Shown: positions 1-10,330 of the stretch, one piece after another | Layout of the letters: every line of letters begins with the position of its first letter | Position numbering within the stretch: the stretch's first letter is position 1 | DNA from: a virus | Lineage: Duplodnaviria; Heunggongvirae; Uroviricota; Caudoviricetes | Virus record (IMG/VR): IMGVR_UViG_2541047849_000005 | Location: 1 to 10,330 of that record | DNA length: 10,330 nt | Direction: 5' to 3' (one strand) | The notes under the pieces: model-generated | Seen by the model: the letters and a program-made list of their open reading frames with translations, nothing else | What the model was told of the DNA's origin: nothing | The model's database searches: none | Position numbers and translations under genes: made by a program

Positions 1-861
1 ATGAGATTCAGCACCCCATTACGGTATCCTGGTGGTAAAGGTAAATTAACTAACTATCTATCAAAGATCATTATGATCAATGGCTTAGATGGTTGCGAAT
101 ATGTTGAGCCGTATGCTGGTGGTGCTGGAGTAGCCATTAATTTACTTTTGTCTGGGAAAGCATCACGTATACATTTAAACGATCTTAATAACGCCATTTT
201 TTGTTTTTGGCGGTCGATTCTAGAAGAAACTGATCAGTTTTGCCAATTAATTGAAAAAACTCCTGTGAATATGGATGAATGGTATAAGAATAAAAATATC
301 ATTAGTAATCAATGTGATTATTCCTCATTGGAAGTTGGATTCGCTACGTTTTTCCTTAATCGAACAAATCGGTCAGGAATTTTGTTAGGTGGTGTAATTG
401 GTGGTAAGGAACAAAATGGAAAATGGAAAATAGATGCTCGATTTAATAAGGTTGATTTAGTAAACCGTATTAAGGTAATAGCAGACCGTAAATCTGATAT
501 TTGTATCTATAACCAAGATGCTAAATCATTCTTGCAAAATACTGTAACTGGATTCCCATTAAAAACATTGCTTTATCTTGACCCTCCATATTATGTTAAA
601 GGAAAGGGCTTGTATCAAAACCATTATAGTCATGATGATCATGTCGAAATTGCTAATATTATAAAATCTAATTCAAAGCATCCATGGATTGTATCTTACG
701 ATAATACTGTTGAAATAAACAACATGTACACTGGTCTTAGAAAAATTGAGTACGGTATCAGCTATAGTGCTCAATCTAGGTACCAAGGGCCAGAAGTAAT
801 CTTTTTTTGTGATAGCATTTCTATTCCTGATGATATGGATCCTACAAGAGTCAAATTATAG
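1..861 (+). CDS. Dam-family (D12 class) N6-adenine DNA methyltransferase, 286 aa
   Basis: N-terminal AdoMet-binding region YPGGKGKL...VEPYAGGAGV (aa 9-44), FFLNRTNRSG block, catalytic DPPY at aa 194-197 (nt 580-591). Colinear with E. coli Dam motif order (WAGGK / VEPFVGAGS / LYLNRYGYNG / CDPPY) as recalled. Visibly AT-rich compared with the neighbouring int. ATG at nt 1, TAG at 859-861. Confidence 0.85.
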   Translation: MRFSTPLRYPGGKGKLTNYLSKIIMINGLDGCEYVEPYAGGAGVAINLLLSGKASRIHLNDLNNAIFCFWRSILEETDQFCQLIEKTPVNMDEWYKNKNIISNQCDYSSLEVGFATFFLNRTNRSGILLGGVIGGKEQNGKWKIDARFNKVDLVNRIKVIADRKSDICIYNQDAKSFLQNTVTGFPLKTLLYLDPPYYVKGKGLYQNHYSHDDHVEIANIIKSNSKHPWIVSYDNTVEINNMYTGLRKIEYGISYSAQSRYQGPEVIFFCDSISIPDDMDPTRVKL

Positions 862-1981
862 CTATTTTACTCCAATCTTTCCCTCGGTCATCATGGTAGC
901 GATCTGTTTGCTGCTGGGTTTTATGGCCCAGTAGCTTTCTAGTATCGATCCCCTGTTCTTTGTACAGGCGTTCAGATAAAGACCTTTGTTCATGGAATGT
1001 TGCGGGTGAGCCATCACCCCAGTCAATTCCTGCTAAATCCCTCGCTTTACTGAAATTCATCGTCAATGTATTGGCTTTTACTTGCGCGCCACGTTCAGCC
1101 TGTGAAGTAGTACGAAAAAAATGTACAAGGTATGGGCTGACTGCATAGTCACGACAGCGGGCTACTACATTGCGTAAACTCCAGTTAATCGCATTGAGGC
1201 GAAGAGAAAGAGGAATTGCGATTTTGCTTCCAGTCTTTTCCTGTACGACATGAAGATGATCATCCCAAATATCGCTAAATTTCATACGCGAGATATCACC
1301 TAACCGCTGGCCAGTAACCAGTGCTAACAGCATGGCATTCCCCATATAACGATGACTGGCATCTGCGATTTCAAAGATTTTTTGCCATTCTTCAAGACTT
1401 AACCGTTGTCGGGTAATTTTTCTTCTGGGCTGTTTGGTGGCTAATGCCGGGTTATAGCCCGGGGGGACTTCTCCGTAGTGTTGCGCCTCCTTGAATACAT
1501 CAATCAGGACGGAACGAACTACTTGCGCCATTCTCGGCTGTCCGACGGCGATATACTCGTCAAGCAACTGGGCTATATCCCTGACATCAACGGCTGAAAT
1601 TAACTTCAGTCCTGCTCGTTCCCTGAGCAAGGATACTGGTTTGGCTTTCTGTTTATAGGTATTGAGCTTTATATCGCCACTTTTCAGTCTGTCATCCTGG
1701 ATTGCTTGATAGCGATCTAACCAGGTTGACGTTGTGATTGCTTTTCCTTTGCTGGTTGCGATTCTGTCACTGATAGCCAGAATCTGCCGGGTTCTTTGCT
1801 CAGCCAGGCGTGTATTGGCCTCAGTGGCAATAGCAATGGCTTCAGCTTCGTTTGTGCCCAAAGAATGAAACTTCCCGGTCACTGGATGCTTATATCGCCA
1901 ATAAACTTTATTTACTTTTCTGCTATAGAGTGGATACAAGTTCGGGACTGAAACATTATTTTTACGTGGTCTGGCTGCCAT
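851..1981 (-). CDS. int: Lambda-family tyrosine integrase (site-specific recombinase), 376 aa
   Basis: N-terminal arm-binding-type region (PNLY...YWRYKHPVTGK), catalytic-domain blocks LALVTGQRLGDISRMKFSDI and C-terminal HEQRSLSERLY...LLGHKTQQQTDRYHDDRGKDW closely parallel lambda Int (HELRSLSARLY...LLGHKSDTMASQYRDDRGREW), with the catalytic Tyr in DRYHDDRG. Stop TGA on the complement of 851-853. Confidence 0.92.
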   Translation of the reverse strand: MAARPRKNNVSVPNLYPLYSRKVNKVYWRYKHPVTGKFHSLGTNEAEAIAIATEANTRLAEQRTRQILAISDRIATSKGKAITTSTWLDRYQAIQDDRLKSGDIKLNTYKQKAKPVSLLRERAGLKLISAVDVRDIAQLLDEYIAVGQPRMAQVVRSVLIDVFKEAQHYGEVPPGYNPALATKQPRRKITRQRLSLEEWQKIFEIADASHRYMGNAMLLALVTGQRLGDISRMKFSDIWDDHLHVVQEKTGSKIAIPLSLRLNAINWSLRNVVARCRDYAVSPYLVHFFRTTSQAERGAQVKANTLTMNFSKARDLAGIDWGDGSPATFHEQRSLSERLYKEQGIDTRKLLGHKTQQQTDRYHDDRGKDWSKIAII

Positions 1982-2207
1982 TACTTAAAATCCTTTGTAG
2001 AATAATAGAATCATTTTTCTTGATGACAGGAGTAACTAATTCCCCAACTAACTCTGCGTCCTCACGTACTCGCCATAGTCGACCTTGTTTCATTGCCGGT
2101 GGACAAAATAAATTCTGCTTAGCATAACGACGCAATGTGGACACACTTGGAGGATTACTCCTAAATTTTTCCGCAGCCCATTCCTCAAGTGTCAGCATTT
2201 GAAGCAT
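1962..2207 (-). CDS. xis: Excisionase (Xis, lambda-like), about 81 aa
   Basis: Small basic protein MLTLEEWAAEKFRSNPPSVSTLRRYAKQNLFCPPAMKQGRLWRV resembling lambda Xis (MYLTLQEWNARQRRPRSLETVRRWVRECRIFPPPVKDGREYLF). Its 3' end overlaps the int start by 20 nt, as in lambda. Start chosen at the second in-frame ATG (2207), which has a GAGG about 9 nt upstream; the ORF-track start at 2222 is an alternative. Confidence 0.75.
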   Translation of the reverse strand: MLQMLTLEEWAAEKFRSNPPSVSTLRRYAKQNLFCPPAMKQGRLWRVREDAELVGELVTPVIKKNDSIILQRILSNGSQTT

Positions 2208-2250
2208 TTTTGATAACCTCATTTCTTTTGCTACAAAACTATTTCACTAG

Positions 2251-2799
2251 TTAATTTCGCTGTCTGGATTGTTTATGTATCTTATGCAGCTCTTTAAAGC
2301 GTTCCATAAACATCCCGTAGGCATGGCCCGGTGCCAGTGGAATCACTTTGAACATCTCTGTTGCCGGGATACCTTCCAGTACAGACCAGAAAGAGCCATC
2401 ATCAAGCCCGAGATCGCGGCGTTCGGTTGCCAGCATGATGAGATCGGCATATTTCACAGGCGTGCTCATAACCGGGGGTAACCCGTATTTCTCACGGATT
2501 ACGGCGTCTATTTTTTCTTCCATCCGTTTATAGTCAGGAAGAAGGCGTTTCAGTGGCGCGGGGATGTCCTGACAATAAGCTTCTGTTGCATCATGCATTA
2601 ACGCTTCAAAAGCAAATTCCTGCGGTACCAGCTGGCTGCAAAGCACCGCATGTTGGGCGACGCTGTAGAAGTGTGAAAGATGTCCTGCAAAGCGACAGAT
2701 ATTTGAAAGGGAAACCGCGATATCGTTAATAACGATGTCGTCTTTATTTATCCTGTCATAATAAAAATGCTTCCCAGAAAAAGTTTTAATAAATGACAT
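2251..2799 (-). CDS. yfdR: HD-domain phosphohydrolase, YfdR-like (prophage 5'-deoxynucleotidase family), about 182 aa
   Basis: HD-domain metal-ligand pattern: H in FAGHLSHF, HD in ALMHDATEAY, downstream D in ATERRDLG. Start placed at the internal ATG (2799) preceded by GGAGAA; the 21-codon upstream extension to 2862 has no RBS. Position between xis and a YfdQ-like gene matches the K-12 CPS-53 yfdQ-yfdR order as recalled. Confidence 0.7.
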   Translation of the reverse strand: MSFIKTFSGKHFYYDRINKDDIVINDIAVSLSNICRFAGHLSHFYSVAQHAVLCSQLVPQEFAFEALMHDATEAYCQDIPAPLKRLLPDYKRMEEKIDAVIREKYGLPPVMSTPVKYADLIMLATERRDLGLDDGSFWSVLEGIPATEMFKVIPLAPGHAYGMFMERFKELHKIHKQSRQRN

Positions 2800-2893
2800 T
2801 TTGTTCTCCACGTTATTTGCGCTGCACCGCACAGAATTCTGGTAAAAGGAAGCCCTCACCATCCGGCGATTATTGAGTTAATTACGTTTCCAT

Positions 2894-2915
2894 AAATGCC
2901 CCCGCAGGGGCATTT
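2894..2915. other. Perfect 9-bp stem / 4-nt loop hairpin (AAATGCCCC-CGCA-GGGGCATTT) in the intergenic gap between the YfdQ-like and YfdR-like genes
   Basis: Inverted repeat read directly from the sequence. There is no clean U-tract after the stem on the minus (transcribed) strand, so it is more likely an RNA-processing, stability or attenuation element than a strong terminator. Confidence 0.35.
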
Positions 2916-2927
2916 GCAGTAATGAAA

Positions 2928-3752
2928 TCAGGCGGTGAAAGTACCAATAAAGGTTTCTACTTTGCTGTCTTTGAATTTCTCAACAAGCAGATCACGAAAT
3001 TCGTTAGCCATTTCTTCCTGCACCGCTTCCAGCTGAATAATGCGCAGAACCAGTACAGGACGATCGCCAGTGATAATGCTGAGGCGTAATTTAAATGAAC
3101 GTTCTTTCAGGCCTTCAAACGGAACGCATTTAAATTCAAATGCCACTGGCATAATGTCTTTGGTCTTCGCTTCGACAGACTCCATCAGGGAGCGTTTGCC
3201 GCTGAAGTCATTATCTTCAAAATCAGCGGTCTGGTTCGCTTCAATTGTGATTTTACGGATAGCTGCCGCCGCTTTGGTTGCCTGAATGGCGTCACCATTA
3301 GCATCAAAGCCCACAAGGTAGTCGGCCCAGTCTTCAATCCATTCTGCCAGTGATTTCTGGGAGTTACGCTCGCCATTAACAGACAACAGAGCAGAGAACG
3401 GTGCTGTCTTTTTCAGTTTGAGAGTGGCGGTGTTATCTGCGTGACCTGGTTCATCAATAGTACCCAGGTTAAGCACACTGACGGCACGCATATTATCAGC
3501 ATCGATAAAGCAGCGGGTGCCTTCATCTGCAAGATCTTTAGAATAACGGGTAAAGTCATCGATGCTGGCAGTGGAAAGCGCACCACGGAAACGGAAGCGA
3601 TTTAAATTAAATTTTTCCAGATCATGAATGCGGAAATTCTCAGGCAATGCCACAGCATCGGCACCAATCTTACTGATAATTTCATTAACACCCTGAGCAG
3701 AAATAAGGGCATGGATTTGATTAATTGCGGTTGCGTCTAAGTTCTGAGACAT
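2928..3752 (-). CDS. Phage early protein, YfdQ-like (DUF2303-type), 274 aa
   Basis: Long ORF with a GAGGA RBS 7-11 nt upstream of the ATG. Size (274 aa) and position immediately upstream of the HD-domain gene match prophage yfdQ as recalled. Family name is tentative; no catalytic motif recognised. Confidence 0.65.
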
Positions 3753-3817
3753 AATAAGTCCTCACTATATAAAGATATTCAGTGATGAGATAAATAATCA
3801 GTTAATTAATAACGATA

Positions 3818-4180
3818 TTAATGGCCTGCTGCGCGGAGTTTTCCGTCAGGTTCACCGGCAAGAGTCAGTAATTGTCCCTGGTCTTCCTGCAGAATAGTCA
3901 GGCGACCACCGCGATTGACATACATCGGCGTTTCGGTGGTGTCTTCTTCGGAAATTTTCCCGCGGTTAGTCGGGCGAACATATGAGAGTTTGTGTTTGAT
4001 TTTCACACGGTTCTCATCAAATGGTTCGATTTCCAGGTTGAGTGAGACCTTACCTTTGGTTTTCGTGTTCATCACACCGGAAGCGACTTCACTGAGAACT
4101 GCGCCGATTTTGGTTTCAAATACGCCGCCGTCCAGCTCCCCGATAAATGCCTGCACATCAGTACTGCGTTCGCTAGCCAT
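3818..4180 (-). CDS. Hypothetical phage early protein, 120 aa (positional equivalent of yfdP)
   Basis: ATG at complement 4178-4180 preceded by GAGGAG (ATGATGAGGAGCAGCAAAATG). Sequence beginning MASERSTDVQAFIGELDGGVFETKIG has normal composition. The ORF-track extension up to 4498 is Arg/Cys-rich and implausible. Confidence 0.65.
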   Translation of the reverse strand: MASERSTDVQAFIGELDGGVFETKIGAVLSEVASGVMNTKTKGKVSLNLEIEPFDENRVKIKHKLSYVRPTNRGKISEEDTTETPMYVNRGGRLTILQEDQGQLLTLAGEPDGKLRAAGH

Positions 4181-4324
4181 TTTGCTGCTCCTCATCATAT
4201 CGACCCTGCAAGGCCGATTAGTTTCTCCACAAAACAGAGAAGAACACCTGCGGTGGCAGCCGCCCGGATGGATTGGGTTATGAGCCCGTCGTCCGGTGAT
4301 GCTCTTCTCTGTTTTGTAAAAAGG

Positions 4325-4411
4325 ACGGTACCAGCCGGAAGCAAGGGTACAAACTGGTACCGCCAGGACTACACACAGCATAAAGTTGTGGTGCCGGGTG
4401 CCTCCCGGTGC
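4325..4411. repeat. Cluster of six GGT(A/G)CC motifs: 9-bp inverted repeat CGGTACCAG(4325-4333)/CTGGTACCG(4353-4361) plus three direct GGTGCC copies (4389-4394, 4396-4401, 4406-4411)
   Basis: Read directly from the sequence. Lies in a GC-rich non-coding island between divergently oriented gene blocks; could be operator or recombination-site remnants. Confidence 0.4.
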
Positions 4412-4617
4412 CTGGCGAAGGTTGCACACCAGACGGGTGGGTATCCACAGAAGGTCGACTGTCAGCCTCAACCTTAACCCGCGTGCGCTGAGCCGCATTC
4501 ACCACAACGCTAAGGATTCTCTCTGGTTGAAAATACTTAGCTGTTATGTGCCTGTCTTTTCACCACTTCAGGCTCGGTGGTATCCTTTTAAGCCCGTATA
4601 CATAAAAGGAAAATCAA

Positions 4618-4767
4618 ATGACTTTTGATGAAAAAGAACTTGATAATGCAATTAATAAAATCATCGTAACGTCGCTCTTTTCCTGTCTCAGCGACACTCA
4701 GCAGAAACAGTTCTACGAATCGGCTTTCAACATGATCGAGCGTTGTTGTTTCTGCGATGCCGACTAG
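4618..4767 (+). CDS. Small ORF, 49 aa (MTFDEKELDNAINKIIVTSLFSCLSDTQQKQFYESAFNMIERCCFCDAD), hypothetical; possibly the N-terminal stump of a deleted gene
   Basis: ATG at 4618 preceded by AAAGGAAAA 7-8 nt upstream; stop TAG at 4765-4767. Not in the supplied ORF track, presumably below its length cut-off. Overlaps the 5' end of the tape-measure reading frame in another frame. Confidence 0.3.
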   Translation: MTFDEKELDNAINKIIVTSLFSCLSDTQQKQFYESAFNMIERCCFCDAD

Positions 4768-6302
4768 TTACAACGGCTGATTTTCAGAACATGATGCAGA
4801 TGCTGGTGCGTCAGGGGATCCCGGCAGAAAACATTCTTGGCGGTGTGGGTAAAGCGACAGCTTATCTTGCGGTACAACTGAAAAAAACACCGGAAGCGGC
4901 TGCCGAGTTTGCCGCAAAGATGCAGGATGCTACCGGAACGGCGTCAGAAGACATGATGGGGCTGTTCGACACTATCCAGAAGGCGTTTTATCTGGGCGTT
5001 GACGATACCAACATGTTGTCCTTCTTCACTAAAACCAGTTCTGTTCTGAAGATGGTGAACAAGGACGGTCTTCAGGCTGCACAGAGCCTTGCCCCCATCA
5101 GCGTCATGATGGATCAGATGGGGATGAACGGGGAGTCGGCAGGTAATGCCCTGCGAAAAGTTATCCAGTCCGGATTAAGCGTTAAGAAAATCAGGGACGT
5201 CAATAAAATCATGGCCCGCCAGAAACTCGGGGTACAGCTCGATTTTACTGATGGCAAAGGGAGTTTTGGCGGTCTTGATAACATGTTCAGGCAACTGGCA
5301 AAGCTGCGAAAACTGACCGACGTTAAGCGAACCGGTGTACTTAAGGCAATATTTGGTGATGATGCCGAAACCCTTCAGGTGGTCAATGCTCTGATCGATA
5401 AAGGAAAGAATGGTTACGATCAGATCCAGCAGAAGATGCATAAACAGGCCAGCCTGAATAAACGTGTTCAGGCCCAGCTTGGTACGCTGTCCAACCTGTG
5501 GGAGGCAATGACGGGGACCGCAACTAACGGCCTTGCGGCTATTGGTGGCGCATTTTCTGGTGACGCCAAAAATATCACGCAATGGCTGGGGGAGTTAGGG
5601 GAAAAATTCACGAAGTTTGCGGATGAAAATCCCCGGGTTATTCGCGGCGTCGTCGGGCTTGCTGCCGGTCTTGCGATTCTGAAACTGGGATTGATGGGCG
5701 TGGGCAGTGCCATCAGTATCGTCAGCAGGATCATGTCGATGACGCCGATTGGCATGATTGCGACGGCGATTGCCCTGGCTGCGGGATTAATTATCACTAA
5801 CTGGGATGTTGTCGGACCTTATTTTAAGAAACTCTGGGAAACCATTAGTCCTTATTTTGAGGCTGGCTGGGAACTTCTGAAGAAGGTTTTTGCCTGGTCG
5901 CCGCTGGGGATGGTGATCAATAACTGGGGACCGGTTGTTAAGTGGTTTCAGGATATGTGGGATAAGCTGAAGCCGATTATTGAATGGTTTACCGACAGTT
6001 CCGGTGACACGGTCGATGCCATTAACTCGGCGCAGTGGGGCGCGGGTGCTTATGATGCTTATGAGACGGGAATACCGCCACGGGGATACACTCCTTATCC
6101 GGAGGTGGATCCGGCTCAGGCAAACAACGCCTCCGGTGCCACAGGCTCGAATCCCTTCATGATTAATAAAGTTACCGCGCCAAAAGTTGATGGTGAGATC
6201 AAGGTATCATTTATAAATATGCCACCAGGTATGCGGGTTACGGAAACACGCTCCAGTGGCATTGATATAAATCACGATGTTGGCTATACCCGATTTTGGT
6301 AG
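4743..6302 (+). CDS. Phage tail tape measure protein, C-terminal portion (probably a 5'-truncated remnant; pseudogene candidate)
   Basis: Internal hydrophobic stretch (VIRGVVGLAAGLAILKLGLMGVGSAISIV...IGMIATAIALAAGLIIT) followed by a Trp-periodic region (W every 9-11 residues, about nt 5797-5990), both typical of tape measure proteins. The frame is open from 4659, with a TTG at 4743 and the first ATG at 4791, and no convincing RBS. At about 519 aa it is shorter than the usual 700-900 aa, and the upstream sheath/tube/chaperone genes are absent. Confidence 0.7.
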   Translation: MLFLRCRLVTTADFQNMMQMLVRQGIPAENILGGVGKATAYLAVQLKKTPEAAAEFAAKMQDATGTASEDMMGLFDTIQKAFYLGVDDTNMLSFFTKTSSVLKMVNKDGLQAAQSLAPISVMMDQMGMNGESAGNALRKVIQSGLSVKKIRDVNKIMARQKLGVQLDFTDGKGSFGGLDNMFRQLAKLRKLTDVKRTGVLKAIFGDDAETLQVVNALIDKGKNGYDQIQQKMHKQASLNKRVQAQLGTLSNLWEAMTGTATNGLAAIGGAFSGDAKNITQWLGELGEKFTKFADENPRVIRGVVGLAAGLAILKLGLMGVGSAISIVSRIMSMTPIGMIATAIALAAGLIITNWDVVGPYFKKLWETISPYFEAGWELLKKVFAWSPLGMVINNWGPVVKWFQDMWDKLKPIIEWFTDSSGDTVDAINSAQWGAGAYDAYETGIPPRGYTPYPEVDPAQANNASGATGSNPFMINKVTAPKVDGEIKVSFINMPPGMRVTETRSSGIDINHDVGYTRFW

Positions 6303-6330
6303 CCAGGATTCCCCTCACAGGTATTGCTGG

Positions 6331-6358
6331 TTGTAAGTCATAAATAGAGTGATAGAAT
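6331..6358 (+). promoter_or_regulatory. Candidate sigma70 promoter with extended -10 for the moron gene (-35 TTGTAA 6331-6336; 16-nt spacer; TGaTAGAAT with hexamer at 6353-6358)
   Basis: Motifs read from the sequence; about 35 nt upstream of the 6394 start codon. Not experimentally supported. Confidence 0.4.
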
Positions 6359-6393
6359 TAATGCACATTTAGAAAAATGTTAATAGGCGAAAA

Positions 6394-6924
6394 ATGAAAG
6401 GCTATATCACAGCAAGTGTAATTCTTGGAGCAGCGGCTATTTTTTCATCTCTCATAATCTCTGGCAACATCTCCTTTAAAGATGAACATATTATTCAGTT
6501 ATCTGGAGGAGCCATAAAACTTGGTGATGTTTATAAAGAAAATAAATTGATAAGTGCAAAGATTATTTTTCCAGATAATCAGGGTGAACAGATTCTTGTT
6601 GTCGACGGCAATCCTGAAAACTTTAAGGAGGATTTTCAGGGGAAATTAAATAAAGTAATAAAAACTTTAAATGCGTCAAAGAAAAAAGATGAAGAGAAAG
6701 TTAGCCTGGATAATTTAAGTGTTATTGAAGAGTCTAAACTAGAGCTCGTTTCTGCGGTGCGTTACTCTGCTCAGTATGTTCCTATGTTTACTCTGACGCT
6801 GGACAAAAAAGAAATTACCATGCCTAAAAATACGGTAATATTTCCATTTGCCAGCGATGAAACAGCTAAGTATTTAAATGAACAACAGCAAAAGTATAAA
6901 GATTCGTTGTTTCTGACTCGCTAA
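6394..6924 (+). CDS. Moron-encoded membrane-anchored protein of unknown function, 176 aa (single N-terminal hydrophobic span, Lys/Glu-rich C-terminal domain)
   Basis: Clean ORF in an AT-rich insert. N-terminus MKGYITASVILGAAAIFSSLIISG is an approximately 20-residue hydrophobic signal-anchor; no cysteine, so not a lipoprotein. Flanked by its own promoter candidate and an intrinsic terminator. No family recognised. Confidence 0.8.
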   Translation: MKGYITASVILGAAAIFSSLIISGNISFKDEHIIQLSGGAIKLGDVYKENKLISAKIIFPDNQGEQILVVDGNPENFKEDFQGKLNKVIKTLNASKKKDEEKVSLDNLSVIEESKLELVSAVRYSAQYVPMFTLTLDKKEITMPKNTVIFPFASDETAKYLNEQQQKYKDSLFLTR

Positions 6925-6941
6925 TTAATAAAATTCATTAC

Positions 6942-6975
6942 AAGGCCACCTTCTAATAGGTGGCTTTTTAATTTT
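6942..6975 (+). terminator. Rho-independent terminator (stem GCCACCT 6945-6951 / AGGTGGC 6958-6964, loop TCTAAT, then TTTTTAATTTT)
   Basis: GC-rich 7-bp stem followed directly by a T-run, 18 nt after the moron stop codon and just before the next gene's RBS. Confidence 0.75.
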
Positions 6976-6985
6976 CGGAGTATAT

Positions 6986-8404
6986 ATGACGTGGAAAGAC
7001 AGGCTTCAGGATGCGTCATTTCGAGGTGTGCCGTTTAAGGTTGAAGAAGAAAGTGCGGGAACTGGCCGTCGTGTGGAAACGCACGAATACCCGAACCGCG
7101 ACAAACCCTATACCGAAGACCTGGGGAAAATTACTTTCCGCCCGTCCATCACGGCTTATGTGGTGGGAGATGACTGCTTTGACCAGCGCGATCGCCTGAT
7201 TGACGCGCTGAATAAACCCGGTCCCGGCACGCTTGTCCATCCGACTTACGGTGAGCTGAAAGTCTGTGTTGACGGAGAAGTTCGGGTCAGCACATCGAAG
7301 AGTGAAGGACGTATTGTCCGCTTTGACCTGAAGTTTGTCGAAGCAGGAGAACTCTCTTACCCCACATCAGGTGCGGCGACGGCGCAGGCGCTGATGTCAT
7401 CCTGTTCTGCACTGGATGACTGCATCAGTAACAGCTTCAGCGGTTTTAGTATCGATGGCGTGGCGGATTTTGTGCAGAACGACGTCGTCGGTAATGCCAG
7501 CACAATGCTTGGGTATGTTTCTGATGCGATGAAAGTGGTGGATTCTGCCGTATCGGATGCCGCCAGGCTGTTGCAGGGGGATATCTCGGTACTTCTGCCG
7601 CCGCCATCGTCAGGCAAAAATTTCGTTGAGCAGGTGCAGAAAATGTGGCGTACCGGGAAACGCCTTTATGGTAACGCCAGCGACCTGGTCACCATGATCA
7701 AAACGCTTTCTGGTGTCAGCCTCGGCAGCGATTTGCAACCGCGCGGCGTCTGGAAAATGGACAGTAAAACCACCGCCACAGCGACGCAGCAGCGTAACAT
7801 GGTTGCCAGCACCCTTCGTACGACTGCAATCAGCGAAGCGGCGTATGCCGTTACCCGATTGCCTGCGCCAACAACTTCTGCGGTGATGCAGAATGCCGCA
7901 GTGGGGCAGTCAACAACACCCGCGCAGAGCTCCGGCTGGCCTGCCGTCACGCATCCGGTGCTGAACAATGCACCGGCGGTGAAAAACACGGTTGACCTGC
8001 CAACGTGGGAAGAACTGACCGACATTCGCGACACACTGAATATGGCAATTGATAAGGAGTTGTCCCGTACAACCAGTGATGCGCTGTTTCTGGCGCTGCG
8101 CCGGGTGAAAGCAGATCTGAATGCGGATACCTGGCCTGCGGTACAGAATGACCGTTACGGCTCCCGACTGTGGCTGCTTCAGCGCAGCAAACTGACCAAT
8201 CAGCTGGTGCAGACGGTAAGGGGGTATATCCGCGAATGCCTGCAATGGATGATTGATGATGGCGTGGTGTCCCGTATTGATCTGGATATCCGCCGCACCG
8301 GGATTAATGAACTGGGTAACAGTATCACTCTCTGGCGTCGTGACGGACCGGTAATGATTTCTTTTGATGATCTGTGGAGTGCGATAACGCATGGCGGACA
8401 GTGA
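6986..8404 (+). CDS. Mu-type DNA circulation protein (gpN/gp43-like) tail component, 472 aa
   Basis: N-terminus MTWKDRLQDASFRGVPFKVEEESAGTGRRVETHEYPNRDKPYTEDLG carries the hallmark SFRGVPF...GRR..HEYP.RD block of the DNA-circulation N-terminal domain. GGAG RBS 5 nt upstream of the ATG at 6986. Confidence 0.85.
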   Translation: MTWKDRLQDASFRGVPFKVEEESAGTGRRVETHEYPNRDKPYTEDLGKITFRPSITAYVVGDDCFDQRDRLIDALNKPGPGTLVHPTYGELKVCVDGEVRVSTSKSEGRIVRFDLKFVEAGELSYPTSGAATAQALMSSCSALDDCISNSFSGFSIDGVADFVQNDVVGNASTMLGYVSDAMKVVDSAVSDAARLLQGDISVLLPPPSSGKNFVEQVQKMWRTGKRLYGNASDLVTMIKTLSGVSLGSDLQPRGVWKMDSKTTATATQQRNMVASTLRTTAISEAAYAVTRLPAPTTSAVMQNAAVGQSTTPAQSSGWPAVTHPVLNNAPAVKNTVDLPTWEELTDIRDTLNMAIDKELSRTTSDALFLALRRVKADLNADTWPAVQNDRYGSRLWLLQRSKLTNQLVQTVRGYIRECLQWMIDDGVVSRIDLDIRRTGINELGNSITLWRRDGPVMISFDDLWSAITHGGQ

Positions 8405-9449
8405 ATTTCAGCGCCCGACGCTGGCAGAAAATATCAGTATGCTCCGTAACGATTTATTCGCCAGGCTGGACGTCAGCGACACGCTCCGGCGCATGGATGA
8501 AGACGTGCGGGCAAAGGTGTATGCGGCGGCGCTGCATACGGTTTACGGTTACATCGATTATCTGGCAATGAACATGCTGCCTGACCTGTGCGATGAGTCC
8601 TGGCTGGCGCGACATGCTGCGATGAAACGGTGTCCGCGCAAGGGGGCCACGGCTGCCAGCGGGTATATGCGCTGGGAAGGTGTCAGCGATGGCCTGAAGG
8701 TGACTGCCGGGAGCGTGATTCAGCGCGATGACCTGGTTCAGTACACGGCAACTGCTGATGCAACCAGCTCCGGTGGTGTCCTGCGCGTGCCGATCACTTG
8801 CTCAAGTGCAGGCGCGGTCGGTAACGCTGACGACGGTACGGCATTAATCCTGGTCACGCCGGTGAATGGTCTGCCGTCTTCCGGTGTTGCAGATACTCTG
8901 ACTGGCGGATTCGATACTGAAGATCTGGAAACGTGGCGCGCCCGCGTCATTGAGCGGTATTACTGGACGCCGCAGGGCGGGGCTGACGGGGACTATGTCG
9001 TCTGGGCTAAAGAAGTGCCCGGCATTACCCGCGCATGGACATACCGTCACTGGATGGGAACGGGAACTGTCGGTGTGATGATTGCCAGCAGTGACCTGAT
9101 TAATCCCATTCCGGAAGAATCAACGGAAACGGCGGCAAGACAACATATCGGGCCACTGGCCCCGGTGGCAGGCTCTGATTTGTATGTGTTCAGGCCGGTG
9201 GCACATACGGTGGATTTTCATATCCGCGTGACGCCGGACACACCGGAAATACGGGCTGCCATCACCGCGGAGTTGCGTTCGTTCCTGCTGCGTGATGGTT
9301 ATCCGCAGGGAGAACTGAAGGTATCGCGTATCAGTGAGGCGATTTCCGGTGCGAACGGGGAATACAGCCATCAGTTGCTTACACCGGCAGACAATATCTC
9401 CATTGCAAAAAATGAACTGGCGGTACTGGGGACGATTTCATGGACGTGA
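8391..9449 (+). CDS. Baseplate J-like protein (Mu gp47 / P2 gpJ / e14 JayE family), 352 aa
   Basis: Size, position before a gp48/YmfQ-like gene and the tail fibre, and overall similarity to baseplate-J proteins as recalled. Start overlaps the upstream stop by 14 nt (translational coupling). Confidence 0.7.
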
Positions 9450-10024
9450 CAAACGATGATTACATCCGTCTGTTGTCGGCACTGTTGCCCCCCGGTCCGG
9501 CGTGGTCAGCCAGCGATCCGTCGATTGCCGGTGCGGCACCGTCATTAACCCGCGTTCATCAGCGTGCGGATGCCCTGATGCGGGAGCTGGATCCGCGCAC
9601 CACCACTGAACTGATAAACCGCTGGGAGCGTCTGTGCGGTCTGCCGGATGAATGTATTCCCGCAGGGACACAGACCCTTCGCCAGCGTCAGCAACGGCTG
9701 GATGCGAAGGTTAACCTGGCGGGCGGCATCAACGAGGATTTTTACCTTGCACAGCTTGCTGCCCTGGGCAGACCAGACGCTACCATCACGCGATACGACA
9801 AAAGCACGTTCACCTGCTCATCGGCCTGTACTGACGCTGTGAACGCGCCTGAATGGCGGTATTACTGGCAGGTCAACATGCCAGCCACCACCAACACCAC
9901 TTGGATGACATGTGGCGATCCCTGTGATTCCGCGCTGCGCTTCTGGGGGGACACCGTTGTCGAGTGTGTTCTTAACAAACTCTGCCCGTCGCATACCTAT
10001 GTGATTTTTAAATATCCGGAGTAA
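9440..10024 (+). CDS. Phage tail protein, Mu gp48 / YmfQ-like (DUF2313-type), 194 aa
   Basis: Length identical to e14 YmfQ as recalled; located between the baseplate-J-like and tail-fibre genes; overlaps the upstream gene by 10 nt. Confidence 0.7.
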
Positions 10025-10027
10025 TCC

Positions 10028-10330
10028 ATGCATCGTATAGACACGAAAACCGCGCAGAAGGATAAGTTCGGCGCGGGTAAGAACGGTTTTACCCGTGGTA
10101 ACCCCCAGACCGGCACGCCTGCCACCGATCTGGATGATGACTACTTTGACATGTTGCAGGAGGAGCTTTGCAGCGTTGTGGAGGCATCCGGTGCCAGCCT
10201 GGAGAAGGGGCGGCATGACCAGCTGCTTACCGCGCTTCGTGCGCTGCTGTTAAGCCGCAAGAATCCGTTTGGCGATATCAAATCGGATGGCACGGTGAAA
10301 ACAGCTCTCGAAAACCTTGGTTTGGGAGAA
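10028..10330 (+). CDS. Side tail fibre protein, N-terminal part (partial; continues beyond the window)
   Basis: N-terminus [47 protein letters not shown] is the conserved baseplate-attachment N-terminus seen in Mu-type/e14-type tail fibres, as recalled. GGAG 7 nt upstream of the ATG at 10028. No stop codon before the window end. Confidence 0.75.

Follow-up and report, generated by a model that had tools for sequence, protein, structure and literature searches.

What is a DNA methylase gene doing directly beside the integrase gene of a prophage, and does it work alone or together with a neighbor? The question is raised by a 10,330-nucleotide stretch of viral DNA (IMGVR_UViG_2541047849_000005:1-10330; in what follows, the window), which starts at the methylase start codon, just as the initial annotation had said (the ATG is base 1). 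That annotation, made from the sequence alone, left two alternatives: the enzyme could be an orphan phage Dam, or it could be the methylase of a restriction–modification (RM) or other defense system whose partner lies upstream of the window. Herein, we weigh these alternatives by looking at the enzyme, its position in the prophage, and its neighbors in related genomes.

A complete methylase of the D12 class

The methylase is the terminal gene of a cargo cassette and encodes 286 amino acids (stop codon at 859-861; Table 1). Both the DPPY and the EPYAGGAGV motif are intact, in agreement with its earlier description as a complete methyltransferase. It belongs to the D12 class (alpha-group): residues 9-245 match PF02086 (MethyltransfD12) with an E-value of 8.7e-18 and 65.4 bits (gathering cut-off 22), motif I precedes motif IV, and the fold is Dam-like. 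PADLOC assigns it to PD-Lambda-5_B (PDLC04018; E 1.9e-121, 402.8 bits), with residues 2-280 aligned to profile positions 3-280 of 291, and the REBASE-derived MTase_II model matches as well (E 6e-103).

Table 1. Coordinates of the features discussed, counted from the first nucleotide of the window
Feature	Position	Strand	Basis
Methylase gene, D12-class, PD-lambda-5_B family	1..861	+	ORF, Pfam, PADLOC, AF2 model, full-length alignment
N-terminal PLRYPGGK motif, aa 6-13	16..39	+	Invariant in 19- and 24-sequence alignments
Motif I (SAM binding) EPYAGGAGV, aa 36-44	106..132	+	E36, Y38, A39, G40, G41, G43 invariant
Family-invariant loop FFLNRTNRSGIL.GGVIGGK.Q.G.WK, aa 117-143	349..429	+	Near-invariant in homologues 55-77% identical
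Motif IV (catalytic) DPPY, aa 194-197	580..591	+	D194, P195, P196, Y197 invariant
Convergent overlap of methylase and intE 3' ends, 11 nt	851..861		ORF coordinates
intE, lambda-type integrase, 376 aa	851..1981	-	Pfam Arm-DNA-bind_1 (E 2e-37), Phage_integrase (E 1e-16); RefSeq intE
Right border of the variable cargo slot, in the last intE codons	862..868		Megablast and boundary alignment
xisE, excisionase	1962..2222	-	Pfam Exc (E 2.1e-12); RefSeq annotates 1962-2207

Motif invariance was judged in alignments of 19 and 24 sequences. The invariant N-terminal PLRYPGGK motif is an argument for translation starting at the ATG of base 1; in one RefSeq record, an internal start is annotated, but the upstream ATG is intact there as well. 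By analogy with the beta-hairpin of Dam, the loop at residues 117-143 is probably a DNA-contacting, target-recognizing hairpin. In the AF2 model (pLDDT 80.6, pTM 0.82), which has the D12 fold, this loop is of low confidence (disordered) at residues 125-146.

How close is the enzyme to Dam itself? The best Foldseek matches of the model are 7M6B (E 5e-13), E. coli Dam, DpnM, and T4 Dam, all at 14-24% identity. The nearest solved structure, 7M6B ("Mcbe1"; 24% identity), is also the only one that the PDB yields when searched by sequence; phmmer at E 1e-3 did not reach E. coli Dam, T4 Dam, or DpnM. On NCBIfam TIGR00571 (dam), the protein scores 61.3 bits, below the cut-off of 114.85. The original label "Dam-like" is thus apt at the level of the family, and it does not extend to orthology with Dam.

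One way of reading the gene is as a decaying remnant, an inactive leftover in a defective prophage. The prophage is indeed clearly defective (a truncated tape-measure gene and a DNA-circularisation::gp46 fusion). The methylase, on the other hand, can be aligned over its full length with 18 homologues (56-77% identity), the catalytic motifs being invariant, and is therefore neither truncated nor decayed. This rules out a truncated gene or pseudogene; the fragment that the initial annotation had reckoned with as a possible counterargument turned out to be full length at both ends. The gene is furthermore 99.7-100% identical across seven genomes (pig, chicken, mink, and human), and its exact protein cluster is seen on 511 contigs, all of which makes an inactive leftover very improbable.

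The slot between icd and intE

The window prophage is e14-like and integrated in icd. The methylase ends 11 nt inside the convergent integrase gene, as first described, and a like convergent arrangement of methylase and int occurs in Klebsiella sp. BIGb0407, with an overlap of 8 nt. Moreover, the whole window is free of tRNA genes. Gene overlap and tRNA-free window together exclude an attachment site or tRNA between methylase and int, a point that had been argued from the overlap before. The attachment site lies further out, beyond the ATPase partner gene (see below), in the 3' end of icd.

Elsewhere in the prophage, the first 100 codons of the tape-measure gene are missing, and the DNA-circularisation::gp46 fusion has removed two baseplate genes. 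The cassette persists in this decaying prophage, like lit in K-12 e14.

The edges of the slot could be drawn by boundary alignment. On the left, a conserved flank consisting of the icd stop, a terminator, and three TTATCAAAA repeats is followed by divergence, homology being lost past the repeats, ~100 bp beyond the icd stop. On the right, homology is back at the intE stop codon; in megablast, ~500 genomes match from query positions 865-868 onward, and these are prophages with other cargo. Both flanks are common to e14-like prophages whose cargo differs. In K-12, e14 carries ymfD-ymfE-lit in exactly the same slot (from the attL-arm repeats after icd to the intE stop), and its last gene, lit (+), is likewise convergent with intE (-), as the initial annotation had stated. 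The cargo itself is different, Lit being an EF-Tu-cleaving peptidase, and a gap of 90 bp takes the place of the 11-nt overlap found here. Other e14-like prophages hold RexA/RexB homologues, a GmrSD_N/DUF262 protein with a small ORF, or other genes. Because its edges are defined by boundary alignments and its contents vary, the icd-intE slot is a defined, exchangeable cargo position, and it is repeatedly home to defense genes. The presence of Lit, RexAB homologues, and a GmrSD_N protein elsewhere in the slot fits the earlier notion of a cargo or defense position just beyond int. With these genes and the present pair, the icd-intE position in e14-like prophages joins the defense hotspots.

The upstream partner

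The first 2.3 kb of the window is found in 7 of 5,426 complete E. coli genomes (the int-xis part alone in ~500). In all seven, the gene upstream of the methylase encodes a 569-aa AAA-family ATPase. The inspection of this neighbor, proposed at the outset, thus led to a cargo gene for an ATPase-Toprim protein and not to host core sequence. In strains STEC388 and EC190486, the gene order is icd / ATPase (569 aa) / methylase / intE (-) / xisE / yfdR, with nothing but ATPase and methylase between attL and int, and an IMG/VR contig (L096) has an identical ATPase, then the methylase, then int. As the window does not reach the partner gene, we infer from the seven out of seven complete genomes and this one viral contig that the source genome has it.

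The two genes are separated by a 69-nt spacer and have nearly the same composition: 33.6% GC in the ATPase gene and 33.8% in the methylase gene, versus 45.7% in intE and 50.2% in icd. The methylase had rightly been called strongly AT-rich, and ATPase and methylase were, by this measure, acquired together as low-GC DNA. A promoter scan of the cassette gave no enrichment (9 found, 13.2 expected); by eye only, a conserved extended -10-like TGgTATTAT can be seen in the spacer before the methylase.

What kind of protein is the partner? Pfam finds the domains AAA_15 and AAA_21, and the best PADLOC matches are HEC-04 (E 3.4e-22), AriA, PtuA, GajA, and retron ATPase-Toprim_I-B (E 2.1e-14, aa 222-491). 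It shares the architecture of HEC-04, but the match to that model is not full-length, its best stretch covering profile positions 233-405 of 494. Among 33 homologues, the Walker A motif (G35-S42), D257/E258, H291, E358/D359, and D412xD414 are invariant, and the N-terminal part is an ABC-type ATPase with Walker A/B and an H-loop, as in the OLD family. The nearest Foldseek matches of its AlphaFold model (pLDDT 86.5) are the Thermus OLD nuclease, Gabija GajA, and the retron Eco8 OLD effector. A C-terminal Toprim domain of the OLD/GajA kind is probable, as indicated by the PADLOC HMMs, the Foldseek ranking, and the conserved acidic residues. The spacing from E358 to D412xD414 is 54 residues (56 in HEC-04), and the C-terminal topology is beta-alpha-beta; residues 345-450 have no Pfam or PDB sequence-profile match.

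With this partner, two familiar arrangements fall away. Classical Type II RM is rejected, since the icd-intE interval holds two genes only and the non-methylase one encodes an ABC ATPase-Toprim protein; REase_II models are absent from its best PADLOC matches. Canonical PD-lambda-5 is ruled out too, the partner being an AAA_15/AAA_21 ATPase and not PD-lambda-5_A. The latter is absent from the best PADLOC matches of the upstream ATPase in three loci (L001, L002, and L005), and true PD-lambda-5_A proteins score E 1e-16 to 1e-190 in PADLOC. From the initial annotation, the idea of a methylase half with an upstream partner stands, and that of a classical restriction endonuclease in the partner's place has to be given up.

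One methylase family, two types of partner

To survey the family, IMG/VR was searched with the methylase alignment and the neighbors were classified. The 58 loci of the family comprise 28 with only a PD-lambda-5_A-like neighbor, 21 with only an ATPase-like one, 2 with both, 3 with neither, and 4 with too little flank. Loci L044 and L069 have neighbors of unrecognized type. A PD-lambda-5_A-like or ATPase-Toprim-like gene therefore adjoins 51 of the 54 family methylases on viral contigs with enough flank; it adjoins none of 22 distant D12 methylases from IMG/VR. The reverse scan, with the ATPase alignment, gave 80 loci, 6 of them unjudgeable (contig ending within 900 nt). The methylase lies directly downstream on the same strand in 63 (gap -26 to 102 nt) and elsewhere in the locus in 4, that is, it is present in 67 of the 74 judgeable loci. 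The remaining 7, without a methylase despite at least 900 nt of downstream sequence, form a single clade: 41% identical, directly after a CI-like repressor, and with no methylase within 3 kb.

Both pairings are widely spread. A Desulfovibrio prophage (L007) has the canonical PD-lambda-5 pair, a 478-aa PD-Lambda-5_A (E 5e-65) beside a methylase 60% identical to the one studied here. The ATPase-methylase pair also occupies the int-proximal end of another lambdoid prophage in strains JJ1886 and KCJ3K291 (128 genomes by blastn), where the ATPase is 47% and the methylase 57% identical to the window-type pair. It is likewise present in the inducible Citrobacter phage phiNP (methylase ORF unannotated) and in temperate phages of Vibrio and Streptococcus. 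In total, about 135 of the 5,426 complete E. coli genomes have the pair, among them ST131 strain JJ1886. Judging from these gene neighborhoods, it is conserved across prophage families and bacterial phyla.

Could the two genes nevertheless be independent passengers? The methylase would then be an orphan phage enzyme, serving restriction evasion or epigenetic regulation, next to an ATPase-Toprim defense that is self-sufficient in the manner of HEC-04 or P2 Old. Temperate phages often carry orphan D12 methylases, HEC-04 and Old are active singly, one ATPase clade does without a methylase, and 3 of 54 family methylases have no recognized partner; the -10-like element noticed by eye in the spacer could allow separate expression. 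However, the adjacency (51/54 and 67/74 loci) comes with a fixed order and short gaps, spans 27-100% ATPase identity from Enterobacteria to Streptococcus, and holds for a second, unrelated partner family as well. Because it is so widespread, and in both partner families, random co-carriage does not suffice as an explanation, and we regard independent passengers as rather unlikely. The nin region is the usual place of an orphan anti-restriction methylase, and there the STEC388 prophage already has a "phage N-6-adenine-methyltransferase" (L001, 19667-20320). This separate methylase and the tight linkage to the partner disfavor a typical orphan phage Dam, the other alternative of the initial annotation.

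The partners have even been swapped. Two methylases that are 93% identical (L049 and L050) have an ATPase-Toprim protein and PD-lambda-5_A (PADLOC E 6e-108) beside them, respectively, and two others, 82% identical (L029 and L036), again differ in partner type. In a neighbor-joining tree of the methylases, the two types are interspersed. Since near-identical methylases carry different partners, effectors have evidently been exchanged on a constant methylase. As the loop at residues 117-143 is, in addition, almost invariant throughout the family, the methylase has the look of a fixed module of a single specificity, to which exchangeable effectors are added. A shared methylase-docking module was considered and rejected: in the ATPase, the helical domain at the C-terminus (aa 440-569) has no resemblance to PD-lambda-5_A and is kept in the methylase-less clade. 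The swaps put a constraint on PD-lambda-5-type mechanisms and offer natural swap pairs for experiments.

A restriction–modification-like cassette or a guarded toxin?

With a probability of roughly 0.55, the methylase is the modification component of a two-gene, prophage-borne defense cassette that is RM-like and has the ATPase-Toprim protein as its effector. The methylase would constitutively mark the resident DNA (host and prophage), and the NTPase-nuclease partner would act on entry of unmarked DNA, so that the cassette would amount to a minimal NTP-dependent RM-like system. One methylase serves unrelated effectors, so that specificity would probably come from the methylase (or from its mark), the element that stays constant when effectors are exchanged; in Type III systems, Mod has this part.

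The properties of related systems bear on this reading. PD-lambda-5, described as "ParB/HEPN, methyltransferase", came from ECOR7 by functional selection; it protects against 9 of 10 phages tested, best against T-even phages, and is clonable solely in a host with the mrr region deleted (PMC9519451). That cloning needed this deletion indicates that PD-lambda-5 methylates in vivo. As K-12 tolerates GATC methylation, it is also an indirect hint, by analogy, that the target may be something other than GATC; the ST131 methylome paper does not assign a specificity to related enzymes. HEC-04, in which an ATPase is fused to a Toprim domain, protects E. coli and depends on its Walker A and E/DxD residues (bioRxiv 10.1101/2024.01.29.577857).

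The same parts can be arranged as a guard system leading to abortive infection ("RM+Abi"). The ATPase-Toprim protein would then be an OLD/PARIS/PrrC-like suicide effector that is silenced by, or monitors, the methylase. Phage anti-restriction factors (DNA mimics, SAM hydrolases, Stp-like peptides) hitting the methylase would release the nuclease, and indiscriminate cutting of tRNA or DNA would abort the infection, methylation being secondary. ABC-ATPase nucleases are typically embedded in methylation systems (PrrC in EcoprrI, HEC-04 in Hma), and unrelated effectors on a constant methylase are easily explained if the methylase is a guarded bait. Several further points fit a guard and at the same time argue against the RM-like reading. 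The characterized relatives P2 Old and PARIS AriB are reported to cleave tRNA and to act by abortive infection (PMC12445682, PMC11464382), and HEC-04 is active as a single gene. T-even phages, with DNA that withstands ordinary restriction, are those against which PD-lambda-5 protects most, a pattern unusual for classical restriction. Lastly, the existence of a methylase-less ATPase clade (41% identical) suggests that the effector is not necessarily lethal without methylation.

On the other hand, the catalytic and SAM-binding residues of the methylase are all invariant across the family. Since PD-lambda-5, in addition, methylates in vivo, the enzymatic activity appears to be under selection and the protein to be more than a scaffold. 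A methylase without a cognate restriction enzyme would also be an odd target for phage anti-restriction proteins. We therefore favor the RM-like mechanism, which we infer from the combined evidence, over the guard, which we hold to be possible but doubtful.

More tentatively than the RM-like reading itself, we suggest that one methylase family might be a universal self-marking and recognition platform for unrelated NTPase-nuclease effectors (ParB/HEPN and ABC-ATPase-Toprim), with the OLD-type Toprim nuclease being methylation-sensitive. To our knowledge, the role of a methylation-sensitive restriction enzyme has not been described for the OLD family. If true, the platform would define a modular class of minimal NTP-dependent RM systems in temperate phages, and a methylation-sensitive OLD-type nuclease would link two large defense families, namely restriction–modification and OLD.

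Comparison with known systems

The methylase has its D12 fold and the succession of SAM motif, recognition hairpin, and DPPY in common with E. coli Dam, T4 Dam, and DpnM, and Foldseek gives query-normalized TM-scores of about 0.51-0.61 between its model and these three. They are, however, just 14-18% identical to it, and the recognition loop is not alike. Unlike an orphan phage Dam, it has an effector gene in close linkage, and its place is the int-proximal slot instead of the early or nin region.

The partner has the layout of the OLD family (P2 Old, GajA, the retron Eco8 effector, HEC-04), an ABC ATPase head followed by an E...DxD C-terminal domain, although the similarity in sequence is weak and covers only part of the protein (E about 1e-22 and 1e-14). 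A neighboring D12 methylase is not a defining feature of any known OLD class: Class 1 is solitary and Class 2 goes with a UvrD helicase, whereas other family members pair with retrons or AriB.

Type III RM (Mod and Res) likewise combines one methylase with one NTPase-nuclease, and in our favored model the methylase recognizes the target, like Mod. It uses an SF2 helicase NTPase and a PD-(D/E)xK nuclease, whereas the present partner has an ABC/SMC-type ATPase and a probable Toprim domain. Mod is furthermore a beta-group enzyme, in contrast to the alpha-group D12 methylase of the cassette, in which the effector gene comes first.

PrrC-EcoprrI and RloC, anticodon nucleases in Type I RM loci, also couple an ABC-ATPase nuclease to DNA methylation, and conceptually underlie the "RM+Abi" reading. 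Compared to these, the cassette has a lone methylase without HsdR/HsdS, and a probable Toprim instead of the PrrC anticodon-nuclease domain.

PD-lambda-5 of E. coli ECOR7 (Vassallo et al. 2022; RCQ13837.1, RCQ13838.1) is, like the pair described here, a two-gene prophage-borne cassette with the effector first and the methylase second. Its PD-lambda-5_A is a ParB/HEPN protein of about 430-530 aa, in place of which we find the ABC-ATPase-Toprim protein. Tools that require both PD-lambda-5 components would probably miss the ATPase-methylase pair, and a literature search returned no paper naming it. Because the pair, without PD-lambda-5_A, is likely missed though it occurs in ~135 E. coli genomes, its share in phage resistance and in barriers to DNA uptake is probably uncounted. 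The single parts are already known, namely the PD-lambda-5_B methylase, the OLD/HEC-04-type ATPase-Toprim protein, and the e14 cargo slot. By its gene content, the cassette is a variant of PD-lambda-5 whose usual partner has been exchanged for an OLD-type ATPase-Toprim protein.

The icd–intE slot and its possible transcription signals

The icd–intE slot of e14-like prophages is a defence hotspot. Its left edge is marked by three TTATCAAAA repeats, candidate arm-type binding sites for IntE, which are kept in every e14-like prophage examined and stand directly ahead of the variable cargo. The cargo genes of strain GPEC617 match RexA and RexB (Pfam E 3.5e-39 and 1.1e-18, respectively), and strain RM7190 carries yet another set (see the table).

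A terminator-like hairpin lies on the methylase strand, 50 nt 3' of the methylase stop; it is weakly supported by a consensus scan, and cargo transcripts could end there, within int. As read by eye, the spacer between the ATPase-Toprim and methylase genes has an extended -10-like element common to E. coli and Klebsiella, whereas in the lineage of the JJ1886 lambdoid prophage and Citrobacter phage phiNP it reads ATGGCCAT, with a T-run and TATACT in place of that element. Both spacer types, by the same visual reading, suggest that the methylase has a promoter of its own.

Existing records have two gaps in annotating the methylase. Its ORF was left out of the GenBank annotation of phiNP (OR565852 43926-44807, corresponding to L010 6814-7695), and RefSeq takes an internal ATG as its start in EC190486 (L002 10001-10861), giving 263 aa, despite an intact upstream ATG and PLRYPGGK motif.

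Coordinates of the features discussed (L numbers denote compared loci)
Feature	Location	Strand	Context
Three TTATCAAAA repeats	L001 (STEC388) 10120-10156		outside window, just after icd
Extended -10-like TGgTATTAT (by eye)	L001 11945-11962		outside window, 69-nt ATPase–methylase spacer
Hairpin GCTGCTGGG-TTTTAT-GGCCCAGTAGC, weak T tail	window 910-935	+	inside intE coding sequence
RexA/RexB homologues	L012 3729-4974		icd–intE slot, GPEC617
GmrSD_N/DUF262 protein and 216-aa ORF	L011 3174-4885		icd–intE slot, RM7190
yfdP	window 3818-4180	-	
GC-rich stretch (up to 58%)	window 4181-4742		between yfdP and tape-measure fragment
N-terminally shortened tape-measure ORF	window 4743-6302 and about 4769		compared with AHB3 (L095)
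176-aa ORF, low GC (32-35%)	window 6394-6924		between tape-measure and DNA-circularisation genes
DNA-circularisation::gp46 in-frame fusion	window 6986-8404, junction near 8129		compared with L095
ATPase, PD-lambda-5_A, then methylase	L026 795-4882		viral contig
PD-lambda-5_A-like gene, methylase, then ATPase	L031 2953-6423		viral contig
ATPase-Toprim clade lacking methylase	L170 2158-4659, also L168-L175		

Deletions in the tail module

Compared with the 610-aa protein of the intact relative AHB3, the tape-measure ORF lacks its first ~100 aa, and the remainder is 99% identical. A deletion has fused the early region, on the yfdP side, straight onto the middle of the tail module, and the prophage is therefore defective. 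The GC-rich stretch next to yfdP holds only overlapping, spurious-looking ORFs; annotations of relatives show a hypothetical gene with a frameshift at the corresponding place. Further along, aa 1-381 of the DNA-circularisation protein run in frame into the C-terminal part of gp46 (~90 aa). The two sequences meet at a short stretch of similarity, ...LNAD/...DNAD, and relative to AHB3 the genes for baseplate assembly and baseplate V have been lost. The 176-aa ORF, also found in intact relatives, has a hydrophobic N-terminus and matches phrog_5485 (unknown function), with no match in a Pfam search; it could be a conserved moron of the tail module.

Other partner arrangements

Two viral contigs have both partner types, the ATPase and PD-lambda-5_A (a ParB/HEPN protein), around a single methylase, and these may be effector-exchange intermediates or three-gene systems. 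A further clade encodes a 614-aa ATPase-Toprim protein (41% identical), with no methylase within 3 kb. Its gene follows a CI-like HTH/S24 repressor gene at a distance of 3 nt, the matching position to that occupied by rexAB in lambda.

Follow-up and report, generated by a model that had tools for sequence, protein, structure and literature searches.

The genes yfdP, yfdQ and yfdR make up an already described cassette that is common next to the excision genes of lambda-like phages; all three have names and annotations, over half of the complete E. coli genomes contain them, and published work describes them as a common cluster of the early-left region. In E. coli K-12, where they lie in the CPS-53 (KpLE1) prophage, YfdR binds DnaA, and overexpressed yfdQRST inhibits replication initiation (Noguchi & Katayama 2016, PMC4776307). 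YfdR contacts domain I of DnaA in a Phe46-dependent manner and competes with DiaA and DnaB, and it slows initiation at oriC only if over-supplied alongside YfdQ and either YfdS or YfdT. The minimal inhibitory set is yfdQ and yfdR together with yfdS or yfdT; a plasmid with only yfdQR failed to suppress, and yfdP is dispensable (PMC4776307). YfdR is described as a metal-dependent phosphohydrolase of the HD type that shows weak dNMP phosphatase activity; it reportedly binds nucleotides with much lower affinity than YfbR does, and its function is given as elusive (PMC4776307, citing Zimmerman 2008). Deletion of yfdQRST in K-12 has no effect on initiation or hydroxyurea resistance (PMC4776307), and according to reports cited by Noguchi and Katayama, deletion of yfdQ in K-12 raises sensitivity to H2O2 and MMS (PMC4776307). 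In other K-12 work yfdPQ are treated as an operon, yfdPQ mRNA is detectable, and the strongest genomic binding of SrsR, a host transcription factor, is at the yfdO/yfdP spacer, in which four SrsR boxes are listed (PMC9181523).

We analysed a 10,330-nucleotide stretch of a virus record (IMGVR_UViG_2541047849_000005, positions 1 to 10,330), referred to here as the window. A sequence-only reading had reported three co-oriented genes with good ribosome-binding sites upstream of xis-int, and all of these ORFs are indeed found at 2251-4180 on the minus strand. The features are listed by their coordinates in the window.

851..1981, minus strand: intE-type tyrosine integrase of the icd-specific e14 family (Pfam Arm-DNA-bind_1 2e-37, Phage_integrase 9.9e-17)
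1962..2222, minus strand: xisE-type excisionase directly downstream of yfdR (Pfam Exc 2.1e-12), named xisE in RefSeq relatives
~2227..4190, minus strand: yfdP-yfdQ-yfdR cassette as a presence/absence unit of 1.96 kb, with boundaries from comparison with K-12 e14 and CPS-53
2251..2799, minus strand: yfdR, 182 aa, HD-domain phosphohydrolase, RefSeq name 5'-deoxynucleotidase
2894..2915, minus strand: GC-rich hairpin AAATGCCCC-TGCG-GGGGCATTT in the yfdQ-yfdR gap, from direct reading of the sequence
2928..3752, minus strand: yfdQ, 274 aa, DUF2303 (PF10065)
3818..4180, minus strand: yfdP, 120 aa, YfdP family (PF27127), which opens the cassette and is the invariant partner of yfdQ
4316..4538, minus strand: STnc100-like structured RNA ending in a hairpin and a T5 run, in the same orientation as yfdP and shortly upstream of it
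4769..4771, no strand: junction of the 21.3-kb deletion, with a 3-bp overlap, joining the yfdP upstream region to tape-measure codon ~100

The ribosome-binding sites of yfdP (GAGGAG) and yfdQ (GAGGA) lie 8 nt and 7 nt before the respective starts, and we place the start of yfdR at 2799, rather than using the longer ORF to 2862, because GGAG is present 7 nt upstream and this is also the K-12 start. The intergenic gaps are 65 nt between yfdP and yfdQ, 128 nt between yfdQ and yfdR, and 28–43 nt between yfdR and xis, depending on the xis start; the int and xis reading frames share a 20-nt overlap. RefSeq-annotated relatives have yfdP, yfdQ, yfdR, xisE and intE in the same order beside icd, and icd lies to the left of the intE-type integrase in relatives L001 and L012. 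The hairpin within the yfdQ-yfdR gap is part of the minimum-energy fold of the spacer and is not followed by a U-tract; it may serve in RNA processing or stabilisation, or act as a weak terminator. A 226-aa ORF at 3818-4498 was rejected as a gene, as it is an in-frame read-through from the STnc100-like RNA region into yfdP.

A homology search with all three proteins bore out the proposed relationships to YfdQ and YfdR, the identities to the K-12 CPS-53 proteins being 99.3% for YfdQ, 94.9% for YfdR (over 176 aa) and 99.2% for YfdP (over 120 aa). The product of the first gene, earlier called a 120-aa hypothetical protein, is therefore YfdP; it occupies the YfdP position immediately upstream of yfdQ, and the identical gene in L012 carries the precomputed label PF27127:YfdP. 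Its PHROGs match is phrog_204, of function unknown, and that of YfdQ is likewise 'unknown function'. YfdQ scores 309.7 bits against Pfam PF10065 (cut-off 26.6), with residues 7-272 aligned to profile positions 2-269 of 269, and has the invariant motifs FRFRG, PGHADN and EWxED. By sequence search we found a solved homologue, PDB 9o7m 'YfdQ Protein' (E 4.6e-45, 36 chains), whose sequence is from CP2-like Xanthomonas/Xylella phages; a literature search for a paper describing this entry found none.

YfdR matches phrog_318 (1.4e-107) and the structure of the HD protein Atu1052 (2gz4, E 2.7e-13). The HD motif seen earlier in the last gene is intact, with H50, H69-D70, D78 and D119 aligning with the conserved H, HD, D and D metal ligands of 2gz4 and no loss-of-function mutation in the motif; close identity to the K-12 protein and these ligands together place it as a YfdR. 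The C-terminal ~13 codons diverge from K-12, with a mosaic boundary there, and at 94.9% identity it is plausible that YfdR of this strain binds DnaA, although those ~13 residues differ. It scores below the cut-offs for YfbR in both Pfam (YfbR-like PF12917, 24.0 against 25.9) and NCBIfam (NF003009, 19.9 bits against 122), and judged by these profiles it is a related HD protein and not a YfbR orthologue or equivalog. YfbR, the E. coli HD 5'-deoxynucleotidase, resembles YfdR in the HD fold, the H/HD/D ligands and the RefSeq name, but the far lower nucleotide affinities reported for YfdR (PMC4776307) count against the view that YfdR-type proteins are 5'-deoxynucleotidases, and DnaA binding is a property of YfdR. 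Searches with the three proteins gave no PADLOC defence match for YfdP, YfdQ or YfdR, and in Pfam only DUF2303 and a weak HD match; as no known toxin-antitoxin or defence family was among the matches, we rejected a role of either kind.

DnaA binding by YfdR and initiation inhibition by overexpressed yfdQRST, as stated in the sequence-only reading, are indeed published (PMC4776307), but the proposed transfer of this role to the present locus is not supported: yfdQR alone is negative in K-12, and yfdS and yfdT are absent both here and in intact e14-type relatives. With tblastn, YfdS, YfdT and YpdJ give only chance matches in the window (E ≥ 2.8) and none in L001 or in the intact relative L003. 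The replication-inhibiting yfdQRS or yfdQRT set is thus incomplete, with xis straight after yfdR, and the published phenotype is not transferable to a cassette of yfdPQR only.

The structured RNA upstream of yfdP matches Rfam RF02076 over the full model (1-206) with 41.2 bits against a gathering threshold of 47 (E 1.4e-7), and has a folding z-score of -5.0; PasD and STnc100 have been reported as relatives that are easily confused. The element is present upstream of the yfdP homologue in L001, SfV and ST64B, and also in K-12 e14; the terminator stem in ST64B has an altered sequence with its pairing kept. It is absent from phiNP, Eeyore, VT2phi_272, LPPA56 and the Vibrio and Xanthomonas loci, so that the module does not always include it; we count it as upstream context, outside the cassette. 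In close relatives PGAP calls this region a frameshifted pseudogene (ymfH in K-12), and it is more likely to be an STnc100-family RNA than a pseudogene.

Comparison with the two K-12 prophages defines the cassette as a mosaic unit with sharp boundaries between xis and the RNA element. K-12 e14 matches the window at 861-2226 and 4191-4586, and these segments are only ~16 bp apart in e14, whereas DNA homology to CPS-53 is confined to 2291-4199 (97.1% identity over 1,909 bp). The 5' boundaries from the two comparisons agree within ~8 nt and fall 10–18 nt upstream of the yfdP ATG, within or just upstream of the ribosome-binding site, so that the cassette is without a promoter of its own. The unit is carried by the window, CPS-53, phage SfV and Stx phages, is exactly absent from K-12 e14, and is matched in 3,107 of the 5,426 complete E. 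coli genomes searched. Its dN/dS is 0.04–0.17 against K-12 and L003, indicating purifying selection; the comparison with the closest relative, L001, involves only 8 substitutions and is uninformative. Among eight phages checked, from Escherichia to Xanthomonas, a yfdP homologue is directly upstream of yfdQ in every one, and YfdR is next after the pair in four. The YfdP-YfdQ pair occurs in phages of Escherichia, Salmonella, Citrobacter, Vibrio, Pseudomonas and Xanthomonas, with a spacing of 45–65 nt between the two genes. The real unit of conservation is this pair, which forms the core of the cassette, with yfdR added to it only in the enteric phages among those checked.

The element containing the cassette is an e14-family prophage at icd, the middle of which has been lost by two strain-specific deletions, in agreement with its earlier description as a structurally dead prophage. 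Window 864-4771 corresponds to L003 6678-10585, and window 4769-8129 to L003 31884-35244; the 21,298 bp missing between them hold the repressor, cro, replication, lysis, head, sheath and tube genes, as well as 299 nt from the start of the tape-measure gene. The second deletion removed 1,954 bp of baseplate genes, with its junction at 8125-8129 (5 bp overlap), and gave rise to a fusion ORF at 6986-8404, a 472-aa open frame that an exact look-up finds in one contig only. The 4769-4771 junction is in no other genome among 5,426 complete E. coli and the GTDB representatives. Tail-gene fragments beside the cassette are 99.94% identical to an intact phage, and are as intact as the cassette. Both ends of the element carry defence cargo, an ATPase and D12 methylase pair and a GmrSD enzyme.

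In the intact relative, the best leftward promoter candidate and the only strong one, TTGACA-16-CATAAT, is located just past the repressor terminator, inside the deleted interval. A minus-strand consensus scan of 2030-4900, including the whole yfdP upstream region, found no promoter-like site, although weak promoters or read-through from upstream may escape a scan of this type. No SrsR boxes are present upstream of yfdP in the window, whereas we recognise three within 2 mismatches in the K-12 yfdO/yfdP spacer (L002 7462-7502). Loss of the repressor could de-repress any weak promoter in the retained 590 bp. With yfdS/T, the phage promoter and the K-12 SrsR region all missing, the cassette is probably weakly expressed or silent.

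We think it likely that this is an ordinary early-left cassette of SfV/ST64B/e14-type lambdoid phages, carried as a passenger in a twice-deleted e14-family prophage. In the intact phage, leftward transcription would start from a promoter beside the repressor gene and pass through the RNA element, and the transcript would then cover yfdP-yfdQ, yfdR, xis and int. For this strain a passenger is the most likely status of the cassette, which was spared because the left deletion endpoint lies 590 bp upstream of it. Retention looks accidental, set by the deletion endpoint, since yfdS/T are absent, the promoter candidate is lost, SrsR boxes are lacking, the junction is unique, and useless tail fragments are intact too; the intactness of a gene in a recently formed deletion derivative does not count as evidence for selection. 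We consider it very improbable that misassembly of a scaffold-level genome produced the dead prophage and that the cassette in fact lies in an intact one: the source scaffold (KE701198.1) does have a run of N immediately after the window, and the junctions were found in no other genome searched, but they join unique sequences with overlaps of 3 and 5 bp, unlike repeat-driven mis-joins, and both lie within continuous sequence, where the 6986-8404 frame is open. The sequence-only reading had taken retention as a sign of selection for a host-benefiting or addictive function, for example damping of initiation or tuning of dNMP pools under stress. The wide distribution of the cassette and its intact state both here and in the independent CPS-53 remnant count against a passenger, as do the low dN/dS and the cited stress sensitivity of yfdQ deletions, with which host-level effects are possible; SrsR binding and detectable yfdPQ mRNA in K-12 (PMC9181523) also favour a host benefit. 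However, a past in active phages predicts low dN/dS equally, a junction seen in one genome leaves little time for selection, the adjoining non-functional tail fragments are just as intact, and K-12 e14, another long-retained remnant of the same phage type, is missing the cassette. The SrsR boxes and phage promoter candidate are gone, yfdS/T, needed in K-12 for the replication phenotype, are absent, the K-12 yfdQRST deletion was without effect on initiation or hydroxyurea resistance, and none of the three proteins matches a toxin-antitoxin or defence family. We therefore regard selection for host benefit or addiction as improbable, and the defence genes at the two ends of the element are better candidates for such a benefit than the cassette.

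A different question is what the pair does in phages, and here we allow some chance, short of favouring it, that YfdP-YfdQ with or without YfdR is an unrecognised DNA-metabolism or anti-defence system, with YfdQ a large oligomer and a role unrelated to DnaA. Conservation of the pair from Escherichia to Vibrio, Pseudomonas and Xanthomonas phages with its fixed 45–65 nt spacing is consistent with such a system, as are its neighbours (SSB, exonucleases, RecT or other recombinases, and a DnaQ-like exonuclease), the invariant YfdQ motifs and the 36 YfdQ chains in 9o7m. Those chains may nevertheless represent copies within a crystal or particle and not a single assembly, the entry lacks a paper that we could find, PADLOC gives no match, and the cluster co-occurs with complete Rec modules, recombination proteins having been argued to be unlikely (Genome Res 2025). 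A role as part of a recombination module was rejected, since VT2phi_272 has the pair alongside a full gam-recT-exo-ssb set, in agreement with that paper. As a guess, YfdP and YfdQ have a replication or host-takeover role early in infection, with YfdQ as a large homo-oligomer. A more specific form, which we offer tentatively, is a two-gene phage system in which homo-oligomeric YfdQ and YfdP may act early on host replication or against defence and third partners are interchangeable, YfdR being only one of several; the window would then carry one more, probably silent, copy.

Returning to the passenger reading, the locus compares with the described systems as follows. Like the window, CPS-53 has the yfdP-yfdQ-yfdR order and a cassette upstream of an excisionase in a defective prophage, but there yfdR is followed by yfdS, yfdT, ypdJ and torI, and the integrase is at the other end, at argW; in the window xisE-intE come directly after yfdR, at icd, without yfdS/T. 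Upstream, divergence from CPS-53 begins 18 nt before the yfdP ATG, with the K-12 SrsR boxes on one side of the comparison and the STnc100-like RNA of the window on the other. SfV (orf32-31-30), ST64B (sb37-36-35), LLS (gp39-38-37) and phiNP have the same gene order between the immunity region and xis/int, and SfV and ST64B share with the window the STnc100-like element upstream of the yfdP homologue. These four are complete, inducible phages with a repressor, promoters and more early-left genes, whereas the window has lost the whole region rightward of the RNA element as far as the tape-measure gene. K-12 e14 is alike in its int/xis family, icd site, jayE/ymfQ tail remnants, STnc100-like region (ymfH) and defence cargo at both ends, but it has no yfdPQR, its xisE and ymfH being ~16 bp apart, and it has kept the repressor ymfK and cro; its defence cargo is lit and mcrA, where the window has the ATPase and D12 methylase pair and the GmrSD enzyme.

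The window comes from E. coli assembly GCA_000459575.1 (scaffold KE701198.1) and holds an e14-family prophage remnant directly to the right of icd, with the features listed here.

Features of the remnant (window coordinates)
1-861, plus strand: D12-class adenine methylase
851-1981, minus strand: intE-type integrase
1962-2222, minus strand: xisE-type excisionase
2251-4180, minus strand: three genes, yfdR, yfdQ and yfdP
2894-2915, minus strand: perfect 9-bp GC-rich hairpin, AAATGCCCC-TGCG-GGGGCATTT, in the 128-nt yfdQ-yfdR spacer
Between yfdP and the tape-measure gene: non-coding stretch of 590 bp with one 49-aa ORF
4316-4538, minus strand: STnc100-like structured RNA (Rfam match across the full model), directly 5' of yfdP
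4618-4767, plus strand: the 49-aa ORF, matching phrog_3311 (function not known, 2.9e-32), on the other strand from the cassette, with the RNA element to its left and the deletion junction to its right
Right part of the window, plus strand: 5'-truncated tape-measure gene, then Mu-like baseplate and tail genes
6986-8404, plus strand: fusion ORF of 472 aa, product of a 1,954-bp deletion

The three co-oriented minus-strand genes proposed in the sequence-only reading are present as ORFs, and a Shine-Dalgarno sequence 7-8 nt 5' of each agrees with the good ribosome-binding sites ascribed to them. The yfdR start is most likely at 2799, giving 182 aa and matching K-12 and RefSeq relatives, rather than that of the longer ORF from 2862. 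Homology to YfdQ and YfdR was borne out at 99.3% and 94.9% identity to the proteins of CPS-53, a defective K-12 prophage, and YfdQ has a full-length DUF2303 match (309.7 bits). The gene described as a 120-aa hypothetical is real but not hypothetical, being 99.2% identical to CPS-53 YfdP, a member of the new Pfam family PF27127. The HD motif is also as described, with H50, H69-D70, D78 and D119 of YfdR aligning with the ligands of the solved HD protein Atu1052 (2gz4). YfdR matches PHROG 318, "deoxyribonucleoside 5' monophosphate phosphatase", and, since it scores under the curated YfbR-family cut-offs, is classed from its sequence as a related HD protein and not a YfbR orthologue. YfdP, YfdQ and YfdR have no match among the PADLOC defence families. 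The cassette genes are already known; RefSeq annotates these genes, with their order kept, beside xisE/intE in many E. coli genomes, and the region is matched in 3,107 of 5,426 complete E. coli genomes, over at least 80% of its length in 1,177.

DNA homology to CPS-53 is confined to positions 2291-4199. K-12 e14 matches the window at 861-2226 and 4191-4586, segments lying about 16 bp apart in e14, and the 1,964 bp between them here correspond exactly to yfdR-yfdQ-yfdP. Because these flanks match the window and nearly abut in e14, the three genes constitute a presence/absence unit; among e14-type elements both states are common. The 5' edge of the cassette falls about 10 nt (relative to e14) or about 18 nt (relative to CPS-53) before the yfdP ATG, within the ribosome-binding site or directly upstream of it, and the cassette is thus without its own promoter and reliant on upstream sequence. 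The spacer hairpin has no U-tract downstream, lies within a block 97.1% identical to CPS-53 (an identity that is block-wide, not base by base), and may act as the divide between a yfdPQ transcript and yfdR.

Deletions were mapped against the intact e14-type relative NZ_OZ547164.1 (L003), to which the window aligns in three collinear pieces, with two intervals absent. The first (21,298 bp) contains the repressor ymfK, cro, and replication, Q, lysis, terminase, portal, capsid, sheath and tube genes, and includes the initial 299 nt of the tape-measure gene; the second (1,954 bp) contains baseplate genes. Overlaps of 3 and 5 bp mark the junctions at 4769-4771 and 8125-8129, respectively, and the 49-aa ORF, a hypothetical protein in relatives' annotation, has its stop codon 2-4 bp before the first junction. 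With both intervals missing relative to an intact phage, the description of a structurally dead prophage holds. The second deletion gives an ORF that starts as a DNA-circularisation protein (N-terminal part) and ends as a GP46 baseplate protein (C-terminal part), and the exact sequence of this fusion protein is recorded on one contig only. A 28-mer spanning junction 1 was not found in GTDB species representatives, and none of the 1,107 E. coli records matching either side spans that junction; the 21.3-kb deletion looks young and private.

Amid tail genes of 50-57% GC there is a 176-aa ORF (6394-6924, plus strand) of about 34% GC, which has no match in Pfam, occurs in the intact relative as well (L003 33509-34039), and looks like a moron within the tail operon. 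Adjoining the right end of the window, the source scaffold apparently contains a run of N (13347-15765 of the extracted region, L012), where five of six reading frames (three minus, two plus) contain long ORFs. This run probably explains the window end at 10330, and it leaves the tail-fibre/invertase part of the element not resolved in the scaffold.

The RNA element 5' of yfdP scores 41.2 bits against STnc100, below the gathering score of 47 (E 1.4e-7). It folds much more stably than shuffled sequences (z -5.0) and ends in a hairpin and T5 run, its own terminator. Copies are found in four other sequences.

Copies of the STnc100-like element
L001 (closest relative), 10415-10626
L004 (phage SfV), 3723-3938
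L005 (phage ST64B), 3727-3845
L013 (K-12 e14), 6193-6414

In the closest relative, SfV and ST64B the element is 5' of a yfdP homologue, and the annotated CDS ymfH overlaps the e14 copy. The RNA core is almost the same in the window and in ST64B, although the two YfdQ proteins are only 57% identical, and the ST64B terminator stem has another sequence with pairing kept. In close relatives (L001 and L003) PGAP labels the element "frameshifted hypothetical protein". Among prophage sRNAs, STnc100 and PasD are already described, mostly near the Q/late region; a copy beside yfdP in the early-left region extends this pattern modestly and does not define a new class. In SfV (898-1086) and ST64B (1117-1305), C4 antisense RNA and isrK matches lie side by side within annotated 'immunity region'/regulator genes and exceed the gathering scores; this site is a P1/P7-type C4 immunity element beside the cI/cro region. 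In the closest relative there is also an STnc150 match below threshold (L001 4168-4306, minus strand; 46.4 bits, with 60 as the gathering score; E 1.4e-6), located between icd and the gene for the ATPase, on the attL side of the prophage, at roughly the position of the annotated K-12 sRNA C0293.

The cassette's retention had been taken as a sign of selection, an argument that gains no support in view of the apparently young private deletion, equally intact tail fragments, lost regulatory context, missing yfdS/yfdT, and e14. Beside the cassette, the tape-measure fragment, which has no promoter, and the baseplate genes likewise retain open frames, at 99.94% and 98.6% identity to the intact phage, so that intactness of the cassette does not discriminate. 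In the intact relative the sole near-consensus leftward promoter, TTGACA-16-CATAAT (11/12), lies directly past the terminator of the repressor, in the stretch lost by the first deletion. A minus-strand scan of 2030-4900, including all retained sequence 5' of yfdP, found no promoter-like site by consensus, a criterion that weak promoters or read-through could escape. In K-12 yfdPQ is handled as an operon, and the host regulator SrsR binds more strongly to the yfdO/yfdP spacer than to any other genomic site (PMC9181523); the K-12 SrsR boxes are absent here. K-12 e14, a long-lived remnant of the same phage family, is without the cassette. The low dN/dS values of the cassette genes (0.04-0.17, against K-12 and L003) show constrained proteins, as expected from life in active phages; the comparison with the closest relative yields just 8 substitutions, not enough for a test. 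Selection for retention has no support, and the cassette in this strain is quite probably a silent or weakly expressed passenger; the main caveat is that weak promoters or read-through could have escaped the scan, in a remnant that has lost its repressor.

The published function named in the sequence-only reading, inhibition of initiation by yfdQRST overexpression, is correct. In multicopy these genes suppress hda-185, which is how they were isolated; additional copies inhibit initiation at oriC, and the minimal set is yfdQ and yfdR with yfdS or yfdT; yfdP is dispensable (Noguchi and Katayama 2016, PMC4776307). Transfer of that function to this cassette is not supported, because a yfdQR plasmid gave no suppression (PMC4776307) and yfdS and yfdT were not found in the window. 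Gene deletion left initiation and hydroxyurea resistance unaffected, and its authors warn that what they saw on overexpression is perhaps an artefact (PMC4776307). A passage of that paper citing Zimmerman 2008 gives YfdR much lower nucleotide affinities than YfbR (PMC4776307).

Eight phages were compared (SfV, ST64B, phiNP, Eeyore, VT2phi_272, Pseudomonas LPPA56, Vibrio 24E30.2 and Xanthomonas Alcala). A YfdP homologue lies 45-65 nt 5' of a YfdQ homologue in all eight, and a YfdR homologue comes next in four, all enteric and of the SfV/ST64B type; in the others the next gene is ssb or encodes an unrelated protein. Judged by gene order, the conserved core is yfdP-yfdQ and not the trio. The neighbourhood is an early DNA-metabolism region with a DnaQ-like exonuclease, SSB, RecT or other recombinases, and an exonuclease. 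The yfdQ and yfdP types are of function not known and unlikely to be hidden recombination proteins (PMC12315714). PDB entry 9o7m, "YfdQ Protein", contains 36 chains of one 274-aa sequence, which matches the window YfdQ at E 4.6e-45 in a sequence search and originates from CP2-like Xanthomonas/Xylella phages (98.8% to phage MET23-P3); searches of two fold libraries did not return it, and a literature search found no describing paper. From the 36 chains, a reasonable reading is that YfdQ forms a large homo-oligomer.

In an intact phage, early-left transcription would begin beside the repressor gene, cross the STnc100-like RNA with its own terminator, and continue into yfdP-yfdQ, past the GC-rich hairpin and on to yfdR, xis and int, a path deduced from gene order and scans. 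YfdR would be an HD phosphohydrolase with a second property, binding to domain I of DnaA, as demonstrated for its K-12 counterpart, and YfdP and YfdQ may act jointly in an early function.

Between icd/attL and int lies a low-GC (31-35%) gene pair, both on the plus strand, at 1-861 of the window and L012 1237-2946. The D12 methylase matches PADLOC PD-Lambda-5_B (1.9e-121). The other gene encodes a 569-aa AAA_15/AAA_21 ATPase with best matches to the HEC-04, AriA and PtuA families, and PD-Lambda-5_A is not among the best 25 matches listed. The pair is likely defence cargo. A further enzyme is found where the element ends on the right, ahead of the icd' repeat.

L012 15990-17879, minus strand: full-length GmrSD-type type IV methyl-directed restriction enzyme (PADLOC mREase_IV, 1,514.8 bits)

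If the whole element helps its host, there are better candidates than the cassette at both ends. In K-12 e14, lit is in the slot held here by the ATPase and D12 methylase, and mcrA is in that held by the GmrSD-type enzyme.

Follow-up and report, generated by a model that had tools for sequence, protein, structure and literature searches.

A cryptic prophage of the e14/SfV family at icd in Escherichia coli that has very probably lost about 21.3 kb at a single join

SfV, together with SfI and SfII, belongs to a set of functional temperate myoviruses of Shigella flexneri, and the relationship among SfV, SfI and the e14 element of E. coli K-12 is described in PMC3636060. The SfV genome is complete (37,074 bp) and resides at thrW, whereas the element described here resides at icd. 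The K-12 e14 element occupies icd as well, where it duplicates a 3' fragment of that gene, and has undergone large internal deletions with overlaps of 3-4 bp, at the oweE-aaaE (3 bp) and beeE-jayE (4 bp) junctions. A second K-12 element, CPS-53 (KpLE1), is a deletion-riddled lambdoid remnant with yfdP, yfdQ and yfdR; it is integrated at argW and carries an integrase different from that of our element, with which it has in common the yfdP/yfdQ/yfdR family names and its general state of decay.

The window analyzed here, a whole stretch of 10,330 nucleotides, very probably represents the left two-thirds of a cryptic e14/SfV-family prophage in E. coli from which ~21.3 kb was lost in one join and a further 1,959 bp in a second deletion. 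The element is carried by an E. coli strain with a draft assembly (GCA_000459575.1) and is inserted at the 3' end of icd. In the numbering of the source scaffold (L005), icd occupies positions 1-1068 and the duplicated icd fragment (icd') at the far end positions 18706-18870, with an internal repeat between 904-1122 and the icd' region. The icd/icd' pair is normal, and the chromosomal flanks match the e14 locus of K-12 at 95-96% identity. The integration genes form an intE/xisE-type module, 88.6% identical to K-12 intE-xisE at the DNA level over 1,364 bp and 98.4% identical to the copy in strain GF31, where PGAP names the genes intE and xisE. The tail and baseplate genes are of the Mu-type, SfV-like kind: scaffold positions 11677-13347 are 96.3% identical to K-12 jayE-ymfQ-stfP, and the Pfam domains Baseplate_J and Phage_Mu_Gp48 are called in this region. 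The early genes of the element are lambdoid, and its tail is Mu-like. The coordinates of its features are collected in Table 1.

Table 1. Features of the window (positions are those of the window; strand is left empty for breakpoints).
Feature	Position	Strand	Evidence
D12-class DNA adenine methylase, cargo	1..861	+	PF02086 E = 8.7e-18; PADLOC PD-Lambda-5_B E = 1.9e-121, full length
Tyrosine integrase, intE type, intact, 376 aa	851..1981	-	Pfam Arm-DNA-bind_1 and Phage_integrase; intE in GF31 annotation
Excisionase, xisE type, 81 aa	1962..2207	-	PF07825 Exc; xisE in GF31 and AHB3 annotation
yfdR homologue (5'-deoxynucleotidase), early-left, 182 aa	2251..2799	-	yfdR in GF31 and AHB3 annotation
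yfdQ homologue (DUF2303), early-left	2928..3752	-	PF10065; counterpart of SfV orf31
yfdP homologue (SfV orf32), last intact minus-strand early gene	3818..4180	-	PF27127 YfdP; phrog_204 E = 1.2e-49
Frameshifted ymfH-like pseudogene	~4194..4505	-	tblastn with K-12 YmfH: two pieces in different frames, E = 6e-29
49-aa ORF, good ribosome-binding site	4618..4767	+	phrog_3311 E = 2.9e-32, profile positions 1-49 of 81
Deletion 1 breakpoint, TAC common to both parental flanks	4769..4771		Overlapping blastn pieces; three-way flank comparison
5'-truncated tape measure gene, codons 101-610 of 610	4770..6302	+	PF10145; AHB3 alignment
176-aa gene inserted between tape measure and DNA-circulation genes	6394..6924	+	phrog_5485 E = 1.7e-107
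DNA-circulation/GP46 in-frame fusion ORF, 472 aa	6986..8404	+	PF07157 residues 7-93; PF07409 residues 381-455 (profile 29-100)
Deletion 2 breakpoint, GGATA, 5-bp microhomology	8125..8129		Mapping against AHB3; same breakpoints against SfV
Baseplate J/gp47 gene, full length	8391..9449	+	PF04865, PF26078, PF26079; length same in AHB3 and SfV
ymfQ / Mu gp48-like baseplate gene	9440..10024	+	PF10076; ymfQ in relatives' annotation
Tail-fibre gene, 5' part	10028..10330	+	Gene call L005 13043-13347 entering N run L005 13348-15682; window end = L005 13345

The preliminary description had placed the element by analogy with e14, and the resemblance goes further than analogy, extending to the same icd site and the same type of integration module. 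The two elements also have in common a ymfH homologue, baseplate genes of the jayE/ymfQ type and defence-type cargo at both ends. They differ in what decay has spared. K-12 e14 retains the ymfK repressor, cro, ymfL/M and fragments of replication, terminase and portal genes, all of which our element has lost, whereas our element keeps 510 codons of a tape measure gene that is wholly absent from e14 and, unlike e14, also keeps yfdR/Q/P, a DNA-circulation/GP46 fusion and a baseplate J gene of full length. The two elements also carry different cargo, which consists of lit, ymfD/E and mcrA in e14; in our element, a PD-Lambda-5_B-like methylase and an AAA ATPase are found at the left end and a GmrSD-type type IV restriction enzyme at the right end. 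The methylase gene, which has a low GC content (33.8%), lies between the icd-proximal end of the element and int, with the ATPase gene immediately upstream, beyond the window edge.

Gene order in the window is that of SfV. Window positions 2290-4771 match SfV at 98.1% over orf30-orf32 and the sequence upstream of orf32, and positions 4769-6296, 6976-8129 and 8125-10330 match SfV orf14-orf21 at 95.7-96.8%; compared with the SfV map, two stretches of ~21.9 kb and 1.96 kb are missing from the window, its integrase is a different one, and its tape measure gene is followed by the additional gene of 176 aa. The best proxy for the ancestor is an intact-looking icd prophage of strain AHB3 (NZ_OZ547164.1), which occupies the same locus and contains both the 49-aa ORF and the 176-aa gene; it differs from the window in having full modules (~40 kb), other integrase-proximal cargo and an integrase only 87-92% identical. 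The 176-aa gene (GC content 34.5%, which is low) is also found in USMARC-49610 and is missing from the two Shigella phages compared, as window positions 6297-6958 are unmatched in SfI and 6297-6975 in SfV. Neither Pfam nor PADLOC gave a match for the 49-aa or the 176-aa ORF.

From icd to icd', the scaffold gap excepted, we found no repressor, replication, Q, lysis, terminase, portal, capsid, sheath, tube, hub or spike genes, all of which are present in the AHB3 prophage. The element has thus lost its modules for lytic growth and virion assembly, as is characteristic of a cryptic (defective) prophage. At the right end of the window, the tail-fibre gene is cut by a run of Ns and not by a deletion.

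Alignment to SfV, SfI and the AHB3 prophage resolves the large internal loss, which had been suspected from the sequence of the window, to a single breakpoint. The preliminary description spread the junction over positions 4181-4790; the deletion is borne out but its extent is not, as the breakpoint lies at the TAC of Table 1 and positions 4181-4768 are native DNA, colinear with intact phages. On the left, window positions 3800-4771 correspond to SfV 24236-25207 at 99.5% identity, and the top complete E. coli genomes match over the same interval at 99.6-99.7%, their matches ending there. On the right, positions 4769-5400 correspond to the SfI/SfII tape measure gene from nucleotide 300. In the numbering of the AHB3 locus (L004), window 865-4771 maps to 4680-8585, window 4769-8129 to 29884-33244 (99.94% over 3361 bases, with the tape measure gene again entered at nucleotide 300) and window 8125-10330 to 35199-37404; the last 600 bases to the left of the junction are 100% identical to AHB3. 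The missing DNA amounts to 21,301 bp relative to AHB3 and ~21.9 kb relative to circularised SfV.

The left end of this deletion falls 1-4 nt past the stop codon of the small plus-strand ORF, a site that in the intact phage belongs to a 13-nt spacer separating this ORF from a convergent orf33-like gene. The right end falls at nucleotide 300 of the tape measure gene, and the two ends have only TAC in common. Relative to AHB3, the interval lost comprises the orf33-like gene, a cI-like repressor, cro, replication genes, Q, and the lysis, terminase, portal, capsid, sheath, tube and tail assembly protein genes, as well as tape measure codons 1-100. In agreement with this, the repressor, replication, lysis, capsid, sheath and tube genes noted at the outset as missing between the two modules were not called there. 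It had also been stated that the minus-strand early genes end at 4180; this is correct for the last intact gene (yfdP), and beyond it a frameshifted ymfH homologue continues on the same strand. The colinear segment is annotated as "hypothetical protein, frameshifted" in GF31, AHB3 and USMARC-49610, and the pseudogene is native phage DNA, unconnected with the junction.

The 49-aa ORF does have the good ribosome-binding site first ascribed to it (AAGGA, 7-8 nt before the ATG), and the deletion did not create it, because the identical ORF, TAG stop included, is present in the intact AHB3 prophage (WP_021547453.1). Relative to its phage family, whose profile spans 81 positions, this copy is shortened, and the shortening is older than the deletion; SfV has GAG at the site of this TAG. 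We considered whether it might be a fragment of the 144-aa plus-strand protein that GF31 carries in the same slot, and rejected this, the sequences being unrelated. The window matches GF31 only up to position 4580, and the slot is mosaic.

The ORF downstream of the junction is the C-terminal part of a tape measure protein, as first proposed. Its match to PF10145 (E = 3.6e-25, profile positions 15-201 of 201) scores 89.5 bits against a cut-off of 33.2; phrog_17727 and phrog_28, both "tail length tape measure protein", match as well. Compared with full-length homologues of 610-611 aa, residues 1-100 are missing, and the remainder is identical at 509 of 510 positions to residues 101-610 of the 610-aa AHB3 protein. 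The early observations on its start also hold: the frame is open only from 4659, following a TAA at 4656-4658, and no Shine-Dalgarno-like motif precedes the in-frame TTG at 4743 or the ATGs at 4791 and 4794. The gene has neither a start of its own nor the upstream tail assembly, tube and sheath genes that accompany a full-length tape measure gene. Because it lacks its own start signal, and because a tail would be impossible without sheath, tube and hub, the remnant is most likely a pseudogene. A promoter and terminator scan of window positions 3700-5200 returned counts not above those in shuffled sequence and therefore gives no evidence on expression.

The second deletion removed 1,959 bp between copies of GGATA, taking the 3' end of the DNA-circulation gene, the Mu P-like baseplate hub gene, the gp45/V gene and the 5' part of GP46. 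Its product joins DNA-circulation residues ~1-381 in frame to the C-terminal part of GP46.

To look for the same architecture elsewhere, we used a 1.6-kb junction-spanning query (window 3800-5400) against 5,426 complete E. coli genomes and 50,697 phage records, and no place in either set covered at least 80% of it; there is thus no sign that the arrangement is conserved in functional phages. An exact 25-nt junction pattern gave zero matches in GTDB species representatives, JGI metagenome contigs and IMG/VR. The GTDB representatives, searched with two patterns, include a single E. coli genome, so that this null result says little.

Both joins probably arose by RecA-independent illegitimate recombination at microhomology, through replication slippage or through breakage and end-joining. 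An ancestor nearly identical to the AHB3 prophage lost ~21.3 kb at TAC, and a second loss of 1,959 bp at the 5-bp GGATA overlap removed the baseplate hub and spike genes; outside these 3- and 5-bp overlaps, the flanks show only scattered identities. For random breakpoint pairs in the AHB3 prophage, the chance of an overlap of at least 3 bp is P = 0.054 and of at least 5 bp P = 0.0056, so that the overlap at junction 1 is by itself only marginally above chance and it is the pattern seen over several junctions that supports the microhomology mechanism. In the five junctions measured in icd prophage relatives and the window, overlaps range from 3 to 8 bp, the GF31 junction (KilA-N to baseplate J) having 8 bp; a further junction in USMARC-49610 joins an antiterminator gene to the tape measure gene. 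RecA-dependent recombination between repeats would call for a repeat of tens of bases, and only the 3-bp and 5-bp overlaps are present. Nor does an adjacent deletion mediated by an insertion sequence fit, as one flank switches directly to the other with no extra bases and no transposase is called in the window. The true ancestor was presumably a mosaic relative, because the integrase-proximal region of AHB3 differs (87-92% identity over window 865-1764).

Several successive nested deletions, the last erasing the scars of the earlier ones, would leave the same junction as one 21.3-kb event. Multi-step decay is normal in this family, because our element (with its separate second deletion), K-12 e14 (with two) and USMARC-49610 (with at least two) each carry multiple deletions. 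However, only one junction is visible in 4181-4790, the close match of both flanks to a single intact prophage (100% and 99.94%) allows little time for a long series of events, and a single event is more parsimonious; we therefore consider nested deletions rather unlikely. We regard as quite improbable an illegitimate join between co-resident SfV-like prophages, for example at icd and thrW, or between a remnant and an infecting phage. SfV-family prophages do occur at both sites in E. coli, many genomes have several matching places (up to 7), and the window combines a GF31-type int region with an AHB3-type tail region. Yet the junction is matched on either side almost perfectly by one and the same AHB3 prophage, with orientation and order kept, and an exchange between distant loci would have left the chromosome rearranged, whereas the icd/icd' pair and its flanks are normal.

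Two further proposals give the remnant a function. In the first, the tape measure remnant and the ORFs behind it would now be constitutively expressed behind the small ORF with its strong ribosome-binding site, the deletion having also removed a stem-loop that follows this ORF in intact phages, and one product would have been co-opted; the downstream ORFs encode a membrane-anchored protein of 176 aa, the DNA-circulation/GP46 fusion, baseplate J and gp48. Were this true, the hydrophobic C-terminal tape measure part or the 176-aa protein could, for example, interfere with DNA injection by incoming SfV-like phages; we judge it highly improbable. In the second, the whole arrangement would be a selected one, a satellite or a domesticated tail-derived device expressing its shortened tape measure by coupling to the 49-aa ORF. 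The stop codon of this ORF lies 24 nt before an in-frame ATG of the tape measure remnant, the stem-loop that comes after it in intact phages (CCTGA-AAAAA-TCAGG) was lost with the deletion, and the downstream ORFs are intact, one of them as an in-frame fusion. Against this stand the missing sheath, tube, hub and spike genes, the lack of the junction in the 5,426 complete genomes, the phage collection and three further collections, and the many different junctions of relatives, with no single conserved one; near-identity to an intact prophage indicates that ORF integrity reflects recency and not selection, and we find the proposal scarcely credible. An R-type tailocin or similar contractile device was likewise rejected, as sheath, tube and hub fall inside the deleted intervals and are not called at the locus. 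Equally hard to credit is an error of assembly or scaffolding: the sequence comes from a draft scaffold with a 2,335-N gap that starts two bases past the window end, but no Ns occur at or near the junction, its flanks have only 3 bp in common and hence no repeat to mislead an assembler, and the Logan assembly of a separate run, ERR4578576, contains it at 100% identity over 7,057 bp in a contig recorded for 6 samples, which excludes assembly error and is not proof of wide distribution, as the run may come from the same or a clonally related strain.

Under the favoured reading of two simple deletions, the first would have taken the repressor and the adjoining operator region (the expected site of the early promoters) along with replication, Q, lysis, packaging, head, sheath and tube genes. 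As a consequence, the element would be able neither to form particles nor to kill its host, and would stay as a passive passenger. The event appears to have been recent, with 2 mismatches in 3,361 bp relative to AHB3 on the right side, which would explain why the remaining ORFs look intact. Excision may still occur, because int, xis and both icd repeats survive, and the defence-type cargo at both ends may account for the retention of the remnant.

The deletion scar is an ordinary one, the decay of the element is routine for prophages, and the finding bears on correct annotation and on little else. Two ORFs, the "tape measure" one of 503-519 aa and the DNA-circulation/GP46 one of 472 aa, need a flag as pseudogenes or products of deletion, and the appropriate label for the element is cryptic prophage of the e14 family. 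Together with K-12 e14, GF31 and USMARC-49610, it makes up a small set of deletion alleles that arose independently within a single prophage family. With a near-identical intact reference at hand, this set can be used to study the manner and pace in which prophages decay while the defence cargo at their ends stays in place.

A 1.6-kb breakpoint query (window 3800-5400) was searched against phage records and 5,426 complete E. coli genomes. Query bases 1-972 matched 24236-25207 of the Shigella flexneri phage SfV at 99.5% identity (99.6-99.7% in the best complete E. coli genomes), and bases 970-1601 matched the tape measure genes of phages SfI and SfII, beginning 300 nt into the gene. This clean split places the breakpoint, junction 1, at 4769-4771. 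The preliminary description had put a probable deletion junction at 4181-4790; a deletion join does lie within that span, but it is a single point; the rest (4181-4768) is native to the phage and runs colinear with intact phages. Neither the phage records nor the 5,426 complete genomes contained a match covering at least 80% of the query, and the same architecture conserved intact, which would speak against a deletion, was found in neither set.

The icd prophage of E. coli AHB3 (NZ_OZ547164.1; about 40 kb) looks intact, with every module present, and the window aligns to it in three colinear pieces (see table). The 600 bp directly left of junction 1 are 100% identical to AHB3. Measured against AHB3, deletion 1 removed 21,301 bp, in support of the large internal deletion originally proposed; arithmetic from the alignments gives about 21.9 kb against circularised SfV, with identical breakpoints. 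The lost DNA comprises the orf33-like gene, the LexA-family repressor ymfK, ymfT (cro) and ymfL; replication and nin-type genes, Q, holin and endolysin; both terminase subunits, portal, protease, capsid and connector genes; and sheath, tube, tail assembly protein and tape measure codons 1-100.

Features flanking the two deletion junctions and aligned pieces of the window
Feature	Window	Strand	AHB3 prophage locus	Basis or detail
Piece 1	865-4771		4680-8585	96.4% identity
Piece 2	4769-8129		29884-33244	99.94% identity, 2 mismatches
Piece 3	8125-10330		35199-37404	98.6% identity
yfdP	3818-4180	minus		ORF map and sequence
ymfH homologue, frameshifted	about 4194-4505	minus		comparison with K-12 ymfH
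49-aa ORF	4618-4767	plus		AAGGA 7-8 nt upstream of ATG
In-frame fusion, DNA-circulation protein N-terminus and GP46 C-terminal part	6986-8404			472 aa

The gene layout first described around the junction holds: the ORF map confirms the strand and limit of yfdP, and the 49-aa ORF does have a good ribosome-binding site. A TAA at 4656-4658 leaves the plus-strand tape measure frame open only from 4659, as had been noted, and no Shine-Dalgarno-like motif precedes its candidate starts, TTG 4743 and ATG 4791/4794. That the frame is the C-terminal portion of a tape measure protein is borne out by PF10145 (E = 3.6e-25, aligned from profile position 15 of 201 onward), by several PHROG families labelled 'tail length tape measure protein' and by alignment to the 610-aa AHB3 protein, of which residues 101-610 are kept (509/510 identical) and residues 1-100 are gone. 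The 503-aa product of the truncated gene was likewise predicted on a contig of the Logan assembly of run ERR4578576; the remnant is probably a pseudogene.

The 49-aa ORF, TAG included, has an identical copy in intact AHB3 (annotated WP_021547453.1) and matches positions 1-49 of the 81 in phrog_3311, and SfV has GAG at the position of the stop; the ORF is therefore a nonsense-shortened copy, shortened before the deletion. Like the ymfH pseudogene, it is ancestral. The ymfH-region segment is annotated as frameshifted in AHB3, in GF31 and in USMARC-49610, and SfV has colinear DNA there without an annotated gene. On the intact phage map, the left breakpoint lies within the 13-nt spacer that separates the 49-aa ORF from the convergent orf33-like gene, where a small CCTGA-AAAAA-TCAGG stem-loop, lost in deletion 1, has its base. 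The longer plus-strand phrog_3311 frame of SfV would run over orf33, which is annotated on the minus strand, and one of the two may therefore be a misreading. Window 4581-4768, compared with 7579-8350 of the GF31 locus, is a mosaic slot lying between the ymfH-like region and the repressor; it is that of the phrog_3311 and orf33-like pair in the window, AHB3 and SfV, and holds an unrelated 144-aa 'ECs1072 family' gene in GF31 and USMARC-49610.

At junction 2 (8125-8129), 1,959 bp are missing across a 5-bp overlap, GGATA. The missing length is a multiple of three and the joined genes lie in one frame; the product is an in-frame fusion, with PF07157 at residues 7-93 and PF07409 at residues 381-455. 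This deletion also took out the Mu P-like baseplate hub gene and gp45/V.

At each join one parental flank gives way straight to the other, the overlaps being 3 and 5 bp. Microhomology, which the preliminary description had suggested seeking, was present at junction 1, where the flanks have in common only TAC, or G-TAC counting one mismatch. For random breakpoint pairs within the AHB3 prophage, the chance of an overlap of at least 3 bp is 0.054, and of at least 5 bp 0.0056. Both deletions probably arose by RecA-independent illegitimate recombination at microhomology, through replication slippage or break repair, either of which would fit the sequence. Flank comparison revealed no IS element, long repeat or filler bases at either join, and we rejected repeat-mediated and IS-mediated deletion for lack of the repeat or element that each invokes. 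Mapped on the AHB3 reference, relatives have comparable scars elsewhere: K-12 e14 has them at oweE-aaaE (3-bp overlap, about 9.5 kb lost) and beeE-jayE (4-bp, about 13.3 kb), and GF31 has one at KilA-N-baseplate J (8-bp, about 21.8 kb). The thrW prophage of USMARC-49610 has an antiterminator-tape measure junction, annotated as partial genes, and a second junction, HTH-KilA-N. The scars in these three elements are independent deletion junctions.

Junction 1 recurs in the Logan contig, 7,057 bp of which are 100% identical to the window, and so is not an assembly error. Its exact pattern had no match in GTDB species representatives, JGI metagenome contigs or IMG/VR; it is a rare, lineage-restricted allele. 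An exact-protein look-up assigns the window to scaffold KE701198.1 of the E. coli draft assembly GCA_000459575.1. The source locus there is the e14 locus, with the gene order icd, AAA ATPase, methylase, int, xis, yfdR, yfdQ, yfdP, 49-aa ORF, tape measure remnant, 176-aa gene, fusion, baseplate J, gp48, tail-fibre start, a 2,335-N gap, resolvase fragment, GmrSD-type gene, icd fragment and an iraM-type gene (Pfam PmrD) whose flank matches K-12 iraM-ymgL. Identity to K-12 is 95-96% in the flanks, 88.6% across int-xis and 96.3% across jayE-ymfQ. The gap (13348-15682 of the source locus, L005) starts 2 bases past the window end, in the tail-fibre/invertible-segment region, so this assembly does not show the element's right part, with the tail fibre, tfa and pin genes; the 59-residue resolvase ORF called just past the gap may be incomplete because of it and not truly truncated.

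In K-12 e14 the icd-int slot is occupied by ymfD, ymfE and lit; here it holds an ATPase (AAA_15/AAA_21; L005 1237-2946, outside the window), with best PADLOC matches to HEC-04, AriA and PtuA-type ATPases, and a D12 adenine methylase (window 1-861, 33.8% GC; PADLOC PD-Lambda-5_B, full length, E = 1.9e-121), whose 3' end shares 11 nt (851-861) with the convergent integrase gene. At the element's right end, a GmrSD-type type IV methyl-directed restriction enzyme (L005 15990-17879; PADLOC mREase_IV, full length) occupies the position of mcrA in K-12 e14, so that both ends of e14-family elements seem to serve as slots for interchangeable defence genes. A 176-aa gene (6394-6924, 34.5% GC) separates the tape measure and DNA-circulation genes; its product has a hydrophobic N-terminus and matches phrog_5485. 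The AHB3 and USMARC-49610 prophages have this gene and SfV and SfI lack it, which gives it the look of a moron in the tail operon.

The element failed the tests for both a functional phage and a tailocin, and induction, replication, lysis and assembly would be impossible. The remaining ORFs probably look intact because the event is recent (99.94% identity to an intact prophage) and not through selection. Excision may still be possible, with int, xis and the two icd repeats undamaged, although deletion 1 also took the repressor and the adjoining operator region, where the early promoters should lie.

The initial observation is confirmed and its interpretation supported, with refinements: one breakpoint, the ancestral status of the 49-aa ORF and ymfH pseudogene, a second deletion and the e14 site. 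The element had been called analogous to e14; it is a cryptic prophage of that kind, but the relationship is closer than analogy, as it occupies the e14 site itself. It has the icd site, int/xis type and Mu-like baseplate genes that define the family, and differs from K-12 e14 in its surviving modules and cargo genes. The element is a new deletion allele of the well-known e14 family of cryptic prophages, whose relationship to SfV and SfI has been described (PMC3636060).

What the first reader, a model, noticed from the sequence alone, without database searches (positions are those of the whole stretch)
4200..4617. GC-rich non-coding island with clustered GGT(A/G)CC motifs between the divergent gene blocks
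Seen in sequence: about 420 bp without a convincing gene. It is GC-rich enough that several spurious ORFs appear in multiple frames. It contains a 9-bp inverted repeat (CGGTACCAG...CTGGTACCG, 4325-4361), a third GGTAC at 4345-4349 and three direct GGTGCC copies at 4389-4411. Inference: this could be an operator array for a now-missing repressor, the promoter region driving the int/early-left operon, remnants of recombination sites, or a small RNA locus.
Basis: seen in the sequence. Interest (0 to 1): 0.4.

Follow-up and report, generated by a model that had tools for sequence, protein, structure and literature searches.

The report
Prophage small-RNA gene, terminator, structured leader
The GC-rich "empty" stretch is not an operator array or a dead gene: on the opposite strand it carries a prophage small-RNA gene with its terminator, related to the published sRNA-17 and to Rfam STnc100, followed by a highly conserved and apparently undescribed folded RNA leader in front of the phage's early-left genes.

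Summary
The motifs are real, each 1 nt to the right of the stated coordinates, and they are clustered. The window is a deleted SfV/e14-type lambdoid prophage, and the region is 99.8% identical to phage SfV.

All the signal lies on the minus strand, the yfdP-to-int sense.

1. **Small RNA (4508→4317, ~192 nt).** A 9-bp closing helix encloses a multibranch body. The three GGTGCC copies lie in the CCGGG/CCCGG hairpin and the closing strand.
   - It occupies the locus of sRNA-17 (193 nt, RACE and Northern, E. coli K1) and shares its ends, but the interior differs.
   - It hits Rfam STnc100 over the full model length but below threshold (41.2 bits against 47).
2. **Leader fold (4318→4224).** It has strong covariation, a folding z-score of −6.7, and an invariant loop with 14 nt identical to the initiator-tRNA anticodon stem-loop. 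It is found in at least 120 viral contigs and 23 Enterobacterales species. No Rfam family and no paper matches it.
3. **Small hairpin** with a conserved GCA loop just before the yfdP ribosome-binding site.

Operator, promoter-for-int, recombination-site and degraded-gene readings are not supported. The small RNA is a new allele of a known kind. The leader is the novel part, and its function is unknown.

The parts
3818..4180 (-). yfdP (120 aa), the first gene of the early-left block yfdP-yfdQ-yfdR-xis-int. Listed for context; it is the gene that the leader precedes.
   Evidence: PGAP annotates the identical locus as yfdP. It matches phrog_204. Neighbouring genes were identified with Pfam as DUF2303, YfbR-like, Exc and integrase.
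4188..4193 (-). Shine-Dalgarno sequence GAGGAG of yfdP. The ATG is at 4180-4178.
   Evidence: Read directly from the sequence.
4199..4218 (-). Hairpin P4 (AUCGGCCU-UGCA-GGGUCGAU), lying between the leader fold and the SD.
   Evidence: Present in the minimum-free-energy fold. In about 50 distinct homologues a hairpin sits at the same place with different stem sequences and a conserved loop: GGCA in 15, UGCA in 14, and GUGCAG(A)-type in about 10.
4224..4318 (-). Conserved structured leader, 'module c'.
- P1, the long stem: 4298-4318 pairs with 4224-4248.
- P2: 4292-4296 pairs with 4264-4268. It is capped by the invariant GACGGGCUCAUAACCCAAUCCA, with the CUCAUAA loop at 4278-4284.
- P3, a small variable hairpin: 4250-4263.
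   Evidence: - **Repeat and fold.** A 25-nt inverted repeat at 4229-4253/4293-4317. Minimum free energy -61.4 kcal/mol, z = -6.71.
- **Distribution and alignment.** At least 120 viral-contig loci; 25 distinct sequences were aligned.
- **Covariation.** 97.6% of cells are paired against 38-52% when the partners are slid. Nine pairs change on both sides. The covariation score is 0.194 against 0.108 in shuffles (0 of 500 reach it).
- **Strand.** The covariance model scores 123.9 bits on the minus strand and 39.7 bits on the plus strand.
- **tRNA resemblance.** 14 nt are identical to the metY initiator-tRNA anticodon stem-loop.
- **Rfam.** No family matches.
4317..4364 (-). Rho-independent terminator of the small RNA.
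- Stem: 4352-4364 pairs with 4324-4336.
- Loop: contains the third GGTAC.
- Tail: CUUUUUA at 4323-4317.
   Evidence: Present in the fold. In 41 of 45 distinct loci a hairpin of 8-21 predicted pairs (-8.6 to -32.7 kcal/mol) precedes the T-run, with at least 6 unrelated stem sequences. It corresponds to the terminator hairpin of the STnc100 model and to the RACE-mapped 3' end of sRNA-17.
4317..4508 (-). About 192-nt small-RNA gene, the SfV-type allele of sRNA-17 with an STnc100-like body.
- 9-bp closing helix: GUUGUGGUG (4508-4500) pairs with CACCACAAC (4393-4385).
- The multibranch interior includes the hairpin CCGGG-AGGCA-CCCGG (4408-4394).
- The three GGTGCC copies lie at 4390-4412.
   Evidence: - **Rfam.** RF02076 STnc100 match at 4538-4316 (-), 41.2 bits, E = 1.8e-7, covering model positions 1-206 of 206. 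The SfV, sal3 and ST64B-like copies score 39.5, 37.5 and 35.1 bits.
- **sRNA-17.** The alignment with sRNA-17 shares the first 15 nt, CACCACAAC and the terminator. Published evidence for sRNA-17: 193 nt by RACE and Northern (PMC7719688).
4509..4541 (-). 13-bp hairpin (GCUAAGUAUUUUC / GAGAAUCCUUAGC) abutting the 5' end of the small RNA. In other alleles a longer stem enclosing tRNA T-arm-like pieces occupies this position.
   Evidence: Inverted repeat I2. Allele comparison. Weak second hits of the covariance model at this position in L019 and L039.
4547..4581 (.). 35-nt block shared with lambda, P22 and many other lambdoid phages (94% identical to lambda 34394-34428). Its role is undetermined: possibly a promoter for the rightward gene, or an RNA hairpin/pseudoknot in the leftward transcript.
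   Evidence: Phage BLAST. In lambda the block lies 54-88 nt upstream of the rightward sieB ATG. A plus-strand terminator-like match occurs at 4562-4581.
4618..4767 (+). 49-aa ORF of unknown function on the opposite strand, at the position lambda gives to sieB. It marks the right-hand border of the region.
   Evidence: Matches phrog_3311 at E = 2.9e-32. Annotated as a hypothetical protein in some genomes.
4771..4772 (.). Deletion junction. Homology to SfV/e14-type prophages ends here and a truncated tape-measure gene follows. cI, cro, pL, and the replication, lysis and head genes are missing.
   Evidence: BLAST of the window against L001-L005. Pfam PhageMin_Tail match for 4743-6302.

Best explanation
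Positions 4181-4617 are non-coding DNA from the early-left control region of an SfV/e14-type lambdoid prophage. The information is carried on the minus strand, the same sense as yfdP through int, as a series of folded RNAs.

**1. A small RNA of about 192 nt (4508→4317).**
- It starts at a 9-bp, tRNA-acceptor-like closing helix (GUUGUGGUG/CACCACAAC) that encloses a multibranch body.
- It ends at a Rho-independent terminator.
- It is the SfV-type allele of sRNA-17 and a distant relative of STnc100/PasD.

**2. A 95-nt conserved leader fold.** It has a long stem, a hairpin with an invariant loop resembling the initiator-tRNA anticodon arm, and a variable hairpin.

**3. A small hairpin with a GCA loop.** It lies just before the yfdP ribosome-binding site.

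**Likely workings (inferred).**
- In a lysogen the small RNA is made and stops at its own terminator. That stop also keeps upstream transcription out of the yfdP-yfdQ-yfdR-xis-int block.
- The small RNA may additionally act in trans, as reported for sRNA-17.
- The leader fold acts in cis on whatever transcript passes the terminator, through stability, processing, translation or elongation control. Which of these applies is unknown.

**What is shown and what is inferred.**
- Shown: the non-coding nature of the region, the strand, the terminator, the covarying leader structure, and locus homology with sRNA-17.
- Inferred: expression of this allele, its 5' end, and every functional role.
For: **Context.**
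- Positions 4182-4617 are 99.8% identical to phage SfV, between orf32 (= yfdP) and orf33/cI.
- Flanking genes are identified.

**Small RNA.**
- Full-length STnc100 match on the minus strand, E = 1.8e-7. The match is reproduced in SfV and in two Salmonella homologues of 77-79% identity.
- The MFE folds of this allele and of sRNA-17 have the same architecture. Both show a 9-bp closing helix, a multibranch body and a 13-14 bp terminator, at 192 against 193 nt. They share 15 nt at the 5' end and the terminator.
- For sRNA-17, RACE and Northern mapping show a 193-nt RNA in a lysogen. Replacing it raised yfdP by 2^6.6 and yfdR by 2^4.1 (PMC7719688).
- The closing helix shows compensatory changes: GUUGUGAC/GUCACAAC in L049 and L134.

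**Terminator.** It is conserved in structure but not in sequence in 41 of 45 distinct loci.

**Leader.**
- The folding z-score is -6.71.
- The strand asymmetry is 124 against 40 bits, and G.U pairs are present.
- The core occurs in 23 species of Enterobacterales, upstream of either yfdP-like or RdgC-like first genes.

**Non-coding nature.**
- Length differences among relatives are not multiples of 3.
- The plus-strand ORF that starts at the conserved ATG ends after 11-80 aa and is unrelated beyond about 14 residues.
- No Pfam match was found.
Against: - No expression data exist for this allele. The prophage is defective and has lost pL. The consensus scan found no minus-strand promoter.
- The STnc100 score is below Rfam's gathering threshold (41.2 against 47). 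The folding z-score of the small RNA is only -1.6.
- Within the SfV-type allele there is too little divergence to show covariation in the interior helices.
- The interior is not alignable with sRNA-17, so trans targets cannot be carried over.
- The rise in yfdP after sRNA-17 replacement could come from read-through out of the resistance cassette rather than from loss of the terminator.
- The sRNA-17 RACE did not distinguish primary from processed 5' ends.
- PGAP and several phage annotations place hypothetical ORFs or a 'frameshifted' pseudogene here.
Confidence: 0.8

Rival explanations
1. The region is purely a cis-acting leader of the pL (early-left) transcript, not an independent small-RNA gene. 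The folded domains would be processing, stability or antitermination signals: RNase III or RNase P sites, or a put-like RNA that modifies RNA polymerase. The ~190-nt species would then be a processing or termination by-product.
For: - In SfV the region lies about 0.9 kb downstream of a pL-like promoter and is in the same sense as it.
- SfV orf33, in the position of N, has no arginine-rich N-like motif. Some other mechanism must therefore carry polymerase through this strong terminator to reach xis and int.
- The sRNA-17 5' end falls exactly at the first base of an acceptor-like helix. In other alleles that helix is abutted by a long stem, which fits processing.
- In L110 the same slot holds a sequence that passes the Rfam tRNA threshold (43.9 against 29 bits).
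- The inner part of the leader consists of two adjacent stem-loops, as described for put RNAs (PMC9378689).
Against: - sRNA-17 accumulates in a lysogen, where pL should be repressed. It is regulated by ArcA and by growth phase.
- There is no sequence or covariance-model similarity to the phage HK022 DNA examined (positions 20000-40751, which span its early region, where putL and putR lie).
- The leader lies downstream of the terminator, so it cannot suppress that terminator.
Confidence: 0.2
2. The GGTAC/GGTGCC motifs are an operator array or other protein-binding DNA sites, for the repressor that was lost with the deletion or for another regulator.
For: - The motifs are clustered beyond chance.
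- TGTACCC occurs 6 times in the SfV locus against 0.7 expected. It is found at the pL-like promoter, in the annotated cI-cro operator region and inside cI. One further copy lies in the terminator loop, which is window GGGTACA at 4345-4351.
- ArcA-P shifted a 300-bp fragment upstream of sRNA-17 in the related allele.
Against: - In relatives the stem sequences are replaced wholesale (GCGGCAUC, GUCGGCGUCC, CUGGCGG, UGCCCAUC and others), while pairing and the T-run are kept.
- The loop heptamer is not conserved. It reads TGTACAC in mEp460 and cdtI and is absent elsewhere, and it does not follow immunity type.
- The half-site spacing and orientation differ from the SfV operator TTGTACC-N5-GGTACAA.
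- The GGTGCC copies match the STnc100 model's conserved CACCGGGAGGCACCCGGCACCA segment identically.
Confidence: 0.05
3. The region is a degraded protein-coding gene, as in PGAP's 'frameshifted hypothetical protein', or it holds small real genes on the plus strand (phrog_3651-type).
For: - PGAP annotates 4195-4505 (-) as a frameshifted pseudogene.
- Several phage records call ORFs here.
- PHROGs families match translations of the region, phrog_3651 at E = 8e-50 and phrog_33599 at 1e-15.
Against: - Those families are of unknown function. They could have arisen from gene calls on this well-conserved DNA.
- No Pfam match was found.
- Across genera the plus-strand ORF ends after 11-80 aa and diverges completely after about 14 residues.
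- Indels of 1, 2, 3, 4 and 25 nt occur among relatives.
- Substitutions come as compensatory pairs.
- The 226-aa extended yfdP reading has no support upstream of the SD and ATG at 4180.
Confidence: 0.03
4. The region holds decayed tRNA-gene relics carried along by recombination, with no present function.
For: - The closing helix is acceptor-stem-like, and the neighbouring CCGGG-AGGCA-CCCGG hairpin sits where a T-arm would sit.
- T-arm fragments (GGTTCGATTCC) lie upstream in the Salmonella and Klebsiella alleles.
- L110 carries a tRNA-scoring sequence in the same slot.
- The leader loop has 14 nt identical to the initiator-tRNA anticodon arm.
- The Klebsiella late-region version follows tRNA-Arg and ends in NCCA.
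Against: - The loop is invariant and the stems covary across at least 14 genera, which indicates purifying selection.
- sRNA-17 is expressed, and deleting it gives phenotypes.
- The region matches in 2864 of 5426 complete E. coli genomes.
Confidence: 0.05

Closest known systems
sRNA-17 of E. coli K1 RS218, in an mEp460-like prophage (Sun et al. 2020, PMC7719688)
   Same: - Same locus and strand, between the immunity region and yfdP.
- Same length class, 192 against 193 nt.
- Identical first 15 nt (GUUGUGGUGAAUGCG) and the same CACCACAAC closing strand.
- Nearly identical terminator.
- Same predicted architecture.
   Different: - About 110 nt of the interior cannot be aligned, so any seed or target region differs.
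- sRNA-17 has no Rfam hit (the mEp460/Stx2c-type loci L012 and L137; also stated by the authors), whereas this allele hits STnc100.
- The upstream sequence, where the authors place the predicted ArcA site, also differs.
- In the authors' terms this allele would be a 'degenerative sRNA-17'.
Rfam RF02076 STnc100, with its structural relative PasD (bioRxiv 10.64898/2026.05.13.724894)
   Same: - Prophage-borne RNA of about 200 nt.
- UGGUGAAU...CACCGGGAGGCACCCGGCACCA closing region.
- Five internal hairpins and a terminal intrinsic terminator.
- The alignment covers the whole model.
   Different: - The score is below the gathering threshold (41.2 against 47 bits).
- Canonical copies lie in the late region, downstream of Q, stx or tRNAs (L015 scores 81.2 bits). 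This one lies in the early-left region.
- The function of STnc100 is itself unknown.
Lambda pL operon control region (nutL-N-tL1; RNase III site in the N leader)
   Same: - A leftward early operon with a long structured untranslated stretch and a terminator that must be passed to reach xis and int.
- A 35-nt block is shared with lambda and P22 at the equivalent map position.
   Different: - No N-like protein and no boxA/boxB were recognised.
- The folded elements have no lambda counterpart.
HK022 put antiterminator RNAs (PMC9378689)
   Same: A cis-encoded folded RNA in the early operon of an N-less lambdoid phage. The inner part of the leader is two adjacent stem-loops of about 50-75 nt.
   Different: - No sequence or covariance-model similarity to the HK022 DNA examined (positions 20000-40751).
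- It is enclosed in a 19-bp outer stem.
- It lies after, not before, the nearest terminator.
- Activity has not been tested.
tRNA anticodon-arm mimics in mRNA leaders, such as the E. coli thrS operator (established knowledge, not tested here)
   Same: A 5' leader hairpin that reproduces a tRNA anticodon stem-loop. Here 14 of 14 nt match the initiator tRNA, including the three G-C pairs and the CUCAUAA loop.
   Different: No partner protein is known. The element also occurs outside 5' leaders, in the Klebsiella late-region version after tRNA-Arg that ends in NCCA.

Membership tests
Rfam RF02076 STnc100 | Bit score at or above the curated gathering threshold (47 bits) | tested here: not met
   41.2 bits in the window. 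39.5, 37.5 and 35.1 bits in the SfV, sal3 and ST64B-like homologues. A canonical copy in L015 scores 81.2 bits.
Rfam RF02076 STnc100 | Full-length match to the consensus structure, including the closing helix, the CCGGG/CCCGG hairpin and the 3' terminator | tested here: met
   Model positions 1-206 of 206 are aligned at E = 1.8e-7. The CACCGGGAGGCACCCGGCACCA segment is identical to the consensus.
Rfam RF02076 STnc100 | Usual genomic context: the late region of lambdoid prophages, downstream of Q, stx or tRNAs | tested here: not met
   This copy lies in the early-left region upstream of yfdP. The usual context is described and seen in L015.
sRNA-17 (PMC7719688) | Same locus and strand in an SfV/mEp460-type prophage, immediately upstream of yfdP | tested here: met
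   Locus comparisons. The sRNA-17 sequence from the paper's supplement maps to the mEp460 element.
sRNA-17 (PMC7719688) | Sequence homology over the whole 193 nt | tested here: not met
   Only the first 15 nt, CACCACAAC and the terminator (about 70 nt in all) align. The interior differs.
sRNA-17 (PMC7719688) | Expressed as a discrete RNA of about 190 nt | not testable with these tools
   Northern and RACE data exist only for the mEp460-type allele.
Rho-independent terminator | G+C-rich hairpin followed directly by a U-run on the transcribed strand | tested here: met
   A 13-14 bp stem, -19.7 kcal/mol, then CUUUUUA.
Rho-independent terminator | Structure conserved while sequence varies among homologues | tested here: met
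   41 of 45 distinct loci have a hairpin and a T-run, with at least 6 unrelated stem sequences.
Repressor operator array | Motif sequence and spacing conserved in relatives and matching the phage's known operators | tested here: not met
   The stems are replaced by other sequences in relatives. The arrangement differs from the SfV operator TTGTACC-N5-GGTACAA. There is a single TGTACCC in the terminator loop.
tRNA | Detected by tRNA finders (ARAGORN, or Rfam RF00005 at 29 bits or more) | tested here: not met
   No tRNA was found in the window or in 22 class-1 loci. The L110 allele alone scores 43.9 bits with RF00005.
HK022 put RNA | Sequence or structure similarity to putL or putR | tested here: not met
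   blastn-short against HK022 positions 20000-40751 gave only chance 10-13-mers. The leader covariance model gave no hit there. Antitermination activity cannot be tested here.
Protein-coding gene or pseudogene | Conserved reading frame across divergent homologues | tested here: not met
   ORF length ranges from 11 to 80 aa, and only the first ~14 residues are conserved. Indels are not multiples of 3. No Pfam match was found.

The most novel reading that the evidence does not exclude
The 95-nt leader (4224-4318), together with the GCA-loop hairpin, is a previously undescribed and widely conserved phage RNA whose invariant loop copies the anticodon stem-loop of the initiator tRNA.

It would act through that mimicry in one of two ways:
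- As a decoy or sensor for a factor that recognises the tRNA-fMet anticodon arm, for example an anticodon nuclease of the VapC type, MetRS, or IF3 with the 30S P site.
- As a protein-independent modifier of the transcribing polymerase.

In that way it would control or protect expression of the phage's first early-left genes. The Klebsiella late-region form (tRNA-Asn, tRNA-Arg, then this element ending in NCCA) would be the free, tRNA-like version of the same device.
Probability: 0.15. Interest if true: 0.8.

Novelty: new member of a known kind. Interest (0 to 1): 0.45.

Why it matters
**Annotation.**
- Part or all of this DNA matches in more than half of complete E. coli genomes (2864 of 5426). 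It is currently annotated inconsistently, as nothing, as hypothetical ORFs or as a frameshifted pseudogene.
- Reading it as a small-RNA gene with a terminator corrects those annotations.

**Family link.** It ties sRNA-17, which has reported effects on E. coli K1 blood survival and meningitis, to the STnc100/PasD group. The locus emerges as a cassette with fixed ends (an acceptor-like helix and a terminator) and exchangeable interiors.

**Prophage regulation.** The terminator is a likely gate for yfdP-xis-int expression, which bears on prophage stability and excision.

**The leader fold.** It offers a cleanly covarying new RNA motif with an exact initiator-tRNA anticodon-arm copy. It is conserved across Enterobacterales prophages in two genomic contexts, and is a concrete, testable candidate for a new cis-regulatory or anti-defence RNA.

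Tried and rejected
- **Rfam at gathering thresholds** on the whole window found nothing. The STnc100 lead appeared only with the E-value scan of the sub-region.
- **tRNA search.** ARAGORN found no tRNA or tmRNA in the window or in 22 related loci.
- **Promoter and terminator scan.** It found no minus-strand promoter. It missed the real terminator because the loop is longer than the scan allows.
- **E. coli K-12.** CPS-53 was examined as a possible reference, but homology stops at 4199, so K-12 lacks the element.
- **HK022 put RNAs.** Considered for the leader, but there is no sequence or model similarity. The put sequence could not be read from the paper text.
- **svsR (PMC12803456).** A prophage small RNA of an NC-SV lambdoid phage. 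It lies at the 3' end of cI and is unrelated to this locus.
- **RS218 chromosome.** It is not in the E. coli collection. mEp460 and the paper's supplement were used instead.
- **Interior-helix covariation in the small RNA.** This failed for lack of divergence within the SfV-type allele.
- **Literature search for the leader loop sequence** found nothing.
- **Coding readings.** The plus-strand ORF and the PGAP pseudogene were tested and rejected.
- **Not used.** The expensive protein-homology searches and structure prediction, because no credible protein is involved.
Full report
**Observation.**
- CGGTACCAG (4326-4334) and CTGGTACCG (4354-4362) are perfectly complementary.
- A third GGTAC lies at 4346-4350. 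GGTGCC occurs at 4390-4395, 4397-4402 and 4407-4412.
- GGTRCC occurs 17 times in the window against 7.4 +/- 3.2 in shuffles (0 of 200 reach 17). Seven of the matches, from 5 sites, fall within 86 bp.
- G+C peaks at 57.7% for 4201-4500.
- ORFs of 49-80 aa overlap one another in several frames on both strands.

**Where the window comes from.**
- The segment 4150-4650 matches 2864 of 5426 complete E. coli genomes. In the identical loci the left neighbours are yfdP, yfdQ, yfdR, xisE and intE beside icd, which is an e14/SfV-type lambdoid prophage. Pfam confirms the integrase, excisionase, DUF2303 and YfbR-like proteins.
- Positions 4182-4617 are 99.8% identical to phage SfV, between orf32 (= yfdP) and orf33/cI.
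- Homology to SfV and its relatives runs to 4771 and then stops. A truncated tape-measure gene follows. This prophage has therefore lost cI, cro, pL, and its replication, lysis and head genes, and the 'divergent' layout is a deletion scar.
- E. coli K-12 CPS-53 shares yfdP through yfdR, but its homology ends at 4199, so K-12 lacks the element.
- The true yfdP start is ATG at 4180-4178 with GAGGAG at 4193-4188.

**A small-RNA gene on the minus strand.**
- At gathering thresholds Rfam reports nothing. An E-value scan of 4100-4800 gives a full-length match (model 1-206 of 206) to RF02076 STnc100 at 4538-4316 on the minus strand. The score is 41.2 bits (threshold 47) and E = 1.8e-7.
- SfV itself and two Salmonella phage homologues of only 77-79% identity give the same sub-threshold match, at 39.5, 37.5 and 35.1 bits.
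- In that alignment and in the MFE fold, GUUGUGGUG (4508-4500) pairs with CACCACAAC (4393-4385) around a five-hairpin body.
- The three GGTGCC copies lie in the hairpin CCGGG-AGGCA-CCCGG and the 3' strand of the closing helix.
That is a Rho-independent terminator.

**Link to a published RNA.**
- Sun et al. (PMC7719688) mapped sRNA-17 by RACE and Northern. It is a 193-nt RNA in an mEp460-like prophage of E. coli K1 RS218. It is repressed by ArcA-P and rises in stationary phase.
- Replacing it with a resistance cassette raised yfdP by 2^6.6 and yfdR by 2^4.1.
- Their supplementary alignment shows the sequence. It is the element at this same locus in mEp460 and Stx2c-type phages.
- The window allele (192 nt) shares the first 15 nt, the CACCACAAC strand and the terminator with sRNA-17, and folds into the same architecture. 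About 110 nt of the interior are unrelated.
- The authors found no Rfam relative. Consistent with that, the mEp460/Stx2c-type loci give no STnc100 hit. Only the SfV-type interior resembles STnc100.
- STnc100 and its structural relative PasD are prophage small RNAs normally found in the late region. Their function is unknown. A canonical copy in Klebsiella phage 2 LV-2017 scores 81.2 bits.

**A cassette with fixed ends.**
- Among 119 related loci, about 90 keep the closing-helix strands, but at least six unrelated interiors occur.
- L049 and L134 carry GUUGUGAC/GUCACAAC, a doubly compensated closing helix.
- L128 is a recombinant with an SfV-type body and an mEp460-type tail.
- In L110 the slot holds a sequence that passes the Rfam tRNA threshold (43.9 against 29 bits), with the same acceptor strands GUUGUGG/CCACAAC.
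- tRNA T-arm fragments lie just upstream in the Salmonella and Klebsiella alleles. The closing helix therefore looks like a tRNA acceptor stem.
- The RACE 5' end of sRNA-17 at its first base is what RNase P processing would give. This is an inference, because the RACE did not separate primary from processed ends.
- The terminator is conserved as a structure, not as a sequence. In 41 of 45 distinct loci a hairpin of 8-21 predicted pairs precedes the T-run, built from at least six different stems.

**A conserved leader fold.**
- The best-conserved part of the region lies downstream of the terminator.
- An exact-pattern scan with its core found at least 120 viral contigs and 23 species representatives. 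The genera are Escherichia, Shigella, Citrobacter, Enterobacter, Kosakonia, Leclercia, Phytobacter, Klebsiella, Raoultella, Buttiauxella, Pseudescherichia, Pseudocitrobacter, Mixta and Erwinia.
- On 25 distinct sequences, RNAalifold and explicit pair counting give the following:
  - a 19-bp outer stem P1;
  - a hairpin P2 capped by the invariant GACGGGCUCAUAACCCAAUCCA;
  - a variable hairpin P3;
  - 97.6% of cells paired, against 38-52% when the partners are slid;
  - nine pairs with changes on both sides, for example GC:14/CG:11, AU:21/GC:4 and CG:17/AU:5;
  - a covariation score of 0.194 against 0.108 in shuffles (0 of 500 reach it).
- G.U pairs, and a covariance model that scores 124 bits on the minus strand against 40 on the plus strand, fix the functional strand.
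- The window copy folds at -61.4 kcal/mol with z = -6.7.
- Fourteen nucleotides of the loop region (CGGGCUCAUAACCC) are identical to the anticodon stem-loop of the initiator tRNA gene metY, including its three G-C pairs.
- A further hairpin (4199-4218) lies just before the SD. Its stems vary and its loop is conserved as GGCA, UGCA or GUGCAG.
- The first gene downstream is yfdP-like or, in some species, RdgC-like. The element therefore goes with the operon start rather than with one particular gene.
- A second form occurs in the late region of Klebsiella phages: Q, then (in 2 LV-2017) STnc100, then tRNA-Asn, tRNA-Arg and a 6-nt spacer. The element follows, closed by a 6-bp stem and ending in NCCA.
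- No Rfam family and no paper in the library matches it.

**Not coding, not an operator.**
- Relatives differ in length by 1, 2, 3, 4 and 25 nt.
- The plus-strand ORF that starts at the conserved ATG ends after 11-80 aa and shares only about 14 residues.
- Pfam finds nothing. PHROGs families of unknown function do match; they may simply reflect gene calls on conserved DNA, as does PGAP's 'frameshifted' pseudogene.
- For the operator reading, the one point in favour is that TGTACCC is enriched near the SfV operators (6 against 0.7 expected) and occurs once in the terminator loop.
- That loop base pattern is not conserved. The arrangement differs from TTGTACC-N5-GGTACAA. The stems behave as RNA.
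- SfV's pL-like promoter (TTGACA-17-TAATGT) lies next to cI, in DNA deleted here.
- SfV orf33, at the position of N, is not N-like. How polymerase passes the terminator during lytic growth remains open.

**The right-hand end.**
- Positions 4547-4581 form a 35-nt block shared with lambda (34394-34428), P22 and many other phages. In lambda it lies 54-88 nt upstream of the rightward sieB gene.
- Here the 49-aa ORF at 4618-4767 (phrog_3311) takes the place of sieB. The block may be a promoter for that gene, or an RNA hairpin or pseudoknot. This was not resolved.

**Verdict.**
- The finding is a real, non-coding, structured-RNA locus read from the minus strand.
- The small RNA with its terminator is a new allele of a known kind (sRNA-17, STnc100-like). 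Membership of STnc100 by Rfam's own criterion is not met.
- The leader fold is the part that appears new. Its function is unknown, and the readings offered (processing or stability signal, translation control, polymerase modification, tRNA-fMet mimic or decoy) are inferences.
- No expression data exist for this allele, and this prophage copy is defective.

Noticed in passing
window 4771-4772; 4743-6302: Deletion junction. SfV/e14-type homology ends at 4771 and is fused to the C-terminal part of a tape-measure gene (Pfam PhageMin_Tail). The prophage lacks cI, cro, pL, and its replication, lysis and head genes, but keeps int and xis and Mu-like tail/baseplate genes (DNA_circ_N, GP46).
   Followed up: partly
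window 1-861: An AT-rich ORF (31-36% G+C) encoding a D12-class N6-adenine DNA methyltransferase lies next to intE. In the otherwise identical locus of strain WP7-S17-ESBL-04 this position holds an AAA ATPase and a hypothetical gene, so this is a variable cargo slot beside the integrase.
   Followed up: no
window 6394-6924: A 176-aa ORF in a 32-39% G+C island between the tape-measure fragment and the DNA-circulation gene. It has no Pfam match and looks like a moron insertion.
   Followed up: no
window 4547-4581; lambda 34394-34428 (L007 1301-1335): A 35-nt block, 94% identical in lambda, P22, HK140 and many Salmonella and E. coli phages, always just upstream of the rightward gene in the sieB position. 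CCAC/GUGG and GCCUG/CAGGC could form a pseudoknot in the leftward RNA. On the plus strand TGGTATCCT resembles an extended -10 element.
   Followed up: partly
L014 2509-2574, L015 2509-2574, and about 11 further viral contigs (e.g. L028, L031, L052): A late-region form of the leader element in Klebsiella-type phages. The order is tRNA-Asn, tRNA-Arg and a 6-nt spacer. The element then follows: GGCCUG, CCUGAUG, ACGGGCUCAUAAUCCAAUC, CAUCAGG, a hairpin, CAGGCC and finally (A/G)CCA. It looks like a D-arm-less tRNA-like RNA that ARAGORN does not call.
   Followed up: partly
L110 1077-1203 (-): In this viral contig the slot of the small RNA holds a sequence that scores 43.9 bits with the Rfam tRNA model. 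It has D-arm and T-arm consensus sequences, a ~57-nt insertion, and the same GUUGUGG/CCACAAC acceptor strands as the small RNA. ARAGORN misses it.
   Followed up: partly
L003 (SfV) 5164, 5996, 6016, 6372, 6448, 6771: TGTACCC occurs 6 times in 10.4 kb against 0.7 expected. It is found at the pL-like promoter, inside cI, in the annotated cI-cro operator region, and once in the terminator loop of the small RNA. It is probably the SfV repressor half-site; the meaning of the loop copy is unclear.
   Followed up: partly
L003 7986-8174; L012 125-313; L009 21-97; L013 26-102: SfV and its relatives carry adjacent isrK and C4-antisense RNA matches above the Rfam thresholds, inside the early-right region (SfV orf37, an antirepressor-like gene). 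This is a P1-type immI module. It is absent from the window because of the deletion.
   Followed up: no
L128 (viral contig), small-RNA locus: A recombinant allele with the SfV-type (STnc100-like) body joined at CACCACAAC to the mEp460/sRNA-17-type tail. This shows exchange of cassette parts at the conserved helix strands.
   Followed up: no
L019 2795-2948, L039 4385-4540; upstream parts of L008, L011, L020, L053, L093: Upstream of the small RNA, many alleles have a second long stem (CAACGAxGAGAGCAUU ... AGUGCUCUCxxCGUUG) that encloses tRNA T-arm-like hairpins. It resembles the leader's outer stem (weak covariance-model hits of 21 bits). The window has only a 13-bp hairpin there (4509-4541).
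   Followed up: partly
window 10090-10330: 97.5% identical to E. coli K-12 CPS-53 near yfdL/yfdM (L006 3884-4124, opposite strand). This is a second patch shared with CPS-53, far from the yfdP block.
   Followed up: no

What the first reader, a model, noticed from the sequence alone, without database searches (positions are those of the whole stretch)
6303..6985. AT-rich promoter-ORF-terminator moron between the tape-measure and DNA-circulation genes encodes a membrane-anchored protein (candidate superinfection-exclusion or defence factor)
Seen in sequence: a roughly 680-bp cassette sits between two tail genes that are normally adjacent in Mu-type clusters. Its base composition is visibly AT-rich (about one third GC on sampled lines) against flanking tail genes that are over 50% GC. 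It has its own extended -10 promoter candidate (6331-6358), a 176-aa ORF (6394-6924) and a textbook intrinsic terminator (6942-6975). The protein has one N-terminal hydrophobic span (aa 5-24), no Cys, then a charged ~150-aa domain; I recognise no family. Established knowledge: morons such as HK97 gp15 (within the tail operon), lambda lom/bor and T4 imm encode membrane proteins that block entry of superinfecting phage DNA or alter host fitness. Inference: this is a candidate exclusion or defence gene, retained and autonomously expressed in an otherwise decaying prophage.
Basis: partly seen in the sequence, partly recalled or inferred. Interest (0 to 1): 0.75.

Follow-up and report, generated by a model that had tools for sequence, protein, structure and literature searches.

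The report
Swappable membrane-protein gene in prophage tail
An AT-rich extra gene sits between two tail genes of an SfV/e14-type E. coli prophage and encodes a membrane-anchored protein that faces the periplasm; it is one of several interchangeable envelope-protein genes at this spot and is a reasonable but untested candidate for blocking infection by other phages.

Summary
Window 6303-6985 has 34% GC against 50-55% in its flanks, and contains a 176-aa ORF (6394-6924), a strong hairpin plus T-run (6942-6975) and a promoter-like site with an extended -10 (6331-6358).

Comparative genomics shows it is accessory cargo:
- The same junction is empty in 540 complete E. coli genomes and in the plaque-forming phages SfV, SfII, SfIV and 689R6.
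- It carries this gene in 175 genomes.
- It carries three unrelated small envelope-targeted genes in 54-101 genomes each. One of them matches a PHROG labelled "Sie-like".

Homologues with 41% identity or more keep the same slot. More distant ones lie in other moron-type sites or small integrative elements, always with lower GC than their surroundings.

Empty junctions also carry a terminator. The promoter is neither statistically secure nor conserved.

The function is inferred: most likely an envelope-level block to phage entry. I class it as a new member of a known kind, of moderate interest.

The parts
4743..6302 (+). Left flank: 5'-truncated tail tape-measure gene (519-aa ORF from a TTG; the intact gene encodes 610 aa)
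   Evidence: Pfam PF10145 PhageMin_Tail, E 8.5e-26. Intact 610-aa versions occur in L001 and L109. Identity to L007 is 100% up to window 6301.
6303..6393 (+). Upstream non-coding part of the cassette (91 nt, AT-rich), containing the promoter candidate and a Shine-Dalgarno-like AGG at 6385-6387
   Evidence: Sequence read directly. Homologous cassettes have 60-105 nt here, with little sequence conservation.
6331..6358 (+). Sigma-70-like promoter candidate: TTGTAA, 16 nt, TAGAAT, with TG at 6350-6351 (extended -10)
   Evidence: 9 of 12 matches plus TG. 12 of 500 shuffles reach its score. It is not conserved in position in relatives; only L084 has a clearly strong site, TTGTCA-16-TATAAT. It remains a candidate only.
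6394..6924 (+). Cargo gene: 176-aa protein of PHROG 5485 (unknown function)
   Evidence: phrog_5485, E 1.7e-107. No Pfam, NCBIfam or PADLOC hit. 77 representative clusters in the family. dN/dS about 0.08 for unsaturated pairs. AF2 pLDDT 91.1.
6406..6462 (+). Codons for the single N-terminal membrane span (aa 5-23, ITASVILGAAAIFSSLIIS)
   Evidence: Kyte-Doolittle 2.11. The AF2 model has a helix at residues 2-23. Family-wide: K/R before the span in 54 of 58 members, net neutral or negative after it in 50 of 58, no second span, and a lipobox in 1 of 58.
6463..6921 (+). Codons for the predicted periplasmic alpha/beta domain (aa 24-176), including the family motif N-x-[IV]-x4-G-x-V-x-L-G-x-V-Y-x-E just after the span
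6942..6975 (+). Intrinsic terminator (10-bp stem, 6-nt loop, T-run) directly before the ribosome-binding site of the DNA-circulation gene
   Evidence: -17.3 kcal/mol, z -4.8. All 8 distinct homologous cassettes have a hairpin plus T-run here with different stem sequences. Empty junctions have one too.
6986..8404 (+). Right flank: DNA-circulation gene, here fused in frame to the 3' part of a gp46-like gene by an internal deletion
   Evidence: Pfam DNA_circ_N (aa 7-93) plus GP46 (aa 381-455). It aligns with intact homologues only up to aa 381. The same configuration occurs in GCA_000459575.1 (L110).

Best explanation
The segment is an accessory (moron-type) gene occupying a cargo hot-spot between the tape-measure and DNA-circulation genes of SfV/e14-type myophage tail modules.

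Its product is a bitopic inner-membrane protein. It has a short cytoplasmic N-terminus, one membrane span, and a roughly 150-residue alpha/beta domain in the periplasm. It is the E. coli representative of an uncharacterised family (PHROG 5485) that travels as single-gene cargo on temperate phages and small integrative elements of Proteobacteria.

The most likely function is a single-protein barrier at the envelope, of the superinfection-exclusion type. In this reading the periplasmic domain, tethered to the inner membrane, binds either the tail-tip or tape-measure apparatus of an incoming phage or a host inner-membrane component that the phage needs. This would prevent DNA from crossing the inner membrane without affecting adsorption.

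Shown here: accessory status, hot-spot behaviour, purifying selection, the single N-terminal span with an N-in/C-out charge bias, and the absence of any known homologue.

Inferred: periplasmic location (not tested experimentally), expression from the prophage, and the exclusion function itself.

My confidence that it is dispensable envelope-targeted cargo is above 0.9. The figure given below is for the exclusion function.
For: Accessory status:
- The junction is empty in 540 of 5426 complete E. coli genomes and in the viable phages SfV, SfII, SfIV and 689R6.
- This cassette is present in 175 genomes.
- Three unrelated alternatives occupy the same slot in 54, 84 and 101 genomes.

Envelope theme:
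- All four cargo proteins are 148-176 aa and have an N-terminal signal peptide or membrane anchor.
- The OB-fold allele matches phrog_8545, annotated "superinfection exclusion Sie-like", with E 1.5e-49.

A real, selected gene:
- dN/dS is 0.08 in unsaturated pairs.
- The profile search finds 77 clusters, nearly all of about 175 aa.

Independence from tails:
- Homologues at 23-34% identity lie after a Q antiterminator, inside an unrelated baseplate cluster, after an SLT-type tape measure, beside umuC, and in small integrative elements.
- In each viral-contig locus measured the gene has lower GC than its surroundings.

Topology: the charge bias and single span hold across 58 members.

No catalytic signature: the invariant positions are Gly, Tyr, Leu and Glu, with no conserved His, Cys, Asp or Ser set. 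This fits a binding protein.

Precedent: HK97 gp15 is an inner-membrane moron protein next to the tape-measure gene that blocks genome injection (PMC3594210).
Against: - No experiment or homology links PHROG 5485 to phage exclusion.
- Profile comparison finds no relation to HK97 gp15 or P1 SimC. No PADLOC model matches any of the 58 members beyond chance.
- The PHROG "Sie-like" label on the neighbouring allele is an annotation, not a tested function, and that protein is unrelated to this one.
- Promoter evidence is weak and not conserved. The gene is co-oriented with the late operon, so it may be expressed mainly during lytic growth.
- Some genomes carry this cassette together with a second match to the same tail-module junction. 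If that second match is another prophage of the type, any exclusion of close relatives is not absolute.
- Many morons encode envelope proteins with host-fitness roles unrelated to phage.
Confidence: 0.4

Rival explanations
1. It is a lysogenic-conversion or host-fitness factor unrelated to phage exclusion. The periplasm-facing membrane protein would alter envelope physiology, for example stress tolerance, colicin or antimicrobial resistance, or interaction with an animal host, as lambda Bor and Lom do.
For: The same evidence of accessory status and envelope targeting applies. Morons are known to have diverse host-fitness roles (PMC3594210). The family occurs on several kinds of mobile element, not only next to injection machinery. 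The intact ORF survives between two deletions in this degraded prophage.
Against: There is no homology to any known virulence or fitness factor. Carriers come from many hosts and environments, including dog, pig, human, soil and water, with no obvious niche signal. One sibling allele carries a Sie-like annotation.
Confidence: 0.27
2. It is a late-expressed accessory function of the phage's own lytic cycle. The gene would be transcribed by read-through of the tail operon and act in the infected cell, for example by preventing progeny from injecting into lysing or already infected cells, or by tuning lysis or the envelope state. It would not be a prophage-expressed gene.
For: The gene is co-oriented with the tail operon in every SfV/e14-type locus. 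Several homologous cassettes lack a convincing promoter. The downstream terminator also exists at empty junctions, so it may be an operon attenuator that the cargo simply sits upstream of.
Against: The OB-fold allele in the same slot is on the opposite strand, so that slot occupant cannot be expressed by late-operon read-through and needs its own promoter. The window and L084 cassettes do have good extended -10 or consensus promoters. Distant homologues in small integrative elements have no late operon to ride on.
Confidence: 0.15
3. It is a membrane effector of an abortive-infection or toxin-immunity function, for example a protein that depolarises or permeabilises the membrane when triggered, or an immunity protein against a periplasm-acting toxin.
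For: It has a single-pass membrane architecture and travels as single-gene cargo on mobile elements, next to restriction-type genes in some contexts (Mrr in L011, a methyltransferase in L108).
Against: There is no constant partner gene. Only one span is present and nothing suggests oligomeric pore formation. No PADLOC match. The large folded periplasmic domain looks like a binding module rather than a pore.
Confidence: 0.1
4. It is a tail structural protein, assembly chaperone or tape-measure-associated factor needed to build or fire the Mu-type tail.
For: It lies between the tape-measure and baseplate genes, and this position is conserved down to 41% identity.
Against: It is absent from the viable phages SfV, SfII, SfIV and 689R6 and from 540 E. 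coli genomes with an otherwise homologous junction. It is replaced by unrelated genes, one on the opposite strand. Distant homologues lie outside tail clusters. It carries an N-terminal membrane anchor. tblastn against 50,697 phage records finds nothing.
Confidence: 0.02

Closest known systems
HK97 gp15 moron (YebO-like inner-membrane superinfection-exclusion protein)
   Same: Both are single small genes inserted into a tail operon immediately next to the tape-measure gene, followed by an annotated or predicted terminator. Both products have one N-terminal membrane span. gp15 blocks genome injection from the inner membrane (PMC3594210), which is the mechanism proposed here.
   Different: There is no sequence relationship (hhalign probability 0.3%). 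gp15 is 62 aa with almost no extramembrane domain, whereas this protein has a folded periplasmic domain of about 150 aa. gp15 lies upstream of the tape-measure gene in a siphovirus; this gene lies downstream of it in a Mu/SfV-type myovirus.
Membrane- or periplasm-located exclusion proteins with a sizeable extracytoplasmic domain (P1 Sim, T4 Sp, lactococcal Sie2009, P22 SieA)
   Same: The general design recalled from the literature is the same: a prophage- or phage-encoded protein that is anchored in or exported across the inner membrane and acts after adsorption and before DNA entry. For T4 Sp, Sie2009 and SieA this comparison rests on my own knowledge, not on a test run here.
   Different: P1 SimC shows no relationship in profile comparison. 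At E <= 1, scanning this protein against PHROGs returned no family annotated as exclusion, only phrog_5485, phrog_34391 and a chance-level hit. T4 Sp, Sie2009 and SieA were not compared individually.
Lipoprotein exclusion factors (T5 Llp, phi80/N15 Cor, S. thermophilus Ltp)
   Same: These are small envelope-targeted proteins encoded by phages that block entry. Ltp is reported to act on the tape-measure protein (from my own knowledge and the abstract listing).
   Different: This protein has no Cys and no lipobox, and a lipobox occurs in only 1 of 58 family members. It is therefore anchored by a membrane span or signal anchor, not by a lipid. It should face the periplasm from the inner membrane rather than sit at the outer membrane.
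Variable cargo hot-spots of temperate phages (P2/P4 hot-spots of antiviral systems; lambdoid Q-S moron region)
   Same: A fixed junction between conserved phage genes holds alternative, unrelated, compositionally foreign genes in otherwise near-identical prophages. P2/P4 hot-spots are described in PMC9122126 (listed).
   Different: This hot-spot lies inside the tail operon of SfV/e14-type phages. In E. coli it holds only single small envelope-targeted genes, not multi-gene cytoplasmic defence systems. I found no paper describing it.

Membership tests
Moron (Juhala/Hendrix sense; definition as given in PMC3594210) | Extra DNA present in one phage and absent at the same position in close relatives | tested here: met
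   The junction is empty in 540 E. coli genomes and in SfV, SfII, SfIV and 689R6. This cassette is present in 175 genomes.
Moron (Juhala/Hendrix sense; definition as given in PMC3594210) | Base composition differs from the surrounding genes | tested here: met
   GC is 0.34 against 0.51 and 0.56, and GC3 is 0.30 against 0.56-0.59. The same contrast holds in the Leclercia and Edwardsiella versions.
Moron (Juhala/Hendrix sense; definition as given in PMC3594210) | Own transcription terminator | tested here: inconclusive
   A strong hairpin plus T-run is present here and in all 8 cassette variants, with different stems. Empty junctions also have a terminator, so it may belong to the operon rather than to the cargo.
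Moron (Juhala/Hendrix sense; definition as given in PMC3594210) | Own promoter | tested here: inconclusive
   An extended -10 candidate lies at 6331-6358, and 12 of 500 shuffles reach its score. Relatives have no positionally conserved promoter, and several have none that exceeds shuffles.
Moron (Juhala/Hendrix sense; definition as given in PMC3594210) | Expressed from the repressed prophage | not testable with these tools
   This needs RNA-seq, 5'-RACE or a reporter in a lysogen.
PHROG 5485 (unknown function) | Full-length match to the family profile | tested here: met
   E 1.7e-107 over residues 1-176 of 176. All 58 aligned relatives match the same PHROG.
HK97 gp15 / YebO family | Sequence or profile homology to gp15 | tested here: not met
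   hhalign of the 58-sequence profile against gp15: probability 0.3%, 6 aligned columns.
P1 Sim (SimC) superimmunity protein | Sequence or profile homology to SimC | tested here: not met
   hhalign probability 0.4%.
Known anti-phage defence systems (PADLOC-DB v2) | Match to any component model | tested here: not met
   No hit for the window protein at E <= 1. Only two single chance-level hits among the 58 relatives.
Lipoprotein exclusion factors (Llp/Cor/Ltp type) | Lipobox with an invariant Cys after the signal sequence | tested here: not met
   No Cys in the protein. A lipobox occurs in 1 of 58 relatives.
Structural or assembly component of the SfV/Mu-type tail | Present in all functional phages with this tail module, and confined to tail clusters | tested here: not met
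   Absent from SfV, SfII, SfIV and 689R6. No tblastn hit in 50,697 phage records. Distant homologues lie outside tail clusters.
Superinfection-exclusion protein (functional class) | Reduces infection by blocking entry, without loss of adsorption, when expressed alone | not testable with these tools
   Requires plating, adsorption and DNA-entry assays.
Bitopic inner-membrane protein, N-in/C-out | A single hydrophobic span with positive charge on the N-terminal side and no second span | tested here: met
   Across 58 members: median uncharged span of 22 residues, K/R before the span in 54, net neutral or negative after it in 50, no second span in any. The AF2 model has a helix at residues 2-23. 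Cleavage by signal peptidase cannot be excluded; UniRef labels one homologue "Secreted protein".

The most novel reading that the evidence does not exclude
PHROG 5485 is a new single-gene superinfection-exclusion family with a fold not seen among solved structures. On this reading, the tape-measure/DNA-circulation junction of SfV/e14-type phages is a dedicated hot-spot where alternative envelope-acting anti-phage genes are exchanged. There are at least four unrelated families in E. coli, each placed just upstream of a terminator in the tail operon. This would give about 8% of sequenced E. coli strains strain-specific barriers to phage entry.
Probability: 0.3. Interest if true: 0.6.

Novelty: new member of a known kind. 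Interest (0 to 1): 0.45.

Why it matters
If the protein does block phage entry, it would add a structurally new, single-gene exclusion family that is easy to test. It would also define a compact hot-spot, five allelic states at one junction present in roughly 950 of 5426 complete E. coli genomes, from which three more candidate envelope-acting genes can be taken.

Such entry blocks are missed by defence-system finders, and no PADLOC model matches this family. They matter for predicting phage host range and for phage therapy against E. coli and Shigella.

Separately, a terminator persists at empty junctions. This suggests a built-in attenuator between the tube/tape-measure genes and the baseplate genes of SfV-type phages, which cargo genes exploit.

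If the gene turns out to have a host-fitness role instead, it remains an ordinary moron.

Tried and rejected
Searches that found nothing useful:
- Pfam, NCBIfam and PADLOC scans of the protein and of 58 relatives gave nothing consistent.
- tblastn against 50,697 phage records gave no hit.
- A profile search against PDB sequences gave nothing below E 0.5.
- Foldseek against BFVD gave one modest hit, to a phage protein annotated as a lipoprotein, which is not informative about function.
- The afdb50 library was unavailable.
- The weak PHROG hit to an "endonuclease" family (E 0.035) was dismissed: it is at chance level, and the domain is predicted to be periplasmic with no conserved catalytic residues.
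- Rfam found no RNA family in the window.
- Literature searches for the RefSeq accession, for e14/SfV morons, for the Pfam family name tRNA_anti-like together with exclusion, and for tail hot-spots found no description of this gene or slot.

Ideas considered and dropped:
- A transposon-like mobile cassette: there are no terminal inverted repeats or target duplications.
- Homology among the four slot occupants: none was found for the two signal-peptide alleles. The OB-fold allele was not compared by profile, but it belongs to a different Pfam family and a different PHROG.
- A conserved promoter from an alignment of upstream regions: the regions are too divergent.

Technical limits:
- The search for related loci with the broad alignments A2 and A5 failed for lack of a conserved stretch.
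- The genome-contig scan returned only one locus, from Edwardsiella.
Full report
**1. The observation**

The window is a degraded E. coli prophage of the SfV/e14 type: a lambda-type integrase and an early-region remnant on the minus strand, followed by a Mu-type tail module on the plus strand.

The segment 6303-6985 is as described:
- GC is 0.341, against 0.505 and 0.555 in the flanking kilobases. GC3 of the ORF is 0.30, against 0.56-0.59 in the neighbouring genes.
- It holds one ORF, 6394-6924, of 176 aa. The protein has no cysteine and a single hydrophobic span at residues 5-23.
- A 10-bp hairpin with a T-run lies at 6942-6975. Its folding energy is -17.3 kcal/mol, z = -4.8, and 0 of 200 shuffles fold as well.
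- A promoter-like site lies upstream: TTGTAA, 16 nt, TGaTAGAAT, at 6331-6358.

The promoter is the weak point. The generic scan finds no excess of such sites over shuffled sequence. In my own score, 12 of 500 shuffles of the upstream 110 nt reach it.

No Rfam family and no transposon-like terminal repeats are present.

**2. It is accessory cargo in a hot-spot**

The DNA-circulation protein is 95-98% identical to those of the plaque-forming phages SfV, SfI, SfII, SfIV, SKA5 and the two vB_EcoM phages. In SfV, SfII, SfIV and vB_EcoM-689R6 the tape-measure and DNA-circulation genes are adjacent, with nothing between them. The tail is therefore built without this gene.

Among 5426 complete E. coli genomes, the junction occurs in five states:

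| State of the junction | Genomes |
|---|---|
| Empty | 540 |
| This cassette | 175 |
| 162-aa signal-peptide protein (L010 type) | 101 |
| 164-aa signal-peptide protein (L009 type) | 84 |
| 148-aa membrane-anchored OB-fold protein, opposite strand (L007 type) | 54 |

Against the OB-fold carrier, identity is 100% up to window 6301 and resumes at 6983. The exchanged unit is thus exactly the interval from stop codon to start codon.

The two signal-peptide alternatives are unrelated to this protein. The OB-fold allele was not compared directly but belongs to a different Pfam family and PHROG. All four share one property: a small size of 148-176 aa and an N-terminal export or anchor sequence.

The OB-fold allele matches Pfam tRNA_anti-like and phrog_8545, which PHROGs annotates "superinfection exclusion Sie-like". 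That is an annotation, not a tested function.

Most carriers of the exact window protein are intact prophages. The window's own degraded configuration matches GCA_000459575.1.

**3. The protein family**

The protein has no Pfam, NCBIfam or PADLOC match. It belongs to phrog_5485, of unknown function, and every source calls it hypothetical.

- A word-indexed search finds only Enterobacteriaceae relatives at 52-59% identity, in Leclercia and Lelliottia. One Edwardsiella homologue at 41% turned up separately.
- An exhaustive profile search finds 77 representative clusters at 50% identity, nearly all of about 175 aa and matching end to end.
- All 58 relatives that I aligned hit phrog_5485 and nothing consistent in Pfam or PADLOC.
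- Conserved features are the N-terminal span, a motif N-x-[IV]-x4-G-x-V-x-L-G-x-V-Y-x-E immediately after it, and V-x-Y-x-[SA]-E-x-x-P-x-F-x-L further on. The invariant residues are Gly and Tyr, and there is no catalytic-looking set.
- Unsaturated pairs give dN/dS of about 0.08, so this is a real gene under purifying selection.

Topology across the 58 members:
- The uncharged span has a median length of 22 residues.
- Lys or Arg precedes the span in 54 members.
- The 15 residues after the span are net neutral or negative in 50 members.
- No member has a second span.
- A lipobox occurs in one member.

This pattern indicates an N-in, C-out anchor, or possibly a cleaved signal. UniRef labels one homologue "Secreted protein". 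Either way the folded domain faces the periplasm.

**4. Structure**

With 14 close sequences, AlphaFold2 gave pLDDT 67. With the 58-sequence alignment it gave pLDDT 91.1 and pTM 0.76. The model has a helix at 2-23, strands at 32-36, 39-44, 46-58 and 66-72, a helix at 74-94, strands at 114-126 and 132-143, and a helix at 149-171.

- The PDB sequence profile search gave nothing.
- Foldseek against viral predicted structures gave one modest hit, to a Pseudomonas phage protein annotated as a lipoprotein.
- The AlphaFold-database library could not be searched.

The fold is therefore unassigned. I cannot say it is new.

**5. Context of relatives**

Every homologue at 41% identity or more lies in the same slot of an SfV/e14-type tail module. 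In those loci:
- The gene is again AT-rich, at GC 0.35 against 0.47-0.56 in the flanks.
- It is again followed by a hairpin plus T-run. The stem sequence differs between variants, at -17 to -26 kcal/mol.

Divergence between the window and the Leclercia version:

| Gene | Identity |
|---|---|
| Tape measure | 43% |
| Cargo gene | 53% |
| DNA-circulation protein | 70% |
| Baseplate J | 77% |

These figures are compatible with long co-residence of the gene in this module without its composition drifting towards that of the flanks.

More distant relatives, at 23-34% identity, lie elsewhere:
- directly after an SLT-domain tape measure in an unrelated myovirus-type cluster;
- between a baseplate hub and a gpV-like spike;
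- between antiterminator Q and the lysis genes of a lambdoid element;
- beside umuC and a tail-fibre gene;
- beside an HTH-M78 regulator and a methyltransferase;
- in small integrative elements next to a serine recombinase and Mrr.

In each viral-contig locus the gene has lower GC than its surroundings. There is no constant partner gene. The family is therefore roaming single-gene cargo, not a tail component.

**6.

- Empty junctions also carry a hairpin plus T-run just before the ribosome-binding site of the DNA-circulation gene. The SfII record annotates one there. A terminator at this point is thus a property of the operon, possibly an attenuator between genes needed in many copies and the baseplate genes. 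Its presence does not show that the cassette is an independent unit.
- Upstream regions of homologous cassettes are too divergent to align. Only the window and one relative, L084 (TTGTCA-16-TATAAT), have promoters that clearly beat shuffles. Autonomous expression is therefore plausible but unproven. Read-through from the late operon is an alternative for the co-oriented alleles. The OB-fold allele, on the opposite strand, needs its own promoter.

**7. Mechanism**

The best-supported reading is a prophage- or phage-encoded protein that is tethered to the inner membrane, faces the periplasm and acts by binding rather than catalysis.

I favour an entry block of the superinfection-exclusion type, with confidence 0.4, for three reasons:
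- All occupants of the slot are envelope-targeted.
- One sibling allele carries an exclusion annotation.
- There is a precedent: HK97 gp15 is an inner-membrane moron protein next to the tape-measure gene that prevents genome injection (PMC3594210; HK97 record).

The resemblance is functional and architectural only. Profile comparison shows no homology to gp15 or to P1 SimC, and the lipoprotein class is excluded by the absence of a lipobox.

The rivals are:

| Rival | Confidence |
|---|---|
| Host-fitness envelope factor | 0.27 |
| Late-expressed lytic-cycle accessory function | 0.15 |
| Abortive-infection or immunity membrane protein | 0.10 |
| Tail structural or assembly role (effectively refuted) | 0.02 |

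**8. Novelty and verdict**

The kind is known: a moron in a tail operon encoding a membrane protein. The family is uncharacterised, and I found no paper describing the gene or this hot-spot. I class it as a new member of a known kind.

Interest is moderate at 0.45. A specialist would not be surprised. The finding does, however, deliver a well-defined candidate family that is cheap to test, together with a five-state hot-spot and three further candidates.

Noticed in passing
L008 3469-3528; SfII record KC736978.1 11928-11966 (L115 2929-2967); window 6942-6975: Empty tape-measure/DNA-circulation junctions still carry an intrinsic terminator just before the ribosome-binding site of the DNA-circulation gene. 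Late transcription of SfV/e14-type tail operons must therefore pass a terminator whether or not cargo is present. It may be an attenuator that lowers baseplate gene expression relative to the sheath, tube and tape-measure genes.
   Followed up: partly
window 6986-8404 and 4743-6302: The gene to the right is an in-frame DNA_circ_N::GP46 fusion, made by a deletion that removed the gpP-like and gp45-like genes. The tape-measure gene has lost its 5' part. Two deletions thus flank an intact cargo gene.
   Followed up: partly
L007 5086-5532 (minus strand), L009 2926-3420, L010 2881-3369: Three unrelated small envelope-targeted genes occupy the same slot in other E. coli prophages. One is an OB-fold (tRNA_anti-like) membrane protein matching phrog_8545, annotated "Sie-like". 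The other two are signal-peptide proteins of phrog_8976 and phrog_5586, both of unknown function.
   Followed up: partly
L002 10013-11808 (also L003-L005, L088, L089): Leclercia-type relatives carry a second insertion between the DNA-circulation and gpP-like genes. It consists of two genes (503-520 aa and 94 aa) with no Pfam hit and a lower GC of 0.40-0.48. This looks like another cargo slot in the same tail module.
   Followed up: no
window 1-861: An AT-rich (GC 0.31-0.36) D12-class adenine methyltransferase gene lies just outside the integrase end of the prophage. In the matching genome contig (L110) it is preceded by an AAA_15/AAA_21 ATPase gene, so this may be a defence-type island at the attachment site.
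   Followed up: no
L091, L093 and L094, about 30-50 nt upstream of the cargo start codon: A palindrome of the form GCTATC-N7-ATAGC recurs upstream of the cargo gene in three divergent cassettes. It could be an operator or a small hairpin. It is not present in the window version.
   Followed up: no
L011 5634-7534; L014 5935-7531: In small integrative elements, of Pseudomonas type where a source names the host (L011-L013), the distant homologue lies next to a divergently oriented small serine recombinase or invertase. In L011 it also follows an unrelated 180-aa signal-peptide protein, and an Mrr-type nuclease gene lies nearby.
   Followed up: no
window 6394-6924, compared with L002 8001-8525 and L006 1085-1612: The cargo gene keeps about 35% GC (GC3 0.29-0.36) in E. 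coli, Leclercia and Edwardsiella prophages, although its divergence is comparable to that of its flanks. Low GC has not drifted towards the host or phage value. This could reflect selection, for example silencing or regulation by nucleoid proteins, or repeated exchange from an AT-rich gene pool.
   Followed up: partly

Follow-up and report, generated by a model that had tools for sequence, protein, structure and literature searches.

An in-frame 1,959-bp deletion fuses two baseplate genes in a defective e14-family prophage of Escherichia coli

The window, by which we mean the whole 10,330-nt stretch of DNA analysed here, carries a 472-amino-acid ORF with an ATG start (6986–8404, + strand) in which residues 1–381 of one baseplate protein, N, are fused in frame to residues 51–141 of another, gp46. 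Pfam recognizes DNA_circ_N (PF07157) at amino acids 7–93, over profile positions 2–88 of 88 (E = 7e-34), and GP46 (PF07409) at amino acids 381–455, where the match is incomplete and covers only profile positions 29–100 of 101. PHROGs split the ORF in two as well, assigning amino acids 1–382 to PHROG 184 and 376–469 to the wedge family PHROG 180. The N-derived part, related to the DNA circulation/baseplate protein gp43 of Mu, occupies 6986–8129 (+) and has lost the last 61 N codons; the part derived from gp46, a gp25/W-like wedge protein, occupies 8130–8404 (+) and consists of codons 51–141 and the stop, as placed by blastn against an intact relative (locus L001, below). Directly downstream, an intact 352-amino-acid baseplate J/Mu gp47-like gene begins with its own ATG (8391–9449, +; Pfam Baseplate_J, E = 2.8e-53), followed by a Mu gp48/YmfQ-like wedge gene (9440–10024, +; Pfam Phage_Mu_Gp48) and, judged from its translation, the 5′ part of a tail-fibre gene (10028–10330, +) that enters a scaffold gap of 2,335 N immediately afterwards. 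Among the ORFs of the window, no hub, spike or separate wedge ORF lies between the 472-amino-acid ORF and J. A sequence-only reading of this DNA had described exactly this coupling, with a 14-nt overlap between 6986–8404 and 8391–9449 and nothing between, and had pointed out that hub, spike and wedge genes are expected there; both SfV and the intact relative indeed have P, gp45/V and gp46 at that place.

The rest of the window belongs to an integrated element. On the minus strand lie an intE-type, lambda-like integrase gene (851–1981; Pfam Arm-DNA-bind_1 and Phage_integrase, annotated intE in relatives) and an excisionase gene with early-left yfdR-like, yfdQ-like (DUF2303) and yfdP-like genes (1962–4180). 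A tape-measure gene without its first 100 codons follows on the plus strand (4770–6302; Pfam PhageMin_Tail, match beginning at tape-measure nt 300), and between it and N stands a 176-amino-acid gene (6394–6924, +; PHROG 5485, unknown function) flanked by a promoter-like site at 6331–6358 and a terminator-like hairpin at 6942–6967. Another promoter-like site, at 4618–4647, stands ahead of the remnant operon, which may be transcribed from it.

The source scaffold, KE701198.1 of assembly GCA_000459575.1, places these genes in a 21-kb locus (L003) that starts with icd, an AAA_15/AAA_21 ATPase gene, a D12 methylase gene and then the lambda-type integrase, excisionase and yfdR-, yfdQ- and yfdP-like genes. 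It continues through the truncated tape measure, the 176-amino-acid gene, the chimera, J, gp48 and the start of the fibre gene, and ends with the 2.3-kb N run, a resolvase fragment (L003 15765–15944), GmrSD, an icd′ fragment and host genes of the iraM side. Integration at icd is seen directly: icd occupies L003 1–1068 and an Iso_dh fragment lies at 18706–18870, with the iraM-side genes beyond. The element has the gene set of the e14 family, namely an intE-type integrase, an excisionase, SfV-like J, ymfQ and fibre genes, and a pin-linked fibre region. We identify the window as covering the left and central regions of a defective e14-family (SfV-like) prophage that occupies the icd site in one E. 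coli strain.

As an intact reference we used the full-length prophage at the same site in E. coli AHB3 (NZ_OZ547164.1; locus L001), in which the tail genes run in the order tape measure, 176-amino-acid gene, N (442 amino acids), P hub (359), gp45/V (182), gp46 (141), J and YmfQ, with identities borne out by Pfam. Aligned with blastn, the left arm of the window (4769–8129) matches L001 6001–9361 at 99.94%, with 2 of 3,361 bases different, and the right arm (8125–10330) matches L001 11316–13521 at 98.6%. Given the unequal identities, the parent of the right arm was not AHB3 itself. A three-way alignment of the window with the two L001 arms sets the junction at 8125–8129, a 5-bp microhomology, GGATA, that is present in both parental sites (N nt 1140–1144 and gp46 nt 147–151). 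What is missing relative to AHB3 amounts to 1,959 bp, or 653 codons (remainder 0 modulo 3): the last 61 codons of N, all of P, all of gp45 and the first 50 codons of gp46. N and gp46 share a reading frame, and the loss of a multiple of 3 bases keeps it, so the remnants read as one 472-amino-acid ORF.

This junction confirms, at nucleotide resolution, the earlier proposal that an in-frame deletion had fused the 5′ part of the N gene to the 3′ end of a downstream gene. The event had been placed at 8374–8404, which proved to be incorrect: the overlap there is native, and the real junction at 8125–8129 lies 250 nt upstream of it. An identical 14-nt overlap of the gp46 stop with the J start, a trait of the gp46 family, is found in the window (8391–8404, +), in AHB3 (L001 11582–11595) and in SfV (7962–7975 of L002). 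The chimera retains this native gp46/J overlap, and N therefore looks directly coupled to J. The suspicion that the C-terminal ~100 residues belong to a different family was likewise well founded, with ~91 residues assigned to GP46/gp25-like proteins by Pfam and PHROGs.

Compared with the separate AHB3 proteins, the chimera is identical at 381 of 381 residues in its N part and at 91 of 91 in its gp46 part; J is identical at all 352 residues and the YmfQ-like protein at 189 of 194. Intact N has 442 amino acids, of which the chimera lacks those of codons 382–442, and intact gp46 spans Pfam GP46 positions 1–100, whereas the remnant, with codons 1–50 deleted, is also without its own start-codon region. 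Both missing segments are conserved in the Mu proteins of structure 9ki1, whose entry lists Mu N and Mu gp46 with six chains each. Intact N aligns with Mu gp43 (N) over amino acids 10–433 (E = 5e-15) and the gp46 part matches Mu gp46 (E = 1e-14), but the chimera lacks the C-terminal 61 N residues, which are conserved in Mu N, and gp46 residues 1–50, including a conserved stretch up to the WWGD motif. Annotators should be aware that the 'DNA circularization protein' called in the window is a chimera of two unrelated baseplate proteins.

The 1,959-bp deletion is not the only one. At 4769–4771, a second junction with a 3-bp microhomology, TAC, joins the early-left region to tape-measure codon 100 and marks the loss of 21.3 kb. 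Gone with it are the repressor, replication, Q, lysis, HNH, terminase, portal, protease and capsid genes, together with the connector, sheath, tube and chaperone genes and tape-measure codons 1–100. The Mu-type contractile tail module is accordingly incomplete, lacking sheath, tube, chaperone, tape measure 1–100, P, gp45, N 382–442 and gp46 1–50. Because hub, spike, sheath, tube, chaperone and head genes are lost, the element is predicted from its gene content to be unable to make tails or particles. This agrees with the earlier view that the tail module is unlikely to be assembly-competent, and extends it to a tape measure without codons 1–100 and to sheath, tube, chaperone and head genes that are gone as well.

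The closest functional counterparts of the tail module are in SfV, SfI, SfII and SfIV, temperate myoviruses with lambdoid early regions and Mu-like tails. SfV-type phages of Shigella and E. coli integrate at thrW and carry gtr genes. SfV, SfI and SfII share ~96.5% nucleotide identity with the window over the tape measure, N, the 3′ part of gp46, J and gp48, and SfV has the same five-gene order as AHB3 (N, P hub, gp45/V, gp46, J); comparison of synteny with intact relatives had been suggested as a check. Unlike the window element, SfV, SfI, SfII and SfIV are complete phages that form tails and possess the P hub, gp45 and an entire gp46, and the contractile tail of SfI has been seen by electron microscopy (PMC3636060). 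The SfV-type phages also differ in having no 176-amino-acid gene between the tape measure and N; this gene is present in AHB3, and blastn gave no SfV match over window positions 6297–6975.

The other informative relative is e14 of E. coli K-12, whose genes run intE ... beeE, jayE, ymfQ, stfP, pinE, mcrA, icdC. Similar to the window element, e14 lies between icd and the icd′ fragment and adjoins iraM, and the two share an intE-type integrase (~88% nucleotide identity) and SfV-like J, gp48 and fibre genes (96%). Both are defective through internal deletions that made chimeric ORFs, such as ymfN and beeE|jayE. The deletions themselves differ: in K-12 they brought a replication gene up against terL and linked portal nt 408 with J nt 272, leaving an element with a truncated J and without N and gp46 entirely, whereas the window element retains most of the tape measure, the 176-amino-acid gene, N(1–381)::gp46(51–141) and an intact J. 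The cargo at the ends differs as well, with a D12 methylase, an AAA ATPase and GmrSD in the window element and ymfD/ymfE/lit and mcrA in K-12.

We then consider how widely the chimeric allele occurs. A 121-bp probe across the junction was covered in none of 5,426 complete E. coli genomes, and the exact 472-amino-acid protein is recorded for a single contig, which appears in two samples. None of 5.8 billion proteins searched was colinear with the whole fusion; N proteins of ~440 amino acids align to residues 1 to 381–400 of the chimera and cover 81–85% of it, so the chimera fails full-length colinearity with N. The homologue check proposed earlier thus returned no full-length match among the 5.8 billion sequences, and its sole other N::GP46 protein, P0016 (380 amino acids, on four contigs), is encoded in a defective prophage remnant in which a terminase fragment abuts the 176-amino-acid gene. 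P0016 breaks N at residue 290, unlike the window protein. By these searches the 1,959-bp deletion is private to one strain, and it is recent.

In aggregate, we consider it very probable that the window holds an icd-site e14-family prophage from which a single recombination at GGATA removed 1,959 bp, and that the chimera is a non-working product of decay. Direct observation covers the junction, the arrangement in the parent and the absence of the remaining morphogenesis genes. The parent would have had the Mu-type order tape measure, N, P hub, gp45 spike, gp46 wedge, J, and a single illegitimate recombination between the two GGATA copies would have deleted the 1,959 bp, presumably through slippage or a break followed by joining at the microhomology. 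Of the deletion junctions found at the DNA level, and so not selected through their proteins, about one-third are in frame. The frame of the chimera is accordingly most simply put down to chance, at odds of one in three, and the chimera itself would be a decay product that probably lacks function. The odd gene arrangement is thereby explained as ordinary prophage decay: an e14-type cryptic prophage recently underwent an in-frame deletion that is found in this strain only. The finding is routine.

The window is part of a draft scaffold and the junction was read from the assembly alone, and an artefact arising from a genome with more than one SfV-like prophage has to be weighed accordingly. The scaffold has a 2.3-kb N gap just downstream, several related prophages are common in E. 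coli genomes (median of 2 places per genome, with SfV/e14-type modules in ~2,900 genomes) and the two arms are unequal in identity to AHB3. Assemblers, however, join at shared k-mers of tens of bases and not at 5 bp, and analogous junctions occur in finished genomes such as K-12 MG1655; for these two reasons an artefact is very unlikely. In addition, the junction lies inside a gap-free 10.3-kb stretch and the contig was recorded in two samples.

We give an equally small chance to the idea that the in-frame chimera is a domesticated protein kept by selection for a host function. The chimera is in frame, the downstream J and gp48 genes and the fibre start are intact, and cryptic prophage genes can benefit their hosts (PMC3105296). 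Set against this, the chimera lacks conserved parts of both parents. It also occurs in one strain only and its sequence has not diverged from that of the intact parents, so there has been too little time for selection to leave a mark. Selection for in-frame fusions was itself rejected as a general explanation, as in-frame junctions do not exceed one in three among those ascertained without reference to proteins.

A compact baseplate, in which one N–gp46 protein replaces N, hub, spike and wedge throughout a lineage, had been offered as the alternative to a deletion. The unbroken ORF with its native coupling to J and the existence of a second N::GP46 protein (P0016) speak in its favour, but this reading is discarded as extremely improbable: near-identical intact relatives rule it out, the one with 99.94% identity on the left arm having separate genes and the tail-forming SfI, SfII and SfV carrying the missing ones, while the element also lacks sheath, tube and head genes, P0016 differs in its N breakpoint and itself sits in a defective remnant, and the allele is found in 0 of 5,426 complete genomes. 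Hub and spike are established as core components of all contractile baseplates.

Chimeric N proteins were numerous in the homology search, and their breakpoints repeat. N starts at residue 43 behind a tape-measure, sheath, terminase, capsid or unidentified fragment, and behind Q in one locus (L090); it stops at residue ~290 ahead of a gp46, fibre, pin or gp53-like fragment; and it stops at residue 381 both in the window and in protein P0013 (locus L010), where the DNA breaks agree within 1 nt. On the gp46 side, the window junction lies within 2 nt of the gp46 break of P0016. To map such breakpoints, we placed 92 loci on a 42.4-kb reference built from AHB3. A break at portal nt 408 is common to K-12 e14 and L010, and one at sheath nt 719–722 is common to L010 and L014. 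A GGTAACC site in terL forms a right end in K-12 e14 and a left end at the locus of P0032. With the set of J-protein chimeras described below included, J nt 634–637 (cattACCCGcgc) was joined to five different partners, a GGTGACC site in the sheath gene to three, and a GGTAACC site in the replication gene and a GGTATCC site in KilA-N to two each. N nt 126, N nt 870, J nt 636 and sheath nt 719 are among the hot spots. These recurrences make it likely that deletion hot spots exist in e14/SfV-family prophages and that both ends of the window deletion are among them. A literature search for a described motif at prophage deletion hot spots returned nothing relevant.

An unbiased k-mer test on 33 distinct breakpoint sites ranked GGTA/TACC first, with 16 of the 33 sites against 3.0 expected (p = 6e-9, 136 tests), and GGGTA/TACCC second, with nine sites against 0.8 expected. 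The motif takes the forms GGTACC, GGTNACC and TTACCCG at deletion ends, and the microhomologies are pieces of it (GGTA, GGT, TAC, ACC, TTACCCG and GGATA). A perfect GGTACC or GGTNACC lies within 8 nt of nine of the sites, compared with 1.9% of random positions, for a motif chosen post hoc. Four of the 11 GGTACC copies in the region and 6 of the 18 GGTNACC copies are used, while 3.2% of the region lies near any used site. The two sides of a junction share its microhomology, so counts by site are partly doubled and counts by junction are the safer measure.

An independent set of J-protein chimeras, obtained in a separate library search and comprising nine precisely mapped junctions, corroborated this association. 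The motif was present at 9 of 18 sites against 1.94 expected, a value reached in 0 of 20,000 simulations, and at 7 of 9 junctions against 1.83 expected (p = 4e-4); among the 12 sites new to the analysis it was found at 5. A J-based search of IMG/VR mostly returned intact prophages. A sample of remnants from complete genomes added few new junctions, and these were mixed: several carry ordinary microhomologies (CTGGATGA, CGGATG) and no motif. The motif is therefore a strong tendency with exceptions. Recurrent breakpoints linked to a motif are the only part of these results that a specialist might find surprising, and this by-product may matter more than the deletion itself. If deletions in this prophage family, which is common in E. 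coli, do begin at particular short sites, decay of prophages would be in part mechanistic, although it is generally regarded as random, and knowledge of the sites would help to predict which chimeric ORFs recur in E. coli genomes.

Several known sources of directed breakage were compared with the hot sites and set aside. The reference has eleven Chi sites, none placed or oriented to explain the hot sites, and the att region contains no GGTA that would suggest the e14 att core or secondary sites of the integrase. The published DNA gyrase motif is 130 bp long and degenerate, with no simple core for comparison. For pseudo-sites of the Pin invertase, the AAACC-NN-GGTTT arrangement misfits most sites, as judged by eye only. 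Deletion mediated by insertion sequences is opposed by the lack of an IS at the junctions, save for an unrelated IS1 case in L098, and TTAC targeting by IS200/IS605 needs element hairpins, none of which is present.

A tentative candidate cause, which we hold to be possible but well below even in probability, is that decay is directed by the prophage's own packaging nuclease, a terminase-associated HNH nickase possibly acting with terminase. The intact relative encodes a 116-amino-acid HNH protein (WP_044864222.1 of AHB3; Pfam HNH) beside a P27-family small terminase. Its closest solved relative is the HNH endonuclease of Geobacillus virus E2 (5h0m), aligned over the full length (E = 4.9e-12), including the N-terminal zinc ribbon. 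The combination of HNH motif, zinc ribbon and P27-type terS neighbour is found in the intact relative only; the window has lost its HNH gene. Xu & Gupta showed proteins of this terminase-associated type to be strand-specific nickases (PMC3592412), and N.phiGamma, N.phi105 and N.phiE2 are encoded beside cos and terminase genes (PMC3592412). [quoted passage not shown]

The G|GT core of this family resembles the GGTA/TACC enrichment at the prophage deletion ends, and GGTACC and GGTNACC each consist of exactly one pair of G|GT sites, one per strand. G|GT nicking is, however, known for Bacillus and Geobacillus enzymes, and for the E. coli protein it is a candidate activity only. If the HNH nickase, possibly with terminase, acted on the DNA of the resident prophage by nicking or cutting it, double-strand breaks would be expected at palindromic sites and could then be rejoined at microhomologies. 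Such a nuclease would account for the motif, for the equal standing of the two palindromes and for fixed ends with variable partners, and the prophage would then be helping to inactivate itself. Host restriction at GGTACC/GGTNACC, or another host process, is a possible alternative to the HNH protein.

The cos cohesive end, TGCCCGCCCC, was also compared with the hot sites and is unlike the motif, although the 8-mer TACCCGCG lies 12 nt away from it. At one boundary, the cohesive end of the reference has the sequence GGAC|TGCC, corresponding to CA|GT on the opposite strand. The same 8-mer occurs in 7 copies in the reference, including those at the hot sites N nt 1202 and J nt 636.

Across e14/SfV-family prophages, the same nucleotides are reused as deletion ends with differing partner genes. 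Both ends of the 1,959-bp window deletion that fused N to gp46 are such recurrent break sites. Numbered on the loci of the intact relative in E. coli AHB3 (L001/L005), the recurrent sites lie in the tail and baseplate genes N (nt 126, 870, 1144 and 1202), gp46 (nt 147-151) and J (nt 272, 451-471 and 634-637), in sheath (nt 607, 719-723 and 828), and in portal (nt 405-408), terL (nt 591-598 and 795) and capsid (nt 328). Deletion ends in this family are enriched for GGTA/TACC (GGTACC, GGTNACC and TTACCCG), and J chimeras collected independently showed this enrichment again.

Two window junctions belong to this break-site list, namely 8125-8129 and 4769-4771. The latter marks a second deletion, of 21.3 kb, with TAC microhomology, which fuses the early-left region, out of frame, with the tape measure gene at codon 100; every gene for regulation, lysis, head, sheath and tube was lost with it. 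Three other remnants of this prophage type have each undergone several independent deletions and each contain more than one chimeric ORF: tape measure-N and P-J chimeras in L011 (8001-11146), yfdP-side-sheath and N-fibre chimeras in L014 (3951-9632), and hypothetical gene-J and J-gp48 chimeras in L099 (8001-10131). Decay in multiple steps is the rule for e14/SfV-family prophages.

A candidate source of the breaks is a zinc-ribbon HNH endonuclease encoded by the intact relative (L005 18155-18505) next to a P27-type terS gene. The AHB3 protein is homologous over its full length to the HNH enzyme from Geobacillus virus E2, a member of a family that makes nicks at G|GT (PMC3592412), and it is for this reason that we propose it as a putative break source. 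The gene lies outside the window and was lost from the window element by deletion. The 42-kb reference built from AHB3 contains 7 copies of the 8-mer TACCCGCG, against about 1.3 copies expected. Three copies are in L005, at 18593 (12 nt from cos), 20264 and 26687, and the L001-derived copies are at N nt 1202, J nt 636, and fibre nt 45 and 564; two of the seven are deletion hot spots. The cos cohesive end is TGCCCGCCCC, and the TACCCGCG copy beside it shares a 13-mer, TTTATACCCGCGA, with terL.

At neither end does the window element carry the cargo genes of K-12 e14. At the left end (window 1-861 plus 1237-2946 of L003, the 21-kb locus around the window), the place of ymfD, ymfE and lit in K-12 e14 is taken by an AAA_15/AAA_21 ATPase gene and a D12 adenine methylase gene, the latter overlapping the integrase gene stop to stop by 11 nt; at the right end, a GmrSD-type enzyme (L003 15990-17879) stands in place of mcrA. 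AHB3 and L014 carry yet other left-end genes, which suggests that defence-type cargo is exchanged at this site. Between the tape measure gene and N, a 176-aa gene (window 6394-6924; PHROG 5485) encoding a hydrophobic N-terminus is flanked by a promoter-like site (6331-6358) and a terminator-like hairpin (6942-6967) of its own. It looks like a moron insertion, being present in AHB3 but absent from SfV.

The 226-aa mechanical ORF at window 3818-4498 (-) is too long: gene callers and relatives place the real yfdP-like gene at 3818-4180 (-), encoding 120 aa, and PHROG 204 matches only residues ~101-225 of the longer ORF. The window end at 10330 meets 2,335 N in the scaffold (L003 13348-15682), inside the tail-fibre region; a pin resolvase fragment adjoins this region, and the gap fits an assembly break at an invertible fibre segment.
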